From positions 194,096-258,095 of the forward strand of contig CAZVTA010000002.1 in the NCBI GenBank assembly GCA_964629815.1: a stretch of DNA of 64,000 nucleotides, given 5' to 3'. The stretch's first letter is position 1. Every line of letters begins with the position of its first letter. The notes under the pieces are model-generated. The model was not told the DNA's origin. It worked only from the letters and a program-made list of their open reading frames with translations, and ran no database searches. This DNA is from an uncultured Candidatus Saccharibacteria bacterium. Its GTDB lineage: Bacteria > Patescibacteriota > Saccharimonadia > Saccharimonadales > AWTP1-31. Both the position numbers and the translations under genes were made by a program. Positions 1 to 64,000 of this stretch are shown in pieces.

Positions 1-108
1 GGCGGCTTTGGTATGGGGCTTGAGCGGCTTGTAGAAAAACTTTTTAACCTGAATAACATTAAAGAAGCGACCTTATTCCCACGCGACATTAACCGTTTAG
101 CTCCGTAG
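1..108 (+). CDS. C-terminal end of a class IIb aminoacyl-tRNA synthetase (Asp/Asn-tRNA ligase-like); 5' part lies outside the window
   Basis: Frame 1 reads [35 protein letters not shown], then TAG at 106-108. GGxGxGxERL...FPRD..RL.P matches class II motif 3 and the C-terminus of Asp/AsnRS. Confidence 0.6.
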
Positions 109-214
109 TGCGTCATAAAATAGCCCAGTAATTGTAAAGTTATATTTATTGTAGTTTGTAGTGCGCGCTTGCTCTATAATGCTTATGTATAAACCGCCTA
201 TATAAGGAGTTGGT

Positions 215-1969
215 ATGAGTGATTTGCAAGACAAAGATGATGATAAACTGATTCGGCCCGAAGAACACGAGACTGAATCTACCGAAGCGGCTGTTGATGA
301 TATCGTACAGCACGAAAGTGATGCGCTCTTAGAGGCTGAAGATAAAGAAGTTGCAAAGGCTTTTGAAGCGAACGACAAAAAGACATCACTGAAAGAAAAA
401 ATAGTAGGTGCAGTAAAAAACTGGTGGAACAACAAGAAAGCCCGCTATATAACACTGAGTGGCGTGGGACTTTTTGTTGTATTGCTTTTCGTTATTCCGC
501 CAACGCGCTATTTTATACTGAATAACGTTGGTGTACGCTGTTCGGTAACAATAACGGTACTTGATGAAGGTACAAAACAACCACTTAAGAACGTGCAGGT
601 TCGTGTTCGTCAGCAGTCTGCGACAACAGACATAAATGGTAAGGCAAAAGTTGAGCACACAAAGCTAGGCCGAACCGAGATTGTCATAGAAAAGAGAGCG
701 TTTGCCGAACTAAAAAAGAACGTAACGCTTGGTTGGGGCAGTAACCCACAAGACGCCGTTGAATTAAAGCCCGTTGGTGCTCGGTACATCTTTACTGTTA
801 AAGACTGGCAGTCTGACAAGCCGGTCAAAGGAGCAGAAGCCGCATCGGGTGAATATAGCGCAGTCTCAGATGAAAAGGGCGAAATCGTACTTACGGTAGA
901 TGCAAGTGATGACTCAGACTTGCCCGTCAATATAACTGCAAAAGAATATCGAACAGAGTCTGTCGTGCTCGGTGCTACCGAAAACAGTGAACAAAAAATT
1001 AAACTCGTGCCAGCGCGCAAGGATGTGTTTGTTAGTAAGCGTTCTGGAAAATATGACTTATACAAAGTTGATGTTGATGGGAAGAATGAAGAAATTGTCC
1101 TCAAAGCATCGGGAACTGAGCAACCTGATATCGGTTTGTCGGTGCATCCAACCAAAGATCTCGTAGCACTTGTGTCTACTCGCGAAAATGCTCGGAATAG
1201 CGACGGCTTTCTGCTCAGCACACTGAGCCTGGTAGATATAGACACAAAAGAGACAAAGTCGATAACCAAATCTGAGCGGCTGCAGCTGCTAGGCTGGACG
1301 TCGAGCAAGTTAGTTTATGCACAGGTTGTAGCAGGCGCAAGTGCGGGAAACCCTCAACGTCAGAAAATCATTAGTTATGACCTCGAGACAGGCTCCAAAA
1401 AGGATCTAGCTGCGAGCAACTCATTTAACGACATGGTCATGGTAAAAGACGAAGTATTCTACGCAGCAACAAACTACTATAATCCGGATACTCCAAAGGG
1501 GTTATTCAAAGTGAATGCAGACGGCAGCAACAAAAAATCACTTATTGATAAAAATGTTTGGACGCTGTTCCGTTCTGAGTATACTAAGTTTGATATTTCT
1601 CAGGATGAGAATTGGTATACGTATACATTGGGCGAATCGAAAGCCAACAAGCAAGCAAATGCACCTGCCAACCAGCGTAGTCGAAGCTATGTTGACTCTC
1701 CAGACGGTACGAAAAGTCTTTGGGTCGATGAACGCGACGGCAAAGGAGTACTGTTGGTTTATAACGTTAAGGATAAAACCGACAAAATACTCAAAACACA
1801 AAGCGGTATTGCTGGCCCCGTCCGGTGGCTCAGTTCAAACAGTGTGTTATACAGAGTTCAATCTCAGGGAGAAACCGCCGATTACGTCTTGAATGTAGAG
1901 GGGGGCGGTGCGCAAAAAGTGCGCGATGTGACCACTACCTCTGGCATCGAGCGGTGGTATTATTACTAA
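215..1969 (+). CDS. membrane-anchored protein with TolB-like (PD40-type) beta-propeller region
   Basis: 584-aa ORF with TATAAT at 175-180 and SD AAGGAG at 204-209. Acidic N-terminus, one TM helix (ITLSGVGLFVVLLFVI), then PD40-like repeats (KYDLYKVDVDGKNEEIV, GLFKVNADGSNKKSL, SPDGTKSLWV). Confidence 0.6.
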   Translation: MSDLQDKDDDKLIRPEEHETESTEAAVDDIVQHESDALLEAEDKEVAKAFEANDKKTSLKEKIVGAVKNWWNNKKARYITLSGVGLFVVLLFVIPPTRYFILNNVGVRCSVTITVLDEGTKQPLKNVQVRVRQQSATTDINGKAKVEHTKLGRTEIVIEKRAFAELKKNVTLGWGSNPQDAVELKPVGARYIFTVKDWQSDKPVKGAEAASGEYSAVSDEKGEIVLTVDASDDSDLPVNITAKEYRTESVVLGATENSEQKIKLVPARKDVFVSKRSGKYDLYKVDVDGKNEEIVLKASGTEQPDIGLSVHPTKDLVALVSTRENARNSDGFLLSTLSLVDIDTKETKSITKSERLQLLGWTSSKLVYAQVVAGASAGNPQRQKIISYDLETGSKKDLAASNSFNDMVMVKDEVFYAATNYYNPDTPKGLFKVNADGSNKKSLIDKNVWTLFRSEYTKFDISQDENWYTYTLGESKANKQANAPANQRSRSYVDSPDGTKSLWVDERDGKGVLLVYNVKDKTDKILKTQSGIAGPVRWLSSNSVLYRVQSQGETADYVLNVEGGGAQKVRDVTTTSGIERWYYY

Positions 1970-2015
1970 TAAGCAAAAGGTGGTGGCATGAAGCTGCTTA
2001 TGGTACCGTTAGACT

Positions 2016-2255
2016 ATGGCCGATTATGACCCCTTTGACTTAAGTTTGGCGGCTAAAAAACTTCGCGAAGAACAAGAAGCAGCCAAGCAAAAAGCAAAAC
2101 CGGTGCCAAAACCAAAGGCAACGGTACGGCGTGTTGGTATTGGACCATTGCTGCACTCGCGTTTTACGAAAGTAATAACACTGGTTCTTGCGGTGGTTTT
2201 AATGGCCCTAATTGGTTTTATTGGCACAAAATATTACCTCGAGGTGTATAAATGA
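2016..2255 (+). CDS. small single-pass membrane protein, unknown function
   Basis: 79-aa ORF with a Lys/Ala-rich N-terminus and a C-terminal TM helix (VITLVLAVVLMALIGFIG). Its stop overlaps the next start (ATGA at 2252). Confidence 0.5.
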   Translation: MADYDPFDLSLAAKKLREEQEAAKQKAKPVPKPKATVRRVGIGPLLHSRFTKVITLVLAVVLMALIGFIGTKYYLEVYK

Positions 2256-2476
2256 CGGATTTATCTGCACCAAAAGTTTATGGGCCACAGTTTACTGATA
2301 AATCAAAAGCCAGTACAGCACCGAACAGACGATACTATTCGAGCCAAAGCGTAAAAAAGAAATCCGTGGTATTACCTATGCTCGGCAGTATTATAGTTGT
2401 TGCAATCACTGCAGTCTGTATTTTTGTGGTGTACATGGCATTTTCAATATTGATGACAGAACGGGGGTATCTATGA
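2252..2476 (+). CDS. small single-pass membrane protein, unknown function
   Basis: 74-aa ORF with TM helix VLPMLGSIIVVAITAVCIFVVYMAF. ATGA overlaps with both neighbours suggest a coupled three-gene set. Confidence 0.5.
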   Translation: MTDLSAPKVYGPQFTDKSKASTAPNRRYYSSQSVKKKSVVLPMLGSIIVVAITAVCIFVVYMAFSILMTERGYL

Positions 2477-2706
2477 CAAAAAGAAAGCAACAAGCATGGT
2501 TTGTCCGTGTCAGAGGAAGTTACCTTCCAAAAACATGGCAAGGGTGGGTTACCTACATTCCGTACATTTGCTACTTAGTTTTTGCGATGTTTGTATTAGC
2601 GCGTACATTTGGTCCGGAAGAGTGGCTGCTTGCTATTGTATTGTATGTACCGGTTGCCGTTGGCGCTGCGGTAGTTATGCATTGGGTTGCTAGAAATAAG
2701 TCATAG
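2473..2706 (+). CDS. small two-pass membrane protein, unknown function
   Basis: 77-aa ORF with two hydrophobic helices (VTYIPYICYLVFAMFVLA, LLAIVLYVPVAVGAAVVM). Confidence 0.5.
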   Translation: MTKRKQQAWFVRVRGSYLPKTWQGWVTYIPYICYLVFAMFVLARTFGPEEWLLAIVLYVPVAVGAAVVMHWVARNKS

Positions 2707-2726
2707 CATTTTTGTACAATAGGGTT

Positions 2727-3554
2727 ATGGATCGATCTGTATTTTTGCAGGAACTGGCAGTATTTGCGCACGATAATTTTAGAGAAATGCCGTGGCGCGA
2801 AGCGAATGACAAAGGATTATTTGATGTCTACGCAATCTTGGTTAGTGAGGTGATGCTGCAACAAACACAGGTGTCTCGTGTGCTGCCGAAATATAAGGAA
2901 TTTTTAACACGGTTTCCTACTGTTCGGGCTTTAGCCGAAGCTAAGCTGGCCGATGTGCTGGTAGCATGGCAAGGGCTTGGGTATAATCGCCGTGCTAAAT
3001 ATTTATGGCAAGCCGCACAACAGATAGTTTTTCATGGTGAGGGCGTTTTTCCTCGGCAACAGAAAGAACTTGCCATGCTACCAGGTATTGGTGCCAATAC
3101 CGCCGGTGCAATATGCGCCTATGCGTTTAATCAACCGGTAGTATTTATCGAAACAAATATACGCACGGTGTTTATACACGAGTTTTTTCGGCATAGCGAG
3201 CATGTTCACGATAAAGAAATTGTAACAATGCTCTCAGATATTTTGGTGCACGTTCCTGCGTTCTTTGACAGCTACCGTGAATTTTACTGGGCATTAATGG
3301 ATTATGGTGTTTATCTAAAGTCAACGATAGGCAACGCTTCTCGTAGTAGTCGACATTATGCAAAACAGTCTATGTTTGAAGGCTCACGGCGCCAAGTAAG
3401 GGGTGTCGTATTGCGACTATTGGCGAATAGTGGTGAACTAAGTTTTGCTGCAATCCGAAAAAAATGCACAGATAATCGGTTAAAGAGTGTAGTGGAGGAT
3501 CTGGAAAAAGAAGGACTTATTGTTCAGAAAAATGGTCTGTTCTGCTTGCCGTAA
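2727..3554 (+). CDS. HhH-GPD adenine DNA glycosylase (MutY-like) lacking the Fe-S cysteine cluster, with a winged-helix-like C-terminus
   Basis: Motifs VMLQQTQVSRVLPKYKEFLTRFPT, WQGLGYNRRAKYL, HhH LPGIGANTAGAI and catalytic-Asp context FYWALMDYG. No C-x6-C-x2-C-x5-C follows. Start placed at ATG 2727, 6 nt after TACAAT (2715-2720); the ORF track starts at TTG 2712. Confidence 0.75.
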   Translation: MDRSVFLQELAVFAHDNFREMPWREANDKGLFDVYAILVSEVMLQQTQVSRVLPKYKEFLTRFPTVRALAEAKLADVLVAWQGLGYNRRAKYLWQAAQQIVFHGEGVFPRQQKELAMLPGIGANTAGAICAYAFNQPVVFIETNIRTVFIHEFFRHSEHVHDKEIVTMLSDILVHVPAFFDSYREFYWALMDYGVYLKSTIGNASRSSRHYAKQSMFEGSRRQVRGVVLRLLANSGELSFAAIRKKCTDNRLKSVVEDLEKEGLIVQKNGLFCLP

Positions 3555-3600
3555 CGAATCATGCTTATGGTATAATGGCAACAGATAAAAAAGGGTACCT

Positions 3601-4314
3601 ATGAAACGAATTATAACGAGCGCCGTATTAGCTGTGTTACTACTGCCTACACTATTGGTATTGCCTGTAGTACACGCCGACGATAGCGCAAGTACAACAA
3701 CGACAACTACAAGCACAACCAAAACAGAGGGCGAAAAGAAGGTCGAGGCGGATGCGGCAAAGAAAACAGCTGCCGAACGCATAAAAGAGCGTCAGACGGC
3801 ATTAAAGCTTGCTGCGCTTACCACCGCAGAACAAGCAAAGATTAAGTCAAAGTGCAAAGATGCGCAGGTTAAGCTAAAGGACAGTGCGACAAAACTTAAC
3901 ACAAAAGCGCTGACGCGAAGCACGACGTATGATCAGATTATTAAAAATCTTGAAAAGCTTTCTGCTAAGCTCAAAGCAAACGACGTAGATGTAGCTACGC
4001 TCAATGCACAGATAACCGAACTTAAAGCAAAAATTGATACGTATAAAACAGACCTAGCAGAATATAAAATCAGCCTTGGTGATGTTAAGGATGTAGACTG
4101 CGCAACTGACCCAACGGCATTTAAGGCGGCTCTAGAAGCAGCACGAGCTGACCGTAAAGTCGTCGAAGCCGATGCAAAGGCAGTAACACTGTATATTACA
4201 AGCACCATTAAAGTTACTCTCAAAGAAATTAAGACGAGCCTTCAGACAAAAGAAGGGGCATCGTCTAGCGATAGCACCACTACTACAACAGATACTACGG
4301 GAGGAACGCAGTAA
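3601..4314 (+). CDS. secreted coiled-coil protein with Thr-rich termini, unknown function
   Basis: Signal peptide MKRIITSAVLAVLLLPTLLVLPVVHA, heptad-like K/A/L-rich core, poly-Thr runs. Extended -10 TGgTATAAT at 3568-3576. Confidence 0.6.
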   Translation: MKRIITSAVLAVLLLPTLLVLPVVHADDSASTTTTTTSTTKTEGEKKVEADAAKKTAAERIKERQTALKLAALTTAEQAKIKSKCKDAQVKLKDSATKLNTKALTRSTTYDQIIKNLEKLSAKLKANDVDVATLNAQITELKAKIDTYKTDLAEYKISLGDVKDVDCATDPTAFKAALEAARADRKVVEADAKAVTLYITSTIKVTLKEIKTSLQTKEGASSSDSTTTTTDTTGGTQ

Positions 4315-4940
4315 TGGACGACATTAAGAAGCCAACGAGCATGGGTGTTGATAATGATGGTATTAACGCGGGCGGCGGCGGAGTGCCCATTCCGGTAAAC
4401 TTTGGGGCTGAAACGCCATCATCAACCACACCTGAACCGCCAAAACCAGTAGACTTGAATGAGCTTGACGTTCCTGCTCAGCCACAACAAGCAGGTGCTG
4501 GTTTAGACGTAGATGAGCCAAGTATGTCGAGTGCTCAGCCAGCAGGCTTTGGTACTCCAGAGCAGATGTCTTCAGTACCGGGTAAAGATATAATGCAATT
4601 GGCAGCAGAAGAAGATCGTCGCGAAAAAGAGATGATGGCCTCTATGGCTATGCAAAAGCCACCAAAGCGTACGGGTGGTAAAAAAGGTGTGGTTATTGTT
4701 ATTCTCTTGCTGGTTATAGCACTTGCTGGTGGGGCTGCGTACGCACTACTTACAACAAAAAAGGATACGCCTGCGCCGCAAACCACGACAAACACAACCA
4801 AAACTACTACAGATACCTCAGTGAAGTCGAGCGATATTGATACATCTACAAAGGATATTGACGCTTCGCTCAAGAAGGTTGATGATACAAAAGACTTTGC
4901 CGAAAGCGATTTATCAGATTCAACGCTCGGCTTGCAATAA
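4314..4940 (+). CDS. single-pass membrane protein, Pro/Gly-rich N-terminus and Thr-rich C-terminus
   Basis: 208-aa ORF. Its start overlaps the upstream stop (TAATG at 4312-4316). TM helix VVIVILLLVIALAGGAAYALL. Confidence 0.55.
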   Translation: MDDIKKPTSMGVDNDGINAGGGGVPIPVNFGAETPSSTTPEPPKPVDLNELDVPAQPQQAGAGLDVDEPSMSSAQPAGFGTPEQMSSVPGKDIMQLAAEEDRREKEMMASMAMQKPPKRTGGKKGVVIVILLLVIALAGGAAYALLTTKKDTPAPQTTTNTTKTTTDTSVKSSDIDTSTKDIDASLKKVDDTKDFAESDLSDSTLGLQ

Positions 4941-4956
4941 AATACTGACCCGAGAC

Positions 4957-5856
4957 TTAACGTGAAGATTTCTTACTGTTCGTTTGGGCGAATGGTGTGA
5001 ACGAAATATCTATTTTGTTGGCAACAAGTTCTTTACGAAGGCGTTTGTATAGTTCGCTGCGTACTGACCATTGTTTTCCGGCGACCGTTTCGCCAATAAT
5101 GCGGACCGCAAGTCCTCGTTCGTTAAACCCAATGATTTGATCGAAATGTGGTGCCTTGCGAATATTTTTTGCAATAGCTTCATCGGTCATGAGTGAATCG
5201 CCTACTTTATTTACAATCTTTTCAAGCTTCTCGGTGTCGGTTTCGGAATCAACGACGAGTACCTCATTGATTTTACCCACATCAAACGTCTTGTTGGTCG
5301 CAATAGTAATACTGCCATTTGGTATATGGTGCACATTACCGTCAAGGTCTTTGAGGATCGTTGTGCGAACAGTAATCGCTTGGACGGTTCCACTCACTGG
5401 GGCACTTGCCTCGAGTGTAACAACATCTCCTACGCGATACTGGTTTTCGATAATTATGAACATACCGTTCACAAAATCCTTTATGAGTGACTGAGCGCCG
5501 ATGCCAAGCGCAACACCAACTACACCAGCGCTGGCCAGTAAAGGAGCTGTATTAAAGCCGATTTCGCTAATAATGGCAGATAGTGCGGTTATCCAAGCAA
5601 TGATTTTTACGACCGTAGCGATAAGACGGTCGAGTGTGGCTAGGCGTTTTTTTCTGTCGGACTCGGTAGCAAACGAGCGCCGGCTATACGTGGTATGCAG
5701 AAATCTGCTAATAAGCATTACACCGAGCGTGCTTGCGAGCCATGCAGCAGCAATGATTATTAAGATGTTAACGCCGTGGTTGTTAAACCACTCACTTGGC
5801 TTAACAAATGGATCGGTTAGCTTAGACTTCTCGATAAGCGTCGAAAGTAATTCCAT
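4957..5856 (-). CDS. small-conductance mechanosensitive channel (MscS family)
   Basis: Three N-terminal TM helices, then the MscS beta-domain signature FIIIENQYRVGDVVTL...GTVQAITVRTTILKDLDGNVHHIPNG. Start placed at ATG 5856 (MELLST), 6 nt after TGcTATACT. Confidence 0.85.
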   Translation of the reverse strand: MELLSTLIEKSKLTDPFVKPSEWFNNHGVNILIIIAAAWLASTLGVMLISRFLHTTYSRRSFATESDRKKRLATLDRLIATVVKIIAWITALSAIISEIGFNTAPLLASAGVVGVALGIGAQSLIKDFVNGMFIIIENQYRVGDVVTLEASAPVSGTVQAITVRTTILKDLDGNVHHIPNGSITIATNKTFDVGKINEVLVVDSETDTEKLEKIVNKVGDSLMTDEAIAKNIRKAPHFDQIIGFNERGLAVRIIGETVAGKQWSVRSELYKRLRKELVANKIDISFTPFAQTNSKKSSR

Positions 5857-5873
5857 AATGGTAGTATAGCAAT

Positions 5874-6464
5874 ATGGCAAACGTGATTAAACAAGACAAT
5901 GCTGCAAAGATTGTGGCTCATCTACGGCAGGGTGGGTTAGCAGTACTGAGGACGGATACAGTCTATGGAGTCGTGTGTAGTGCACAAAATAAAGAAGCCG
6001 TTCAAGCGCTGTATCGGTTAAAACACCGAGAAAAGAAGCCGGGTACAATTATTGCTGCAAGCCTTGATCAATTGGTCGAGCTTGGGCTCAAGCGACGATA
6101 TCTTATTGCAGTAGAAGAGTATTGGCCTGGTGCGGTCAGTGTCGTAATCCCTACGTCCGACCCGAGGCTGTTGTATGTACATGATGGATTGGGAAGTGTA
6201 GCGATGCGGGTGGTAGCGGGTCCAGAATGGTTGGTTCGGATATTAAAAAAGACAGGTCCTTTGCTTACGACAAGTGCCAATACCCCGGGAAATCCACCGG
6301 CAAAGAATATCGAACAAGCTGCTGCGTATTTTGGTGATGCGGTGGGGCTGTATGTAGATGGAGGTTTCTGTGATAGTACCCTAGGCTCAACAATTGTACG
6401 TGTGGTTGATGATACAATTGAAGTCCTAAGACAAGGAGGGGTAGAAATAAATGAACCTGAATGA
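5874..6464 (+). CDS. tsaC: L-threonylcarbamoyladenylate synthase (TsaC/YrdC family)
   Basis: 196 aa with RTDTVYGVVC, KHREKKPGTIIA, SVVIPT and TTSANTPGNPP, which are YrdC/Sua5-domain motifs. Confidence 0.85.
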   Translation: MANVIKQDNAAKIVAHLRQGGLAVLRTDTVYGVVCSAQNKEAVQALYRLKHREKKPGTIIAASLDQLVELGLKRRYLIAVEEYWPGAVSVVIPTSDPRLLYVHDGLGSVAMRVVAGPEWLVRILKKTGPLLTTSANTPGNPPAKNIEQAAAYFGDAVGLYVDGGFCDSTLGSTIVRVVDDTIEVLRQGGVEINEPE

Positions 6465-6795
6465 TTATCAAAAACAAGCGATTAGTACTGACGCATTCGA
6501 AATTACCTACGGTGAAGTATTTACAATGGCGTTTATGGCAAAGTTACTAGGACTTGTGGGTGAGGCTGGTGAGGTTGCCGAAAAGTTTAAAAAGATACTT
6601 CGCGACAAAGAAGGAAAGCTGAGCGAAGAAGACAAACAAGAGATTATTAAAGAGCTTGGAGATGTTTTATGGTACGTAAGTGCTTTGTCGCATTATCTCA
6701 ATGTTCCGCTAGAAGATGTGGCTTCGAAGAATCTTGATAAAGTATTGGGGCGTAAAGCTCGAGGTGTTACAAAAGGCCAAGGCGACAACCGATGA
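6451..6795 (+). CDS. MazG-like nucleotide pyrophosphohydrolase
   Basis: 114 aa with LNDYQ..A..T, LLGLVGEAGEVAEKFKK and ELGDVLWYV, the EExxE/D four-helix MazG pattern. Overlaps tsaC by 14 nt. Confidence 0.8.
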   Translation: MNLNDYQKQAISTDAFEITYGEVFTMAFMAKLLGLVGEAGEVAEKFKKILRDKEGKLSEEDKQEIIKELGDVLWYVSALSHYLNVPLEDVASKNLDKVLGRKARGVTKGQGDNR

Positions 6796-7472
6796 AGTTA
6801 GCCGAAAGGATTGAGGTAGTTACTGAAAGGTATGACCATGTCTTATGGTGGCAAACAGATGAAGCTGCGCTGGTTTTTGCTGGTCAAGAGGTCACAGAGC
6901 CCATAGTGGTGACCGATTTTTCAGCGACAACAGCAAATAATCTTGGTAGGCTTACCTTGCGGAGCTATTATTCAATGCTTGCAAGTATGTACGATACAGA
7001 CGCTGATTCATTGATGAGTGATAGTCCTGCGCTAGTACCAATTAGTGTGGATAATGGTCTTGTGAAGGCTGCGATTCCCAAAACTACCATTGAATGGTTG
7101 GGCACAAACAGAAATCACGCCAAGCAATGGATGCTTGACGCGGTCGATGCCATTAAGTATGTTCGCACAAGAATTGTGAACGCCATTACCGATACAACAT
7201 TTGATGATGCAGACATCGGTACAAGTGTCAATTTTCATGTAGTCGAGGGTGCGCCGGATGACGTACAGTTGCTTATTCCGCATCTTGTTCTTAACCCGCT
7301 AGGCTGTAGCTGTATTGGTTCAGACCCAAGTGATAGACGGTGGCAAGAAATCAGAGAGATCGGATATGTAGAGCTAAGACAGCACAATGTCGATAGTTAT
7401 GTAGACAGCTTACCGATCGCAGCAGGTCTCGCAGCGCTTAATACCGTACGCATACAAGAAAACGACGCGTAG
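6792..7472 (+). CDS. hypothetical cytoplasmic protein
   Basis: 226-aa ORF with an ATGA overlap to the MazG-like gene. No motif recognised. Confidence 0.6.
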   Translation: MKLAERIEVVTERYDHVLWWQTDEAALVFAGQEVTEPIVVTDFSATTANNLGRLTLRSYYSMLASMYDTDADSLMSDSPALVPISVDNGLVKAAIPKTTIEWLGTNRNHAKQWMLDAVDAIKYVRTRIVNAITDTTFDDADIGTSVNFHVVEGAPDDVQLLIPHLVLNPLGCSCIGSDPSDRRWQEIREIGYVELRQHNVDSYVDSLPIAAGLAALNTVRIQENDA

Positions 7473-7527
7473 AAATTAGACAAAACATAACAACTATGCT
7501 ATAATAGTAGTTGTTAATTATTATGTT

Positions 7528-8253
7528 ATGCAAGAAACAGTAGCACAACACTCACCTGAAATACGGCGTATATATAGCTTAACTCGTGAAGAGTTCTTGC
7601 AGAGATTTATAGAGCCCTGGGATCAAGAGGATCTGCAAAGACGGCAAGATCTTGATATGTTTATGGTAGACCCTGAAACGGGGTATGATGCTTTGCTGCA
7701 TATTTTTTGCGGAGAGACTACTATAATCAACGATTATAGAACGGTGTCGGGTTTTCACTTGGCTTCAACTGCTCCAGATGCTTCAACGAGAACCATTTTT
7801 TTAGATCGCAATAAACTGACACCTACGTCGGCTTCGCGTCTTGAACGACATGACTTTGAACCTTATAAAGCTCCAGTGGAGATCCAAGGTGTTGCAAAAC
7901 GCAATGCCAATGGTCTTAAAATTCGTAACAACGTTCGTATTGCTACGAATCCGATGTTTGGACGTGCCTACGATGCATACTCGATAATTAGAACGCTCAC
8001 CGATGCCGTACGAAACAGAGACCGCTCAGAAGATGTTGAGTCTGAGAAGGCAAGTGTTCGAAAAGGCAATGAGGCTATATATTTTGTGTACGACATGCCC
8101 ATTCTTGGATCGGAAGAGACTGCGCCCGTAAAAATAGTACTCGACAAGCGGACGGAGCAAATTATCACTGCGGCACCGCGGTTACGCTCGAACGCAACTG
8201 CAGAAATCGGACATGTGAGCTTAGTCGATATTCACGATAAACTTATTAATTAG
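7528..8253 (+). CDS. hypothetical protein with a bacterial EndoU-like RNase pattern
   Basis: HIFCGE...(13)...SGFH, then YKAPVEI, NPMFGRAYD and a C-terminal IITAAP. This resembles the bacterial EndoU toxin-domain layout (HI..GE...GxH ... TaYP) as I recall it. Extended -10 TGcTATAAT at 7497-7505. Confidence 0.45.
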   Translation: MQETVAQHSPEIRRIYSLTREEFLQRFIEPWDQEDLQRRQDLDMFMVDPETGYDALLHIFCGETTIINDYRTVSGFHLASTAPDASTRTIFLDRNKLTPTSASRLERHDFEPYKAPVEIQGVAKRNANGLKIRNNVRIATNPMFGRAYDAYSIIRTLTDAVRNRDRSEDVESEKASVRKGNEAIYFVYDMPILGSEETAPVKIVLDKRTEQIITAAPRLRSNATAEIGHVSLVDIHDKLIN

Positions 8254-9538
8254 CGAATTCGGTACGGAGCCATTCATCGAGGCTGTTGCCGCCACCACCG
8301 GCCATACACACAACCATATCGCCGGCATCCAGGTGTTTTTGAATGGAAGTCTTTAATGCATCATCGCGTTCCATTGCAGTGGCAATTGCCGGATTAGTGA
8401 GGTGTTTGATCATTTCTACAGGTGGAATAATTCGTTGTTTTGGATCTTCGCGGGCAAGGTAGCTGGGAATCCAATACACGGCGCTTGCTCCGTCAAAACA
8501 GTCTTTGTAGTCGTCTATCATGTAGTGTTGCCGGCGGTTTGTGAGTGGTTCGTAGACTATCACGAGCTTTTGGTTTTTTTCGTTTGCCATTTCGAGCGCA
8601 ACACTCATGGCACCACGAATTTTTTCGGGGGTGTGCGCGTAGTCGCTATATAAGTTGGGGGCTATCTGCTCCATGCGACGTTGTAGTCCAGGGAACGAGT
8701 TAGTGACTTCAATGAGCTCGGGCAATGGCTTATTGGTTACGCGATGCACGCCTTGAATAGCCAGCCATGCATCGAGCCGATTATAAAAACCCTTTAGCGT
8801 GATAGTGCTAATATCTTTGCTATATGCATCGAGAATATGTGCGTTTTTTGGACTATGACCTAAATATTCGGCATCTTCGAAGTATAGTTCACAGGTTTCG
8901 CTTTGCTCTATGAATTCAAGAAATGCCTGTTTGTAATCTTCGCGAGTAGGGAATATTTCGTGGTGATCCCAGCTAACGCCCGTGATGAGCGAAAGGTGTG
9001 GTTCAAATGCTAGAAAATTGCGATCGAATTCGTCGCATTCGTAAATAAAGTAGTTGCTGTCGGGCTCGTATTGCCCCATATCGCCAAAGCTTATTTTGGC
9101 TCCGACAGAATAGCTGACCGGTATGCCTAGCTGCTTAAACAGCCAAATCGCCATAGCTGTAGTGGTAGTTTTGCCATGGGTACCGGCAACGGCAATGAGC
9201 TTTAGTTTTTTATCGCTCAAGATTTGATTGAGCAGTTCGTCGCGCTTGCTGGTTTTTATCTTGTTGTCTTCACAGAACGTAAGCTCGGGGTGGTTGGGGT
9301 TTTCGAGCGTAAGGGCAGAAGAGTATACGAACCAATCAATCGGATCTTGTTCGTGGACCTTTTGAATCGATGCAACATCTTGCCCAATATGAATGTTGGT
9401 AATGCCTTTCTTTTTGAGGTACTCGATATACTGCGAATTTTGTTTATCTGAACCCGACACAGTATAGCCTGCTTGCTTTGCAATAAGTGCAAGCGGACCA
9501 ATGCCGGTACCACCAATAGCAGAAAAGTATATGTGCAT
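8246..9538 (-). CDS. murC: UDP-N-acetylmuramate--L-alanine ligase (Mur ligase family; MurC, possibly Mpl-like)
   Basis: FSAIGGTGIGPLALIAKQAGYTVSGSD, AVAGTHGKTTTTAM and ECDEFDRNFL...ITGVSWDHHEIF are MurC N-terminal, P-loop and central-domain motifs. Confidence 0.85.
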   Translation of the reverse strand: MHIYFSAIGGTGIGPLALIAKQAGYTVSGSDKQNSQYIEYLKKKGITNIHIGQDVASIQKVHEQDPIDWFVYSSALTLENPNHPELTFCEDNKIKTSKRDELLNQILSDKKLKLIAVAGTHGKTTTTAMAIWLFKQLGIPVSYSVGAKISFGDMGQYEPDSNYFIYECDEFDRNFLAFEPHLSLITGVSWDHHEIFPTREDYKQAFLEFIEQSETCELYFEDAEYLGHSPKNAHILDAYSKDISTITLKGFYNRLDAWLAIQGVHRVTNKPLPELIEVTNSFPGLQRRMEQIAPNLYSDYAHTPEKIRGAMSVALEMANEKNQKLVIVYEPLTNRRQHYMIDDYKDCFDGASAVYWIPSYLAREDPKQRIIPPVEMIKHLTNPAIATAMERDDALKTSIQKHLDAGDMVVCMAGGGGNSLDEWLRTEFAN

Positions 9539-9598
9539 ATATGTAGTCTAGCATGGCCACTGTTGTGCTACACTGCTATAGAGATAAGCAAAACCAGT

Positions 9599-10810
9599 AT
9601 GGTAAAAAAAATACTACACAGGCTACTAAAACATCGTCATCCTTGGCGTGAGATTGGCTTTGACGAACTGAGCGAAATATATATAAATTCGCTCTTTCGG
9701 AGTCTTTCTATCGCGCTGGTAGGTATATTTGTTCCGCTGTATTTGCTGCGTCTCGACTATCAGCCGTACCAGATAATGGTTGTATATGCTTGTTATTTTT
9801 CGGCAAGAATAATCTTTGACTACGTTACTGCACATACTGTTGCCGCAATTGGACCTAAGCACACCTTGGTTATAAGTCAAATTATGCAAATTGGCGTCTC
9901 TATGCTTTATATGACGCTACCATCTGCGCACTGGCCACTTGCATTCATAGGTTTTTGTTGGGGTGCAGCATCGAGTATGTTTTATATTGCTTTTGATATC
10001 GATTTTTCGAAGATTAAACACCGCAAGCATGCAGGAAAAGAGATTGGCTTTCAGCAAGTAATGGAACGCATCGGTGGGGTTTTGGGTCCTTTGATTGGTG
10101 GAATTATTGGGGTACTGTTTGGGGCACAGTATATCTTTCTTATTTCAATAGTTAGTATGGGGATAGGCATGTGGTTTTTGTTACGCACCAAAGAGCCCAC
10201 AAGGTTACATCAAGTGCTCAACTACAAGCTTTTTTCGTTCAAAGGTATAATACGAAGTCACGTTATTCCTGTTATTGGGCTCGGTGTAGAAAACACACTG
10301 AGTATTTGTTTGTGGCCGCTCTTTCTGGCACTATTCGTGCTTCCGGTTGGCAACAAGGCTTTTTCTGATATGGGGATATTGGCATCTCTGTCTGTGGTAG
10401 TTTCCATAGCGAGTGCACTTGTAACGGGAAACTTAAGCGACAAGCGACATGGTCGAAAACTTCTTCGCTCTAGTGCAGTAATAAACGCGCTCCTTCACTT
10501 GGTACGACCGTTTGTTGGGAATATTGGTTATGCAGTTGCAGTCAATGTAACAAATGAAGTAGTAACCGTAGGATATCGACTTCCGTTTATAAAGGGATTT
10601 TACGATAGTGCCGATGACTACCCAGGTTATCGTATCGTGTATATTAGTGCGGTTGAATCAGTCTCTAGTATTGCAAAAGCAGTAGTTTGGTGGTTTATGG
10701 TCATTATGGCTTATCTGTTGTCGATAAGAACGGCGCTTGTCGCAGGATTTATTATAGCTGCCATGGCATCGTTGGTATTGGCAACAGAGCGGTTTAAGGC
10801 ATTAGACTAG
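9599..10810 (+). CDS. MFS-type transporter
   Basis: About 12 predicted TM helices and an MFS motif-A-like GNLSDKRHGRKLL. Start moved to ATG 9599 because the 9473 start overlaps murC. Confidence 0.65.
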   Translation: MVKKILHRLLKHRHPWREIGFDELSEIYINSLFRSLSIALVGIFVPLYLLRLDYQPYQIMVVYACYFSARIIFDYVTAHTVAAIGPKHTLVISQIMQIGVSMLYMTLPSAHWPLAFIGFCWGAASSMFYIAFDIDFSKIKHRKHAGKEIGFQQVMERIGGVLGPLIGGIIGVLFGAQYIFLISIVSMGIGMWFLLRTKEPTRLHQVLNYKLFSFKGIIRSHVIPVIGLGVENTLSICLWPLFLALFVLPVGNKAFSDMGILASLSVVVSIASALVTGNLSDKRHGRKLLRSSAVINALLHLVRPFVGNIGYAVAVNVTNEVVTVGYRLPFIKGFYDSADDYPGYRIVYISAVESVSSIAKAVVWWFMVIMAYLLSIRTALVAGFIIAAMASLVLATERFKALD

Positions 10811-10814
10811 TACT

Positions 10815-11420
10815 ATGAATCGACGTACTTTACGAGAAGCAGTAACCGATATAAAAGTGCTGAACAACTGGCTCTTTTTGTTGGCTATCCTTGTTGGTAC
10901 GCTCGTTTGCATTTTTGCATTACGCACCAATAATGTTACGGCGCTTCGCTTACGTGACGATGTGCTCCGTGCAGATAAAGAAAATGGTGATGTCGAGGCT
11001 GCTTTGCGTACGCTACGCGAATATACCTACGCACACATGAACACCGATTTATCGAGCGGATCTATCGCGCAGCCAATTCAGCTTAAATATCGCTACGAAC
11101 GGCTCGTGCAAGCCGAAAAAGACCGTGTTAGCAAACAAAATGAAAAAATATATACAACCGCGCAAGCAGAGTGTGAAAAACTATTTCCCAAGGGGTTGTC
11201 TGGCAGCGGGCGCATCCCGTGTATTACCGACTATGTGGCAAAAAACGGAGAAAAAGAAAGATCCATACCGGACAGTTTGTATAAATTTAGTTTTGTTTCG
11301 CCGCGCTGGTCGCCCGATCTGGCTGGCTGGAGCCTAGTTGTGACAAGTGTTTTGGTTGCGCTGTTTGTTGTTAAGCTGCTCGTTGAACGATGGTTGCGTG
11401 CAGAGCTTCATGACCTCTAG
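10815..11420 (+). CDS. hypothetical membrane protein (TM helices at N- and C-terminus)
   Basis: 201-aa ORF. TAGACT at 10803-10808 lies 6 nt before the ATG. Confidence 0.6.
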   Translation: MNRRTLREAVTDIKVLNNWLFLLAILVGTLVCIFALRTNNVTALRLRDDVLRADKENGDVEAALRTLREYTYAHMNTDLSSGSIAQPIQLKYRYERLVQAEKDRVSKQNEKIYTTAQAECEKLFPKGLSGSGRIPCITDYVAKNGEKERSIPDSLYKFSFVSPRWSPDLAGWSLVVTSVLVALFVVKLLVERWLRAELHDL

Positions 11421-11533
11421 TTAAACAGGGGTGAAAAACGTAAATTTTGCAAATAACAGTTGACAACCAAAATGCAACAGGGGTATGTTAGGGGAGCAAT
11501 ATAAATTCAAGAGAGGGAGTCAGTAAAAGCACT

Positions 11534-11731
11534 ATGGCTTACAAGCACACAAACTCAAAAGGGGTAACATACTACCTTAACTCAAAGAAGGTTACACTTC
11601 GTGGTGGTAAAGAACAGACAATCTATTACTTCAGTAAAGACGAGCGACCGGAAGCTTGCGATCTTCCATCTGGTATGGAAGTAAACGAAAACCCACGCAA
11701 CGGTTTTCTTACCGTAAAGCGCAACAAATAG
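11534..11731 (+). CDS. small conserved-looking hypothetical protein
   Basis: 65-aa ORF with SD GAGAGGGAG upstream, followed by a terminator. No motif recognised. Confidence 0.55.
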   Translation: MAYKHTNSKGVTYYLNSKKVTLRGGKEQTIYYFSKDERPEACDLPSGMEVNENPRNGFLTVKRNK

Positions 11732-11750
11732 TTTAGACAAAAATGTAAAA

Positions 11751-11778
11751 AGAACCCTTCTTCGAAGGGGTTCTTTTT
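11751..11778 (+). terminator. Rho-independent terminator
   Basis: agaaccc-ttcttcgaa-ggggttct stem-loop followed by TTTTT. Confidence 0.75.
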
Positions 11779-11793
11779 GCTACAGTAGAAGAT

Positions 11794-12552
11794 ATGTCCA
11801 ACACTCTTATTAAAGTTACGAAGTTAAAGAAAAAATATGGCGACAAGACGGTCGTTAAAGATATAAGTTTTGAAGTAAAAGAAGGCGAGATATTTGGTAT
11901 TTTAGGGCCCAATGGTGCGGGAAAAACCACTACGCTAGAAATGATCGAGACTATGCGTCCGATAGATGGTGGTAGTGTTAGTGTGGACGGCATAGATGTC
12001 CAGGCGCACCCGGCAAAAATCAAAGCGATTATTGGTGTGCAGCCACAGACGCCTTCATTCGAAGAAAAAACAAAGCTCACCGAATTGATTGAGTTTTTTG
12101 CTGCAACGTACGGAGAAAAAGTTCACCCACGTCACTTTTTAAAGAGTGTTCAGCTCGAAGAGAAGGCAAATAGCTATGTAGAAAACCTGTCCGGCGGTCA
12201 AAGGCAGCGTTTCAGTATTGCTGCAGCCCTTGTGCACAACCCAAGGGTATTCTTTCTGGACGAGCCAACGACAGGCCTTGACCCCCAGGCACGACGTAAT
12301 TTGTGGGATATGATACGCGAAATTCGTGACCGGGGCGTAACGGTTGTACTAACGACGCACTATCTTGAAGAGGCAGAATTACTGTGTGACCGAGTGGCAA
12401 TTATGGATGACGGAAAGATAATTGCACTTGATACGCCAAAACAGCTCGTCAAAGACTTGCTAGGGCGTGGCTTTAAAAAGCGTCAGCATGTAGAACAGGC
12501 AAATTTAGAAGATGTATTTATCGACTTAACAGGTAAGGACCTACGAGACTAA
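11794..12552 (+). CDS. ABC transporter ATP-binding protein (ABC-2/DrrA-like)
   Basis: Walker A GPNGAGKTT, signature LSGGQRQR, Walker B VFFLDEPTTGLD, H-loop TTHYLEEA. Confidence 0.9.
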   Translation: MSNTLIKVTKLKKKYGDKTVVKDISFEVKEGEIFGILGPNGAGKTTTLEMIETMRPIDGGSVSVDGIDVQAHPAKIKAIIGVQPQTPSFEEKTKLTELIEFFAATYGEKVHPRHFLKSVQLEEKANSYVENLSGGQRQRFSIAAALVHNPRVFFLDEPTTGLDPQARRNLWDMIREIRDRGVTVVLTTHYLEEAELLCDRVAIMDDGKIIALDTPKQLVKDLLGRGFKKRQHVEQANLEDVFIDLTGKDLRD

Positions 12553-13667
12553 TGCGAGATTTTAAAAAACTACTCCTCCCTATAACGACATTTGTGCGCA
12601 TAGATGTTAAACGATTATTCCGCGATAAAGTGGCGATATTTTTTGTATTTGTTTTTCCGCTAATATTCCTCATGGTCTTTGGTGGAATTTTTGGTCGTGA
12701 TAATAGTGTTTCGTTTAAGGTGGCGCTCATTAATCAGTCCCAAACCGAATTTTCTAAAAAGTTTGTACAAGACATAGAAAAGAACGAGCTCTTCAAAGTA
12801 GATAAAGAGATTACTACCATAGATGCCGCCAAAGAAAAGATGAATCGCAGTGAACTCGATGCGTCAATTACGTTACCAGCGGAATTTGGTTCTATAGGTA
12901 CAGACGGCGTACCGAATGGACAGGCTAAAGTTCTGTATGATCAAAACAACGAGCAAGCTGGCCAATCGCTAACGGCGGTGCTCGATGGTATATTCCAGAA
13001 TATAAATTCAGGATTAGTAAAAACGACAAAGCCATTCTCTGTAACAAGTGAGTCTACAGCAACCAAAGGGCTGACCCGATTCGACTATATTTTCTCGGGC
13101 TTGCTTGGGTTCTCGGTTCTATCTTTGGGTATATTTGGGCCTACTAGTGTGTTTCCTCGTATGAAGCAGCGCGGCGTATTGCGTCGCTACCATACGACCA
13201 CGCTTAAAGTCTGGCAATATTTTGTGGGCAACGTATTGTCAAACGCTTTCGTCGGTATATTATCAGTTACGACTATGTTTGTTGTGGCACTTCTGTTCTT
13301 TGACCTTAATATGCGAGGCGACTATCTGAGTCTGTTCGCATTGGTGGTTCTTGGTACGATTACGCTGTTTGGTGTTGGCTTGGCTGTTGGTGGTTGGGCA
13401 AAAAACGAAAACCAGGCGGCTCCTTTGGCAAATCTGATATCATTCCCAATGATGTTTTTGTCGGGTACGTTCTTTCCGCGGTTTCTCATGCCCGAATGGC
13501 TACAGGGTATATCTGGGTTATTGCCCCTTACGCCTGTTATCGATGGCGTCCGTTTAATAATTACCGAGGGTAAAACCATCTTTGATATTGGTTCACAGGT
13601 CGGCTTGCTTGCCGTATGGGCGGTTGTCATCTACGTTATTGCCTTCCGTGTGTTCCGCTGGGAATAA
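12552..13667 (+). CDS. ABC-2 type transporter permease
   Basis: 371 aa with an N-terminal TM helix, a large extracytoplasmic loop and five C-terminal TM helices. Start overlaps the ATPase stop. Confidence 0.8.
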   Translation: MRDFKKLLLPITTFVRIDVKRLFRDKVAIFFVFVFPLIFLMVFGGIFGRDNSVSFKVALINQSQTEFSKKFVQDIEKNELFKVDKEITTIDAAKEKMNRSELDASITLPAEFGSIGTDGVPNGQAKVLYDQNNEQAGQSLTAVLDGIFQNINSGLVKTTKPFSVTSESTATKGLTRFDYIFSGLLGFSVLSLGIFGPTSVFPRMKQRGVLRRYHTTTLKVWQYFVGNVLSNAFVGILSVTTMFVVALLFFDLNMRGDYLSLFALVVLGTITLFGVGLAVGGWAKNENQAAPLANLISFPMMFLSGTFFPRFLMPEWLQGISGLLPLTPVIDGVRLIITEGKTIFDIGSQVGLLAVWAVVIYVIAFRVFRWE

Positions 13668-13709
13668 ACTGCTTGTGTTTGGGTCGGCGTAGATGTATAA
13701 CCAAAGTGT

Positions 13710-14207
13710 ATGGTTAATGATGAGCAAAATTCACTACCAGGTATCGAGCCTCCACAACCACCAGAAGAAAATGTGGTAGATATTGCCGCGTATGCAGCGG
13801 CTGCAGCCAAAGGTGGTCGACGCGATCCGTATAATGAGAATCCTAGTGAGGCGGCGATTGACCAGGGCCGTCGTGTACCGCCAGCGGTTAGCGACATCGA
13901 AAACATCCCGGACCCGGCAGGAGAGCGTCGTCAGGCAGCCTCAGGGCACCCCTCTGCCGGAGGCGCTAACAAGGGGAGTGATGAACAAGCAAGAACAAAC
14001 CCATGGGCTGTGACGGCTGATGAGATCGCTGCTGCAAGTGTGGGTATCCCAGAAGCGCGAAATGCATTGCATGGCCCAAGCCAACTACAAGAAGATACAG
14101 AAGAACCGCCAACAATTCCAGAGGAACAAAAGAGGCTTGCACAGCAAGGTATCGAGGCGGCACGGCGAATTCTTGGTGGTACGCGCCGTAGAATAGATGA
14201 AAAGTAG
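13710..14207 (+). CDS. hypothetical low-complexity (Pro/Ala/Glu-rich) protein
   Basis: 165-aa ORF. TATAAC at 13696-13701 lies 8 nt before the ATG. Likely disordered. Confidence 0.5.
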   Translation: MVNDEQNSLPGIEPPQPPEENVVDIAAYAAAAAKGGRRDPYNENPSEAAIDQGRRVPPAVSDIENIPDPAGERRQAASGHPSAGGANKGSDEQARTNPWAVTADEIAAASVGIPEARNALHGPSQLQEDTEEPPTIPEEQKRLAQQGIEAARRILGGTRRRIDEK

Positions 14208-14252
14208 TCAGCTAGCCTAGAAATAAATCCCAAAATACCGTACAATGCGGCA

Positions 14253-15212
14253 ATGAATTTTCTCGATACACTACCCAAGCCTTTTTTTGTGCTTGCACCC
14301 ATGGATGATGTTACCGATGTGGTGTTTCGTCAGATTATTGCGTCGTGTGCACCTCCCGACGTATTTTTCACAGAATTTGTTAATGTTGATGGGCTTCAGA
14401 GTGCTGGGAGGGGGCGATTACTTCCAAAACTACAGCTTGAAACTACTACGGTTCCTGTCGTTGCTCAGATATGGGGTAAAAACCCAGAGAATTATTACAA
14501 ATCCGCTCAGGATATTGTTCGCATGGGTTTTTCGGGTATTGATATAAATATGGGCTGTCCAGATAAGGCAGTACTAAAAAATGGTTGTTGTGCGGCACTT
14601 ATTGATAACAGGGGACTGGCAGGGGAGATAATTGCTGCCGTAAGGGAAGGGGTGCAGAGCATAAATCCACACTTCCCTGTTAGCATAAAAACACGTGTAG
14701 GCTTAAAAACAACAGATATGACATGGATAGAGTGGCTTTTATCACAGAAACTTAACATGTTAACCGTACATGGCAGAACCGCTGCTCAAATGTCAAAAGT
14801 TCCGGCGAATTGGGAGCTTATTGGTGAGGCTTCAAAAATGCGCTCTTCCCTTGCCCCTTCAACTAAAATTGTTGGTAATGGCGACGTTTTGTCTCGTTCG
14901 CATGGTCTTGAGCTGGCACAAGCATATGGGCTCGATGGGGTTATGATTGGTAGGGGGATTTTCCATGATCCGTACGCGTTTAGCTTGCATAGCCCTTGGC
15001 AATCTATGACAAAACAACAAAGAATCGATTTATATACTTCACATGTTAAGCTTTTTGCGAAGACATGGAGCAAGGGAGAGCGTAAACTCCATACCTTAAA
15101 TAAGTTCTGTAAAGTTTATATAGAGGGCTTCCCTGGCGCTAAGGAGATTCGAGAAAAGCTCATGCACGCCGAGTCAACCCAGCGATTATTAGAGCTACTT
15201 GCAACCACATAA
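14253..15212 (+). CDS. dus: tRNA-dihydrouridine synthase
   Basis: LAPMDDVTDVVFRQI, GIDINMGCP and VHGRT are Dus TIM-barrel motifs. Confidence 0.9.
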   Translation: MNFLDTLPKPFFVLAPMDDVTDVVFRQIIASCAPPDVFFTEFVNVDGLQSAGRGRLLPKLQLETTTVPVVAQIWGKNPENYYKSAQDIVRMGFSGIDINMGCPDKAVLKNGCCAALIDNRGLAGEIIAAVREGVQSINPHFPVSIKTRVGLKTTDMTWIEWLLSQKLNMLTVHGRTAAQMSKVPANWELIGEASKMRSSLAPSTKIVGNGDVLSRSHGLELAQAYGLDGVMIGRGIFHDPYAFSLHSPWQSMTKQQRIDLYTSHVKLFAKTWSKGERKLHTLNKFCKVYIEGFPGAKEIREKLMHAESTQRLLELLATT

Positions 15213-15274
15213 AACTTGCAAAAAAACCATGGCAGGAACATACTTAAACATAAGCAATAAGTGAGGGAAACACT

Positions 15275-17764
15275 GTGTCGGTATTTTTACGTGAAAAAAC
15301 ACAAAAACTCTCGAGTCTGATTAAAAAAACAACTATATCAATTCTTGCAGGTATCCTTGGATTCGTACCGCTAGGCACCCTTGTGCCACAAATAGCACAC
15401 GCCGCTGCTGACACGTGTACTTGGGACGGCAGTAGCAGTGCCAACTGGAGTGACGGTGCAAACTGGACTGGTTGTGATAATAGTGGGGTGCCACAAGATG
15501 GTGATTCACTGCTTTTCCCCACGACAGCATCTAACAAAACAAATACTAACGATATTGTTGGTCTGGACCTCAATCGAATAGATATTCAAGGGGATAACTA
15601 TGTTTTAGGAGGAAACGACTTATCTTTCACTCCTTCGTTGGCCATGGCACTGTCGATCACTGGGGATTTTAACAACTTTGGTCTTAATAGCACCATCAAT
15701 GGAAGCTCCTCTAAAGCTATCGAGTCGAGTGGTGTTGATAACGAAATTTCTGGGAACATGGTGCTAAACCTCACCGGTGGTGGTGATATGAATTTTACCA
15801 CCGGCAGCGATACCAACGATCTAGAGATTAGCGGCGTAATCAGCGGTTCTACAGATATATTCGTAGTGTCTCCAGATTCACGACTATTTTTAACTGGTAC
15901 TAACACTTTCAATAAGTCAGGCATTACGATCAACGATACGTCGATATTAGATTGCGGTGTGGACAGTTGTTTGGGAACGTATTCGTCGGGAGATACGGTA
16001 ACAATTTGGGGCGGCGGTCGACTTTATCTCGACAACAATATTAGCTTGTCAGAAGATATAGATTTTCAAGCTAGCGATAATTCACCTGGACAGATTTGGG
16101 CTGCAGCAAGCTCGACTATCACTGGTAATATTCAAACTGTTACTTCTGCAAGTGCTGTGATAGGTGTACAGAACACAACAATTTTGACTATTGATGGTGA
16201 TATTGATACAGATACTGGGGGAAGTATTCAGTTTCAGGGAGTAGAAGGTTACGCCGATAACGAAATCGATGTGAACGGTGTTTTTACAGGTGCTGGCGAT
16301 GTGTACATAGTTGATTCATTGGCGATACTGGCTGGTGCGAGCACTGGTTACACCGGTACATATAATGTTCAAAGTGGCGGGTTATTGTATCCAACCGACT
16401 CCGATGCGCTTGGCGACGATACCGGCGAAACAATCATTGCTGATGGGGGGACACTTTACACCGATACCATGCTTGATATTCCGGAACCACTGATAATTAC
16501 GGGGGACGGGCTCCAATCCGATGGATATAATGGCGCCATTGTTGGCGATACTAGTACCCATGTATTTTCTGGCCCTGTTACGTTGGATGGTGACGCAACA
16601 ATCATGAACTGGGATAGCGGCATGACACTCTCCATGAGAGGCACCATTACAGGGACAGGCAACCTTACTCTGGCTGGCCTGAATGTTGATAACGCACCAA
16701 TAGAGCTTGGTGGTTCCGGCACGTCGGAAGATGACACTCCCAATTCTTTTGTTGGGCATACATATGTTAACGGTGCTCGCCTGTTCATGCATAAAAATGA
16801 TGGGGTAAGTTCTGTCCCAGGTGACATCACAGTTACATCTGGTACCTATGCTGCAAGTTTATGGACGCAAAGTGAGGAGCAAATTCCTAATGACGCCACA
16901 GTGACACTGAACGAAGGTCTGAGTACGGCCGTACTGGTTGTGACAGGTGGTAGAACCGAGACTGTCGGAACAGTTGAAGGTGACGGCGTGATTCAGCTGG
17001 GCAGCACGAGCGATGTACTAAATGTTGGTGGCGGCGACAAAAGCGGGATATTCACCGGACGAGTACTGGCGGGGACTGGAACAACTCTACATAAAATTGG
17101 TAATGGTACTTGGGACTTTCAAGGCTCCAACTGGGATCTTGGTGGGGGTGTGGCTACATATGACGTGATAGATGGTAAATTATTGGTAAATGCCGCCGAC
17201 ACAAGTCTGGGTGACTCTAGTATCACGCTTACCGGGGGTACTCTTGGTGGTGAAAATGTTGTTGGTCCTATCACCGCATATGCGGGTGGCATCGCTCCTG
17301 GTAATAGTCCTGGCTGTCTTAACCCCGAAGGCGATGTGGCCATGACGTCTTCGGTGGCGTTTAGTGCTGAGCTGGCAGGCACAACAGTCTGTACTGGTTA
17401 CGATAAGATGTTTGCAACTGGAAATGTGATTCTTAACGGTGCAACGCTTAATGCGACCCTGTCCTTTGCATCAACTACCGGCAACAGCTTCACAATCATC
17501 GAGGCTAGCTCAGTCAGCGGGACATTTGCTGGGCTTGATGATAACGAAACATTCGTGCTAGGTAGCCGAACATTTAAGATTGACTACACGCCAACCACGG
17601 TAGTATTGAGCGATGTTGGCGAAGCGCCAACGACCAGCAGTGGCTCTCTTGGGCAAACTGGCGTCGTAGCACTTACCGGAATTTCGACAGCAATCCTCTT
17701 GACTTCTGCTGCTGGGTTATATCTAGTAAATCGTAGAAAATACTTAGTTTACAGACAGCGATAA
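15275..17764 (+). CDS. large surface protein with autotransporter-type beta-helix repeats and a C-terminal sortase sorting signal
   Basis: GTG start with SD GAGGGA; signal peptide ...VPQIAHAAA. CTWDGSSSANWSDGANW plus repeated G-T/N-rich beta-strand repeats (GTGNLTLAG, GTGTTLHKIGNGTW). C-terminus is LGQTG (17648-17662), a hydrophobic helix and an NRRKYLVYRQR tail. Confidence 0.7.
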   Translation: MSVFLREKTQKLSSLIKKTTISILAGILGFVPLGTLVPQIAHAAADTCTWDGSSSANWSDGANWTGCDNSGVPQDGDSLLFPTTASNKTNTNDIVGLDLNRIDIQGDNYVLGGNDLSFTPSLAMALSITGDFNNFGLNSTINGSSSKAIESSGVDNEISGNMVLNLTGGGDMNFTTGSDTNDLEISGVISGSTDIFVVSPDSRLFLTGTNTFNKSGITINDTSILDCGVDSCLGTYSSGDTVTIWGGGRLYLDNNISLSEDIDFQASDNSPGQIWAAASSTITGNIQTVTSASAVIGVQNTTILTIDGDIDTDTGGSIQFQGVEGYADNEIDVNGVFTGAGDVYIVDSLAILAGASTGYTGTYNVQSGGLLYPTDSDALGDDTGETIIADGGTLYTDTMLDIPEPLIITGDGLQSDGYNGAIVGDTSTHVFSGPVTLDGDATIMNWDSGMTLSMRGTITGTGNLTLAGLNVDNAPIELGGSGTSEDDTPNSFVGHTYVNGARLFMHKNDGVSSVPGDITVTSGTYAASLWTQSEEQIPNDATVTLNEGLSTAVLVVTGGRTETVGTVEGDGVIQLGSTSDVLNVGGGDKSGIFTGRVLAGTGTTLHKIGNGTWDFQGSNWDLGGGVATYDVIDGKLLVNAADTSLGDSSITLTGGTLGGENVVGPITAYAGGIAPGNSPGCLNPEGDVAMTSSVAFSAELAGTTVCTGYDKMFATGNVILNGATLNATLSFASTTGNSFTIIEASSVSGTFAGLDDNETFVLGSRTFKIDYTPTTVVLSDVGEAPTTSSGSLGQTGVVALTGISTAILLTSAAGLYLVNRRKYLVYRQR

Positions 17765-17840
17765 TAGCAATCAAAGTAATTGCAAATCAAAACAGTAGCG
17801 CCTACAATGTAAGCAATAGCACTTTGATGGGGTAATCTAG

Positions 17841-18260
17841 GTGAATGTTGCGTTATTGACGGAGTTTGTTGCGCGAAAACAGTATGTTGTGAGAGATGTA
17901 CTGTGCCGTAGTGGGATATTGCTAGCGTGCTTGTTGCTGGTTTTAGCATCGGTACCGCTCGGACTGCTAAAATCTCCGGAAAAAGTTTTTGCTTATTCAG
18001 GCGCAGGAACTGGAACGGCTGGTGATCCATACATTGTAACGTCATGTGCTGAGCTACAGAGTATTGGGTCTGAACCTGACACGAATGGAATTTACTATGA
18101 ACTAACAGGAGATATTGACTGTTCGGTTACTTCAGGTTGGAATAGCGGATCTGGTTTTAGTCCTATTGAAAATTTTCAGGGAAATTTTAATGGAAATAAC
18201 CACACAATAGATAGTTTATTTATCAACCGCCCTACAGAAAACAGGATTGGAAAAAAATAA
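17841..18260 (+). CDS. truncated GLUG-family head-module protein (possible gene remnant)
   Basis: 139-aa ORF with signal/TM, then DPYIVTSCAELQSIG...YYELTGDIDCSVTSGWNSGSGFSPIENFQGNFNGNNHTIDSLFINR. It stops exactly where its paralogs begin their GLUG repeats. TAATG overlap with the next gene. Confidence 0.5.
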   Translation: MNVALLTEFVARKQYVVRDVLCRSGILLACLLLVLASVPLGLLKSPEKVFAYSGAGTGTAGDPYIVTSCAELQSIGSEPDTNGIYYELTGDIDCSVTSGWNSGSGFSPIENFQGNFNGNNHTIDSLFINRPTENRIGKK

Positions 18261-20911
18261 TGAATAGACAACAATTGGTTTTAGCAGTTTTTGGCGGAGT
18301 GCTTTTTATGGGAGTGGCTCTTCTTTGGGCGCCCAGCGCAAATGCGGCAGGCGAGCCAGTAACTGTAGTTACCGGAGGTCCCGGCGTAAGCTCGAATGAT
18401 CCAATGCCAGAATTTACGTTTGTTGCCGATGTTGAAGGATCTTCATTCCGATGTCAGATAGACAGCGATCCGGCTGTTTCTTGTACGTCCCCCTATGTTG
18501 TGCCGGAGCCTCTTATTGATGGTATACATATCTTTAGTGTGAGTGCCGCCGCACCTGGAACCGAAGATTTTAATCCTTCGGCTGCTGAATATCCTTGGAG
18601 CTATACTTATGATGCAGAAACAGCCACGAACATTCATTCGTGCGAAGAGCTACAACTCATCGGGCATCACGGCAGCTATTCGCCTGCAAGTGACTACAGG
18701 CTTGCGCATGACATTGATTGTTCTGATACTGTGAACTGGAATAGTGGCCAGGGCTTTGAACCCTTGGCAAGTTTTGCCGACAGATTCACGGGGGTATTCG
18801 ATGGCGATGGCTACGCCATAAATGATCTGGTAATAAATAGAGATCCAAGTCCCACGCTTGGATTGTTTACGTATGTTCAGGGTGCGAGCTTTATCGATCT
18901 GGAAATTAGTGGTTCTGTACATAACACATCTACTGAGCTCAGTACTTGTATGGGTGGGCTGGCTGGATTTGTGTTTGATACGGTTACAATTGACGGCTTA
19001 TCAAGTTCTGTAAGCATTACGAGTGCCACGAATGATAATACTGGCGGAGGACTTGTAGGCTGTATTTCTTCCGATACTGGTCACAGTTCGATATCTAATT
19101 CACAGGTAGATGCAATAGTTGGGACGGGTGCGGCTGGAGGTTTAATAGGTGATGCTAATTTGTCTGATTCAGCAAGTTTAACCGTGAGTAATACATCGAC
19201 TTCAGGATCTGCCGAAGGGAACAATCGCGCGGCCGGGTTGATTTCGTATGTAAACTATGTGTGGGACGAAACGGCAGTCAGTACCCCGCTAATTATTGAA
19301 GATAGCACATCTACCATGGCTGTTTCAGCAAATGGCAATGCCGGCGGTCTTATCGCTAACTTGGCGCTTGATGGGCAGCCAGATTCAATCACTAACTCAA
19401 GTTTCTCAGGCACTATAAATGCTACTAGCGGTGGCAATGCCGGCGGTCTTATCGCTTCGGTTGCAAATACAGCAAATCCAGCGACACTTACGATATCAGA
19501 AAGTTTCGCTTCAACAGGGATTGTAGCTGACTCTGGCAATGCCGGCGGTCTTATCGCTGAGACAAATGCAGACCTTGAGCTTATCATCGAGCGTTCATAT
19601 GGTGCTGGGATTATTGATACCGCAGCAAGTTATGTTGGAGGGCTTGTAGGTCATGCCCAAGGATCTATAAGCATAACAGACTCGTACACCGACATTGTGT
19701 TGGACGGTACGACACGCATTGGCGGACTCATTGGTAGTGCAGAAGATGCAGATATCACTAACTCATTTGCCTTTGGAGGCATCGAAAGTACAGCAAGTAT
19801 TTTGGGCGGACTGGTTGGTGAGCTCTCAAACAGTTCAATTACGGATTCGTTTGCGTCAATGACTATCGCATCGACATGGCCAACAACGGTGGGTGGATTA
19901 ATGGGTACAAACTACGACGTGACTGTATCAAATAGCTATGTTGACACATGGCTGGGGAACAAGAGTTGTGATTCTACGGCCGGCGTAGGCTCGTCTAGCT
20001 CAGTCGACTGTACTGAAATAAGTGAAGCAAATTATTTTTTCAATAATGAAGTAAATTCACCAATAGATAATTGGAATTACGATACGGTCTGGCAAACTAA
20101 TGACTTTTTCTTCCCGTGCCTACAATGGCAAGATTACTGCCAATCGTTCGAGCCACAGGTACAATGCGAACAGCCCGATGCAACAGCAACCACCATTACT
20201 GGTGTATGTAGTATGTTGGTACGCGAAGGCTATAATTATGGAGAGACAACATGGGAAGCGCGTTATAAAAAAGCAACTGACGATACGTACCAACCAGTAA
20301 CTTTGGCCGATATAACCGAAGCACGTGCGACTATTGTTGGGCTTCAACCGGAAACAAGTTACTATCTAGAATATCGATTCACGAACGATTGGGGTACTGG
20401 CGACTGGGAGCGACAAGAATTTCTTACGCCAGCACTAACAGATATTAATATCGACATGACTTCGGCAGAAGACGCATCGCTTGTAAACTTTGTGGCTAAT
20501 GGTTGCGAACAGTTGGGAGATTGGCAGATGCTTAAAGAGAGCAACCTGGCAACACAAGATGTAGCGTACAATTATTCTGCTGGGTTAGTAGCATTCAATT
20601 TACTGAGCTGCCCAATTGGAGGTCAAGCAACTATTAGACTAACCTTTACGACCAACAAGAATCCTGAAGAGGTGGTTCTGAGAAAATATAATCAGACGCT
20701 GAAAACATTTACGTCGTTAACCCCGTCTAATAGTGGCATTACACTGGCACGAACAACACTCGAAGGTAAATCAGCTATAACGGCCACATACACAATTATA
20801 GATGGCGGAGTACTAGATCAAGACGGCATAGCCAACGGTGAAATACTTGATCCTGTAGGCATGGCCTCTTTAGTAGTCAGTGTGCCAAATACTGGGCTAG
20901 AACGACAATAG
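18260..20911 (+). CDS. large secreted GLUG-repeat surface protein with an FN3-like domain
   Basis: Signal peptide ...LLWAPSANA. Head module CEELQLIG...YRLAHDIDCSDTVNWNSGQGFEPL...FDGDGYAINDLVINR. More than 12 GGL[IV]G/A repeats, one FN3-like segment, and a C-terminal IIDGGVLDQDGIANGEILDPVG followed by VPNTGLERQ. Confidence 0.8.
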   Translation: MNRQQLVLAVFGGVLFMGVALLWAPSANAAGEPVTVVTGGPGVSSNDPMPEFTFVADVEGSSFRCQIDSDPAVSCTSPYVVPEPLIDGIHIFSVSAAAPGTEDFNPSAAEYPWSYTYDAETATNIHSCEELQLIGHHGSYSPASDYRLAHDIDCSDTVNWNSGQGFEPLASFADRFTGVFDGDGYAINDLVINRDPSPTLGLFTYVQGASFIDLEISGSVHNTSTELSTCMGGLAGFVFDTVTIDGLSSSVSITSATNDNTGGGLVGCISSDTGHSSISNSQVDAIVGTGAAGGLIGDANLSDSASLTVSNTSTSGSAEGNNRAAGLISYVNYVWDETAVSTPLIIEDSTSTMAVSANGNAGGLIANLALDGQPDSITNSSFSGTINATSGGNAGGLIASVANTANPATLTISESFASTGIVADSGNAGGLIAETNADLELIIERSYGAGIIDTAASYVGGLVGHAQGSISITDSYTDIVLDGTTRIGGLIGSAEDADITNSFAFGGIESTASILGGLVGELSNSSITDSFASMTIASTWPTTVGGLMGTNYDVTVSNSYVDTWLGNKSCDSTAGVGSSSSVDCTEISEANYFFNNEVNSPIDNWNYDTVWQTNDFFFPCLQWQDYCQSFEPQVQCEQPDATATTITGVCSMLVREGYNYGETTWEARYKKATDDTYQPVTLADITEARATIVGLQPETSYYLEYRFTNDWGTGDWERQEFLTPALTDINIDMTSAEDASLVNFVANGCEQLGDWQMLKESNLATQDVAYNYSAGLVAFNLLSCPIGGQATIRLTFTTNKNPEEVVLRKYNQTLKTFTSLTPSNSGITLARTTLEGKSAITATYTIIDGGVLDQDGIANGEILDPVGMASLVVSVPNTGLERQ
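19334..19558 (+). repeat. three perfect 24-nt direct repeats inside the GLUG gene
   Basis: ggcaatgccggcggtcttatcgct occurs at 19334-19357, 19433-19456 and 19535-19558. All copies are in frame and encode GNAGGLIA. Confidence 0.9.
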
Positions 20912-20928
20912 ACCGTTATACTAAGTAC

Positions 20929-21582
20929 ATGAGATTGCCAGTAAGTCTGAAACGATTCACGAAGAAACAAAAGCTTATTGTAGTATGTAGCGTGGCTGTA
21001 ATCGTCTTGTCTGTTGCGGGATATATATCTTTATTTAGAACCCAAATATCCAGCACCACTAAAGCAGATGTGATCACGTATTCTACCGACACGCCAGACG
21101 AAAATCCGCCAGGTAACGACTTCAAATGGCAAGGAGACAAACTAGACCCTAAGTATATTTCTCTTCCATCTATCAATGCGGGTGGTTATCTTCAGAATGT
21201 TGGCGTAGATCAGAATAAAGCAGTGGCGGTACCTAATAATATTCATATGGCAGGCTGGTTTGTAGATAGTGTGCGACCTGGTGCAATGGGAAATAGTATC
21301 ATTGACGGTCATGTAAATGGTCGCAAGAATGACGGAATTTTCAAGAATCTTGAAAAACTAAAAAAGGGCGATCAATTTTTAGTTGAGTTTGGTGATGGCA
21401 GCAAGAAAACCTTTGAAGTGGACGAGATTGTGACACTAAAGACCGAGGAGTCTGCTAGTGTTCTATTCTCGCAAAAGCCGAGCATTAAAAACCAGCTCAA
21501 TCTTATTACTTGTGGTGGTGCTTTTGATAAGCAATTACAACAGTATAGTGAACGTGTGATTGCAGTAACTAAAGCTTTGTAG
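20929..21582 (+). CDS. sortase-family transpeptidase (class E/F-like)
   Basis: N-terminal signal anchor. Catalytic triad context IIDGHVNG (His), NLITCGG (Cys), SERVIAV (Arg). TATACT at 20917-20922 lies 6 nt before the ATG. Confidence 0.85.
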   Translation: MRLPVSLKRFTKKQKLIVVCSVAVIVLSVAGYISLFRTQISSTTKADVITYSTDTPDENPPGNDFKWQGDKLDPKYISLPSINAGGYLQNVGVDQNKAVAVPNNIHMAGWFVDSVRPGAMGNSIIDGHVNGRKNDGIFKNLEKLKKGDQFLVEFGDGSKKTFEVDEIVTLKTEESASVLFSQKPSIKNQLNLITCGGAFDKQLQQYSERVIAVTKAL

Positions 21583-21662
21583 GAAAGATTGACAACATTT
21601 TTGTAAGCTTAACTCTGGTATACTCATACAAAGATAGTTGACAGAACATAGGGGGAATAAGA

Positions 21663-22157
21663 GTGGACGATATAATCAGACCAGAGAAGAAAGCAGAGCA
21701 GCCAGAGGAATCGCCGAAAGCAGAAAAGGCGCACCGTCGACGGCGTATTGTGTTGCCAAAAGTTAGCAAGAAGGCGGGCAAAAGACTGCTCATAGTTGCA
21801 ATTATCGGGCTTGTATTGGGTGGTGTGTACTATGCAGGAATAAAGAAGGGCGAAAGTCGATCAAAGGCAGCAAACAGTAAATTATCTTCAAGCACGACGA
21901 AAAAAGCAAATGACACGGCTTCAAACCGTTGGACTAGTGTTGGTACTGTCCTAGAGGTTTCAGCCGATTCAATTAAGGTCAAGGATTCTCGTGGCGAAAC
22001 AAAACAGGCCAAGATTACCAAGGATACCGTCGTTGTCGACAAGAAAGGTACAAAACTTTCGGCTAAGGATATTAAGAAGGATCAGCGCGTAATTGTGTCG
22101 GGTACTAAAGATGCCAAGAATAATTTAACTACATCAAGAATTCGCATACAGCAGTAG
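21663..22157 (+). CDS. membrane-anchored hypothetical protein (paralog of 48545-49024)
   Basis: GTG start, basic N-terminus, TM helix LLIVAIIGLVLGGVYYAGI. The C-terminal beta-rich domain aligns by eye with the 159-aa ORF at 48545-49024. Confidence 0.6.
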   Translation: MDDIIRPEKKAEQPEESPKAEKAHRRRRIVLPKVSKKAGKRLLIVAIIGLVLGGVYYAGIKKGESRSKAANSKLSSSTTKKANDTASNRWTSVGTVLEVSADSIKVKDSRGETKQAKITKDTVVVDKKGTKLSAKDIKKDQRVIVSGTKDAKNNLTTSRIRIQQ

Positions 22158-22160
22158 TGC

Positions 22161-23096
22161 ATGAGAAAGCCAAGGTATAGGGTTGCGATATTTGTAGTTG
22201 GTATATTACTTCTCGCAGTCATGTTTTTGCTCGGCAGAAATAGTAGGACGCGGAGCACTTTGTCCAAAGACACAGACATACTATCTGCTGTCAGCACGGA
22301 AAATGTACATCCGATCCAGTTTGATGCTATTCAGGATAAAACAGAAATTAATGGCTTAGTGGCTCATGCTTTTGGCATGGTGGATGGCGAGTCATATACA
22401 AATTCCATCGAAGCATTCAATGTTAGCTACAAGCAAGGATTTCGTCTGTTCGAGGTAGACTTTATGCCGCTGAAAGACGGCAATATAATTACGGCTCATG
22501 ACCTACACGAACAGAATTTTGGGCTGACCGGTGCTTTTACCGACTATTCAAAAGCGGATTTAATTGGCAAAAAATATAATGGCAAATACACCCCATTATT
22601 TGCCGAAGAATTTATCGAACTACTCAGAAAATACCCCGATATTCACGTCATTTTAGATACTAAAGCAGGCCACACGGATATTATTCGAACACTTGTGCGT
22701 ACAGCTAAAGGCGATCCAAGCGTACTCGATCGGCTTATACCGCATGTATCAAATCAAGAAAATTATGACGCTGTTATGGCGGAGTACAAGTTTCCACAAA
22801 CGATGCTTGCACTGTATCGTCTGCTGTCGCTACAGAAAATGTCCCAAGAAGAAATTGTTGGCTATATTCATAAAAACAACATAGCCGCGGTAATGATTAA
22901 CATAAAAGAAGATGATGCAACGCTTGCGAATATTGGAAATGATGGCCCTGGCAAGTTCTCATTCAGAAAGTTCCATGAGCTGCTAAACAAAGAGCGCATT
23001 CCGCATTATGTTCATAGTGCAAAGACTGTAGAAGATGTAGCGCGTTTTAGAGACATGGGTGTCGGCGTGTACTCTGATGGAGCATGGCTAAAATAA
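22161..23096 (+). CDS. glycerophosphodiester phosphodiesterase-like (GDPD/PI-PLC-X-like) membrane-anchored protein
   Basis: N-terminal TM helix. VAHAFGMVDGESYTNSIEAFNVSYKQGFRLFEVDFMPLKDGNIITAHD follows the GDPD pattern (H..G...N...A......G....E.D......G.....HD). Confidence 0.5.
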   Translation: MRKPRYRVAIFVVGILLLAVMFLLGRNSRTRSTLSKDTDILSAVSTENVHPIQFDAIQDKTEINGLVAHAFGMVDGESYTNSIEAFNVSYKQGFRLFEVDFMPLKDGNIITAHDLHEQNFGLTGAFTDYSKADLIGKKYNGKYTPLFAEEFIELLRKYPDIHVILDTKAGHTDIIRTLVRTAKGDPSVLDRLIPHVSNQENYDAVMAEYKFPQTMLALYRLLSLQKMSQEEIVGYIHKNNIAAVMINIKEDDATLANIGNDGPGKFSFRKFHELLNKERIPHYVHSAKTVEDVARFRDMGVGVYSDGAWLK

Positions 23097-23115
23097 AAAC
23101 TACCTCCTTAGGTAG
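23095..23115 (-). terminator. terminator downstream of tRNA(CAT)
   Basis: The minus strand reads ctacct-aagg-aggtag followed by TTTTT. Confidence 0.6.
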
Positions 23116-23121
23116 TCTTGG

Positions 23122-23197
23122 TGGTGGGGGTGGTTGGAATCGAACCAACTACCAAGCGGTTATGAGCCGCCTGCTCTAACCGATGAGCTACACCCCC
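23122..23197 (-). tRNA. tRNA with CAT anticodon, Ile2 (lysidine-type)-like; elongator Met not excluded
   Basis: Manual cloverleaf: GGGGGTG-TA-GCTC-ATCGGTTA-GAGC-A-GGCGG-CTCATAA-CCGCT-TGGTA-GTTGG-TTCGATT-CCAAC-CACCCCC-A-CCA. The anticodon arm and variable region resemble E. coli ileX as I recall it. CCA is encoded. Confidence 0.85.
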
Positions 23198-23277
23198 AGG
23201 TGCCGGAAGATAATATTTCGGTTAACAGAGGTGATTATAGCAAGTTTAGGCGATAACAGCAAAATTCGTACTATAAT

Positions 23278-23727
23278 ATGGTTATGTTTGGAAAAATAAA
23301 AAGCAGCATAAAGCCGTACCTACCGTTGCTCACTGATAGCCGTACGCTGGGATTAATAGCATTTGGATTCGTTGCCATTCTTGTTAGCTGGAGTGGTGTA
23401 AAAGCAATTCAGACAAACTACGAGCTGCAAAAGCAGATTGCTCGTATGCAGCAAGAGAATGATGTTAAGAAACTCGAGAATGATAACCAGCGTCTCAAAA
23501 ACGAATACTATAAAACCGATCAGTTCCTGGAGCTTGCTGCACGGCGACAGTTTGGTAAGGCAGCAGAAGGCGAGCGGATATATATAGTGCCCAAAGAGGT
23601 TGCACTTGCCAATATCGTGGCTTCAAAGAAAGCAGAATCTAAAGCAACTGAAATTAAAACTTCTAAGTCTAAAGCGGCTCGTAATATCGAAGCATGGATT
23701 AACTTCTATTTGAACCGCGGCGACTAG
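23278..23727 (+). CDS. septum formation initiator (FtsB/DivIC-like)
   Basis: TM helix LGLIAFGFVAILVSWSGV, a coiled coil, then FLELAARRQFGKAAEGERIYIVP. The start may be ATG 23284, 6 nt after TATAAT (23272-23277). Confidence 0.7.
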   Translation: MVMFGKIKSSIKPYLPLLTDSRTLGLIAFGFVAILVSWSGVKAIQTNYELQKQIARMQQENDVKKLENDNQRLKNEYYKTDQFLELAARRQFGKAAEGERIYIVPKEVALANIVASKKAESKATEIKTSKSKAARNIEAWINFYLNRGD

Positions 23728-23730
23728 TAC

Positions 23731-24252
23731 TTATATGAGAGCTTGAGCAATAAGCAAGAATATCAAGATACTAATAAAGTCTTGAACAACAGTGGCGATT
23801 GGACCGCTTGCTTCTGCTGGGTCACTGTGCATTCTCCAGAAAAAATATGGCAAAACAGATCCTGTTACGAGCGACCCCATCGTGCCTCCGATCAGTGATA
23901 GACCCACCACAATGCCAAGACGCGGGTTACTATTGACTATCCATATTGCAGCACAGGCAATAGAGCCAATTATTACTGCAACGGCGCTAACGATAACTAC
24001 CTGTCTTTTCAAAAATCCACCAAAATCAAAACGTCCTTTTTTGTGTAATTCACGAATAATCATGCTTTCCATCTGGGTTCCGACCGAATCACTCATGTTC
24101 AGGATTAAGGGAATAAAACTTGCCAGTACAAGATTTGTAGATAGTGTTTCCTCGAATCCGGTAATGATTTTAGCAATAATCAGACTTAGACCGAGTCCGA
24201 TCAGTAGCCATAAAACACGAGTCTTAATTTCGTGATAATAGTTCATTAACAC
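23731..24252 (-). CDS. MgtE-like divalent-cation transporter, membrane domain only
   Basis: 173 aa with five TM helices. SDSVGTQMESMIIRELH and GPIATVVQDFISILIFL resemble the MgtE TM domain. No N-terminal CBS region. Confidence 0.55.
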   Translation of the reverse strand: MLMNYYHEIKTRVLWLLIGLGLSLIIAKIITGFEETLSTNLVLASFIPLILNMSDSVGTQMESMIIRELHKKGRFDFGGFLKRQVVIVSAVAVIIGSIACAAIWIVNSNPRLGIVVGLSLIGGTMGSLVTGSVLPYFFWRMHSDPAEASGPIATVVQDFISILIFLLIAQALI

Positions 24253-24337
24253 TATTTAAGCATAACTATAATAAAAGCTCGAATCTATAAGAGTAGTAGT
24301 GCAAACTGTGTCAAAATATATTATCATAAGCGTAAAT

Positions 24338-26050
24338 ATGAGGCGTAAAGTAATATCATCGTTAAGGCCATCTCGTGTTTTAAGTAGTTTTCGATCTTCA
24401 AACGAGAAACGCGCCCAACTTTCTTTGTGGGCGGTATTTTTTATTATGGTTGGCATTACCACCTTGCTCGCAACTAAAGCCGCAACGCCGACGGCATCGA
24501 TTGAGCCAGAAAACTCATCCCGAAGCGGTTCTTTGTCTGTACAGACAGGCGGACAATCGAGCGGAACGGGATATGTACGCTTTGGGTCGGTCGCAAACCA
24601 AGATGCAAATCTTGCCAAATTACTTGCTGCAACTTCCCGGAACAAATCTGCTGATAATCCAGCCAATGTTAATAAGCCGTCTGCAGGATTAGAGAATGAC
24701 TCGTCATTATTTAGTAGTTCATATGTAGGCACATACACTGGGAGTACCGACCCGAGTGTTACTCCGGGCGAAGGTTTTGGTGAGTTTAGGGCTGAATGCG
24801 ATTTTTCGCATTATGCCTATGATGATCCGATCGTGTATCCAAACCAGCCGGGCAAGGCCCATTTACATATGATTTTCGGTAATACGCATACTAATGCATA
24901 CTCAAATTACAATAGCCTATTGAACTCGGGAAATAGCACATGTAACGGCCATGAGCTAAACAGGACTGCATACTGGGTTCCCGCAGTTATTGATCAAGAC
25001 GGAAACCCTAGGCGTCCCATAAAAGTGCTTATTTATTATAAGTCGTATAGTATTACGAACACCCAAACAGATTCCTGGGCCCCAGGCAATAATGGTCTTG
25101 AGTATGTAAAGCCTTTTGTTTTTCCGGAAGGGTTAATGATGGTGAATAATTTTACACGCTGTACAGCAAGCCTTAGTTGGACGACGGTAAACCTTGGTTC
25201 GGGATGCCCGACAGCAAATCAACAGGTAACGTTAGGTGCGAATAATCAAGAAATTCGTATGACGGCGGCTTGGACGTGTGGGATAGTCTGGGACAACGGT
25301 TCTCATAACGGCGGAGATTATGAAACGTATGTCGATGGAACGCAAATACCCACGTGCCCTGCAACAGGAAGTGTAACAGATAATCCGGTACGTACTTTAC
25401 AGCAGCACGTAGTATTTCCTTACTGCTCCAACAATAGTAGCGATATGAAAAATCGTGACTATACTACGATAAAGAATGATATGCACTGGAATATCTCTTG
25501 GTCTTGGTTCTTTGCCGTATGCCCGAGTGACTATAAATACAAAGTACCACAGATACAGTACAAGATCAGCTATCCTATATATCCGGGAGAAGACACTTCC
25601 AAGTGGTATCTTTCATCTGATATTGACCCAGCAAACGGGCAGATTAAAACTACTAATTACCAATACTACTCAGATGATCAGACTACAATAAACTATAAGA
25701 CTGCAAAGAATGGCGCAACATCACATGGTGACTGGTTTGGTGGCTGGAACCGAACTGTGCTTGATCAATGGCTGCACGCTTGCAATTTCGTTGATGGAGC
25801 AGACTGCGCCGAAGGTGTTTTTCCTGTGCCGATTAGTGCAGCAACAAAAGCATTAGTTAAGCCAACACGAGTACCGCTCATTCCTAATACAAGCAAACCA
25901 TATAACGGCTGGTATACACTTACGAATAATGATGTATTTAAGGTAAATGGTCAGCAATTGCACCAAGAAGTTTGTGGCGCTCCAAAGCGCTTCACGGTTA
26001 ACGGAACCACTATACCCAAGGGTGCTGATATAGCGTACTGTACGCCTTAG
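24338..26050 (+). CDS. secreted DUF1996-domain protein
   Basis: Signal anchor, then FRAECDFSHYAYDDPIVYPNQPGKAHLHMIFGNT (DUF1996 signature as I recall it). Start placed at ATG 24338 (MRRKV). Confidence 0.65.
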   Translation: MRRKVISSLRPSRVLSSFRSSNEKRAQLSLWAVFFIMVGITTLLATKAATPTASIEPENSSRSGSLSVQTGGQSSGTGYVRFGSVANQDANLAKLLAATSRNKSADNPANVNKPSAGLENDSSLFSSSYVGTYTGSTDPSVTPGEGFGEFRAECDFSHYAYDDPIVYPNQPGKAHLHMIFGNTHTNAYSNYNSLLNSGNSTCNGHELNRTAYWVPAVIDQDGNPRRPIKVLIYYKSYSITNTQTDSWAPGNNGLEYVKPFVFPEGLMMVNNFTRCTASLSWTTVNLGSGCPTANQQVTLGANNQEIRMTAAWTCGIVWDNGSHNGGDYETYVDGTQIPTCPATGSVTDNPVRTLQQHVVFPYCSNNSSDMKNRDYTTIKNDMHWNISWSWFFAVCPSDYKYKVPQIQYKISYPIYPGEDTSKWYLSSDIDPANGQIKTTNYQYYSDDQTTINYKTAKNGATSHGDWFGGWNRTVLDQWLHACNFVDGADCAEGVFPVPISAATKALVKPTRVPLIPNTSKPYNGWYTLTNNDVFKVNGQQLHQEVCGAPKRFTVNGTTIPKGADIAYCTP

Positions 26051-27504
26051 TCTCTATAGAATGCAGGAATCTGCGGGTTGAACGGGTCTATATGCGTATA
26101 GCTAGTGCGTTTTTTGCCTGTTTCGTCCGTGCTTTGCCGAGGAAAATAGTTGCTCCAATCGCCTACTTCATCATCTTTTTCGTTACGTATGAGTGCTCCC
26201 CGCGCATTGGCACGCGTATCGGTTGGCGGGGTTAGTATCTGATTTTGTGTTCTGTGAATTGCAGGATTAGCAAAACCACGCCAAAGCTGTGGCTTACGAC
26301 GAAGTTGTTCTGCTATGCCGCCACCAAGTTTATCCCAGTAATAATCGAAACGACAGAGTCTTTCTGAGCCGATCGGCTCACCGGATTGTTCTATTTTTCT
26401 ATCTATGGCCTCTTTGCGCGCAATTGACTCGACATATGGAACGGCGCGCTGAGGGTCGGTACTGATAAGATCGGTTACCTCAATAATTTCTTCTAGAACT
26501 TGAAACATTTCTGCACTGAAGTAGTCTTGATTATCCTCGAGTCGCAGGGCTCGATCGCACAGCTCGCGAATGATGCGTGCAGGTTTTTCGCCGTGGCGTA
26601 CTTTTGTTGATGGGTCTTCAATCGAAACGTCGTTGGTATTGCCGAAGCGGCCAATAATACGTGCTGCCCGCAATGGATCCCGTAGTCTTGGTACGACGTC
26701 TATGCGACCAGCTTCGATTAGCCGAAAGACCGCGTTACTAAATACAAGGCTTGCACGGAGTGCCCATGGAAAACTGAGTGTGTCGTTGGTTACGGTCTCT
26801 ATGCGTTTAAACGATCCGTCTTGTTTGAAGTTTGTGCGAACGAGTGGTCTCGCATTAGACTCGCCGTATAATGCGTGCAGTCTCTCGCTTGAAACAGACA
26901 AGCGGGGTGCATGGTGGTAGTGTGTCCTTCCGTGCTCGTCTAGCAAGAGGCCACCCGAGCCAAACATTGCGCCCTTTACTGCATTTATACCTGCAATTGT
27001 ATGTATAAGACCGGGATATTCTTCGGTAAGTAAGCTAAGGTGATTTAGGTGGGTTGCACGTGATGTTCTGTTGTGGTCGACAGCTTTTCGGTTGATCTGA
27101 AATGATTCGATGATGCCTTCTGCGCGCAGTGCGGCAAAGGCACGTAGTATAATCGTATCACCATCAAAACAGCGCACTACTGCTTCTTCGGCTGTTCTAG
27201 CTTCGGGTGTTGAATATTCTGGTCCACTAGGGTCGAAGTAAAATCGGCCGCCGTTTGAAACAAAACCGCCATCTGCCCAGACAAGACCATATTGCATTAA
27301 AGCAAACTGAAGCGCTCCTCTGAGGCCTAAAACGCCACCATCACTAAATGCGTTTTCGACCGGGGCTTCATATAAGCTAAGCTGAGTGTCTTTAGAATGG
27401 CAAGATCCTACAATTTCGTATGCCGGTGTATCTGGCATAGTAAGGGTGTAGCTATACTCGGTCTCTACACCGTAAATATTGTCATCAGGACCTCGAGTAA
27501 TCAT
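26047..27504 (-). CDS. Pup-ligase/deamidase family protein (PafA/Dop-like carboxylate-amine ligase)
   Basis: GVETEY, NGGRFYFDPSGPEYSTPE, THLNHL, RIETVTNDT, RFDYYWDKL and TPPTDTRANARG are collinear with PafA/Dop motifs (GIETEF, NGARLYLD.GSHPEYAT.E, CHENYL, RLHVIVGDSN, EIDWVIKRKL, PPQTTRARLRG). Confidence 0.75.
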   Translation of the reverse strand: MITRGPDDNIYGVETEYSYTLTMPDTPAYEIVGSCHSKDTQLSLYEAPVENAFSDGGVLGLRGALQFALMQYGLVWADGGFVSNGGRFYFDPSGPEYSTPEARTAEEAVVRCFDGDTIILRAFAALRAEGIIESFQINRKAVDHNRTSRATHLNHLSLLTEEYPGLIHTIAGINAVKGAMFGSGGLLLDEHGRTHYHHAPRLSVSSERLHALYGESNARPLVRTNFKQDGSFKRIETVTNDTLSFPWALRASLVFSNAVFRLIEAGRIDVVPRLRDPLRAARIIGRFGNTNDVSIEDPSTKVRHGEKPARIIRELCDRALRLEDNQDYFSAEMFQVLEEIIEVTDLISTDPQRAVPYVESIARKEAIDRKIEQSGEPIGSERLCRFDYYWDKLGGGIAEQLRRKPQLWRGFANPAIHRTQNQILTPPTDTRANARGALIRNEKDDEVGDWSNYFPRQSTDETGKKRTSYTHIDPFNPQIPAFYRD

Positions 27505-27554
27505 TCAAACATAATAAATTTATTGTACTGTCAATGCAAGCACGAGCAGGATGT

Positions 27555-28661
27555 TTACTCGAGTGTTCGTGTCCAGTTGCGGCTACTTCTATCATAGACA
27601 AACCCAAGGCGCTTTGCTTGCTTGTCGTAGGCTGATAAGGCTTGATCGAGTGTCATATGGGCTTCTTTTTCGCGACCTTGCGGTTTTATCCACTTATTCT
27701 TTCTGCCCGATTGAATTGTAAGCTGGTCTATTTCGCCTTGCTGTGCGAAGTCTTCGGTAATGGCAATCATGAGTCTTTGCCAATCAAACGGGTAAAGACC
27801 GCGCGAGTGCACTCGGGCAACCTTTTCAAGCTCGTAACCTTTATTATGAATACGCCATGGGCGTATGCCCTGTAATTGTTGTATAACGAGCTCTCTTCCG
27901 TGAGTTGCAAGGCCAACAACAGCCTGGGGAACATCGCGGTAGATAAGCACGATTCCGGTTGGTGAATCGAGCCATAGGCTATAATACAGATTTTTTTCGT
28001 GGTCATAACTCCATTTGTCGACCGATCCATCAATGCACGTCATCCCTTCGGATGTGCCAACAGGTGATATAAACCGGCTTGCTTGAACGGGCTCAAGTCG
28101 GTAGTTGTTAATCCGAGCATCGCTAATTGGTGATTCTGTTCGAGATGATTCAGTAAGATGTCGCGGCAAATCTACTGAGTCGAGCCCGCCAGTAAAGAGC
28201 CGTTCCATAGAAAAATAGTGGGGCATTATGTCTTTGTGGAGAGAACTATGACTACGCTTTACCCAAGCATATTTTTTGGCTTTGCGAAATAGCTCTAAAT
28301 CGTAGCCAAGTGCTGCAACTGTATTAGCTGGCTCATCTTCATTTCCTGGAGTTCTGCATCCAAACCATTCAAGTACTTTACGTCCTAATCTTTCTTCAAT
28401 AAGTTCTTTAGAGAGGGGCTGCAGTAGGTGTGCGATTTCGTATGACCTATCTTCTCCTTCGGGCGTGTTATCAAGAAAGTCCACAGGGTCTTCTTTGCTA
28501 AAGACTTTTTCGGCAAACTCAAACATTTCTTCTGTATACGCACAGATCATGTCTGAGTACGCGCCGGAATATCTGCGTTCGTAATATTGTTGCACGCCTC
28601 GATATATTTCGGGGGTACGAAGAAAATCAATAGCGGAGGAAGAGGTTTCGGTAATCGTCAT
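27555..28661 (-). CDS. hypothetical protein; the C-terminal half may have a GNAT-like fold
   Basis: 368-aa ORF. VVGLATHGRELVIQQLQGIR...WQRLMIAITEDFAQQGEIDQLTIQSG...ALSAYDKQAKRLGFVYD resembles the GNAT beta4-alpha3...alpha4-beta6 pattern. This is a weak call made by eye. Confidence 0.5.
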   Translation of the reverse strand: MTITETSSSAIDFLRTPEIYRGVQQYYERRYSGAYSDMICAYTEEMFEFAEKVFSKEDPVDFLDNTPEGEDRSYEIAHLLQPLSKELIEERLGRKVLEWFGCRTPGNEDEPANTVAALGYDLELFRKAKKYAWVKRSHSSLHKDIMPHYFSMERLFTGGLDSVDLPRHLTESSRTESPISDARINNYRLEPVQASRFISPVGTSEGMTCIDGSVDKWSYDHEKNLYYSLWLDSPTGIVLIYRDVPQAVVGLATHGRELVIQQLQGIRPWRIHNKGYELEKVARVHSRGLYPFDWQRLMIAITEDFAQQGEIDQLTIQSGRKNKWIKPQGREKEAHMTLDQALSAYDKQAKRLGFVYDRSSRNWTRTLE

Positions 28662-28676
28662 GCGGTCAATGTGTTA

Positions 28677-29240
28677 TCAGCGCCAGCCTAATTTTGCACC
28701 TTCTAATATGCGCCACGTGTTAAATCTGTCTTTGGGTATGATACGAACTGGCCACCAACTTGCCCAGCCATCTATCGAGGCACGCACAATGTCTCGTTCG
28801 AACGAAAGCACATCAATGACTGCCTTCGGGTCTTTACCAATTTCTCGTACATCGGTGCAATGTTTTGTAGCAGGTCGCACGCTTTGACCGTCAATATTAA
28901 AAGGGTGTCTTTCGTATTGTGCAGCACCCACCTCGGGAATATCGAGTCGTATAAACCAATCTACTAACGATCCGTGGGTTTTTTTACGCAAAGAAAATCC
29001 ATCAGCGGCAACACACAGGTGCATCTGTTCGAACGGCATAGGTCGGTGAGGCTGAGTAGTACGAGGTAATTCGCTCAGTGTTCGTGGCTCGTCGGGTAGT
29101 ATCTCGCTTCGAAGGCCTCGAAACATGTTAAGCGCAACACGGATGGTAATGAGTGCGGATTCGGCTAAGCTTTGCTGGCCATTAAGCGGTTCGGGGTTTA
29201 CTTCTGCAGGGATTGCTGGTGGATATTGTGATTCTCGCAT
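28677..29240 (-). CDS. hypothetical protein
   Basis: 187-aa ORF with a good promoter: TTGCAA (29270-29275), 16 nt, TATAAC (29248-29253), 7 nt, ATG. Confidence 0.6.
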   Translation of the reverse strand: MRESQYPPAIPAEVNPEPLNGQQSLAESALITIRVALNMFRGLRSEILPDEPRTLSELPRTTQPHRPMPFEQMHLCVAADGFSLRKKTHGSLVDWFIRLDIPEVGAAQYERHPFNIDGQSVRPATKHCTDVREIGKDPKAVIDVLSFERDIVRASIDGWASWWPVRIIPKDRFNTWRILEGAKLGWR

Positions 29241-29294
29241 GCAACTAGTTATAAAGCAAATGGGCTAATTTGCAAGCATAAGCAAAGTGTTATT

Positions 29295-29546
29295 CTAGGT
29301 TCGTACTTTTGTAATAAGCCGAAGATTCGCAAGATAATGCTGCGGGTTCGTTGCTGGATGGTTACGGATATACTTAACATGTTTATCTACAAAAGGCATT
29401 AAATTGTCTGGATATTTTTCTGCGTCAGAACTAAACGTTGGTTCAGTGTTGAAACGCAGGTCTTGGTCCATTGCCTTTAGTACTTTGAGTAATTCATGCC
29501 CGGCATCAGTCTCAAAAAAATCAATTTTTTTTGTGTAGCTAGACAT
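29295..29546 (-). CDS. hypothetical small protein
   Basis: 83-aa ORF with SD AAAGGAAG upstream. No motif recognised. Confidence 0.6.
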   Translation of the reverse strand: MSSYTKKIDFFETDAGHELLKVLKAMDQDLRFNTEPTFSSDAEKYPDNLMPFVDKHVKYIRNHPATNPQHYLANLRLITKVRT

Positions 29547-29608
29547 TATTTACTTCCTTTGGGCTGTTTTGGTTTTTTGATTTCTTTTCGCCCTTTGTCC
29601 TTTGACAT
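29546..29608 (-). CDS. candidate 20-aa Lys-rich micro-ORF (MSKDKGRKEIKKPKQPKGSK)
   Basis: Hand-translated. Its TAA shares a base with the ATG of the 83-aa gene (TAATG). Too short for the ORF track, and it has only a weak SD. Confidence 0.3.
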   Translation of the reverse strand: MSKDKGRKEIKKPKQPKGSK

Positions 29609-29678
29609 AATGCCAACTTTCTATAGTTACAACGAGTTATCTATGTTTCTTTAGTATACGCTTAAACAGCGTCGTTCC

Positions 29679-30863
29679 CTAATGGGATACAAAGGTTAGT
29701 GCGTGACCTACTTTACCAGCACGACCAGCACGGCCAATGCGGTGAATGTAGTCGTCGTATGTTTGAGGCACAGAGTAGTTAATTACGTGGCTAATATCGG
29801 CTATGTCGATACCACGCGCCGCTACGTCGGTTGCAACCAGAACTGTTACTTCGTTTTTCTTGAATCGGTTTAGTGCGCGTTGTCGTTGTCCTTGTGTTTT
29901 GCCGCCATGGATTGAGTCTACCTTAAAGCCGCGTTCTACGAGCTCTTTGCAGAGTCGGTCGACATTGCGTTGGGTTTCGTCAAAAACGATCGCCTTAACG
30001 GTATTTTCTGTAATGAGTGTGTCGTGCAACTTACTGATCTTTTCGTGTGTGCCGTTGTAGCGTACAACGTTTTGGTGCACGTTTTCACTGGCAGAGCTTG
30101 CTTTGAGTGATACGGTAATAGGGTTATCGCAGAATTGGTCGATGAGGCTACGAACCTTGTTGTCTATGGTTGCAGAAAAGAACAATGACTGCCGTCGAGG
30201 GCTGGCCTGGCTCAGAATGTAGGTTACGTCGTTTACGAAGCCCATGTCGAGCATTCTATCGACTTCATCAAGTACAACCATGTTGAAATTACTAAGCTGC
30301 AAAGAGCCACGTTCGATATGATCTTTGATACGTCCTGGCGTTCCAATAATGACGCGAGGCGAGCTTTTTAGGTCGCGCAGCTGGCCACCCATATTTGTAC
30401 CGCCAATAAGTACAGCGCCAAATAGCCCGCTACCTTTTGCAATATGCTTACATTCGACTTCAATTTGCTGAGCTAGTTCTCTAGTTGGGGCGATGATGAT
30501 CGCCGCACTCGACTTGTCTTCAATCAGTCTATTCAAAACAGGTATAGCAAATGCTGCAGTTTTTCCTGTACCAGTGCTTGCAATACCAATAATGTCTTCG
30601 CCGGAAAGAGCGGGTAAGATAGTTTGATCTTGAATTGGTGAAGGTGTTTTATAGCCACGGTTTGCAAGATTAGTTTTTATAAGAGGAGTAACCGCAAAAT
30701 CATCAAACGTGTGTTTTGCTTCGTAACTTTCTTGTTTGGTGGGGTTTGCAGGTTTTACGAACTTCGCAGGGTCAATATATTGGCCGCGGCCACGGTTGCC
30801 TGTTTTTCTTTGGTTGCGTTGTTTGTTTGTTCGATTAGACGAACGGTAAGCATAATAAGACAT
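29679..30863 (-). CDS. DEAD-box ATP-dependent RNA helicase
   Basis: Q-motif FDDF...PSPIQ, motif I ASTGTGKT, PTRELA, DEVD (DEAD variant), SAT, and HRIGRAGRAG. Confidence 0.9.
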   Translation of the reverse strand: MSYYAYRSSNRTNKQRNQRKTGNRGRGQYIDPAKFVKPANPTKQESYEAKHTFDDFAVTPLIKTNLANRGYKTPSPIQDQTILPALSGEDIIGIASTGTGKTAAFAIPVLNRLIEDKSSAAIIIAPTRELAQQIEVECKHIAKGSGLFGAVLIGGTNMGGQLRDLKSSPRVIIGTPGRIKDHIERGSLQLSNFNMVVLDEVDRMLDMGFVNDVTYILSQASPRRQSLFFSATIDNKVRSLIDQFCDNPITVSLKASSASENVHQNVVRYNGTHEKISKLHDTLITENTVKAIVFDETQRNVDRLCKELVERGFKVDSIHGGKTQGQRQRALNRFKKNEVTVLVATDVAARGIDIADISHVINYSVPQTYDDYIHRIGRAGRAGKVGHALTFVSH

Positions 30864-31033
30864 AAAAATAGATCCTTTGTTTGGTGATGTTAGTACTCGA
30901 TTGCTTCGATGAAACCTGAGTAATAACGCTCACAAACTCGGATCCACTTGTACAATACCGTAAAGTATAGCAGAATGTTATAAAATAGTCAACAAACCGC
31001 TATACCGGGATTGTTCTATCTGACCAATACTAT

Positions 31034-31678
31034 CTATAGATCTTCGTCTGACTTACACTGAGATGTCACGCGTACCGTAACGTTACGTGCATTACTTATC
31101 TGGTTGCTGTCTGCAGAACTTATGTCTGGTTCTGATATGGTTATTTTGTCTGCAGCAACGCCACGAGAAGTTAGGTCGTTCTTAAAACGGTTAGCACGGT
31201 CGTTGGCAAGCTTTACGTTACCCGCAGAGTTACCTGTTTTGTCTATGTCTTTTATTTCCCCTTGCAATTCGATTGACCAGTACCTATCTTTAAATGTTTT
31301 GTAGAACGACGCATATTTGTCTGCAGAAGCTTTGGCCGCTGCGGCATCGGCATACTCGGTACTGTCAGGCTTATAGAGAACTTCCTCAAAGACCATTGTT
31401 GATTCGGTGCTTCCCATATAATAGTCAAGCGGTTCGCCGCCATTTATTGATTTATAGTCGTCGAGTCGAAGGCATTTGTCGTACTCTGACGTTTTAGCGA
31501 CCGTTTTAGTGCTGTCTGTTTCTTGGGTCGAAGTCTGCGACTTTTCTGATGTTTTGGTATCTTTCTTATTGGCTTTGAATACCATTACGCCAACACTGCC
31601 AATCGCAACAATGACCGCAAATACAATAACGGCTACTACTATGTGTGCTATACCTTTTTGATTGTTCTTTAACGGCAT
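31034..31678 (-). CDS. membrane-anchored OmpA-C-like domain protein
   Basis: N-terminal TM helix. The C-terminus IELQGEIKDIDKTGNSAGNVKLANDRANRFKNDLTSRGVAADKITI...NARNVTVRVT follows the OmpA/MotB C-terminal pattern (G..D..G....N..LS..RA..V...L...GV). Confidence 0.5.
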   Translation of the reverse strand: MPLKNNQKGIAHIVVAVIVFAVIVAIGSVGVMVFKANKKDTKTSEKSQTSTQETDSTKTVAKTSEYDKCLRLDDYKSINGGEPLDYYMGSTESTMVFEEVLYKPDSTEYADAAAAKASADKYASFYKTFKDRYWSIELQGEIKDIDKTGNSAGNVKLANDRANRFKNDLTSRGVAADKITISEPDISSADSNQISNARNVTVRVTSQCKSDEDL

Positions 31679-31693
31679 AAGACGTCTCCTTCT

Positions 31694-32368
31694 TTACTTA
31701 CAATAATCGCTTGTTTTGCCCATTTTTCCATCGACGGCAGGGTAGGTGCGGTAGTCTACTGACTCAAACATATCAAGCCAGCATAGCGCATAGCCCGACT
31801 GACTAAGGTCGGGTAAATTATTCTTGGTTATTGCATTGTTCTTGGCTGCGCTGTTTAGATCCCTGTAATCATACACGCCAAGGTCAAAGCTATAGTTTGC
31901 CGTATTTTTAAAACCAACTGCAGTGGCGACCACATCACCAGCTTTTACGTAGTTGTCTTTTGTGATTGGTGTTGTCTTAGACTCATCACATGCACTATTA
32001 CCGACTAGAATTTGACCATCCGAAATTGGCTGTAGTATCTCAATTATCTTTCCGAGATTCTTCTCAAATTCCTGGGCTGTTGTGTATTGTTGGCCATTCT
32101 CGAAGAGATCATCATTTGTTCCTATGCATACCACCACAATAAGCGGATCGTTAGGCCATTTTCTTACCTTAGTTTCTAGCTCAATACGTTCAAGCAGATT
32201 GCGAGTAGTATCTCCTGATATGCCGAGGTTAAAAATCTCAGGCTGTTTATTATGTTTTAGATCTTGGAGGGCTAGTCCATCGTAATGCTTACGTATTAAC
32301 TCAACCCACCCGCCTTCACTCGACCAAAAGCCTTGAGTAATACTGTCACCAAAGAACAAAATTCGCAT
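31694..32368 (-). CDS. SGNH/GDSL-family hydrolase
   Basis: Block I ILFFGDSITQGFW, block III GISGDTT, and GTNDDL. Start placed at ATG 32368, 6 nt after TATGAT (32375-32380). Confidence 0.8.
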   Translation of the reverse strand: MRILFFGDSITQGFWSSEGGWVELIRKHYDGLALQDLKHNKQPEIFNLGISGDTTRNLLERIELETKVRKWPNDPLIVVVCIGTNDDLFENGQQYTTAQEFEKNLGKIIEILQPISDGQILVGNSACDESKTTPITKDNYVKAGDVVATAVGFKNTANYSFDLGVYDYRDLNSAAKNNAITKNNLPDLSQSGYALCWLDMFESVDYRTYPAVDGKMGKTSDYCK

Positions 32369-32382
32369 ATACACATCATAAC

Positions 32383-32404
32383 AAAAATAACCTCGTAAGA
32401 GGTT
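32383..32404 (-). terminator. stem-loop plus T-run following unit A
   Basis: The minus strand reads aacctc-ttac-gaggtt, then ATTTTTGT. Confidence 0.6.
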
Positions 32405-32420
32405 CTAATCTGACAAAACT

Positions 32421-32618
32421 TGGTAGCGGGGGCAGGACATCGTACATTTGCCTTTGGCAAACACTCTTTCGCTCTGGTGTGCTCGGTAAGTATACCTGCG
32501 CGCACCCTCGCTACACCGAACCTGTGGTACGTTCGCTATTTAGCGAACTCACGCATCAGGCTCTCGTCTAGTCTCCGACAATGAAAAAAGCTCCACCAGA
32601 AAGGTGAAGCTATTTTCA
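32421..32618 (-). repeat. unit A: ~198-nt element ending in the tRNA-fMet 3' sequence CCTGCCCCCGCTACCA
   Basis: 18 nt (32421-32438) are identical to the tRNA 3' end at 32797-32814. An internal hairpin at 32479-32505 covaries with unit B. No plausible ORF. Confidence 0.6.
32584..32610 (-). terminator. stem-loop plus T-run following unit B
   Basis: The minus strand reads agcttcacc-tttc-tggtggagc, then TTTTTT. Confidence 0.65.
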
Positions 32619-32796
32619 TGGTAGCGGGGGCAGGGGCGTCCTTCGGATCATTTCCTCGTGTGCTCGAAGCAAGCTTCTGCGCACATTCGTCATGAACGAA
32701 CCTACGACCACGCCTGGCTTTGCCATGCTGGTCGCAGAACCAAGACCAGCTCCATGACCAAGAAAAAAGCCCCATCTTTCGATGAGACTTTTATCT
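32619..32796 (-). repeat. unit B: ~178-nt element ending in the tRNA-fMet 3' sequence CCTGCCCCCGCTACCA
   Basis: 16 nt (32619-32634) are identical to the tRNA 3' end. Hairpin at 32660-32684. Confidence 0.6.
32763..32788 (-). terminator. stem-loop plus T-run following tRNA-fMet
   Basis: The minus strand reads gtctcatc-gaaa-gatggggc, then TTTTTT. Confidence 0.65.
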
Positions 32797-32871
32797 TGGT
32801 AGCGGGGGCAGGACTCGAACCTGCGACCTTGTGGTTATGAGCCACACGAGCTGCCACTGCTCTACCCCGCG
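32797..32871 (-). tRNA. initiator-type tRNA-Met (CAT)
   Basis: Manual cloverleaf: CGCGGGG-TA-GAGC-AGTGGCA-GCTC-G-TGTGG-CTCATAA-CCACA-AGGTC-GCAGG-TTCGAGT-CCTGC-CCCCGCT-A-CCA. The unpaired C1xU72 is the bacterial initiator hallmark. Confidence 0.85.
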
Positions 32872-33108
32872 ACGTCGATGTGTAATGCTGCGGTAGTCAA
32901 TTCGCCGACAAAACAAGTTTGCTCGGCAAATTCTACTACCCCAGTAAGCCATCTCCTTTTCCCCAAAAAGAATCCTCTCTTTTCGGGGACCCCAAGTATG
33001 AATTTACTTAGGCTGCTCTTTTCTCTGAAGATTCAAGCTCAATAATCATACCAAACAGGGGTAATTATGTCAATGGTGGTATACTGTAGGCTATAAAGCA
33101 TAAACACT

Positions 33109-33414
33109 ATGGACGATCAAAAGCAAAAAACTAAACCAGTTAGGTCTAAAAAAGAACAGCGTGGCATAAAGGTGTTGGTTGGTGGAATCGTGGTAACGGT
33201 GGTTGCGTTTGTGGTACAGCGTTTAGCACTGTATGTGTTAATTGTTTCCATGCCGGCGGCTTTTGCGAGTGCACTGTATCTTTTATTTGAAGCGTACAAG
33301 CGAAATGCCGAAAAACAAGAAGCCGCCCCCGACTGGAACGCGGTAGACTTACCTAAACCTGCCGAGGAAGTTCCTATAAAAGAGCGAAGCGTAATAATGC
33401 CCGACGAAAAATAA
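33109..33414 (+). CDS. small membrane protein, unknown function
   Basis: 101-aa ORF with two TM helices. Extended -10 TGgTATACT at 33077-33085. Confidence 0.55.
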   Translation: MDDQKQKTKPVRSKKEQRGIKVLVGGIVVTVVAFVVQRLALYVLIVSMPAAFASALYLLFEAYKRNAEKQEAAPDWNAVDLPKPAEEVPIKERSVIMPDEK

Positions 33415-33415
33415 A

Positions 33416-33441
33416 ACAACCCCAATAACTGGGGCTGTTTT
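33416..33441. terminator. bidirectional Rho-independent terminator between convergent genes
   Basis: acaacccc-aataact-ggggctgt stem-loop with an A-run upstream and a T-run downstream. Confidence 0.7.
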
Positions 33442-33460
33442 ATGCAAAGTGGTAAATAAA

Positions 33461-33772
33461 TTACCAGCTGCGCTGACGGAATGAACCGCCGCCGTTGTTG
33501 CCGCCAAAGTCACGTCGTGGACGATCTTCTTTTGGTCGAGCTTCGTTGACAGTGATGGAACGACCACCAAGGTCAGAGTTGTTTAGAGCTTTTTCAGCTG
33601 CTTTACCTTCGTCGTCGTTTTCGAACTCTACGAAACCAAAGCCTTTGCTTCGGCCGGTTTCGCGGTCTTTAACAACTACTGCAGAAGCAACAGTGCCATG
33701 GGCACTAAAAATTTCTGAGAGCTCTTCATCGGTAGTTGCGAAAGGCAAGCCACCTACAAATAGTTTGTACAT
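33461..33772 (-). CDS. RRM-type RNA-binding protein with Gly/Arg-rich tail
   Basis: RNP-2 KLFVGGLPF, RNP-1 KGFGFVEF, and a C-terminal RRDFGGNNGGGSFRQR. Confidence 0.9.
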   Translation of the reverse strand: MYKLFVGGLPFATTDEELSEIFSAHGTVASAVVVKDRETGRSKGFGFVEFENDDEGKAAEKALNNSDLGGRSITVNEARPKEDRPRRDFGGNNGGGSFRQRSW

Positions 33773-33948
33773 TTAGGAAAATCCTTTTGTTTAGTTATCA
33801 GGTACGACCTTGCTTATAACCTTGTCGAACGGGGTGATTGTACCTGTAACCAGAACTTTCAACCAAACTTGCGAACTAAGAACTATAAGAACCTGTGCGC
33901 TTATTAAAGCACGAAACAGAGGCAAAACAAAATTAATTAGAAATTATA

Positions 33949-33976
33949 TTGACAAATACGCAAACTTGTGTATAAT
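33949..33976 (+). promoter_or_regulatory. sigma70-type promoter: TTGACA, 16 nt, TATAAT
   Basis: TTGACA at 33949-33954 and TATAAT at 33971-33976, in a 420-nt gene-free region upstream of a 26-codon ORF. Confidence 0.6.
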
Positions 33977-34048
33977 AATAATTAGTTTTGAATTACGTAA
34001 AACAAAACAAACACAGCATCAAAACAACAAAAGAGGGTACACAAAAAA

Positions 34049-34129
34049 ATGACTAACTTAAAAATCTCATACGAATTACTGCCGACTAACAATAGTCAAA
34101 TAAGTGAATTCGATGATATCCTAGCCTAA
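34049..34129 (+). CDS. candidate 26-aa peptide gene (MTNLKISYELLPTNNSQISEFDDILA)
   Basis: SD AGAGGG lies 10 nt upstream. A consensus promoter sits about 70 nt upstream and a strong terminator 20 nt downstream. Hand-translated. Confidence 0.4.
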   Translation: MTNLKISYELLPTNNSQISEFDDILA

Positions 34130-34150
34130 TACATAGGATTTTTACCAAAA

Positions 34151-34182
34151 AGAACTCTCCTGGGAAACCGGAGAGTTCTTTT
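34151..34182. terminator. strong bidirectional terminator
   Basis: Perfect 10-bp stem agaactctcc/ggagagttct with an inner GC pair and a GAAA loop. T-run follows on the plus strand and an A-run precedes it, so it serves the minus-strand gene ending at 34193. Confidence 0.8.
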
Positions 34183-34192
34183 ATGTATCAGA

Positions 34193-34867
34193 TTAAAACA
34201 GTACGCGGGCAGCAAATACGATAGAATGACGCGAAGTGTCGGTGCGCGGGTTCCAAAAACGATGATACATGGCTTGTGACGAAACGCGGTGTGCGCCCGG
34301 CCCACGCATACCAACGATAGCAGCAGGAAAGTGGGCCACAGATGACTGCCGCGTGTTGCGAGCCCATGGCCAAAAGCGACGGCTTGGCGCTATTTCGGCA
34401 GCAAATTCGTTGGGCATAATGCCCACGACAACATCAATGCCGCCATCGGTATGCCACGGCGACCCGCTACACTGAGGGTAAGTTTTATTAAAAGCTACCG
34501 ATGTTGCGAGGCATTTTTCTCCCAAGTTTCGTAGCTGCGGATAGATTCGCTCGAGCGCGTACATGCCGGTAGCAAGTAGGGCTGCTTGTTCTTCGCTAAC
34601 TACTGCCATCGCCTTTTTGTAGCTCGAATCTTTGTCGCTCATAAAAAAATGTGCATGGGGGTGGTTGTTTGAGCTTTCGATACGAATTGCCTCGGCTGCA
34701 TCTACGGCTTCAGTGGTTGCTGCAGTGATAGTATCCGAAAAAGTTGCAGGAACAATAACCACACCATTGCGATGGGCGCGCAAAGCTACTGTGCTCATAA
34801 TTTCGCCGAGTACTTCGTACGAGTTTATGTGTTGTTCGGGGGTGGTTTCGATGAGGTTGGGTTTCAT
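34193..34867 (-). CDS. hypothetical protein, possibly an Fe(II)/2-oxoglutarate dioxygenase-like fold
   Basis: 224-aa ORF. WHTDGG (HxD), a later GAHRVS His and RHSIVF Arg are reminiscent of the TauD/PhyH facial triad. Weak call. Confidence 0.45.
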   Translation of the reverse strand: MKPNLIETTPEQHINSYEVLGEIMSTVALRAHRNGVVIVPATFSDTITAATTEAVDAAEAIRIESSNNHPHAHFFMSDKDSSYKKAMAVVSEEQAALLATGMYALERIYPQLRNLGEKCLATSVAFNKTYPQCSGSPWHTDGGIDVVVGIMPNEFAAEIAPSRRFWPWARNTRQSSVAHFPAAIVGMRGPGAHRVSSQAMYHRFWNPRTDTSRHSIVFAARVLF

Positions 34868-34901
34868 AATAATAAACCCCAGCCCTAGCTGAGGTATAAG
34901 T

Positions 34902-34978
34902 TGGTGCCGGTGAGTGGACTTGAACCACTGACCCCAGGCTTATGAGTCCTGTGCTCTAACCAGCTGAGCTACACCGGC
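34902..34978 (-). tRNA. elongator tRNA-Met (CAT)
   Basis: Manual cloverleaf: GCCGGTG-TA-GCTC-AGCTGGTTA-GAGC-A-CAGGA-CTCATAA-GCCTG-GGGTC-AGTGG-TTCAAGT-CCACT-CACCGGC-A-CCA. It resembles E. coli metT as I recall it. Confidence 0.85.
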
Positions 34979-35094
34979 ACGTCATTGTGTATGGGACCGA
35001 GGTTGAGCAGAGTGAAATATAGCACATTTAATCTGTTTTGACTAGGTTATAACAGATTATTGTCAAAAATAGCGTAGAGGGGTAAGGTAGCTAT

Positions 35095-35841
35095 GTGCGA
35101 GTAGAGAACAAATACGAATTTTTTGGCGCGCCATTGCCTACCTTACAAGATTTGCGAATGCTTGATTTGTGGATTCCAAATATGTCACCAGACCATATGC
35201 TCACTTCTGTTGGGCGCTGGGCTGTACGGATAGCACGTCAGGATACATATATTGTGGACGCAATTCAGCATGACAAGCGAGTTGCAGTGTTAACTAACGA
35301 TTGTGGGATATATTTAGGAGAACAAAGAGAATTTTTCGAGCATGGTATTGATATCGGGTATGATTTACTTATAGACATATTCTCTAAAGTTCGATACGAA
35401 CGCCAAGGTTTTCAGAGCTTGGATAACTTTGTTGCGAGCCCGGATGCACAGGTTGTTGGGTCGGCATATGCCTTGCGTGCTATAACGCGTGCGCGGCGAG
35501 GCCACATAGCACCGTACTTTCCCCGAAACAGTGACGGCCAAGAAGCATACGAAGTTTTGTATGCAAAGGCAGGCGATGTAGCCGTTGCTTATAACGAGCG
35601 TGGGGGTAATGTATTTAATTGTTATAGAGACATTGTTGTTGATGCTATTCAAAAGAGTGACACTTATAGCGCGCGTAATCGGGGCAGTGTTGTGAACGGT
35701 CTGATGTGTGGGTTTGACCATGCAAAATCTATGTATTTAGAGGGGTATATTGCAAGAAGTACAGAACAGCTTGATCAAGAGCTGATTGGATACGTTCGTA
35801 CAGGTTTTGACGATGATGATCCGATACGCGGTTTTTTGTAG
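35095..35841 (+). CDS. hypothetical cytoplasmic protein
   Basis: 248-aa ORF with a GTG start after SD-like GAGGGGTAAGGTAG. No motif recognised. Confidence 0.55.
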   Translation: MRVENKYEFFGAPLPTLQDLRMLDLWIPNMSPDHMLTSVGRWAVRIARQDTYIVDAIQHDKRVAVLTNDCGIYLGEQREFFEHGIDIGYDLLIDIFSKVRYERQGFQSLDNFVASPDAQVVGSAYALRAITRARRGHIAPYFPRNSDGQEAYEVLYAKAGDVAVAYNERGGNVFNCYRDIVVDAIQKSDTYSARNRGSVVNGLMCGFDHAKSMYLEGYIARSTEQLDQELIGYVRTGFDDDDPIRGFL

Positions 35842-35904
35842 TTAGGTTAAATCGATGAAAATATATTCACTAGATTTATTCTAAAAAAGGCGTATGCTCC
35901 AGAT

Positions 35905-36324
35905 ATGGAGCAATCCAGAGATATGATTCAGGGTGGGTTATATGTAGTGCAGAGTCGTGGTGGTGCACCGGTGGCTCTGTGTGCTAATGCTTGCAGCGGC
36001 GAATTTTATACGCTTGTCTCCGATGATGTACCTGCTTTTCGGCGAGAGGAATTTCATAACGGCCTGAAACTTGAGTCAGATTATGTAGCGACCGATAATA
36101 CCGGAACCATTACAATCCTTGGCCATATTGGTACTTTGCTGGCAGGTATCACCATAGAAAAGCGTTCAGAGAGTGTGATCGCCGAATTGCTTCGTGCGAA
36201 TGCGTGCCATGCAGCATCGGACGTAGAGCGGGCGTTTTACAGTGGCGTACTTAAAGGGGTGCAAGAAGGTACCGTTGCTATTGAACCGGGTTACGTGCGA
36301 TTACCTCAGTTAAGCAAGGTATGA
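35905..36324 (+). CDS. hypothetical cytoplasmic protein
   Basis: 139-aa ORF. TATGCT at 35893-35898 lies 6 nt before the ATG. Confidence 0.55.
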   Translation: MEQSRDMIQGGLYVVQSRGGAPVALCANACSGEFYTLVSDDVPAFRREEFHNGLKLESDYVATDNTGTITILGHIGTLLAGITIEKRSESVIAELLRANACHAASDVERAFYSGVLKGVQEGTVAIEPGYVRLPQLSKV

Positions 36325-36339
36325 AAATAGTACCGGGTA

Positions 36340-37377
36340 GTGTATGCTATCCGAGTGAAATTATCTGACTACACCTATGAACTACCTGAAGATCGCATAG
36401 CAGTGCGGCCGCCAAAAGTGCGTGGCTCGACAAAACTACTCGTGCTAAATCGCACCACTGGCCAGATTGTCGACAGTGCCTATGCTCGGCTTGATGAATT
36501 TTTAAAATCAGGCGACCTTCTTGTTATAAACAATACCTTTGTGTTGCCGGCACGTTTACTGGCAAAAACAGCCGAGGGTAACGACCGCGAGCTTTTGTTG
36601 CTCGAACAGCACGGTAACCGTTCGCACCATAAAACGGCAAAAGTTATGTATCGGGGCAAAATTCGCGCCAATCAAACCTTGTATGTAGAAGATGTGCCCG
36701 TACGTGTTATGGAAGTATTTGATGACGGCACGGCGCTCGTAGAGGCTGATGTGGATATGTGGCAGCTTGCAGAACAGTACGGCGAGGTTCCGTTGCCACC
36801 GTACATGCGCCGCGCGGCGGATGCTGCCGATAAAGAACGCTACCAAACCGTATTTGCATCTCAAAAGGGTTCGGTAGCTGCACCAACAGCCAGTCTTAAC
36901 CTCACGCCCGAACTGCTGGATCGTATACGGTCGAAGGGCGTGTCGACTGCAGAGGTTACGTTACATGTGGGGCTCGGTACGTTTATGCCCATACGAACAG
37001 ACGACATTACGCAACACAAAATGCACGAAGAGTACTTTGAAATTCCAAATGCCACCATACAGGCTATACGCCAAACCAAACAACGTGGTGGGCGCGTAAT
37101 TGCGGTCGGCACCACCGTAACACGAACGCTAGAGTTTGCTGCCGATAGGCTCGATACGAACAAAACGGTAACGGGCGAGGCTAATATTTTTATCTATCCG
37201 GGGTATTCATTTAAGGTCGTAGATGCCATGCTTACGAACTTTCATGCGCCAGAATCTACGGTGTTGATGATGGCGGCCGCATTTGCGGGCTGGGATAATC
37301 TCAAAGCTGCCTACAAGCATGCGCTAGAGTCTGACTACCAGTTCTTGAGCTATGGCGACAGTATGTTTATACAATAG
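36340..37377 (+). CDS. queA: S-adenosylmethionine:tRNA ribosyltransferase-isomerase
   Basis: LSDYTYELPEDRIAVRP, GEVPLPPYM, YQTVFA, GSVAAPTASLN and TNFHAPESTVLMM are QueA motifs. Confidence 0.9.
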   Translation: MYAIRVKLSDYTYELPEDRIAVRPPKVRGSTKLLVLNRTTGQIVDSAYARLDEFLKSGDLLVINNTFVLPARLLAKTAEGNDRELLLLEQHGNRSHHKTAKVMYRGKIRANQTLYVEDVPVRVMEVFDDGTALVEADVDMWQLAEQYGEVPLPPYMRRAADAADKERYQTVFASQKGSVAAPTASLNLTPELLDRIRSKGVSTAEVTLHVGLGTFMPIRTDDITQHKMHEEYFEIPNATIQAIRQTKQRGGRVIAVGTTVTRTLEFAADRLDTNKTVTGEANIFIYPGYSFKVVDAMLTNFHAPESTVLMMAAAFAGWDNLKAAYKHALESDYQFLSYGDSMFIQ

Positions 37378-37429
37378 AGGTATGGTATACTTGCGCTATA
37401 ACATAATTATTTGCTAGTAACTATTTTGC

Positions 37430-39125
<1,696 letters not shown>

Positions 39126-39146
39126 TTTGCGCGCACTATACCGCAT

Positions 39147-39839
39147 ATGCTATACTTAAATTCTAGTATGCCTAGTACTAGCAACCAAGATCCATTTAAC
39201 CACCCACGAGGTGGTCTTTTTTTAGAAAAAGAACATCCACTGACTGAGCTTGATGGCATGATCCAAAACATGTCATGGAAGTTTTTCGATGCGTACCATG
39301 ACCTGCTGCCGGAGCATCATGGGTTAATATGGCAGGGTCAACATAGTTGGCTGGGCGGTGTGGGCCAGTGTACCTTGTATTTTACCGCACAAGATCATGT
39401 AGCAAACTGGGATGCGCGTACCGATGGCAATGGGAGTCCTCGAGCTTTTCATGGTACTAGTATTTTTGGCTGGCAGATGATCCAGGCTAGCGAAGTTGGG
39501 CGTCGCGTGCTGTCTGTTACCACACGCGATCCTTGGTATATTTCTGCGCGCCGAACGCAGTATGACGCTGCGGGGAGCATAAGAGTATCGGAACTCCCCG
39601 GCGAAGACGAAGTGCACGATATGTATAAAAATATACAAGGAATTCTTAATGACCCTAATTTTGCATTCACCGTAAAACAGTTGAGGCAAAGGCGGTCGCA
39701 AGCGATAACGCAGTTATGCGATCTTTTACTGCATCAGCACGAGCACAGCGCGCGTGAATTTATGCTGAATCGCAAGAAACAAGAAGAGTTAATTGCAAAA
39801 GCGGCATTTTGCGCTTTAGCGCCCAGTGTTCTTTCCTGA
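39147..39839 (+). CDS. hypothetical cytoplasmic protein
   Basis: 230-aa ORF with no motif recognised. Its 3' end overlaps the convergent HAD gene by 24 nt. Confidence 0.5.
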   Translation: MLYLNSSMPSTSNQDPFNHPRGGLFLEKEHPLTELDGMIQNMSWKFFDAYHDLLPEHHGLIWQGQHSWLGGVGQCTLYFTAQDHVANWDARTDGNGSPRAFHGTSIFGWQMIQASEVGRRVLSVTTRDPWYISARRTQYDAAGSIRVSELPGEDEVHDMYKNIQGILNDPNFAFTVKQLRQRRSQAITQLCDLLLHQHEHSAREFMLNRKKQEELIAKAAFCALAPSVLS

Positions 39840-40397
39840 GAGAAACGAACGCGCTTTTTGTAGCGTGCGACGTTCGCGTCTGCGCGTCAGCAAAATACGA
39901 TCATACCAATAATCTTTACCCTTAGGACGGAGCAAGATCGTGTATATGCCGCTTACGTTGCCACCATATACGTCCGAATGAAGTTTATCGCCAATCATGA
40001 CGCACTCGGTTGGTTTGGCGTGGAGTGTTTTTAATACACGCGCATAGAAACGAGCGCTTGGTTTCCGAACGAGCCAATAGTTGTGCCAAAACGGCTGGAA
40101 TGCTTGCGCGCCAAGTGGCTCGGTGTATCGGCGAAGGTTAGTCATGTTATTGGTTACGAGTGATATCGATGCAAAGCCGTAGCTTTTTTTGGCGTGTATT
40201 AGATGTGCTGCAAATGCGGTATCGAGTGTAAAACTAAACTTTTTTCGTAAAGTAAGATCAACATCAAGCAAGATGTGTTTTATGCCAAGCTTCTTGAGCT
40301 CTGCAAAATCGACATCGAGTAAATTGGTTGCACGAAAGTCGGGTATATTGAGTGTTAATTTCTTGGGTTTGGCGAGTTGGATGGCGTCGGCAATCAT
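39816..40397 (-). CDS. HAD-superfamily phosphatase (YqeG-like, subfamily IIIA)
   Basis: Motif I ILLDVDLTL, VTNN, and MIGDKLHSDVYGGNVSGIYTILLRP. Confidence 0.7.
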   Translation of the reverse strand: MIADAIQLAKPKKLTLNIPDFRATNLLDVDFAELKKLGIKHILLDVDLTLRKKFSFTLDTAFAAHLIHAKKSYGFASISLVTNNMTNLRRYTEPLGAQAFQPFWHNYWLVRKPSARFYARVLKTLHAKPTECVMIGDKLHSDVYGGNVSGIYTILLRPKGKDYWYDRILLTRRRERRTLQKARSFLSGKNTGR

Positions 40398-40418
40398 GCT
40401 GTGTATGTAGTGTAGCGT

Positions 40419-41105
40419 TTAGGCATGCTCGACGGCAATGCTCGATTGCACAACCAGGTCTTGTACAAAAGTTAGGCAGTTGGTAAAAGTTTCTGTTTTT
40501 GAGCCGGATGCGTTAATTGTAGTGCCGTTTGCACGGGCGTACTCAAGGCACATACTTATATTTGATCGATAAAGATCGTCTGAGTTTCCCCACATTTCGT
40601 ACTCTGCTTCCCTAAAAGCTTTTCTGCGTGCGTCTGTTCCGCGCGTAGTCGCTTGGTGCTTCTCGTCGTCATCGTCAAGCATAAATCGCTGTTCACGGGT
40701 TACTGTATCGCATTCAAGACCCAAGACAATACCACCTAGCTCTTGAACAATGAAAAGAGCGTCACTTTGATGCCGTACGCTGTCTATGACATGGATGCCT
40801 TCAGCAGATTGTAGTTGATGTAATTGCTCCATGATCTTTCTATCTTGTCCGCGTAGTCGCGCAAGGTAGTGAAACTCGCGCATGGTTCGCTGGATATCTT
40901 CTCCTGGGCTAAGTTCGAGCCCGGCAAAGCGAAGAATGCTGCGCATGGGGTGGGTCTGTATTTTGCGATATTTTTCTTGTAGTCTCGGATATTCTTCGAG
41001 CGGGGGTGCGTGCAGCATGCGGCCAAGGGCTGTTTTGCCGCTTCCGGGACCACCGGTTAGGGCTACGAACAGTGTGTCGGGTAGGGTTCGCTCTGGTGTT
41101 GACAT
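40419..41105 (-). CDS. P-loop NTPase/kinase-like protein
   Basis: Walker A LTGGPGSGKTALGRML near the N-terminus. Start placed at ATG 41105 (MSTPER), downstream of TGcTATAGT. Confidence 0.55.
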   Translation of the reverse strand: MSTPERTLPDTLFVALTGGPGSGKTALGRMLHAPPLEEYPRLQEKYRKIQTHPMRSILRFAGLELSPGEDIQRTMREFHYLARLRGQDRKIMEQLHQLQSAEGIHVIDSVRHQSDALFIVQELGGIVLGLECDTVTREQRFMLDDDDEKHQATTRGTDARRKAFREAEYEMWGNSDDLYRSNISMCLEYARANGTTINASGSKTETFTNCLTFVQDLVVQSSIAVEHA

Positions 41106-41190
41106 AGTGATTGTACTATAGCACTCGAGGGAAAGGACGTGTAGGGTTTTCCTTGAAAAAACAACACAACAGTTTATAATATCGCCCATT

Positions 41191-41934
41191 ATGGACGAGC
41201 GCGACGAAATAGAGTCAGAACGCTATAGGCAACGTCAGTTCGACGCTGAGTTTTGGCGCGTTGTAGATGCTGAACCTTCGCCAGAAGATGAAGCAGCTGT
41301 GCCCTTGTCCACTGAGATGCGTAATTTCACGACTAAAGTACGTCGTGAGACCATGCTTCAACGCATGCGGAATATAAGATATGCAGTCAGACATCCATAT
41401 GGCGGGGTTCTTGCAGATATGTTACGTGAAAGCCGGTCGGCGCGAATTATGTGCGTATGTTTAGCACTAGGTGCTACAGGAACAGTATTCATGGTAATGA
41501 ATGCTGTATCGACTAATGAACTACAAAGTGGCTCAGATGGGGTTGAGCAGGATACAGCCAGCACTCCATATGTTCCCATGCTTACCGATGAGATGGTGCT
41601 GGAGCGCGAAGCAGCGTTTAGCGGAGATTCACCAAAGCACCTTTATGAACGAACCTATACGCGAACGTTTACCGATGAAAGTGGCCCGTCGTTTCGCTAT
41701 GGGCAAACATGCTTGAGTGAGACGCCGTACGACACCTCTAAACAGATGGCCGGTGATGCAGCGGGTGTTGTGTACGACTTTGAAAACAATCGGGTTCGTA
41801 TTGTGCCTAAGAACGGGCGTCTTCCTGAGCTTCAGTTTATTCATGCAGATGACACCTCTCGTTTAGTTGAGCCATATGACAGCACTACACGTGCTCAGCT
41901 CGAAGCCTATGGCTGTGACGACCCACAAAGGTAG
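41191..41934 (+). CDS. hypothetical single-pass membrane protein
   Basis: 247-aa ORF. TATAAT at 41175-41180 lies 10 nt before the ATG. TM helix IMCVCLALGATGTVFMVM. Confidence 0.55.
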   Translation: MDERDEIESERYRQRQFDAEFWRVVDAEPSPEDEAAVPLSTEMRNFTTKVRRETMLQRMRNIRYAVRHPYGGVLADMLRESRSARIMCVCLALGATGTVFMVMNAVSTNELQSGSDGVEQDTASTPYVPMLTDEMVLEREAAFSGDSPKHLYERTYTRTFTDESGPSFRYGQTCLSETPYDTSKQMAGDAAGVVYDFENNRVRIVPKNGRLPELQFIHADDTSRLVEPYDSTTRAQLEAYGCDDPQR

Positions 41935-41967
41935 AGGCTCCTGCGATAACTGCGATACAATTATTGC

Positions 41968-42867
41968 ATGGACATAATGCTTGAGCCTGGCGTATACATA
42001 GTCGCGGTATCTGGTGGTGTTGATTCAATGAGTTTGCTTCACATGCTCGCTACCGTGTATGCAGATAAAAAAGATGTTTCGTTTGTTGTTGCACACTATG
42101 ACCACGGTATTCGAGCCGATTCTGACACCGACCGAAAACACGTTGCACAAGTGGCAAAAACGTATGGACTACCTTTTGTTTATGAAGCTGGTTCACTCGG
42201 CGAAGCGGCAAGCGAACAAGTTGCGCGTCATGCCCGTTATGACTTTTTGCGGCGCGTGCAGGCGGCTGCTCAGGCGAGGGCAATAATCACCGCTCATCAT
42301 CAAGACGATCTGCTCGAAACCGCTGTCTTGAACGTGTTGCGTGGCACTGCACGAAAAGGAATTAGTTCTCTGCAAGACCGTCCGGAATTACGGCGTCCGT
42401 TACTTGGAGTTAGTAAAGCTGACATATATAACTACGCCAAAGAACAGGGTTTAGCTTGGCGCGAAGATGCTACTAATGCCGACACTAAAATTGCACGCAA
42501 TTATCTACGTCACCGTGTGCTCGCCCGGCTGAATGCCGATCAGAAAAAACAACTCTTGAGCCATGTAACACATATTACGATGCTAAACAGGCTTATCGAC
42601 GAAGAACTCATGCGGTATCTGCACGTGCAGCCGTCTCGGCAGACGCTTGATAGACATCAATTTATTATGTTGCCGCACATAGTCGCACGTGAGGTTATGG
42701 CTGCATGGCTTCGAAGTCATGGTATCCGTGAATTCGATAAACGTATGCTTGAAAAGCTGGTGATTGCAGCAAAAACATTGCAGCCAGGTAAAGTAACCGA
42801 CGTGAATCGTCTGGCGTACATGCATGTCGGCAATGAGGTTCTGGCACTCATTATCAGAGACCGCTAG
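41968..42867 (+). CDS. tilS: tRNA(Ile)-lysidine synthetase (short form)
   Basis: PP-loop VAVSGGVDSMSLLH, then HYDHGIR and TAHHQDDLLET. Confidence 0.85.
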   Translation: MDIMLEPGVYIVAVSGGVDSMSLLHMLATVYADKKDVSFVVAHYDHGIRADSDTDRKHVAQVAKTYGLPFVYEAGSLGEAASEQVARHARYDFLRRVQAAAQARAIITAHHQDDLLETAVLNVLRGTARKGISSLQDRPELRRPLLGVSKADIYNYAKEQGLAWREDATNADTKIARNYLRHRVLARLNADQKKQLLSHVTHITMLNRLIDEELMRYLHVQPSRQTLDRHQFIMLPHIVAREVMAAWLRSHGIREFDKRMLEKLVIAAKTLQPGKVTDVNRLAYMHVGNEVLALIIRDR

Positions 42868-42902
42868 TATTTCGTCTTTTTCCCCTGTATAATGTGCCGT
42901 AC

Positions 42903-44774
42903 ATGGACAAGAAACCTTTTAGAAGAAAACAGCAATCAGTGGGTAATACTAATAAGAAAACATTTAAGAATGCAGGCTTTTTTGCGCTCCTCGTGCTTAT
43001 CGGTCTTGTAGTTGTAGCGGCAATGGGCACGCCATCTACCTTAAAAGATGTGGCATATTCAGACGTTATTAGACGCGCAAACGCGGGCGAGATTCGCAAA
43101 ATTGTCATCAAGGGCGATAGTCTTGAAATTACTAAAAAAGGCGAAGATAAGCCAACCGAGAAGTCGCGCAAGGAAACCGGCTCGAGCATTTACGAGCAAG
43201 GGCTATCCAACAGAGATGTTGAGGTATCGGTAGACAAGCCGTCAGATAGTGGTGACTTCTGGCTGAGTATTGCGGGCACGGTCATTCCACTCGTATTATT
43301 TAGCGCCATATTCATTATTATGATTCGCAATGCGCAGGGTCAGGGCAACCAAGCGATGAGCTTTGGTAAGAGTCGCGCGCGATTGTATGGTAACGAAAAA
43401 GACAAGGTTACGTTCAAAGATATTGCTGGAAGCGAAGAGGCAAAGATAGACTTGCAAGAAATCGTTGAATTTCTAAAGTTTCCGAAGAAATTTGAGTCAG
43501 TCGGTGCCAAAATCCCTAAAGGCGTGTTGCTTGTAGGTCCTCCAGGAACGGGTAAGACCATGCTTGCACGAGCAGTTGCAGGCGAAGCGAACGCACCATT
43601 CTTTAGCATTTCTGGTTCTGAATTTGTTGAAATGTTTGTTGGTGTTGGTGCTTCACGTGTGCGAGATCTGTTTGCAAAAGCCAAGAAAAATTCGCCATGC
43701 ATTATCTTTATCGACGAAATCGATGCAGTAGGCCGCAAACGTGGTAGCGGTATGGGTGGCGGCCACGATGAGCGTGAGCAAACACTGAACCAGATTCTTG
43801 TCGAGATGGATGGTTTTGAACAGGGTACAAATGTAATTGTACTGGCGGCAACCAACCGTGCCGATGTTCTCGATAGTGCTTTGCAGCGTCCTGGTCGTTT
43901 TGACCGACGCGTCAACATCGACCTGCCAGATCGCAAAGATCGCGAAGCTATTCTTAAGATTCATTTCGATAAAAAGCCACTCGGTAAAGATGTTAACCTA
44001 GATGCTCTGGCTGCCAAAACGGCTGGTTCGTCTGGAGCGGATCTTGCGAACATTGCAAACGAAGCAGCCATAATTGCGGCACGTCATAATCGAAAAGAAA
44101 TCACCAACCACGATGTGACGTCGGCCTTTGAAAAAGTTGCCATTGGTCCAGAGCGCAAGAGTCGCATTATGAGCGACAGAGAAAAAGAAATTACTGCTTA
44201 CCACGAAGCTGGCCATGCTGTTGTCGGTCATACGCTGCCCGAGAGTGACATGGTTCATAAAGTTACAATTATCCCGCGTGGTGGCACGGGGGGTGTTACA
44301 TGGTTCTTACCGCCAGAGGATAAGAGTTACCATAGTATTGTAGAATTTAAGGGTATTCTTGCTCGTGCATTAGGTGGCCGTATTGCTGAAGAAGTTGTGT
44401 ATGGTCGTGACCAAGTAACAACAGGTGCTGGTAATGATCTGCAAAAAGCTGCCGAAATTGCCCGAGACATGATTGTGCATCAGGGTATGGGTACAAAATT
44501 GCGCGACCAAGTATTTCAGGTCGACGAGGGTATGATGCTTGATCGGCTTGTGCATGAGCGAACGTATTCTGACGATACGGCAAAGCTTATTGACGAAGAA
44601 GTTGAAGCGCTGATTACCGAAGCGGCAACACGTGCCCGCGAAGTAATCAAGGCAAACAAACCTGCACTTGATGCGTTGAAGGATGCCCTGCTTGCCAAAG
44701 AGACACTCGAGGCGGAAGAGGTTCTTGAAATCTTGAAAGATTGCAAGATGCCAAAAGCGGCTGCAATAATCTAA
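42903..44774 (+). CDS. ftsH: ATP-dependent zinc metalloprotease FtsH
   Basis: Two TM helices, Walker A GPPGTGKT, Walker [32 protein letters not shown], and zinc site HEAGHAV. Start placed at ATG 42903, after TATAAT (42888-42893). Confidence 0.95.
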
Positions 44775-44832
44775 AACTTTTCAAAAAACAACGTTGTAGT
44801 TGTATGCAGTAACTCACTATAATAGGGTGAGA

Positions 44833-46431
44833 ATGAAGCAAATACTCCGGCGGGCGAACAGACGAATATCCCTCAGTAGTGCCGCAACCTTGTTGGTTGT
44901 GTCCTCGCTGCTTGGCCAAGTACTAGGTTTCCTAAGGGTTAAGTTAGTCAACGGAAACTTCTCGGCGTTTGGTCCAGAAAGTACAGACGTATTTTTCGCT
45001 GCCTTTAAAATACCAGACCTATTCTTCTTTACTATTGCTGCGGGTGCACTGGGTGTGGCATTTATGCCGGTGCTTGCAGATCACCTGCATAACGATGACA
45101 AAAAAGGTGTCTGGCGGCTTTCATCGAGCCTACTAAACCTACTTGCCGTTATTATGTTGGTTGTTGGCATCATTATCTTCGTATTTGCCGAGCCGCTGTT
45201 GCACTATATTGTTGCCCCAAAGCTTGACCCCGAACAGCTACGAAATGGTGTAACGATAATGCGCTTCATTGCCTTCAACCCCTTACTGTTTACGATTACG
45301 GGTATTCTAACTAGTGTTCAACAAACGTATGGGCGTTTTTTCTTTTATGCGCTTGCACCTATCGTCTATAACATTACGATTATCGTAAGTATATTTGTGT
45401 TTCGCGACTCTGTAGGCATTGTGGGGCTCGGTATCGGGGCGTTAGTTGGCGCATTACTACAAGTACTGATTGCAACAGCAGGGCTGGCAGGTATTGGGTT
45501 TACCTATCTGCACGGAGTAGACTTTTCAATGCCTGATTTCAAAAAGATCTTACGCCAGTTACCGCCTCGTTCTATAGATCAGGGGATTATGTCCATCAAT
45601 AGTATCGTGCACACGAACTATGCAAGGCGGCTTGGTACGGGCTATGTGACATTTTACGAAAACGCCTACACTTTGCACACGGCACCAACTTTACTTATTG
45701 GAACGGCAATATCATCAGCGGTGTTTCCGCGGTTAAACGAGAGTGTTGCAAAGGGGCAAGATAATAAGTTTCATAAAGAGTTTCTACAAGTACTTCGGGT
45801 AATGATTTGGATTGTTATGCCGACCGTTGTACTGAGCTATTTTTGCCGAGGCTATCTTGCCCGGCTTATCTTTAGCCGAAATGCACCCGAAATTGCTACC
45901 ATATTTGGTTTTTTGTGTGGCGCTATATTTTTCCGCACTATTTATACGATTGTGTCGCGGTATTTTTATGCGCAGAAAGATACATGGACACCGCTCATTG
46001 ATTCTTTGTTTGCGATTGTGCTGAATATAGTGCTTGTAATGCATTTATCTAAGCCTTCTTCGTACGGTGCTTCTGGTATTGCGCTTTCGGAGTCGATTGT
46101 GGCTGGCTGCCAGCTATTCATCCTAACGTTTATTATGTTGCTGCGTGATCCAAAGCTACTCAATAAAGAGTTTTGGAGTGGCGTACTGCGCATTATTTCT
46201 GTAACAGGGTTTAGCGTGGTGACGGCCTTTATTATGATTAGTATCTTCCCGCTCAATATTAACGATACAGGTTTTATTACGCTTGGGTTTAAACTGGGTA
46301 TGATAGCAGGCACAACGCTGCTGGTGCACGTCGTTGTGTCGTATATGTTTGGGCTTGAAGAATCGGTGCCTATTGTGTGGAAAATGAAGCAGCTTACACG
46401 GCTTGTGTTCCGGCCCGTGCGGGTTGATTAG
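44833..46431 (+). CDS. murJ: lipid II flippase MurJ (MviN family)
   Basis: About 14 TM helices, with the N-terminus SSLLGQVLGFLRVKLV...FFAAFKIPDLF typical of MurJ. Start placed at ATG 44833, after TATAAT (44818-44823). Confidence 0.8.
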   Translation: MKQILRRANRRISLSSAATLLVVSSLLGQVLGFLRVKLVNGNFSAFGPESTDVFFAAFKIPDLFFFTIAAGALGVAFMPVLADHLHNDDKKGVWRLSSSLLNLLAVIMLVVGIIIFVFAEPLLHYIVAPKLDPEQLRNGVTIMRFIAFNPLLFTITGILTSVQQTYGRFFFYALAPIVYNITIIVSIFVFRDSVGIVGLGIGALVGALLQVLIATAGLAGIGFTYLHGVDFSMPDFKKILRQLPPRSIDQGIMSINSIVHTNYARRLGTGYVTFYENAYTLHTAPTLLIGTAISSAVFPRLNESVAKGQDNKFHKEFLQVLRVMIWIVMPTVVLSYFCRGYLARLIFSRNAPEIATIFGFLCGAIFFRTIYTIVSRYFYAQKDTWTPLIDSLFAIVLNIVLVMHLSKPSSYGASGIALSESIVAGCQLFILTFIMLLRDPKLLNKEFWSGVLRIISVTGFSVVTAFIMISIFPLNINDTGFITLGFKLGMIAGTTLLVHVVVSYMFGLEESVPIVWKMKQLTRLVFRPVRVD

Positions 46432-46452
46432 CGCAACAGGGGTTACCTCTGT

Positions 46453-46458
46453 TATAAT
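46453..46458 (+). promoter_or_regulatory. -10 box (TATAAT) serving the relic lepA start and the present lepA
   Basis: TATAAT lies 9 nt upstream of the relic ATG at 46468. No other promoter-like box occurs before lepA. Confidence 0.5.
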
Positions 46459-46467
46459 ACGTTGGAT

Positions 46468-46514
46468 ATGGACCAATCAAACATCCGAAATTTCTGTATC
46501 ATTGCGCATATTGA
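46468..46514 (+). pseudogene. relic 5' terminus of a second lepA allele
   Basis: 41/47 nt are identical to lepA 46613-46659. It encodes MDQSNIRNFCIIAHI versus MNQSNIRNFCIIAHI. Confidence 0.75.
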
Positions 46515-46525
46515 ACGCTTTGCTC

Positions 46526-46598
46526 ATGAGACAACCACTTCGTGGTTTTCTCATCGCGCCGGGCAAAAAATGCGGTTTTTGCGCGGGCTGCTCTTTCC
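46526..46598 (+). repeat. IR-L: left copy of a 73-75-nt inverted repeat flanking lepA
   Basis: Its reverse complement matches 48412-48486 at about 93%. It contains two hairpins (gagacaaccac-ttcg-gtggttttctc and ccgggcaaaaa-N6-tttttgcgcgg). Confidence 0.85.
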
Positions 46599-46612
46599 GG
46601 CTAGGGGTGTAT

Positions 46613-48394
46613 ATGAATCAATCTAACATACGTAACTTCTGTATCATTGCGCATATTGATCATGGGAAGAGTACATTAGCCGATCGGCTACTCGAACTTA
46701 CAGGTACTGTTCAAAAACGTGATATGAAAGCGCAGTTGCTCGATAAAATGGATCTTGAGCGTGAAAAAGGTATTACGATAAAACTTGCTCCGGTTCGTAT
46801 GCACTACAAGGGTTACGAGCTGAATCTGATCGATACACCTGGGCATGTAGATTTTAGTTACGAAGTAAGTCGTAGCCTGGAGGCGTGCGAAGGTGCGATT
46901 TTGGTCGTTGATGCTAGCCAGGGGATTCAGGCGCAGACCTTAGCAAACGTGTATTTAGCTATAGCTGCAGATCTGAAAATTATCCCTGTTCTCAATAAGA
47001 TTGACCTGCCAGCGGCAGATGTGGAAAAGGTGAGTGCAGAGGTGATTTCGCTGCTTGGTTGTACTAAAGACGAGATTTTGCATATTAGTGCTAAAACCGG
47101 GCAGGGCGTAGAGGCGGTGCTGGATAAAGTTGTTGAAGAAATCCCTGCACCGAATGGCAATACCAACACAGAAACACGAGCCCTTATTTTTGATAGTTAT
47201 TATGATGATTACCGAGGGGTGATTTTGTATGTGCGTGTGTTCGATGGATCTATCGATAAAGGTAACGATATAGCCATGCTCGCCACAGGCGCAGACGGTT
47301 TAGCGCTCGAAGTGGGCAGCCTTACACCAAACATGTCTCCTGCCAGATCACTGAGTGCAGGCGAGATTGGCTACATTGTTACAAACCTGCGCAGCACACG
47401 GGAGGCAAAAGTAGGTGACACGGTTACGCTCAAAAGTCGTCCGGCATTGCAGCCGCTGGCAGGCTATAAAGACGTAAAGCCATTTGTATATGCCGGTTTT
47501 TTCCCAGATAGTAACGAACATTACCAGCTACTAAAAGACGCAGTCGATAAGCTGAGTTTGAGTGATTCGGCGCTGCAATTTGTGCCAGAAAACTCGCCGG
47601 TACTTGGCTTTGGCGTTCGTATTGGTTTCTTGGGACTTTTACACATGGATATTGTAAAAGAGCGACTAGAGCGTGAATACGATCTTGAGCTTGTAGTCAC
47701 TAACCCGTCAACAGACTATCAGATAACACTTACTACCGGCGAAGAGCTTGATATTCGGTCTGCTTCGGAGCTGCCCGAAGTATCAAAGATTACCGAAATT
47801 CGTGAGCCATGGATAAAAGGTGAGGTCGTGGTGCCGAAGGATTATGTAGGGGCTGTCATACAGCTTATTTCAACCAAACGCGGTCTACAGAAAAACCTTA
47901 GCTATGTCGATGCGCAGCTAGCAGTTGTGGACTTTGAAGCGCCGCTCGCCAATCTTCTGACAGATTTCTATGATCAACTAAAAAGCGTTACCAGTGGATA
48001 CGGTAGCTTTAACTACGAACTTGCCGATTACCGTGCGGAAGATTTGGTGCGTGTAGACTTTTATGTGTCTGGTGAAATGGTCGAGGCGTTGAGCGTCATG
48101 GTGCATCGTAGTGAAGCCCAAAAGCTTGGCCGAGAAACGGTAGAAAAACTAAAAGAAGTGATCCCACGACAGAATTTTCAAGTGGCACTCCAGGCCGGCA
48201 TTGGTGGCAAATTTATCGCGCGCGAAGACATAAGTGCATATCGTAAAGACGTTACAGGCTATTTGTATGGCGGTGACGTATCGCGTAAAAAGAAACTGCT
48301 TGCCAAACAGGCAAAAGGTAAAAAGCGTATGAAGCGCTTTGGCAAAGTCGACATTCCCGCAGAAGCATTTACGGTGATGCTCAAGCGTGATTAG
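46613..48394 (+). CDS. lepA: elongation factor 4 (LepA)
   Basis: NIRNFCIIAHIDHGKSTLADRLLE, DTPGHVDF, NKIDL, and the C-terminal LepA-specific region ending ...AFTVMLKRD. SD AGGGG at 46603-46607. The ORF-track extension from 46403 is non-coding. Confidence 0.95.
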   Translation: MNQSNIRNFCIIAHIDHGKSTLADRLLELTGTVQKRDMKAQLLDKMDLEREKGITIKLAPVRMHYKGYELNLIDTPGHVDFSYEVSRSLEACEGAILVVDASQGIQAQTLANVYLAIAADLKIIPVLNKIDLPAADVEKVSAEVISLLGCTKDEILHISAKTGQGVEAVLDKVVEEIPAPNGNTNTETRALIFDSYYDDYRGVILYVRVFDGSIDKGNDIAMLATGADGLALEVGSLTPNMSPARSLSAGEIGYIVTNLRSTREAKVGDTVTLKSRPALQPLAGYKDVKPFVYAGFFPDSNEHYQLLKDAVDKLSLSDSALQFVPENSPVLGFGVRIGFLGLLHMDIVKERLEREYDLELVVTNPSTDYQITLTTGEELDIRSASELPEVSKITEIREPWIKGEVVVPKDYVGAVIQLISTKRGLQKNLSYVDAQLAVVDFEAPLANLLTDFYDQLKSVTSGYGSFNYELADYRAEDLVRVDFYVSGEMVEALSVMVHRSEAQKLGRETVEKLKEVIPRQNFQVALQAGIGGKFIAREDISAYRKDVTGYLYGGDVSRKKKLLAKQAKGKKRMKRFGKVDIPAEAFTVMLKRD

Positions 48395-48411
48395 CTTTTT
48401 GAATCATGAAT

Positions 48412-48486
48412 GGAAAGAGTAGCCCGCGCAAAAAAAATGCATTTTTTGCCCGGCGCGATGAGAAAACCGCGAAGTGGTTGTCTCAT
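48412..48486 (-). repeat. IR-R: right copy of the inverted repeat flanking lepA
   Basis: Reverse complement of IR-L, with 3 small differences. Confidence 0.85.
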
Positions 48487-48494
48487 TTTTGGCC

Positions 48495-48535
48495 TTCCCG
48501 CAGAAGCATTTACGGTAATGCTCAAACGCGATTAG
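48495..48535 (+). pseudogene. relic 3' terminus of a second lepA allele
   Basis: 38/41 nt are identical to lepA 48354-48394, including the TAG. All 3 differences are synonymous in the lepA frame. Confidence 0.75.
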
Positions 48536-48544
48536 CCTAGCTGT

Positions 48545-49024
48545 CTAGCGAACAATAATTCTCGATGCAATAGGACTATCTTTGTCCGAAGAGTTTTTGT
48601 CTTGTTTTTGGGTAAAAACGGTAAGGTTACTGTCTTTTTTTACGTCGGCGAGTTTGATGGTTTTGCTGTTCTGCGTAACCTTCGTGTCTTTGTTGATAAT
48701 TACGCTTGATGTAGTTCCATTGGCAAGCTTTACGGATAGTTTGCTGCCCGATAGGCTGTCAAATTTTCCGATGACGGTCGTAGGGAACAAAGGGTTTTTC
48801 GACAGGATGTTCATAGGGTTAACGAGATCGTTGATGCTTTTCTTTAAAGCGTCCGCACTTGCTTTCTGTCCTGCTTCGTGCCCGCGAGAGTAGCCAAGTA
48901 GAAAACTGCCGCCAATTGCAACAAGGACGAGCACGATTAAGATCGGAGTTTTTACTGCTTTTGACTGAATTTTTTGCCAAAGACTCTTTTTTTCATTGCC
49001 TGTTGATGATGGCATAACTTTCAC
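48545..49024 (-). CDS. membrane-anchored hypothetical protein (paralog of 21663-22157)
   Basis: GTG start 5 nt after AAGGAG. TM helix ILIVLVLVAIGGSFLLGY. The C-terminal domain aligns by eye with the 164-aa ORF next to the sortase. Confidence 0.6.
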   Translation of the reverse strand: MKVMPSSTGNEKKSLWQKIQSKAVKTPILIVLVLVAIGGSFLLGYSRGHEAGQKASADALKKSINDLVNPMNILSKNPLFPTTVIGKFDSLSGSKLSVKLANGTTSSVIINKDTKVTQNSKTIKLADVKKDSNLTVFTQKQDKNSSDKDSPIASRIIVR

Positions 49025-49117
49025 GATTTCTCCTTGATAACTATGTGCTAGTGATTCTAAATTAATTTTAACATAAGCACAATATTTGATACAGTAAGAT
49101 GTGAAAACAAGGTAGAC

Positions 49118-52100
49118 ATGAAAGCGTCTGTGCTAAAACAACATTTTCAGAAATCAAAACAACGTATGTGGCTGTTGGCAGGCTCATTTGGCTTGCTTTT
49201 TGTTGTGATCGTGTCCGTTTTTTATATATCGATTATTATGCCCATGTTCGCAAAAGCGTATTCGGGTGTTGGCTTGGGTACCGACCAAGACCCGTACCAG
49301 ATTACTACTTGCGATCAGCTGCAAGAGATATCCGAGGATCTCGACGCGCACTATGTTCTGGTTCAAGACATAGATTGTTCTGCAACAATGGAGTTAAATA
49401 ACTTTGAGCCGATCGCTGCGTTCTCAGGAACGCTTGATGGACGAAACTATGCAATTAAAGATATAAGCATTGTTCGACCTTCTCAGTATTATGCCGGTAT
49501 TTTTGAGTGGACCGCCGGTGCTACGATAAAAAACCTATCTCTTATAAAGGATCAGACGCCAGAAGGCTATGAATCGATAGTGGGTGGAGGCGTGGTCGGT
49601 ACACTTGTTGCAGAGGTGCGCGGCGGGACGATCATTCAAAATGTGCATAATGAAATGAATGTCAAAGTTCTGGGATATGATATTAATACGTCTGACGAAA
49701 CACCCGGTATTGCTTATGCGGGGGGGTTGGTAGGGCTAAACAGAGGAACGGTTTACACTAGCTCATCAGTTGGCAGCGTTACTGCTCAGGTTGGCGTTGT
49801 TCAGGCTCTCCGTATCGGAGGTTTAATTGGCAACATGGCCGACGCTGATGGCGGTCGCATTGAGGATAGCTATGCAGATGCATCGGTTACAGCTTCATCA
49901 AACGAGTCTGAGGTTATCGGAAGTTGCGGTGGCTTGGTTGGTCAGATAGGTGCACTAGGATTTATTACCCGTAGTTATAGTGCAGGAACCGTAAATTGTA
50001 CACAACAATCGCTAAGAGCTGGTGGTTTTGTTGGTGTTCAAGCTGGCGCTGGTGATGTAGATGTCATTGAAAGTTCATTTTCGACAACAAGTGTAAGTGG
50101 GTATGAGAGTGGCGGCTTCGTTGGGGACTCCGGAAGTGATAGTTTAACAAACGTTTATTTCGATGTTACAAGCTCGGGCCAAACTTTGTGCGGTCTGCCG
50201 GACCAGCAACTTAATGACTGCTATCCAGTCAATGCCGATGGGCTTTCTCCAGATTACTTTTTAGGAACTTCAAGTGGTCAACCACTTCAAAACTTTGACT
50301 TTATAGACACATGGACGATTGTTCCTGGGCAATTGCCGCAAATAAAGCCGTCTTTGGTGACGGCAGACCCCCCGGTTAATATTGGTGCAATTAGAGCAGA
50401 GGGCTCCATTAATCTTAGCTGGGAGGCGCCTGCCGTAAATGGTGTGCGAAACTCCGATATCGACGGCTACGTTATAGAGTACAAAAAAAATAACGATACA
50501 TCTTGGTCAGCTGTTGAACTTGGTGTTCCTATCGACCAAATCTCTTATGCATTTACGGACAATAAGATAGATAGTTCAACGTATCATTTTCGTATACGTA
50601 GTCATAGTACAGTTGGAACAAGTAATGTACCGAGCTCAGAAGCGGATTCTATTGTAGATGCTCCTTCGACGGCACCTGAATTAACAGTCTTGAGTCAAAC
50701 TGCACGCCAGGTTGTTCTTGGTTTCTCTGAAGCGCCGCGATCATCGGACTATGTGTTTCAGTACAAAAAAGTTGCGGACAGTGATTGGTCAACGGCGCTC
50801 GAAGGTGTAGAGTATACAGCCGGAGAAAATGTAACAATTGTTGCACTTGATCCCTCGACTCCTTATGAATTTAGGGCACTCGGTCGCAACTCGAGTGGTC
50901 AGGGACCTTGGTCTACCAGTGCAACCGCAACCACCGGCGCCGCGCAGCAGATTAGTATATCTGATTGTGCTGGCCTACAAGCTATGAACAATAATCTGGA
51001 AGCAAAATATACACTTACTGCTGATATAGATTGCACAGCCACTACAGAATGGAATGATGGTCAGGGCTTTCAGCCGATAGGCCCCAATCAAGATAGCGGT
51101 AAAGACATATTTAGTGGAGAGTTTGATGGTGCAGGGCATGCAATACGTAATTTATATATAAATCGGTCATTTGAAATTGATAACGCTGCACGTACGGAGG
51201 GTGTTGGGTTATTCGGTACGGTTGCATACGGTACTATAAAAAATGTGCGACTTAGTGGGTTTGTAGTTGCCGCAACGTATGAACTGGATCCGTCTATCGA
51301 CGCTGATCGTAATGGGCTGCCAGATTCACCAGATCTTGTTGATTATGACGGGGCAAATCTTCCGCTTGATGTACTAGGGATTTACACTACTTTTCCGCGG
51401 GTCTACGCAGGCTCCTTGGTCGGCATTTCTATAGGTAAAAATAAGTTTTCAGACATTCAGGCAGAAAACGTTGTTGTTAGCGGCTCGGTGGCTGGTGGTC
51501 TGATTGGTACACACGCAGGTATATTTGGTAGAGATTCACAGTTTACTGCATTAGGACAGGACATATCAAAGAGCACATTGTTTGTCGATAATTTGCAGTC
51601 GACCGGCGCTGTATGGGGAACAATTAGTGGAGGTATTATTGGCGTAGCTTCTGCAATGATGGGTGACCTAGAAGGTAACGAGCCTACGCTCACAATCACA
51701 AATTCAGCATCGTCTGCTGAGGTCTCTGGTAATCTGAGTGGCGGGCTTGTCGGTATTGGCTTATCGACTTCAGCTTTACTGCCGCTTGGGATCATTGATC
51801 AGTCAGAAGCGCCTACAATGTCGTTTCAAGATGTTACGGAAAAAGCACTGTCGTCACAGATGTTAATTATTACAAATTCTCATGCAACTGGCAATGTTTC
51901 GGTTTGTAATTCGCCAAGTGGTGTCCAGGTTGGTTCGCTCGGTGGTCTTATTGGTGTGGGCGTGGGGGTTAATCTAGAGAATACTTACGCAACAGGGGGT
52001 ACGGGTGCATGTACCGACACGACCGACGACTTAGATTTGTATGGCGGAGCGTACGGGGGTCTTGCTGGTACGCTGGTTATATCTACCGTTCAAAAGAGTC

Positions 52101-55100
52101 ATGCAACTGGCAATATAACACTAGTCAATGATCGCACAGATGGCCATTCGCAAGGAGGTGTTCTGGCCGTTACGGGTGGCCTTGTTGGAGTAATTATTAA
52201 CTCTGGCAATCAGAACGGTTCGATTGCGATTGATAGTGTTTATGCAACGGGTAGTACTACGGTTGAGGGAGTTAACGGTTTGCTGCATATTGGTGGCGGA
52301 CTCATGGGGGTGTATCTTGGCGGCGGTAGTATCACAAAGAGTTATGCAACCGGGAATATACTAAACAAAACAGCTCAACAAAATATTGGAGGCATCTCTA
52401 TCGTGGGAGGTTTTATGGGCGTTGCAGTCGGGGCCGATGTGCAGTATATGCTAAGCGCAGCGTTTACGATATTTAGTCAGAGCGCACTAAGCGCAGTACC
52501 GACCCAAGGTCTTGTGGTATCAGATAGCTATGCAACAGGTTCGGTGTTGTCTAATAAAGGCGATAGCGGTGGCGTTTTGTTGAGTGTGCATGGCGGGTTT
52601 GGTGGGTTGAGTATTGGTAATATTACCTATAACACTATCCATGCCAGTGGTGACGTCGGTCTGCAACATAATGGTGAATTTTATGTCGATACAGGTAGTG
52701 GCGGCATCGGCCAGGATTTTTTCGAGGTTGTGGGAGAAAATAACTCAGCAGTTGCTGTTGGTGGTGGTTTATTCGGTATGACTGCTGGTGCGGACGTAAC
52801 ACATATAGTTAATGGATTCCTTAATATAGACGATAAGCTGGGCGACGGGCTGGCAATATATAACTCGTACGCGAGCGGAAGAGTAGATGCACTTATTTCG
52901 GGTGGGTTGGTAGGTGCAGCAGAGCTGCGAACGAAGATTAGTAAAACGTATGCAACAGGCGACGTAAGTGGGCTCTTTGTTGGCGGACTCGTTGGTGAGT
53001 CGGGTACGCTTTCGTCAGTTGGTATATCGGTACTTGCAAATCTTGTATTGGGTGATTATACCCATGAAATACCCGATCAAATATTAGAGGGTATACGGCA
53101 TAGTTTTGAGGGTCTTGTACCGGTTGAGCTTGTCAACACCTATGCCACAGGCGACGTTCGCGGAAAAGAAGCTAGGATTAGTCTAGGTGGTTTTAACTTT
53201 ACAGACCCAGCCGCAACACCAATTCGCATGTCTTCAATCGCTGGGGGTCTCGTAGGTCTGGTTGGTGGCGCGGGCTCAGTTATTAAAGATTCTTACGGTT
53301 CGGGTGATGTAAGTGTCGAGACACTTACAGAGCAGCCAGTAGACAAAACGAAAATACGCTTTCCGGAGTCACCGAGCTTTATTGGTGGTATTGCGGGTGT
53401 CGTGCTTGCTGTTCCACAGGCAGATGCTGAAGCTATGCGTGACTACTTTGCACCGGATGCAGATCAGTCAGACCCTGCAGCACTTTTCCCTGAGCCGATG
53501 CGTATAGAGCGTGTATTTTCGGTTTCGAAAGTAAGCATAGCTGACGGCGTGGTCAGTGGAGGCGCTTTCGGACTCTTCTTATCGCCAATTAGTGTAGCTT
53601 TTCAGGATTCTATTTCTGTTCCTGACGGGGTTTTCTATAGCGTAAGTGACAATTATTATGACAAATCAAAAATTGACACTTCTGCATGCGATGGATTTAC
53701 GAATCCAAGCGATCGATTTAGGCAGTTGTGGCAACAGTTTATTGATAGAAATGATAGAGAAAAACTCGAAGCATTTTACACTACGAGCGATTTTGGAGAG
53801 GCTACTATTGTACCTTCTTTAGATACACTGTATGATCTTTCTTCGGATTCGTGGCAGCCCGCCTTTAAGCCGATTAGCTGTACGGCGGTTAATGAGGGTA
53901 ATGCTCAGCCAAATTACTTTATAAACAATAAAACCAATGCACCGCTCAATAACTGGGATTTTACGAATGTATGGCGCACGCGGCCAAATCAATATCCAAC
54001 ATTCGTTGCGGGCGTATCTACCAACGATCCAGAAGGCCCAGAAGATCCTGGCAGTCCTGTTACTCCGTCAACGCCAACGTCATCTACAAATACGGTTAAC
54101 CCACAAACTAGGACCACAGTTCGGGATATACTACAAAACCTGATATCTCCTAACGGAAGACTCAATACCAATGATTCTCGTGTAAAGGGTATATGGACAA
54201 TTTTTGCGAATGTTCCACCGGTTATAGCAAAAAGTATCCCGTACTTACTGATTCTAATGCTGCTTTTCTTGGCTGCAATGTATGCTCGACAAGCACTGCG
54301 CGAGTACAGGCAACTGAGCGAATATCATAATAGTGCAGTTCGTGTTGCTTCAGCAAAGGATGCTGTTAACAGCTATCTGGCAATTACTACACACTATCTC
54401 AATACGCCTGTAGCAATTATGAATGGCGCGCTCGAGTTATTGACTTCATTGAACAAGATTTCTGCAGCACGTGCAGATACCTTAAGAATTAAGCTAAAGA
54501 AATTTAGTGAAGACGTTTCTCGTTTGTTAGCTGCCAATCAGGTTTCGAGTGCGGGTTCCGTTAATCGCAGTAAAGAGGTGGAGCACCCATTGCCAAGTCC
54601 TGTAACGGCAAAAGCGGTCTGGGTTCCGGCTAGTGTTGCCTTTGCTCTGCTGGTTATTGCGAATGTTATCTTTATCTTCGCCAATGTCTTCGATAGGTCT
54701 CCGCTACGGATAACCATAGAATTTGGCCTATTCCTTCTTGGGATACTGCTCGTAGCCTTGTCGTATCGATATCGAAATTATCTCGAACAGGCAAAGATAT
54801 TAACGCTCGAACAACTTACTATTGAATCGTCGTTATACAAAAAACGAGAAGCGTTTATACCCGAAGCCACCAAGATAATTGGCGACAATTTTGAATCATT
54901 ATCTATCGCAAGCCAGGATATAAAGAAAATCCCAGAAGCCAAAGCATTCTTCAATGGCTTGGCGATGCTGGGGGGCGTAAACACAGGATTACAAAATCTA
55001 GAGAAGTTTGCACATTTCAAGACAGATCCGCCGCTCTTTGATATAACCGCTGCTGCCAATAAAGCAGTGCAGGAGGTTGCAGACAGGGCAAAGGCAAAAG

Positions 55101-55531
55101 GTGTGCTCGTGACTGCAAGCATTGCCTCGGGCGTAATAACGCATATTGAACCTGCAGAAATAAAGCATGTGTTTGACTCTTTGCTTGATAACGCAATCAA
55201 GTTCAATAATCAAGGCGGCAAGGTTGTTATGAACGTTGCTAAAAAGTACGACAAGCTGGTGGTGTCAGTGAGTGATACCGGTGTTGGTATATCCGAACAA
55301 AAATTGCCAAGCTTGCTACAGCCTTTTAGTCGCGGCACTGACTCGATGCAGTACAACTACGAAGGTGTTGGCCTGAGTTTGTACGCAACCAAGTTGATTG
55401 TCGATAAATTAGGTGGCTCAATCATAATCGATAGCACCCTTGGCAAGGGCACTACTGTAACAATAAATCTACCCCTGCAGTATGAAGCGAATGTGTTAGC
55501 GCCTATGGTTGTTACGCCACAAGCTGCCTAA
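49118..55531 (+). CDS. giant (2137-aa) GLUG-repeat/FN3 ectodomain protein fused to a C-terminal histidine kinase
   Basis: N-terminal TM helix. Two head modules (CDQLQEIS...DIDCSAT; CAGLQAMN...DIDCTATTEWNDGQGFQPI...FDGAGHAIRNLYINR). Dozens of GG[LF][VI]G repeats and two FN3-like domains. Three TM helices. H-box ITTHYLNTPVAIM (His codon 54392-54394). N-box DNAIKF, G1 DTGVGI, G2 GVGLSL. Confidence 0.85.
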   Translation: MKASVLKQHFQKSKQRMWLLAGSFGLLFVVIVSVFYISIIMPMFAKAYSGVGLGTDQDPYQITTCDQLQEISEDLDAHYVLVQDIDCSATMELNNFEPIAAFSGTLDGRNYAIKDISIVRPSQYYAGIFEWTAGATIKNLSLIKDQTPEGYESIVGGGVVGTLVAEVRGGTIIQNVHNEMNVKVLGYDINTSDETPGIAYAGGLVGLNRGTVYTSSSVGSVTAQVGVVQALRIGGLIGNMADADGGRIEDSYADASVTASSNESEVIGSCGGLVGQIGALGFITRSYSAGTVNCTQQSLRAGGFVGVQAGAGDVDVIESSFSTTSVSGYESGGFVGDSGSDSLTNVYFDVTSSGQTLCGLPDQQLNDCYPVNADGLSPDYFLGTSSGQPLQNFDFIDTWTIVPGQLPQIKPSLVTADPPVNIGAIRAEGSINLSWEAPAVNGVRNSDIDGYVIEYKKNNDTSWSAVELGVPIDQISYAFTDNKIDSSTYHFRIRSHSTVGTSNVPSSEADSIVDAPSTAPELTVLSQTARQVVLGFSEAPRSSDYVFQYKKVADSDWSTALEGVEYTAGENVTIVALDPSTPYEFRALGRNSSGQGPWSTSATATTGAAQQISISDCAGLQAMNNNLEAKYTLTADIDCTATTEWNDGQGFQPIGPNQDSGKDIFSGEFDGAGHAIRNLYINRSFEIDNAARTEGVGLFGTVAYGTIKNVRLSGFVVAATYELDPSIDADRNGLPDSPDLVDYDGANLPLDVLGIYTTFPRVYAGSLVGISIGKNKFSDIQAENVVVSGSVAGGLIGTHAGIFGRDSQFTALGQDISKSTLFVDNLQSTGAVWGTISGGIIGVASAMMGDLEGNEPTLTITNSASSAEVSGNLSGGLVGIGLSTSALLPLGIIDQSEAPTMSFQDVTEKALSSQMLIITNSHATGNVSVCNSPSGVQVGSLGGLIGVGVGVNLENTYATGGTGACTDTTDDLDLYGGAYGGLAGTLVISTVQKSHATGNITLVNDRTDGHSQGGVLAVTGGLVGVIINSGNQNGSIAIDSVYATGSTTVEGVNGLLHIGGGLMGVYLGGGSITKSYATGNILNKTAQQNIGGISIVGGFMGVAVGADVQYMLSAAFTIFSQSALSAVPTQGLVVSDSYATGSVLSNKGDSGGVLLSVHGGFGGLSIGNITYNTIHASGDVGLQHNGEFYVDTGSGGIGQDFFEVVGENNSAVAVGGGLFGMTAGADVTHIVNGFLNIDDKLGDGLAIYNSYASGRVDALISGGLVGAAELRTKISKTYATGDVSGLFVGGLVGESGTLSSVGISVLANLVLGDYTHEIPDQILEGIRHSFEGLVPVELVNTYATGDVRGKEARISLGGFNFTDPAATPIRMSSIAGGLVGLVGGAGSVIKDSYGSGDVSVETLTEQPVDKTKIRFPESPSFIGGIAGVVLAVPQADAEAMRDYFAPDADQSDPAALFPEPMRIERVFSVSKVSIADGVVSGGAFGLFLSPISVAFQDSISVPDGVFYSVSDNYYDKSKIDTSACDGFTNPSDRFRQLWQQFIDRNDREKLEAFYTTSDFGEATIVPSLDTLYDLSSDSWQPAFKPISCTAVNEGNAQPNYFINNKTNAPLNNWDFTNVWRTRPNQYPTFVAGVSTNDPEGPEDPGSPVTPSTPTSSTNTVNPQTRTTVRDILQNLISPNGRLNTNDSRVKGIWTIFANVPPVIAKSIPYLLILMLLFLAAMYARQALREYRQLSEYHNSAVRVASAKDAVNSYLAITTHYLNTPVAIMNGALELLTSLNKISAARADTLRIKLKKFSEDVSRLLAANQVSSAGSVNRSKEVEHPLPSPVTAKAVWVPASVAFALLVIANVIFIFANVFDRSPLRITIEFGLFLLGILLVALSYRYRNYLEQAKILTLEQLTIESSLYKKREAFIPEATKIIGDNFESLSIASQDIKKIPEAKAFFNGLAMLGGVNTGLQNLEKFAHFKTDPPLFDITAAANKAVQEVADRAKAKGVLVTASIASGVITHIEPAEIKHVFDSLLDNAIKFNNQGGKVVMNVAKKYDKLVVSVSDTGVGISEQKLPSLLQPFSRGTDSMQYNYEGVGLSLYATKLIVDKLGGSIIIDSTLGKGTTVTINLPLQYEANVLAPMVVTPQAA

Positions 55532-55551
55532 ATTTGAAAAAGGCGTACGAG

Positions 55552-56010
55552 CTAATTTTGTAAAGATTTTAGGTCGCGAATTATTTCGGCAGCGTGAGTA
55601 AGTGGGTTGACGCCCTCGTATGTTTTGACGAAGTGACCCTCCGGGCTGATGATGTAAGTATTTCGCCTTATACCTTCGTAATCTCGGCCCATGAATTTCT
55701 TCATGCCCCATGCTCCATATGCTTCGATAGTCGTATGATCTGGATCGCTCAGTAGCGTAAAGTTCAGTGAATGTTTGTCGGCAAATTTTTTGTGCGATGC
55801 AACAGAATCTTTGCTTATGCCAATTACAACTGCATTGCCAAGCTCGGCAATTACATCTCTAGCATCGCGAAATGCACATGCTTCTTTGGTGCAGCCAGGC
55901 GTGTCATCTTTAGGGTAGAAGTATAAAACAATCCACTTTCCGGCATAGTCTTTCAAGCTCCGCATAGTGCCATCTTGGTCTGGTAACGAGAAATCGGGGG
56001 CTTTTTTCAT
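55552..56010 (-). CDS. bcp: thiol peroxidase Bcp (peroxiredoxin)
   Basis: FSLPDQDG..., YFYPKDDTPGCTKEAC, GISKDS. Confidence 0.9.
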   Translation of the reverse strand: MKKAPDFSLPDQDGTMRSLKDYAGKWIVLYFYPKDDTPGCTKEACAFRDARDVIAELGNAVVIGISKDSVASHKKFADKHSLNFTLLSDPDHTTIEAYGAWGMKKFMGRDYEGIRRNTYIISPEGHFVKTYEGVNPLTHAAEIIRDLKSLQN

Positions 56011-56046
56011 ATGAACTCCTTATTACTACTACGTATAGTAACAGAA

Positions 56047-56673
56047 CTATTGTTTAGAGAACGTAAAGAGCTGTGAAATAATTTCTTGCGTTACGGCAGT
56101 GGGCGACGAGGTGCCATCGATGTGAATAAGGAGGCCGTGTTGGTCGTAATAATTGATTACCGGCAGCGTTTTGTCCCGAAATTCGTCGAGGCGTTTAGTG
56201 ATGGATGTTGCATTATCGTCATTGCGGTCGCCGCGGTCGCCGAGTGTTTTAGCTGCTTGCCAGCGCTCCATGACAATATCATCATCTATATCTAGGTAGA
56301 TGACAGCTTTGATTTCGTGCCCTGATTCTTTTGCTGCCTGCATAATTGGCTCTTCTTCGCCATGCCAGCGACCGAGTGAGCTGAGTATGAGTGGTTTATC
56401 AGTGTATTCTGGGTGTGATAAGTATGGCAAGACCATTCTAAGGTAATCTTTTTGAGGGGCTAGACTCCCGGAATCTATGGTCTGCTTCACTGACGTGGCC
56501 GTCGAGCTGCGAATTATGTCACCGCCGCCAATAATGCTTGCATCGAAATAGTCTGCCAGGGTACGCGCTTGGGTGTCTTTGCCCGAAAATGGCCGACCAA
56601 ATATATTGATTGATCCGGTACCGAGCCACGACTTTATTGTTTGTATTGCCTCGTTGTCGAGGTTTTGAATCAT
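56047..56673 (-). CDS. adenylate/nucleoside-monophosphate kinase-like protein with a divergent P-loop
   Basis: INIFGRPFSGKDTQARTLADYF...GGGDIIR parallels the Adk pattern GPPGAGKGTQA...STGDLLR. Confidence 0.5.
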   Translation of the reverse strand: MIQNLDNEAIQTIKSWLGTGSINIFGRPFSGKDTQARTLADYFDASIIGGGDIIRSSTATSVKQTIDSGSLAPQKDYLRMVLPYLSHPEYTDKPLILSSLGRWHGEEEPIMQAAKESGHEIKAVIYLDIDDDIVMERWQAAKTLGDRGDRNDDNATSITKRLDEFRDKTLPVINYYDQHGLLIHIDGTSSPTAVTQEIISQLFTFSKQ

Positions 56674-56713
56674 GCAGTCAGTATATAACAGAGAGTAATA
56701 GAGTCAAGCGCTT

Positions 56714-56740
56714 TTAGCACTCTTGACTCTACAGTGCTAG
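56714..56740 (+). promoter_or_regulatory. CIRCE operator upstream of hrcA-grpE
   Basis: TTAGCACTC-N9-CAGTGCTAG versus the consensus TTAGCACTC-N9-GAGTGCTAA. Overlaps a TTGACT -35-like box. Confidence 0.85.
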
Positions 56741-56775
56741 CGTTATATACTTCTACCGAAGTAAAGGTAGTAGTT

Positions 56776-57486
56776 ATGACCGACCGACAACATAGAATCT
56801 TGGCAGCCATTGTAGAGCAGTATGCAGAGGTGGCAAGTCCTGTTGGCTCGAGTTTACTCGCAAAAGTGTTTGGTGTTTCGAGCGCTACTATTCGTGCTGA
56901 AATGGCTGAGTTAGAGCGGCTTGGCTACATTGACCAGCCACATACCAGCGCAGGACGGATACCGACCGACAAAGGTTATCGGTTCTATGTAAATAACCTT
57001 AGTGGCGAGGTCAGCCCAGAATCTTCGGTTGAACGAAGAGCCGAAAAAGCTTTGGCATCTCGTGCAGTACAAGGCGGTGTGCCCGATAGGATTATTAGAA
57101 ACACTGTAGATACTTTGGTGGAGCTAACACATAACCTCGGCATTGCTACCATTGGTGATCAGCTGTACATGAGTGGTCTCAGTAACCTGTTCGGCCAGCC
57201 AGAATTTATGAATGCAGGACAAGTGCGCGAAGTGGCGAGCCTGCTCGATAACCTAGAGCCCTGGTTGTACGAAGCGGCGCCAAATGAACCGCTCAGTGTG
57301 TATATTGGCCACGAAAACCCAATCGGGCGTAGTGCGGGCTGTACGCTTATTGTAAGCCGATTCCGTAGTCCCTTTAGCGACACGAGCTATATTGGGGTGC
57401 TTGGCCCTACAAGACAGAGCTATCGAGATGTTATGACGCTTGTGCGTCGTGCCGGCGAAACGCTCGAGGAGGCGCTTCATGTCTAA
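56776..57486 (+). CDS. hrcA: heat-inducible transcription repressor HrcA (short, 236 aa)
   Basis: N-terminal wHTH RQHRILAAIVEQYAEVASPVGSSLLAK...SSATIRAEMAELERLGYIDQPHTSAGRIPTDKGYRFYV. Start placed at ATG 56776, after SD AAGGTAG. Confidence 0.85.
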   Translation: MTDRQHRILAAIVEQYAEVASPVGSSLLAKVFGVSSATIRAEMAELERLGYIDQPHTSAGRIPTDKGYRFYVNNLSGEVSPESSVERRAEKALASRAVQGGVPDRIIRNTVDTLVELTHNLGIATIGDQLYMSGLSNLFGQPEFMNAGQVREVASLLDNLEPWLYEAAPNEPLSVYIGHENPIGRSAGCTLIVSRFRSPFSDTSYIGVLGPTRQSYRDVMTLVRRAGETLEEALHV

Positions 57487-57940
57487 GAAAAAAGCCGATC
57501 TACAGCTACTACAACAGCAAATAGCGGAACTAACTGAGGCGCTACAGCGAGAGCGTGCCGATGCGATGAATGTTCGTCGCCGTTACGATGAGCAAATTGC
57601 GGGGCTTCGTTCTACACTGAAAGTTAGCGTTGTAGAAGAGCTGTTGCCGGTAATTGATAATTTCGAGCGAGCGCTTAAGCATGTTCCATCAGAACTAGAA
57701 GATAATGATTACATAAAGGGCGTGCAAGGTGTGGTAAAGCAGTTCGAATCGACACTTTTAGGTATGGGTGTACAGAAGATAAAGACGGTCGGCGAGGTGT
57801 TTAATCCGCACCTTCATGAAGCGGTTAGTATGGAAGAAGGTGAGGGCGACCAAGAGCTTATTACTGAAGAACTGCAGTCTGGATACGTGTTGGGTGACCA
57901 AGTTATTCGGCACGCTATGGTACGTGTAAAGCGAGGCTAA
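57479..57940 (+). CDS. grpE: nucleotide exchange factor GrpE
   Basis: Coiled-coil N-terminus, LLPVIDNFERAL, FNPHLHEAV, GYVLGDQVIRHAMVRV. The ATG overlaps the hrcA stop. Confidence 0.9.
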   Translation: MSKKKADLQLLQQQIAELTEALQRERADAMNVRRRYDEQIAGLRSTLKVSVVEELLPVIDNFERALKHVPSELEDNDYIKGVQGVVKQFESTLLGMGVQKIKTVGEVFNPHLHEAVSMEEGEGDQELITEELQSGYVLGDQVIRHAMVRVKRG

Positions 57941-57943
57941 AAA

Positions 57944-58255
57944 ATGCCAGAGCGCGCTCATCTTCGACTTGTTGAACCAACACCCGAGGAAGAAATTGTG
58001 CCACGGAGCTCTCGGCCAGAGATGTTGTGTGATTCGAGCCTGTGTACGGTCGCGAAGCGAGTTATCGAGGCGGCTTACAGAATCGAAACGGGAATGCTCA
58101 CGGTTGGCGAATTTAATCGGCTTGGCTACACCAACAACGACCAGCTTGATGCGCTCGCAAACAGGGCAAGATCTTGTGCTGCAGCAATCGCAACTGGTAG
58201 ATGTACGGTCTACCGGGCAGTCGATCAGCATACAATCGAACTAATCCGACGATAG
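57944..58255 (+). CDS. hypothetical protein inside the heat-shock cluster
   Basis: 103-aa ORF starting 3 nt after the grpE stop. No motif recognised. Confidence 0.5.
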   Translation: MPERAHLRLVEPTPEEEIVPRSSRPEMLCDSSLCTVAKRVIEAAYRIETGMLTVGEFNRLGYTNNDQLDALANRARSCAAAIATGRCTVYRAVDQHTIELIRR

Positions 58256-58258
58256 CGT

Positions 58259-58675
58259 ATGAACATCGAACATATACCCTGGCAAGAAGCGGTCGGTTTG
58301 CTCGATAGCGTTACACAAGTGCATCCAGTGCAAGACTATTGGTCGTGGGTTGATAGATTTGGGAGATTTAAATATGGTGCGGTATGGCATTTCTCTCTTA
58401 ATACGCCTACCGATATGTACGATTCGTTGGCTATTAAACAATCAGAGATTGGTGTGCAAACGAATGGCTTTGATGCATTAACAGGTGCAATGAATCCCGT
58501 AGAGTATATTCCTGCGTATAGCTTTTGCCGCAAATTGGGTAGAACTGTAACTACAGGTGTTGTTATAGCGCGGACAGGTCATGTTGCAGTTCCCCTAATG
58601 AGCACCATGCGTTCTCGTGTAACGCCAAGTATGGTTGTCGAAGATCTAAGAAGAGTTATGCTAGAAGACAATTAG
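58259..58675 (+). CDS. hypothetical protein inside the heat-shock cluster
   Basis: 138-aa ORF starting 3 nt after the previous stop. No motif recognised. Confidence 0.5.
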   Translation: MNIEHIPWQEAVGLLDSVTQVHPVQDYWSWVDRFGRFKYGAVWHFSLNTPTDMYDSLAIKQSEIGVQTNGFDALTGAMNPVEYIPAYSFCRKLGRTVTTGVVIARTGHVAVPLMSTMRSRVTPSMVVEDLRRVMLEDN

Positions 58676-58698
58676 CACTCTTGACATAGGAGTGCTAG
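58672..58698 (+). promoter_or_regulatory. CIRCE operator upstream of dnaK
   Basis: TTAGCACTC-N9-GAGTGCTAG. The spacer contains TTGACA (58681-58686). Confidence 0.85.
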
Positions 58699-58719
58699 TT
58701 TTATTATGATAGAATTACT

Positions 58720-58746
58720 TTAGCACTCAATAAGAGTAACTGCTAA
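58720..58746 (+). promoter_or_regulatory. second, degenerate CIRCE-like operator upstream of dnaK
   Basis: TTAGCACTC-N9-AACTGCTAA; the right arm matches the consensus at 7/9. Confidence 0.6.
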
Positions 58747-58757
58747 AAAGGAAAATC

Positions 58758-59039
58758 ATGACAGGTTTTGACGAAGCTTGGGAACGAGACCCCATAACAG
58801 TGCAAGAACAGGTTCGTATGGAGCTTCAGTTCGCATGGTTATGTTTGCCTGAAGCGCTTCAAGACATAGTGCATATCGCTCCCGGCAACGATGGCTATGT
58901 GTACGGTGGTGCTACGTTTAGCTTTGACGATGAAGTCAATGCGGCACGAGCGCAAAGAGCGCTTGAAACTAACGACGATGATTTTTGGCTTGGCAAGTAT
59001 GCTCGACTAATGGAAATAAGAGGAGGATTAGATGGGTAA
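58758..59039 (+). CDS. hypothetical acidic protein translationally coupled to dnaK
   Basis: 93-aa ORF with SD AAAGGAAAA. Its last codons contain the dnaK SD (AGGAGG), and it overlaps the dnaK start by 8 nt. Confidence 0.55.
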
Positions 59040-60942
59040 AATTATTGGAATCGACTTAGGAACAACAAATAGCGCAATGGCTGTGATGCAGTCTGGTAAG
59101 CCAGACATTATTACAAACAGCGAAGGTAACCGAACGACCCCAAGCGTGGTTGCCATTAACAAAAATGGCGAACGCTTGGTTGGACAGGTTGCTCGCAGGC
59201 AGCAGGTTACCAATAGCAAGAACACCGTATACGAAGTAAAGCGACTAATTGGTCGTCGCTGGGAAGACAAAGAAGTGCAGCGTGACATTAAGCTCATGGG
59301 CTATGAAATGGTCAAGAGCGGCAATGGTGTAAAGGTAAAAATGGGCGACAAAGAATACAGCCCAGAAGAGATTAGCGCAATGGTGCTGTCGAAGCTTAAG
59401 GCAGACGCCGAAGCATTTACCGGAGAAAAAATTACTGAAGCGGTGATTACCGTACCAGCATATTTCGACGATAGCCAACGCCAAGCAACCAAAGATGCTG
59501 GCAAGATCGCTGGCCTAGAAGTTAAGCGCATTATTAACGAACCAACTGCTGCAGCGCTTGCGTACGGCCTCGATAAAGGTAGTAAGAGCGACGAAAAAAT
59601 TGCTGTGTTCGACCTCGGTGGCGGTACCTTTGACGTATCTATCCTAGAACTGGGTGATGGCGTATTCGAGGTTAAAAGTACTAATGGTGATACGCACCTT
59701 GGTGGTGCCGACTTTGACCGTGCAATCGTTAACTACTTTGTAGACGAATTTAAAAAAGAGCATGGCATTGACCTGACTGACGATAAGGCTGCAATGCAGC
59801 GACTTCGTGACGAGGCTGAAAAGGCGAAGATTGAACTATCGACGACGAATGAAGTGGACATTAACCTGCCATTCTTAACTGCAGATGCAGACGGTCCAAA
59901 ACACTTCGAGCACAAATTAACACGTGCCAAGCTCGAAAGTCTTGTTGCCGATTTGGTAGATAAAACTGCTATTCCATGCGAAAAAGCGCTCAAAGACGCA
60001 AAGCTTAAAGCAAGCGATATTGATGCGGTTGTGTTGGTTGGCGGTATGACTCGCATGCCAGCAGTCGTCGAAAAAGTTAAGAAAATATTTGGTAAAGATC
60101 CTATGCAAGGGGTTAACCCCGATGAAGTTGTTGCAGTTGGTGCAGCAATTCAGGGTGGTGTATTGCAGGGTGATGTTAAGGATGTGTTACTGCTTGATGT
60201 AACGCCGCTGAGTCTTGGTATTGAAACGCTTGGTGGTGTGGCCACAAAACTTATTGAGCGAAACACGACAATCCCAACCAGTAAGAGCGAAGTATTTAGT
60301 ACCGCTGCCGACAATCAGAATCAGGTTGAAATCCACGTTGTGCAAGGTGAGCGTGAATTTGTTGCCGATAACAAGAGTCTTGGTCGCTTTGTGCTCGACG
60401 GTATTCCGGCCGCTCCAAGAGGTGTCCCTCAAATCGAAGTTACCTTTAATATCGATGCTAACGGTATTTTGAATGTAACCGCCAAAGACAAGGGAAGTGG
60501 CAAAGAGCAGAGTATTACCATTCAAAATAGCGGTAATCTGGACAAGACAGAAGTCGAGAAAATGGCGAAAGAAGCCGAAACACATGCCGAAGAAGACAAG
60601 AAAAAACGTGAAGCAATCGATGCGCGAAACCAGCTCGATAGCGCAATCTATCAGGCAGAAAAGATGAAGTCGGACAACAAAGATAAAATTGACGAAGACG
60701 ACGCGAAAAAACTCGACGAGGCAGTAGAGGTTGCTAAAAAAGTAGCAGCAGACGAAAAAGCCGACAAAGACGCATATGAAAAAGCAGCTAAGGAGCTAAC
60801 CGACGCAATTATGCCGATTGGCGCAAAAATGTACGAAGCGGCTACAAAAGAAGACGAAAAAGCCGACAAAGACGAAGATGTCAAAAAGACCGACAAAGAC
60901 GAACCGGTAGAAGGCGAAGTCGTCGAAGACGGTGAAAAATAA
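59032..60942 (+). CDS. dnaK: molecular chaperone DnaK (Hsp70)
   Basis: [29 protein letters not shown], and a Lys/Asp/Glu-rich C-terminal tail. Confidence 0.97.
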
Positions 60943-61241
60943 TGAATGGCGAAAGCTTTCGTGACAGCATAATTCCTCCGACAGGCTACGTTGGCTCACC
61001 CGAAGCCAGTGTACCTGTCGAGCCAGGAGTCGATCAACAAGAATACATCCAGTTTCTAGAAGACGCCCGTAGTCATGCTCGCCAGAAAACAGAAGATTTA
61101 GGATCATCACCAATTGCTTTTAAACAACTGGGCGAAGACTTAACCCACGCGGCAGCCACACGCGAGTCACACTCTAGCAGAACGCAACGCGCAATAGATA
61201 GTATGGGCGCAGTCCTGCGGATTATGCTCGGCCGAAAGTAG
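60942..61241 (+). CDS. hypothetical protein in the position usually held by dnaJ
   Basis: 99-aa ORF whose ATG shares a base with the dnaK TAA. No J-domain HPD motif. Confidence 0.5.
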   Translation: MNGESFRDSIIPPTGYVGSPEASVPVEPGVDQQEYIQFLEDARSHARQKTEDLGSSPIAFKQLGEDLTHAAATRESHSSRTQRAIDSMGAVLRIMLGRK

Positions 61242-61242
61242 C

Positions 61243-62808
61243 TTACTGAGGATTAACGAGGCGAATTCGTTCTTTTGTGATGAGCCCTGTCCATAGAAAA
61301 TCTTGCGAAGGGTAGTCGGTTTTGCCGTCTGCATCTCCGTCGTAGCCGCTCGTATCGGTTACACCAAGGTTTTCCCACTTTCTTTTTGTATCAGCGTTAA
61401 CGAATCCGTCGGTTTCGATATGGGGTCTATTGGCACAGCCCGTCTCGGCGACAATAAAGCCATAATCTCTCATGGCTACGGCAAAAATACGGGCGGTGTT
61501 GCGTTTTGTGCCAGTGTATCCTCGGGCGTCGAGCCAGTTTGTTATTTCTTGGTCGGTAACGTTAAGGGCAAAACGCTGGCCGGATGCAACGGTTCGTGCG
61601 CGGGTAGTATTGGTGCTAACGGGTTGATCGTTCCCACACGCATTGTTTGCAAAAACAGATAAATGTTCAACTTTTGAGCCAGGAGCTTGGTATACAGCGC
61701 AGCTGTCGCCTGCCCCACTGGCAGCTAGAGTATTGTTGGGCGAACAGGCCGGTCCAAACATTTGATTAAATAGAGTTAGTGCAAGCGCATGCTTTATTTC
61801 ACCCGACTCTACCTCTGCCGCGCGAGTAATAGTCGCGAGCTTTGCGAACCCTGCACCACGATCACTGACTGTGCCAGGGTCGGTAAATATGTTTGTGTAG
61901 TGAGCGATCGATTGCGCGCATTTGTGCGATGCGTTGTTGGCGTCGAAAACAGGGTTGTAGCTTGGAACGGCTCCTCCAAGAAAACCTGGCTGATTGTTGC
62001 CATTATCGTTGTTCCAGTTATGAAATGCATTACAGCCAATCTTGTCGATGTCGTAGTTATAAATGTCCCATGCCTCACCGGTCTGGTAATTCACGACCGC
62101 TACAATACCGTCGACACCAGGGGGGCGAGTCCATGCTGGATTCCACGGTATACTATCACCGAGCCGGACGCCATTTGCACCCACAGCCAAAGATCCGTAT
62201 GTGTCGGAGCGTTCCCAGGGGTAGCCAACAGTGTTACGTGCTTCGTTTTGTTGATATATGCGTATGGTGGTTGTTGCGTCTGCTGCGTCATAAATTGGTA
62301 TGGAATAGTTGCGGAGCGCGAGGTTCCAGTTGCCACGCTCTTGCGGTAGGTATGCCTGCCTGCTGGCACTTGGTATGAGTCCGTCGTTCGGCCAACCGTA
62401 TACGCCAGAATAATCAAACACATTGCCAGAATACTTTGTATCGTATGCGCCGCCCGTGAAGCCAAGTTCACTGGCTTTTTTATTAAAGGAGGCAGTATCT
62501 GCAAAAAAACGCTTAGCAGTGTTGCTGAGCGGAGCGTTAAATTTAACGAAGGCGCCATTTGAGGCGTTGGTGTCGCTTTCTGTACTCGCATTGCCCGATA
62601 GTGTGGCATCTTCAGCTTCGAAATGGTTTGTAGGTGTTGCAGCCATAGCGTTGTACAAAAGGTATGAACCAACAATCGCTATTACTAGAACGGGGACAGA
62701 CCGTGGTATGCTGCGCAATTTAGAACGCAAACGATGTTTTTTATGAGTCTGCTTATCTTCTGGTGATTCGAATATAGGTTTTTGATTAGAGCGCAAATGC
62801 ATAGCCAT
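61243..62808 (-). CDS. secreted hypothetical protein with an N-terminal FEAED..G..FVKF module
   Basis: Signal anchor VPVLVIAIVGSYLLYNAMAATPT, then HFEAEDATLSGNAS...NGAFVKFN. The start is uncertain (ATG 62808 or 62802; the ORF track gives 62847). Confidence 0.6.
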   Translation of the reverse strand: MAMHLRSNQKPIFESPEDKQTHKKHRLRSKLRSIPRSVPVLVIAIVGSYLLYNAMAATPTNHFEAEDATLSGNASTESDTNASNGAFVKFNAPLSNTAKRFFADTASFNKKASELGFTGGAYDTKYSGNVFDYSGVYGWPNDGLIPSASRQAYLPQERGNWNLALRNYSIPIYDAADATTTIRIYQQNEARNTVGYPWERSDTYGSLAVGANGVRLGDSIPWNPAWTRPPGVDGIVAVVNYQTGEAWDIYNYDIDKIGCNAFHNWNNDNGNNQPGFLGGAVPSYNPVFDANNASHKCAQSIAHYTNIFTDPGTVSDRGAGFAKLATITRAAEVESGEIKHALALTLFNQMFGPACSPNNTLAASGAGDSCAVYQAPGSKVEHLSVFANNACGNDQPVSTNTTRARTVASGQRFALNVTDQEITNWLDARGYTGTKRNTARIFAVAMRDYGFIVAETGCANRPHIETDGFVNADTKRKWENLGVTDTSGYDGDADGKTDYPSQDFLWTGLITKERIRLVNPQ

Positions 62809-62867
62809 AATTATCTTTGTATACATTGTAGCGCAACTCCGTGTCATTTTATAGGAGCGTAAGCATG

Positions 62868-62897
62868 TTGACGCTTGCTTTAAACTAGGGATATACT
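62868..62897 (+). promoter_or_regulatory. sigma70-type promoter: TTGACG, 18 nt, TATACT
   Basis: TTGACG at 62868-62873 and TATACT at 62892-62897, followed by SD AAGGG and ATG 62911. Confidence 0.55.
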
Positions 62898-62910
62898 AAT
62901 CGTAAGGGTT

Positions 62911-63831
62911 ATGAAAATTTTTGCCAAAAGTCGTGCAGTTGTTCTGGGCTATCTGCTGTTTGTATTTGGTGCGCTTGTACTCATAACAGGCGATAAAGCT
63001 GCTGCGGCTAACTGTAGTTATACCGGTACGGACTATGGGGTGGTAACGCAGACAAACTTTACGGTTCCTTCAACAGGAACTTACAGGATATGGAGTCGAA
63101 TTATGCCATCCGATACAGCAAAGACTTCATACTTGCTCGAAATAAATAGTAATTGTTACGAAGTAGGAAAGAGCGCATCTATACCAGCGAACCAGTGGAC
63201 GTGGGTAGACTATTATGGCGGCAATACTGCCAATAAAGTACAGTTATCGTTAACCGCGGGCACAAATTACACCGTCAAGATGATTGGTAATGTTGATGGA
63301 TTGGGCTTGGATAGAATCATAGCTTCAACAGATTTAACGGGCACACCTACAGGCACAGGGGATGATTTTGCTAATCCACCGAATCAGCTGCCGACGATTG
63401 GCCTATCTGCTTCTCCAACGAGTGGAACGGCTCCACTCAATGCAACCCTGACCGCAACGCCAGCCGATACGGACGGTACGGTGGCTCGTGTCGATTTCTT
63501 CAGGTCGGGTACCAATATTGGAAGCAAAACAAGTGCGCCATGGACGCTGCCTTTAACAGGCCTTGCGCAAGGTACGTATAGTTATACTGCGCGCGTAACC
63601 GATAACGATGGGGGAACCAAAGATTCATCGGCGGTAACTATTACGGTTTCAGCAGCGGCACCGAGACTTGGCGATACCGACAACTCGGGCACTGTTACCA
63701 TGACAGACCTTCTTGCGGTGATCAACAACTGGAACCTTACGGGCAGAACTCGTGCACAGGGTGACCTAACGGGCGATGGATCAGTCACGATTAGTGATCT
63801 TTTGCAAGTAATTAATAACTGGACAGGGTAG
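62911..63831 (+). CDS. secreted protein: CBM-like domain, Ig/PKD-like domain and a C-terminal dockerin-type repeat pair
   Basis: Signal peptide ...GDKAAAA. GTAPLNATLTATPADTDG is PKD-like. GDTDNSGTVTMTDLLAVINNW...GDLTGDGSVTISDLLQVINNW are two dockerin EF-hand-like repeats. Confidence 0.7.
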   Translation: MKIFAKSRAVVLGYLLFVFGALVLITGDKAAAANCSYTGTDYGVVTQTNFTVPSTGTYRIWSRIMPSDTAKTSYLLEINSNCYEVGKSASIPANQWTWVDYYGGNTANKVQLSLTAGTNYTVKMIGNVDGLGLDRIIASTDLTGTPTGTGDDFANPPNQLPTIGLSASPTSGTAPLNATLTATPADTDGTVARVDFFRSGTNIGSKTSAPWTLPLTGLAQGTYSYTARVTDNDGGTKDSSAVTITVSAAAPRLGDTDNSGTVTMTDLLAVINNWNLTGRTRAQGDLTGDGSVTISDLLQVINNWTG

Positions 63832-63834
63832 GAT

Positions 63835-64000
63835 ATGAGAAAGTTACGAGAAAAAAACATCAATAAAAAAGTGGTTGCTGTGCTATTACTTGCATTTGTA
63901 GCAATCGGCGTGGCTTTGCTTGTTTTGTCAAAAGCCGCAACGCTAACTGCAACACTGACCTTATCGCCAAGTACAAACTCTACTCCTATACCTATAAACA
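63835..64000 (+). CDS. 5' part of a secreted/membrane-anchored protein, continuing beyond the window
   Basis: Hand-translated as MRKLREKNINKKVVAVLLLAFVAIGVALLVLSKAATLTATLTLSPS... It shares the KAAT signal-anchor style of the other secreted proteins here. Confidence 0.5.
   Translation, partial: MRKLREKNINKKVVAVLLLAFVAIGVALLVLSKAATLTATLTLSPSTNSTPIPIN

Follow-up and report, generated by a model that had tools for sequence, protein, structure and literature searches.

An adhesin-like ectodomain fused to a histidine kinase in a large Saccharibacteria family

The gene at positions 49118..55531 (+) of the window, by which we mean the whole 64-kb stretch of Candidatus Saccharibacteria DNA analysed here, is a genuine single gene in which a histidine kinase is fused with an adhesin-like ectodomain of GLUG and FN3 type. 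Its 2137-aa product, a giant-ectodomain sensor histidine kinase, is one of the many members of an uncharacterised family with interchangeable ectodomains. We consider it moderately probable that the protein is a transmembrane phospho-signalling sensor kinase in which, as in CheA, the phospho-acceptor is held apart from the dimerisation and catalytic parts.

A single gene and its relatives

A preliminary description of this DNA had reported one uninterrupted open reading frame joining an adhesin-like ectodomain to a kinase, and both the frame and the fusion hold. ORF calling gives an ATG at 49118 and a stop at 55531, with 2137 codons read without interruption between them. Two samples yielded three contigs that encode exactly this protein, and 12 other species-representative Saccharibacteria genomes have an intact ortholog or paralog of 1805-2345 aa, so that the fusion is not a product of assembly. 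Seventeen orthologs align across the ectodomain/kinase junction without a break, dozens of the proteins that an exhaustive search returns exceed 2000 aa and have the same module at the C-terminus, and the fusion is kept in many Saccharibacteria genomes. That an assembly or frameshift artefact has fused two genes, one for a GLUG adhesin and one for a kinase, has, in our estimate, only a negligible chance of being true: gene callers do make the region two genes in two relatives (L003 and L005), but the split in L003 is the site of a 10-N scaffold gap, and that in L005 is a lone in-frame TAA midway through the GLUG region, away from the ectodomain/kinase boundary and followed by a downstream piece that has no signal sequence. 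The homolog comparison rules this reading out. The next gene downstream is, as described before, the convergent bcp (AhpC/TSA; 55552-56010, -), and the kinase gene lies within a conserved block that comprises murJ, ftsH, bcp and hrcA-grpE-dnaK.

The exhaustive family search, run with the module minus its CA domain as query and clustered at 50% identity, collected at least 327 cluster representatives of 419-4413 aa. Their ectodomains measure between about 30 and about 4000 aa and are of unrelated types, including GLUG modules, NHL propellers with Ig domains, and almost no ectodomain at all; in two syntenic orthologs (L017 and P0003) the module is kept and the ectodomain lost. All genomic matches to the full module lie in Saccharibacteria/Patescibacteria or in MAGs classified only as 'bacterium', and the DHp1-TM-TM-DHp2 region is covered by no Pfam or NCBIfam model.

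The ectodomain and its divergent neighbour

The ectodomain, surface-exposed and about 1650 aa long, has three kinds of part: GLUG β-helix modules and fibronectin type III (FN3) domains, two of each, and a Pro/Thr-rich stalk. It is preceded by an N-terminal hydrophobic segment (aa 18-44; 49169..49249, +), which could either hold the protein in the membrane as a signal anchor (TM1) or serve as a cleavable signal peptide. The hydrophobic helix reported earlier is there (aa 26-44, hydropathy peak 2.64), behind a start in which the first 25 residues include five K/R and no D/E, but its permanence is in doubt: an AxA motif (AKA, followed by YSG) comes directly after TM1 and is conserved in orthologs, which suggests that the segment may be a cleaved signal peptide instead of a permanent anchor.

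Module 1 (aa 45-415; 49250..50362, +) consists of GLUG repeats with a Cys-containing head and a cap. When scanned alone it passes the Pfam Glug model (E 2e-5, 25.1 bits against a cut-off of 20.5), whereas the whole protein stays below threshold (E 0.075). Its AF2 model (pLDDT 89, pTM 0.91) matches BACOVA_03286 (3n6z; Foldseek E 6e-7, TM 0.58/0.64) and the N-terminal domains of IgA1 protease (E 7e-7 to 2.5e-4), and the modelled ectodomain fold would accordingly be adhesin-like and close to these β-helices. In its fold as well as in its GLUG motif, module 1 resembles BACOVA_03286 and the N-terminal domain of the streptococcal IgA1 proteases (6xja, 7uvk); unlike such GLUG β-helix proteins, the window protein has no M26 protease domain, we found neither an HEXXH protease motif nor an LPXTG wall anchor in it, and transmembrane helices tether its β-helix to a kinase.

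Two FN3 domains, already recognised as such, follow at aa ~419-507 and ~520-606 (50372..50935, +), matched by Pfam fn3 in two stretches (E 3e-11) and by titin FN3 (E 5e-19). In module 2 (aa 610-1640; 50945..54037, +), a second Cys head is combined with degenerate GLUG repeats that extend over about 1000 aa and with a cap bearing the motif NYFxNNKxNAPLNxWDF. The Pfam scan of module 2 gave no match of its own; it nonetheless shows homology with module 1 (28% identity over 304-305 aa, E 2e-11 to 2e-10) and with the bona fide GLUG protein encoded at 18260-20911 of the window (27% over 528 aa, E 8e-14), and the head cysteines are conserved in orthologs, in agreement with the two Cys-containing head modules first described. 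The 'dozens' of GG[LF][VI]G repeats, on the other hand, were an overcount, as the strict pattern occurs 12 times and a looser one 17 times. The ectodomain ends in a Pro/Thr/Ser-rich stalk (aa 1641-1690; 54038..54187, +; DPEGPEDPGSPVTPSTPTSSTNTVNPQTRTT...) that probably spans the wall.

Divergently transcribed from the kinase gene is orf159 (48545..49024, -), which encodes a small, membrane-anchored DUF5666-like protein. Fourteen syntenic loci and one non-syntenic locus (L023) have it in this position, it is missing where the syntenic kinase has no ectodomain (L017 and L004), and a paralog of it at 21642-22154 adjoins another GLUG protein and a sortase. We regard orf159 as a candidate accessory protein that would act together with the GLUG ectodomain.

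The membrane-embedded kinase module

After the ectodomain come, in this order, TM2, DHp1, a TM3-TM4 hairpin, DHp2 and the catalytic CA domain. Over the whole protein there are four hydrophobic helices, with K/R enriched on the predicted cytoplasmic sides. TM2 (aa ~1705-1727; 54230..54298, +), with a conserved SIPY/P1706 motif, is predicted to cross from outside to inside and to run into helix 1 of DHp1, TM2 and the H-box forming a single continuous helix in the AF2 model. TM3 and TM4 (aa 1838-1858 and 1863-1885; 54629..54772, +; hydropathy 2.59 and 2.22) are joined by a four-residue outer loop, DRSP, and this hairpin is conserved throughout the family. Both sets of helices fall where they had been placed before (about 54235-54290 and 54610-54770), as does the H-box, which is indeed lodged between one TM helix and a TM hairpin.

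DHp1 (54299..54547, +) is a HisKA-type hairpin with the predicted phospho-acceptor His1759 in the motif NSYLAITTHYLNTPVAIMNGALELL; the His codon is exactly 54392-54394, as previously given. His1759 is kept in 129 of the 137 family representatives and is the sole conserved His of the module, with Thr at H+4 in 122/137 and Tyr at H+1 in 121/137. The window protein alone stays below threshold with Pfam HisKA (E 0.004-0.046), but 37 of 41 family members match this model (best 2e-9), and the family profile is significant over the H-box: it aligns to the DHp of HK853 (E 2.8e-6), with His1759 on His260, and to EnvZ and CpxA (E 6e-4 to 1e-3), with the His on their phospho-His. Judged from these alignments, DHp1 is a HisKA-type domain. 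In HisKA kinases the acidic Glu/Asp after the His acts as general base, and the Tyr found here in its place implies that the autokinase chemistry may differ or be weak.

DHp2 (54773..55027, +; REAFIPEATK...) is a degenerate, His-less hairpin just upstream of the CA domain. Within a DHp-CA match to HK853 (E 6e-25), it pairs with residues 14-90 of that kinase and has Lys1919 at the position of His260, a column fully variable among the family, so that the earlier report of a second DHp-like segment without His was right. The 'split dimerisation region' proposed there is better described as two homologous units. In hhalign, DHp1 and DHp2 match with 95% probability (E 2.6e-8) when the TM helices are included and 82% (E 1e-5) without them, against at most 1.8% for controls; the two thus appear to be tandem homologous [TM-DHp] units, of which the first keeps the His and the second the link to CA. 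There are 32 residues from TM2 to His1759 and 34 from TM4 to the pseudo-His position 1919, so that the two would lie about equally far below the membrane. For the kinase module, the AF2 model is of moderate confidence (pLDDT 66, pTM 0.45) and uninformative on DHp1/DHp2 packing, and co-variation analysis of the module gave no usable signal.

The complete HATPase domain seen at the end of the ORF is confirmed (CA; 55046..55480, +; Pfam HATPase_c E 4.8e-23), with the N (DNAIKF), G1 (DTGVGI), F (QPF) and G2 (GVGLSL) boxes intact and conserved in 137, 131-137, 134 (PF) and 127-134 of the 137 representatives, respectively. Its top Foldseek matches are HK853, WalK and ZraS, and DHp2-CA together matches these and BceS.

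The module shares with class I HisKA kinases (HK853 of Thermotoga maritima, WalK/YycG, PhoR, EnvZ) the N, G1, F and G2 boxes of the CA domain, a DHp hairpin immediately preceding that domain, a TM helix running into DHp helix 1, and an H-box resembling F-x-x-x-S-H-E-L-R-T-P-L. It differs from them in that the His-bearing DHp is separated from CA by a TM hairpin and a His-less DHp, in the Tyr instead of Glu at H+1, and in an ectodomain 5-10 times larger than usual. In CheA (class II), the acceptor His module is apart from the His-less, DHp-like P3, which carries CA (P4), and by analogy the functional logic would be the same here; the acceptor, however, is a DHp/HisKA hairpin on a sensor TM helix where CheA has an HPt four-helix bundle, and the protein is itself the transmembrane receptor and has no P2 or P5/CheW-like domain. 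Weak matches of the CA domain to CheA have no bearing on this comparison. From TM3 onwards, the minimal two-TM layout with its short outer loop followed by DHp2-CA resembles BceS-type intramembrane-sensing kinases (320 columns aligned to 8g3a_D in Foldseek), except that the CA-attached DHp has no His and that the layout is preceded by an additional sensor unit; a BceAB-type transporter is not a conserved neighbour at the family loci, where we found one ABC ATPase near one paralog (L024). Bacteroides hybrid two-component systems such as BT4663 combine Reg_prop/Y_Y_Y sensors of ~700 aa with a single canonical DHp-CA, to which a receiver and an AraC output are fused. They too fuse a very large, β-rich extracytoplasmic sensor to a kinase, and some members of the present family carry NHL β-propellers and Ig domains, but the window protein has no Reg_prop/Y_Y_Y, canonical DHp-CA, receiver or AraC output.

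Signalling and the nature of the stimulus

In the mechanism that we propose, the ectodomain would bind a ligand or surface, shifting TM2 relative to the TM3-TM4 hairpin and altering the presentation of DHp1, which holds the acceptor, to the catalytically intact, ATP-binding CA domain that the His-less DHp2 tethers. CA would then phosphorylate His1759, from which a response regulator, its gene lying elsewhere in the genome, would receive the phosphoryl group. A receiver-domain HMM found nothing across the window, as had been stated before, while the same model recovered 94 receiver ORFs in control loci of other phyla; nor did we find a response regulator within 10 kb of 25 related loci.

This last result would also fit a protein that is mainly adhesin or structural, with a kinase-like part that binds ATP or partners and takes no part in a His-to-Asp phosphorelay, perhaps as a phosphatase-only enzyme or scaffold. 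The His-less DHp joined to CA, the H+1 Tyr in place of an acidic general base, and the Foldseek matches of DHp2-CA to DivL and RetS, DHp-CA proteins that are His-less or non-phosphorylating, point the same way. Unlike DivL and RetS, however, the window protein keeps a conserved acceptor His on another DHp of the same chain: His1759 with its HisKA-like box is present in 94% of representatives spanning ~21-57% identity, and all ATP-binding boxes are 93-100% conserved, a pattern expected of an active phosphotransfer enzyme. Moreover, the existence of members without an ectodomain indicates that the module has a function of its own beyond that of an anchor, and we hold a kinase-dead role to be quite unlikely. 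Somewhat less improbable, though still doubtful, is an active kinase whose ectodomain, in a WalK-like manner, monitors or acts on the cell's own wall or surface layer and senses no host or foreign surface. The CA domain is indeed nearest to WalK/PhoR/PnpS-type kinases, the gene sits in the conserved block described above, and the adjacent, conserved orf159 recalls, by analogy, the pairing of kinase and accessory protein in WalK with YycH/YycI or LiaS with LiaF. Yet the neighbours are housekeeping genes with no demonstrated regulatory link, and the ectodomain diverges far faster (31-47% identity to relatives, against 43-57% for the TM2-to-DHp2 module, CA excluded) than LepA (83-94%) and DnaK (84-93%) at the syntenic genome loci, and is swapped for unrelated binding folds (NHL propellers, Ig domains); changing external targets fit this better than a conserved structure of the cell itself.

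For the transmembrane phospho-signalling kinase that we favour, the stimulus is most likely a structure on the surface of a host or neighbouring cell, as inferred from the adhesin-like folds, the fast divergence of the ectodomain and the epibiotic lifestyle of cultured Saccharibacteria. The family may be a means by which the tiny Saccharibacteria (TM7) sense surfaces.

Integrity and distribution of the kinase gene

The kinase is encoded on the (+) strand by an ORF that runs without interruption from an ATG at 49118 to a stop at 55531, as a preliminary description had it, and the same 2137-aa protein, 100% identical, occurs on 3 contigs from 2 sequencing runs and is also on record in a 303-kb NCBI contig. 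A pattern scan for the complete 447-aa kinase module (from the second TM helix, TM2, to the C-terminus), which covered 185,579 species-representative genomes, found it in no genomes other than MAGs that go under the names Saccharibacteria, Saccharimonadota, Patescibacteria or plain 'bacterium', and in 12 of these genomes the module-bearing ORFs are intact and without N runs (2277, 2261, 2189, 2242, 2244, 2122, 2198, 2121, 2281, 1805, 2135 and 2345 aa), so the fusion of ectodomain and kinase is conserved in relatives. The junction between the two parts aligned without break in 17 orthologs. Checking further for an artificial joining of an adhesin gene to a kinase gene, we found two relatives that look split: one locus (L003) is interrupted by a 10-N scaffold gap, and another (L005) by a single in-frame TAA (L005 4707-4709), which lies midway through the GLUG region and not at the ectodomain/kinase boundary. 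Given the identical copies on 3 contigs, the 12 intact relatives and the 17 continuous junctions, we reject the reading of this gene as an assembly artefact. The L005 contig, from another Saccharibacteria, was seen with its TAA in 2 samples; the codon could mark a pseudogene, a sequencing error, or a natural truncation giving a free adhesin and an anchorless kinase piece.

The downstream gene is the convergent AhpC/TSA gene bcp, as previously noted, and further neighbours in the window are ftsH, murJ, lepA, adk, hrcA, grpE and dnaK. The order lepA, orf159(-), kinase, bcp(-), hrcA, grpE, dnaK is kept at syntenic loci, and because LepA and DnaK are 83-94% and 84-93% identical, respectively, to those of named Saccharibacteria MAGs, the window can be assigned to this phylum. 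In a promoter and terminator consensus scan, matches did not exceed the shuffled expectation.

The family was collected by an exhaustive phmmer search of 1.84 billion cluster representatives with the 307 residues from TM2 to the second DHp hairpin, the C-terminal CA (HATPase_c) domain being excluded. This was needed because a word-indexed search with the same query returned a single representative (P0003), a limitation of the index. The exhaustive search yielded 327 proteins at E ≤ 1e-3 (146 at E ≤ 1e-10), in which the match always lies directly upstream of a C-terminal CA domain, and the whole module is present in 137 of the 150 proteins examined, that is, the window protein and the best 149 of the 327 hits. 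Module-bearing proteins range from 419 to 4413 aa, the majority exceeding 1200 aa. Within the window the kinase is the only family member. A second, remoter paralog, with 28-31% identity to the window module, is found upstream of ftsH elsewhere (L020 27-4526; L006 142-1740), so that contig JBPOHZ010000003.1 carries a pair of family members separated by about 8 kb.

A kinase module of two diverged TM-DHp units

Kyte-Doolittle analysis reveals four strong hydrophobic helices, at aa 26-44 (TM1), ~1705-1727 (TM2, nt 54230-54298), and 1838-1858 and 1863-1885 (TM3 and TM4, nt 54629-54772), while three weaker peaks correspond to Gly-rich GLUG strands and not to TM helices. The charge distribution supports a predicted topology in which the N-terminus is inside, the ectodomain outside, the first DHp hairpin (DHp1) inside, the 4-residue loop between TM3 and TM4 outside, and the second hairpin (DHp2) with the CA domain inside. 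An AxA motif (AKA/YSG; window 49235-49261, aa 40-48, MPMFAKAYS; ortholog consensus PxxAxAFSG) is conserved after the N-terminal hydrophobic segment, so TM1 may be a signal peptide cleaved by signal peptidase, in which case the mature kinase would be held in the membrane by TM2-TM4 only.

The HATPase domain is indeed complete (PF02518, E 4.8e-23, 82 bits against a cut-off of 26.4), and among the 137 representatives spanning the complete module, on which all conservation figures are based, its N, G1, F and G2 boxes are 93-100% conserved (N-box Asn 137/137, G1 131-137/137, F-box Pro-Phe 134/137, G2 127-134/137). The predicted acceptor, His1759, has its codon exactly at 54392-54394, where it had been placed. 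Its assignment to a HisKA domain stands, with one caveat: at 17.6 bits, the window protein taken singly does not reach the cut-off of 26.9, but a 41-sequence family profile of DHp1 (residues 1728-1822), tested apart from the rest of the module, matches HK853 (E 2.8e-6), EnvZ and CpxA (E 6e-4 to 1e-3) in their DHp domains with the His on the phospho-His, and 37 of its 41 members match Pfam HisKA (PF00512) individually, the best at 2e-9. His1759 is conserved in 129/137 representatives and forms the sole His-rich column of the module; a search for an alternative acceptor in the same 137 sequences brought up no other. It is followed by Thr at H+4 in 122/137 and, where Glu is usual, by Tyr at H+1 in 121/137, the listed alternatives being His (6), Phe (3), Gln (2), Ser (2), Asn (1) and Val (1), none of them acidic. 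Across the family, the H-box has the consensus [FY][LIV]x[IL][TA][ST]HYLNTP..[ML].G..ELL, and Tyr at H+1 is a real oddity for the catalytic mechanism.

The second DHp-like segment, described as lacking His, does so at the expected place: against PDB sequences, the module profile aligns from residue ~1905 to the C-terminus with the whole of the HK853 DHp-CA (E 6e-25), which puts Lys1919 (FIPEATK) at the position of phospho-His260 of HK853, a column fully variable among the 137 representatives. In profile-profile comparisons, TM2-DHp1 matches TM4-DHp2 with 95% probability (E 2.6e-8), and DHp1 matches DHp2 with 82% probability (E 1e-5) once the TM helices are removed; whether or not the TM helices are included, the His column is paired with the variable column of DHp2, and reversed and column-shuffled controls reach ≤1.8%. 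Because the profiles align and the controls do not, the module is made up of two diverged copies of a TM-DHp unit, of which, by these alignments, the first retains the His and the second the CA domain. The 'split dimerisation region' of the preliminary description is thus real as a split but is better described as two diverged tandem units. Since the distance from TM2 to His1759 is 32 residues and that from TM4 to position 1919 is 34, both hairpins hang equally deep below the membrane. An AlphaFold2 model of the module (447 aa, 7-sequence alignment) is of moderate confidence (pLDDT 66); it shows TM2 and TM4 as continuous helices into DHp1 and DHp2 and has Foldseek matches to HK853, WalK, ZraS, BceS, DivL and RetS. 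Mean-field DCA on the 137 representatives, applied to DHp1-DHp2 contacts, returned only gap and TM-composition artefacts.

The protein is a histidine kinase, and hence of a known kind, but lacks the contiguous His-DHp-CA core that defines it. It shares with class I (HisKA-type) kinases the GHKL/HATPase_c domain with N, G1, F and G2 boxes and, in DHp1, a HisKA domain with a conserved H-box His, and differs from them in that two TM helices and a His-less DHp2 intervene between this His and the CA domain, and in carrying Tyr in place of the acidic residue (Glu/Asp) after the phospho-His. With CheA (class II) it shares the logic of an acceptor module set apart from a His-less dimerisation domain and CA, here, however, as two DHp-type hairpins in one membrane protein; by Pfam, neither the HPt (P1) acceptor nor the P5/CheW-like domain of CheA is present, the acceptor being a HisKA-type hairpin. 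The 4-residue TM3-TM4 loop fits BceS-type kinases, which have two TM helices with a minimal loop, but these bear the His on the DHp attached to CA and have a BceAB partner, whereas the attached DHp is His-less here and we saw no ABC transporter conserved next to the kinase. For the DHp1-TM3-TM4-DHp2 region there is no Pfam or NCBIfam model, source annotations are generic ('signal transduction histidine kinase'; an NHL-containing member is named '6-bladed beta-propeller' by NCBI), and full-text literature searches found no description of the family or of tandem-DHp kinases split by TM helices. The architecture is therefore undescribed in the sources searched, and its oddity is genuine and conserved.

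The ectodomain and its replacement across the family

The ectodomain comprises two GLUG-type modules and two FN3-like domains. Pfam Glug (PF07581) matches the first module (aa 45-415) when taken alone (E 2e-5, 25.1 bits against a cut-off of 20.5), and the whole protein only at E 0.075. Its AlphaFold2 model, based on an 18-sequence alignment, is confidently all-beta (pLDDT 89, pTM 0.91), with the GLUG beta-helix protein BACOVA_03286 (3n6z) as best structural match (E 6e-7, TM 0.58/0.64). The model also matches the N-terminal domains of IgA1 proteases (Foldseek hits overall E 6e-7 to 2.5e-4, TM ~0.51-0.64), and a weak sequence similarity to that of the pneumococcal enzyme was found (E 3.5e-4). 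The second module (aa 610-1640) gave no Pfam match but is homologous to the first and to a bona fide GLUG protein of the window, encoded at 18260-20911 (+) (Pfam Glug E 1.3e-15; C-terminus ...VPNTGLERQ). Of the features first read from the sequence, the two Cys-containing head modules are mutually homologous (28% over 305 aa, E 2e-11), with cysteines conserved among orthologs, and the FN3-like pair is recognised as two Pfam fn3 domains, also matching titin (E 5e-19); GG[LF][VI]G repeats are present, but number 12 by the strict and 17 by a looser pattern and not dozens. A Pro/Thr/Ser-rich stretch before TM2 (aa ~1641-1690) presumably forms a wall-spanning stalk.

With GLUG surface proteins the ectodomain shares the GLUG motif and the beta-helix, but the LPXTG anchor or M26 protease domain of these proteins is not found here, where the C-terminus is a kinase. 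As HEXXH and LPXTG motifs are both absent, readings of the ectodomain as a protease or a sortase substrate were rejected. A surface-protein cluster lies at 17841-22154 (+): it includes a truncated, head-only ORF of 139 aa (17841-18260, +), the full GLUG protein, and an adjoining sortase gene (20851-21579, +). Just before it, a secreted protein of 829 aa (15275-17764, +), for which Pfam gave no match, ends in LGQTG, a hydrophobic stretch and an RRK tail, an arrangement that resembles a sorting signal for sortase, though its motif is non-canonical.

Across the family, the ectodomain is swapped while the kinase module is kept. GLUG-type ectodomains related to that of the window protein occur in ~40 representatives; those of the others are unrelated, and the ones tested consist of NHL beta-propellers with Big_7 Ig domains, or of Big_13 Ig domains. 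Examples of the same module behind NHL beta-propeller and Big_7 Ig ectodomains are P0143, P0140, P0154 and P0231, the last a protein of 4413 aa whose ectodomain is partly GLUG-like. Short forms carry a loop of only ~30-200 aa in place of the ectodomain, and in two genomes (L017, P0003/L004) an ectodomain-less kinase of 500-502 aa occupies the same syntenic position. Relative to close relatives among the cluster representatives, identity is 31-47% in the ectodomain and 43-57% from TM2 to DHp2, CA excluded; the values for LepA and DnaK across syntenic genome loci are 83-94% and 84-93%.

Partners, stimulus and possible mechanism

Divergently from the kinase, orf159 (48545-49024, -) encodes a small membrane-anchored protein of 159 aa with a DUF5666-like beta domain. 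Its place next to the kinase is kept in 14 syntenic loci, and it is missing at both loci whose syntenic kinase lost the ectodomain (L017, L004); a family member accompanies a non-syntenic paralog (L023; family HMM E 6e-7, Pfam DUF5666 E 1.2e-4), and an orf159 paralog at 21642-22154 (+) adjoins the GLUG protein and sortase genes. By this distribution, orf159 probably works with GLUG ectodomains, as a candidate accessory protein. Other immediate neighbours of non-syntenic paralogs are unrelated (CNNM/CBS, DUF2207, FMN reductase, ABC ATPase, HhH-GPD), with no conserved DNA-binding partner among them. In line with the earlier observation that the window holds no response regulator, a receiver-domain HMM found nothing in its 64 kb, nor in 25 related loci, and recovered 94 receiver ORFs in control loci of other phyla. 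In some Saccharibacteria, a BceRS-like pair does occur, with a response regulator next to the kinase (PMC7567580).

In the window protein, a surface beta-helix/FN3 ectodomain connects by a helix via TM2 to a conserved HisKA-type His, and, beyond a TM hairpin, a His-less DHp carries a CA domain that is, by its boxes, catalytically intact. In the likeliest mechanism, input would move TM2 relative to TM3-TM4 and so alter the presentation of DHp1 to CA, which would then phosphorylate His1759, the phosphate passing to a receiver protein that would be encoded elsewhere in the genome. The hairpins may form either one intramolecular four-helix bundle or two homodimeric ones. As to the stimulus, contact with a host or other foreign surface is a candidate that we put forward as a hypothesis; it agrees with the ectodomain's adhesin-like folds and with its rapid and modular evolution. 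That the kinase instead reports on the status of the envelope is a live rival to such contact sensing, and so is the proposal that the kinase part is a non-signalling pseudokinase, to be set beside both the conserved catalytic boxes and the oddity at H+1.

Taken together, host contact and intramolecular pairing would give a single-chain, 'pseudo-dimeric' and mechanically gated kinase, serving epibiotic Saccharibacteria as a host-contact sensor with orf159-like co-receptors, a joint reading that we consider improbable as a whole. On it, DHp1, which has the His but no CA, and DHp2, which has the CA but no His, would build one intramolecular four-helix bundle, with built-in asymmetry in place of the usual homodimer; when the giant adhesin ectodomain is bound or pulled, TM2 would slide along TM3-TM4 and phosphorylation would switch, and specificity for a host or surface would depend on which of the interchangeable ectodomains is carried.

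Few bacterial signalling proteins are as well studied as two-component kinases, whose core is taken to comprise one DHp directly joined to one CA. The present family departs from this rule in a conserved manner, with the acceptor His on a separate DHp before a membrane hairpin and the CA domain on a degenerate one, and is a natural test case for how a CA domain finds its His, for monomer versus dimer, and for cis versus trans phosphorylation. Saccharibacteria are ultrasmall epibionts with few regulators, and as genetic manipulation is now possible in some of them, a host-sensing role is testable. For host recognition and response in such organisms, an obvious candidate is a conserved kinase whose adhesin-like ectodomain, 1000-4000 aa long, evolves fast and can be swapped.
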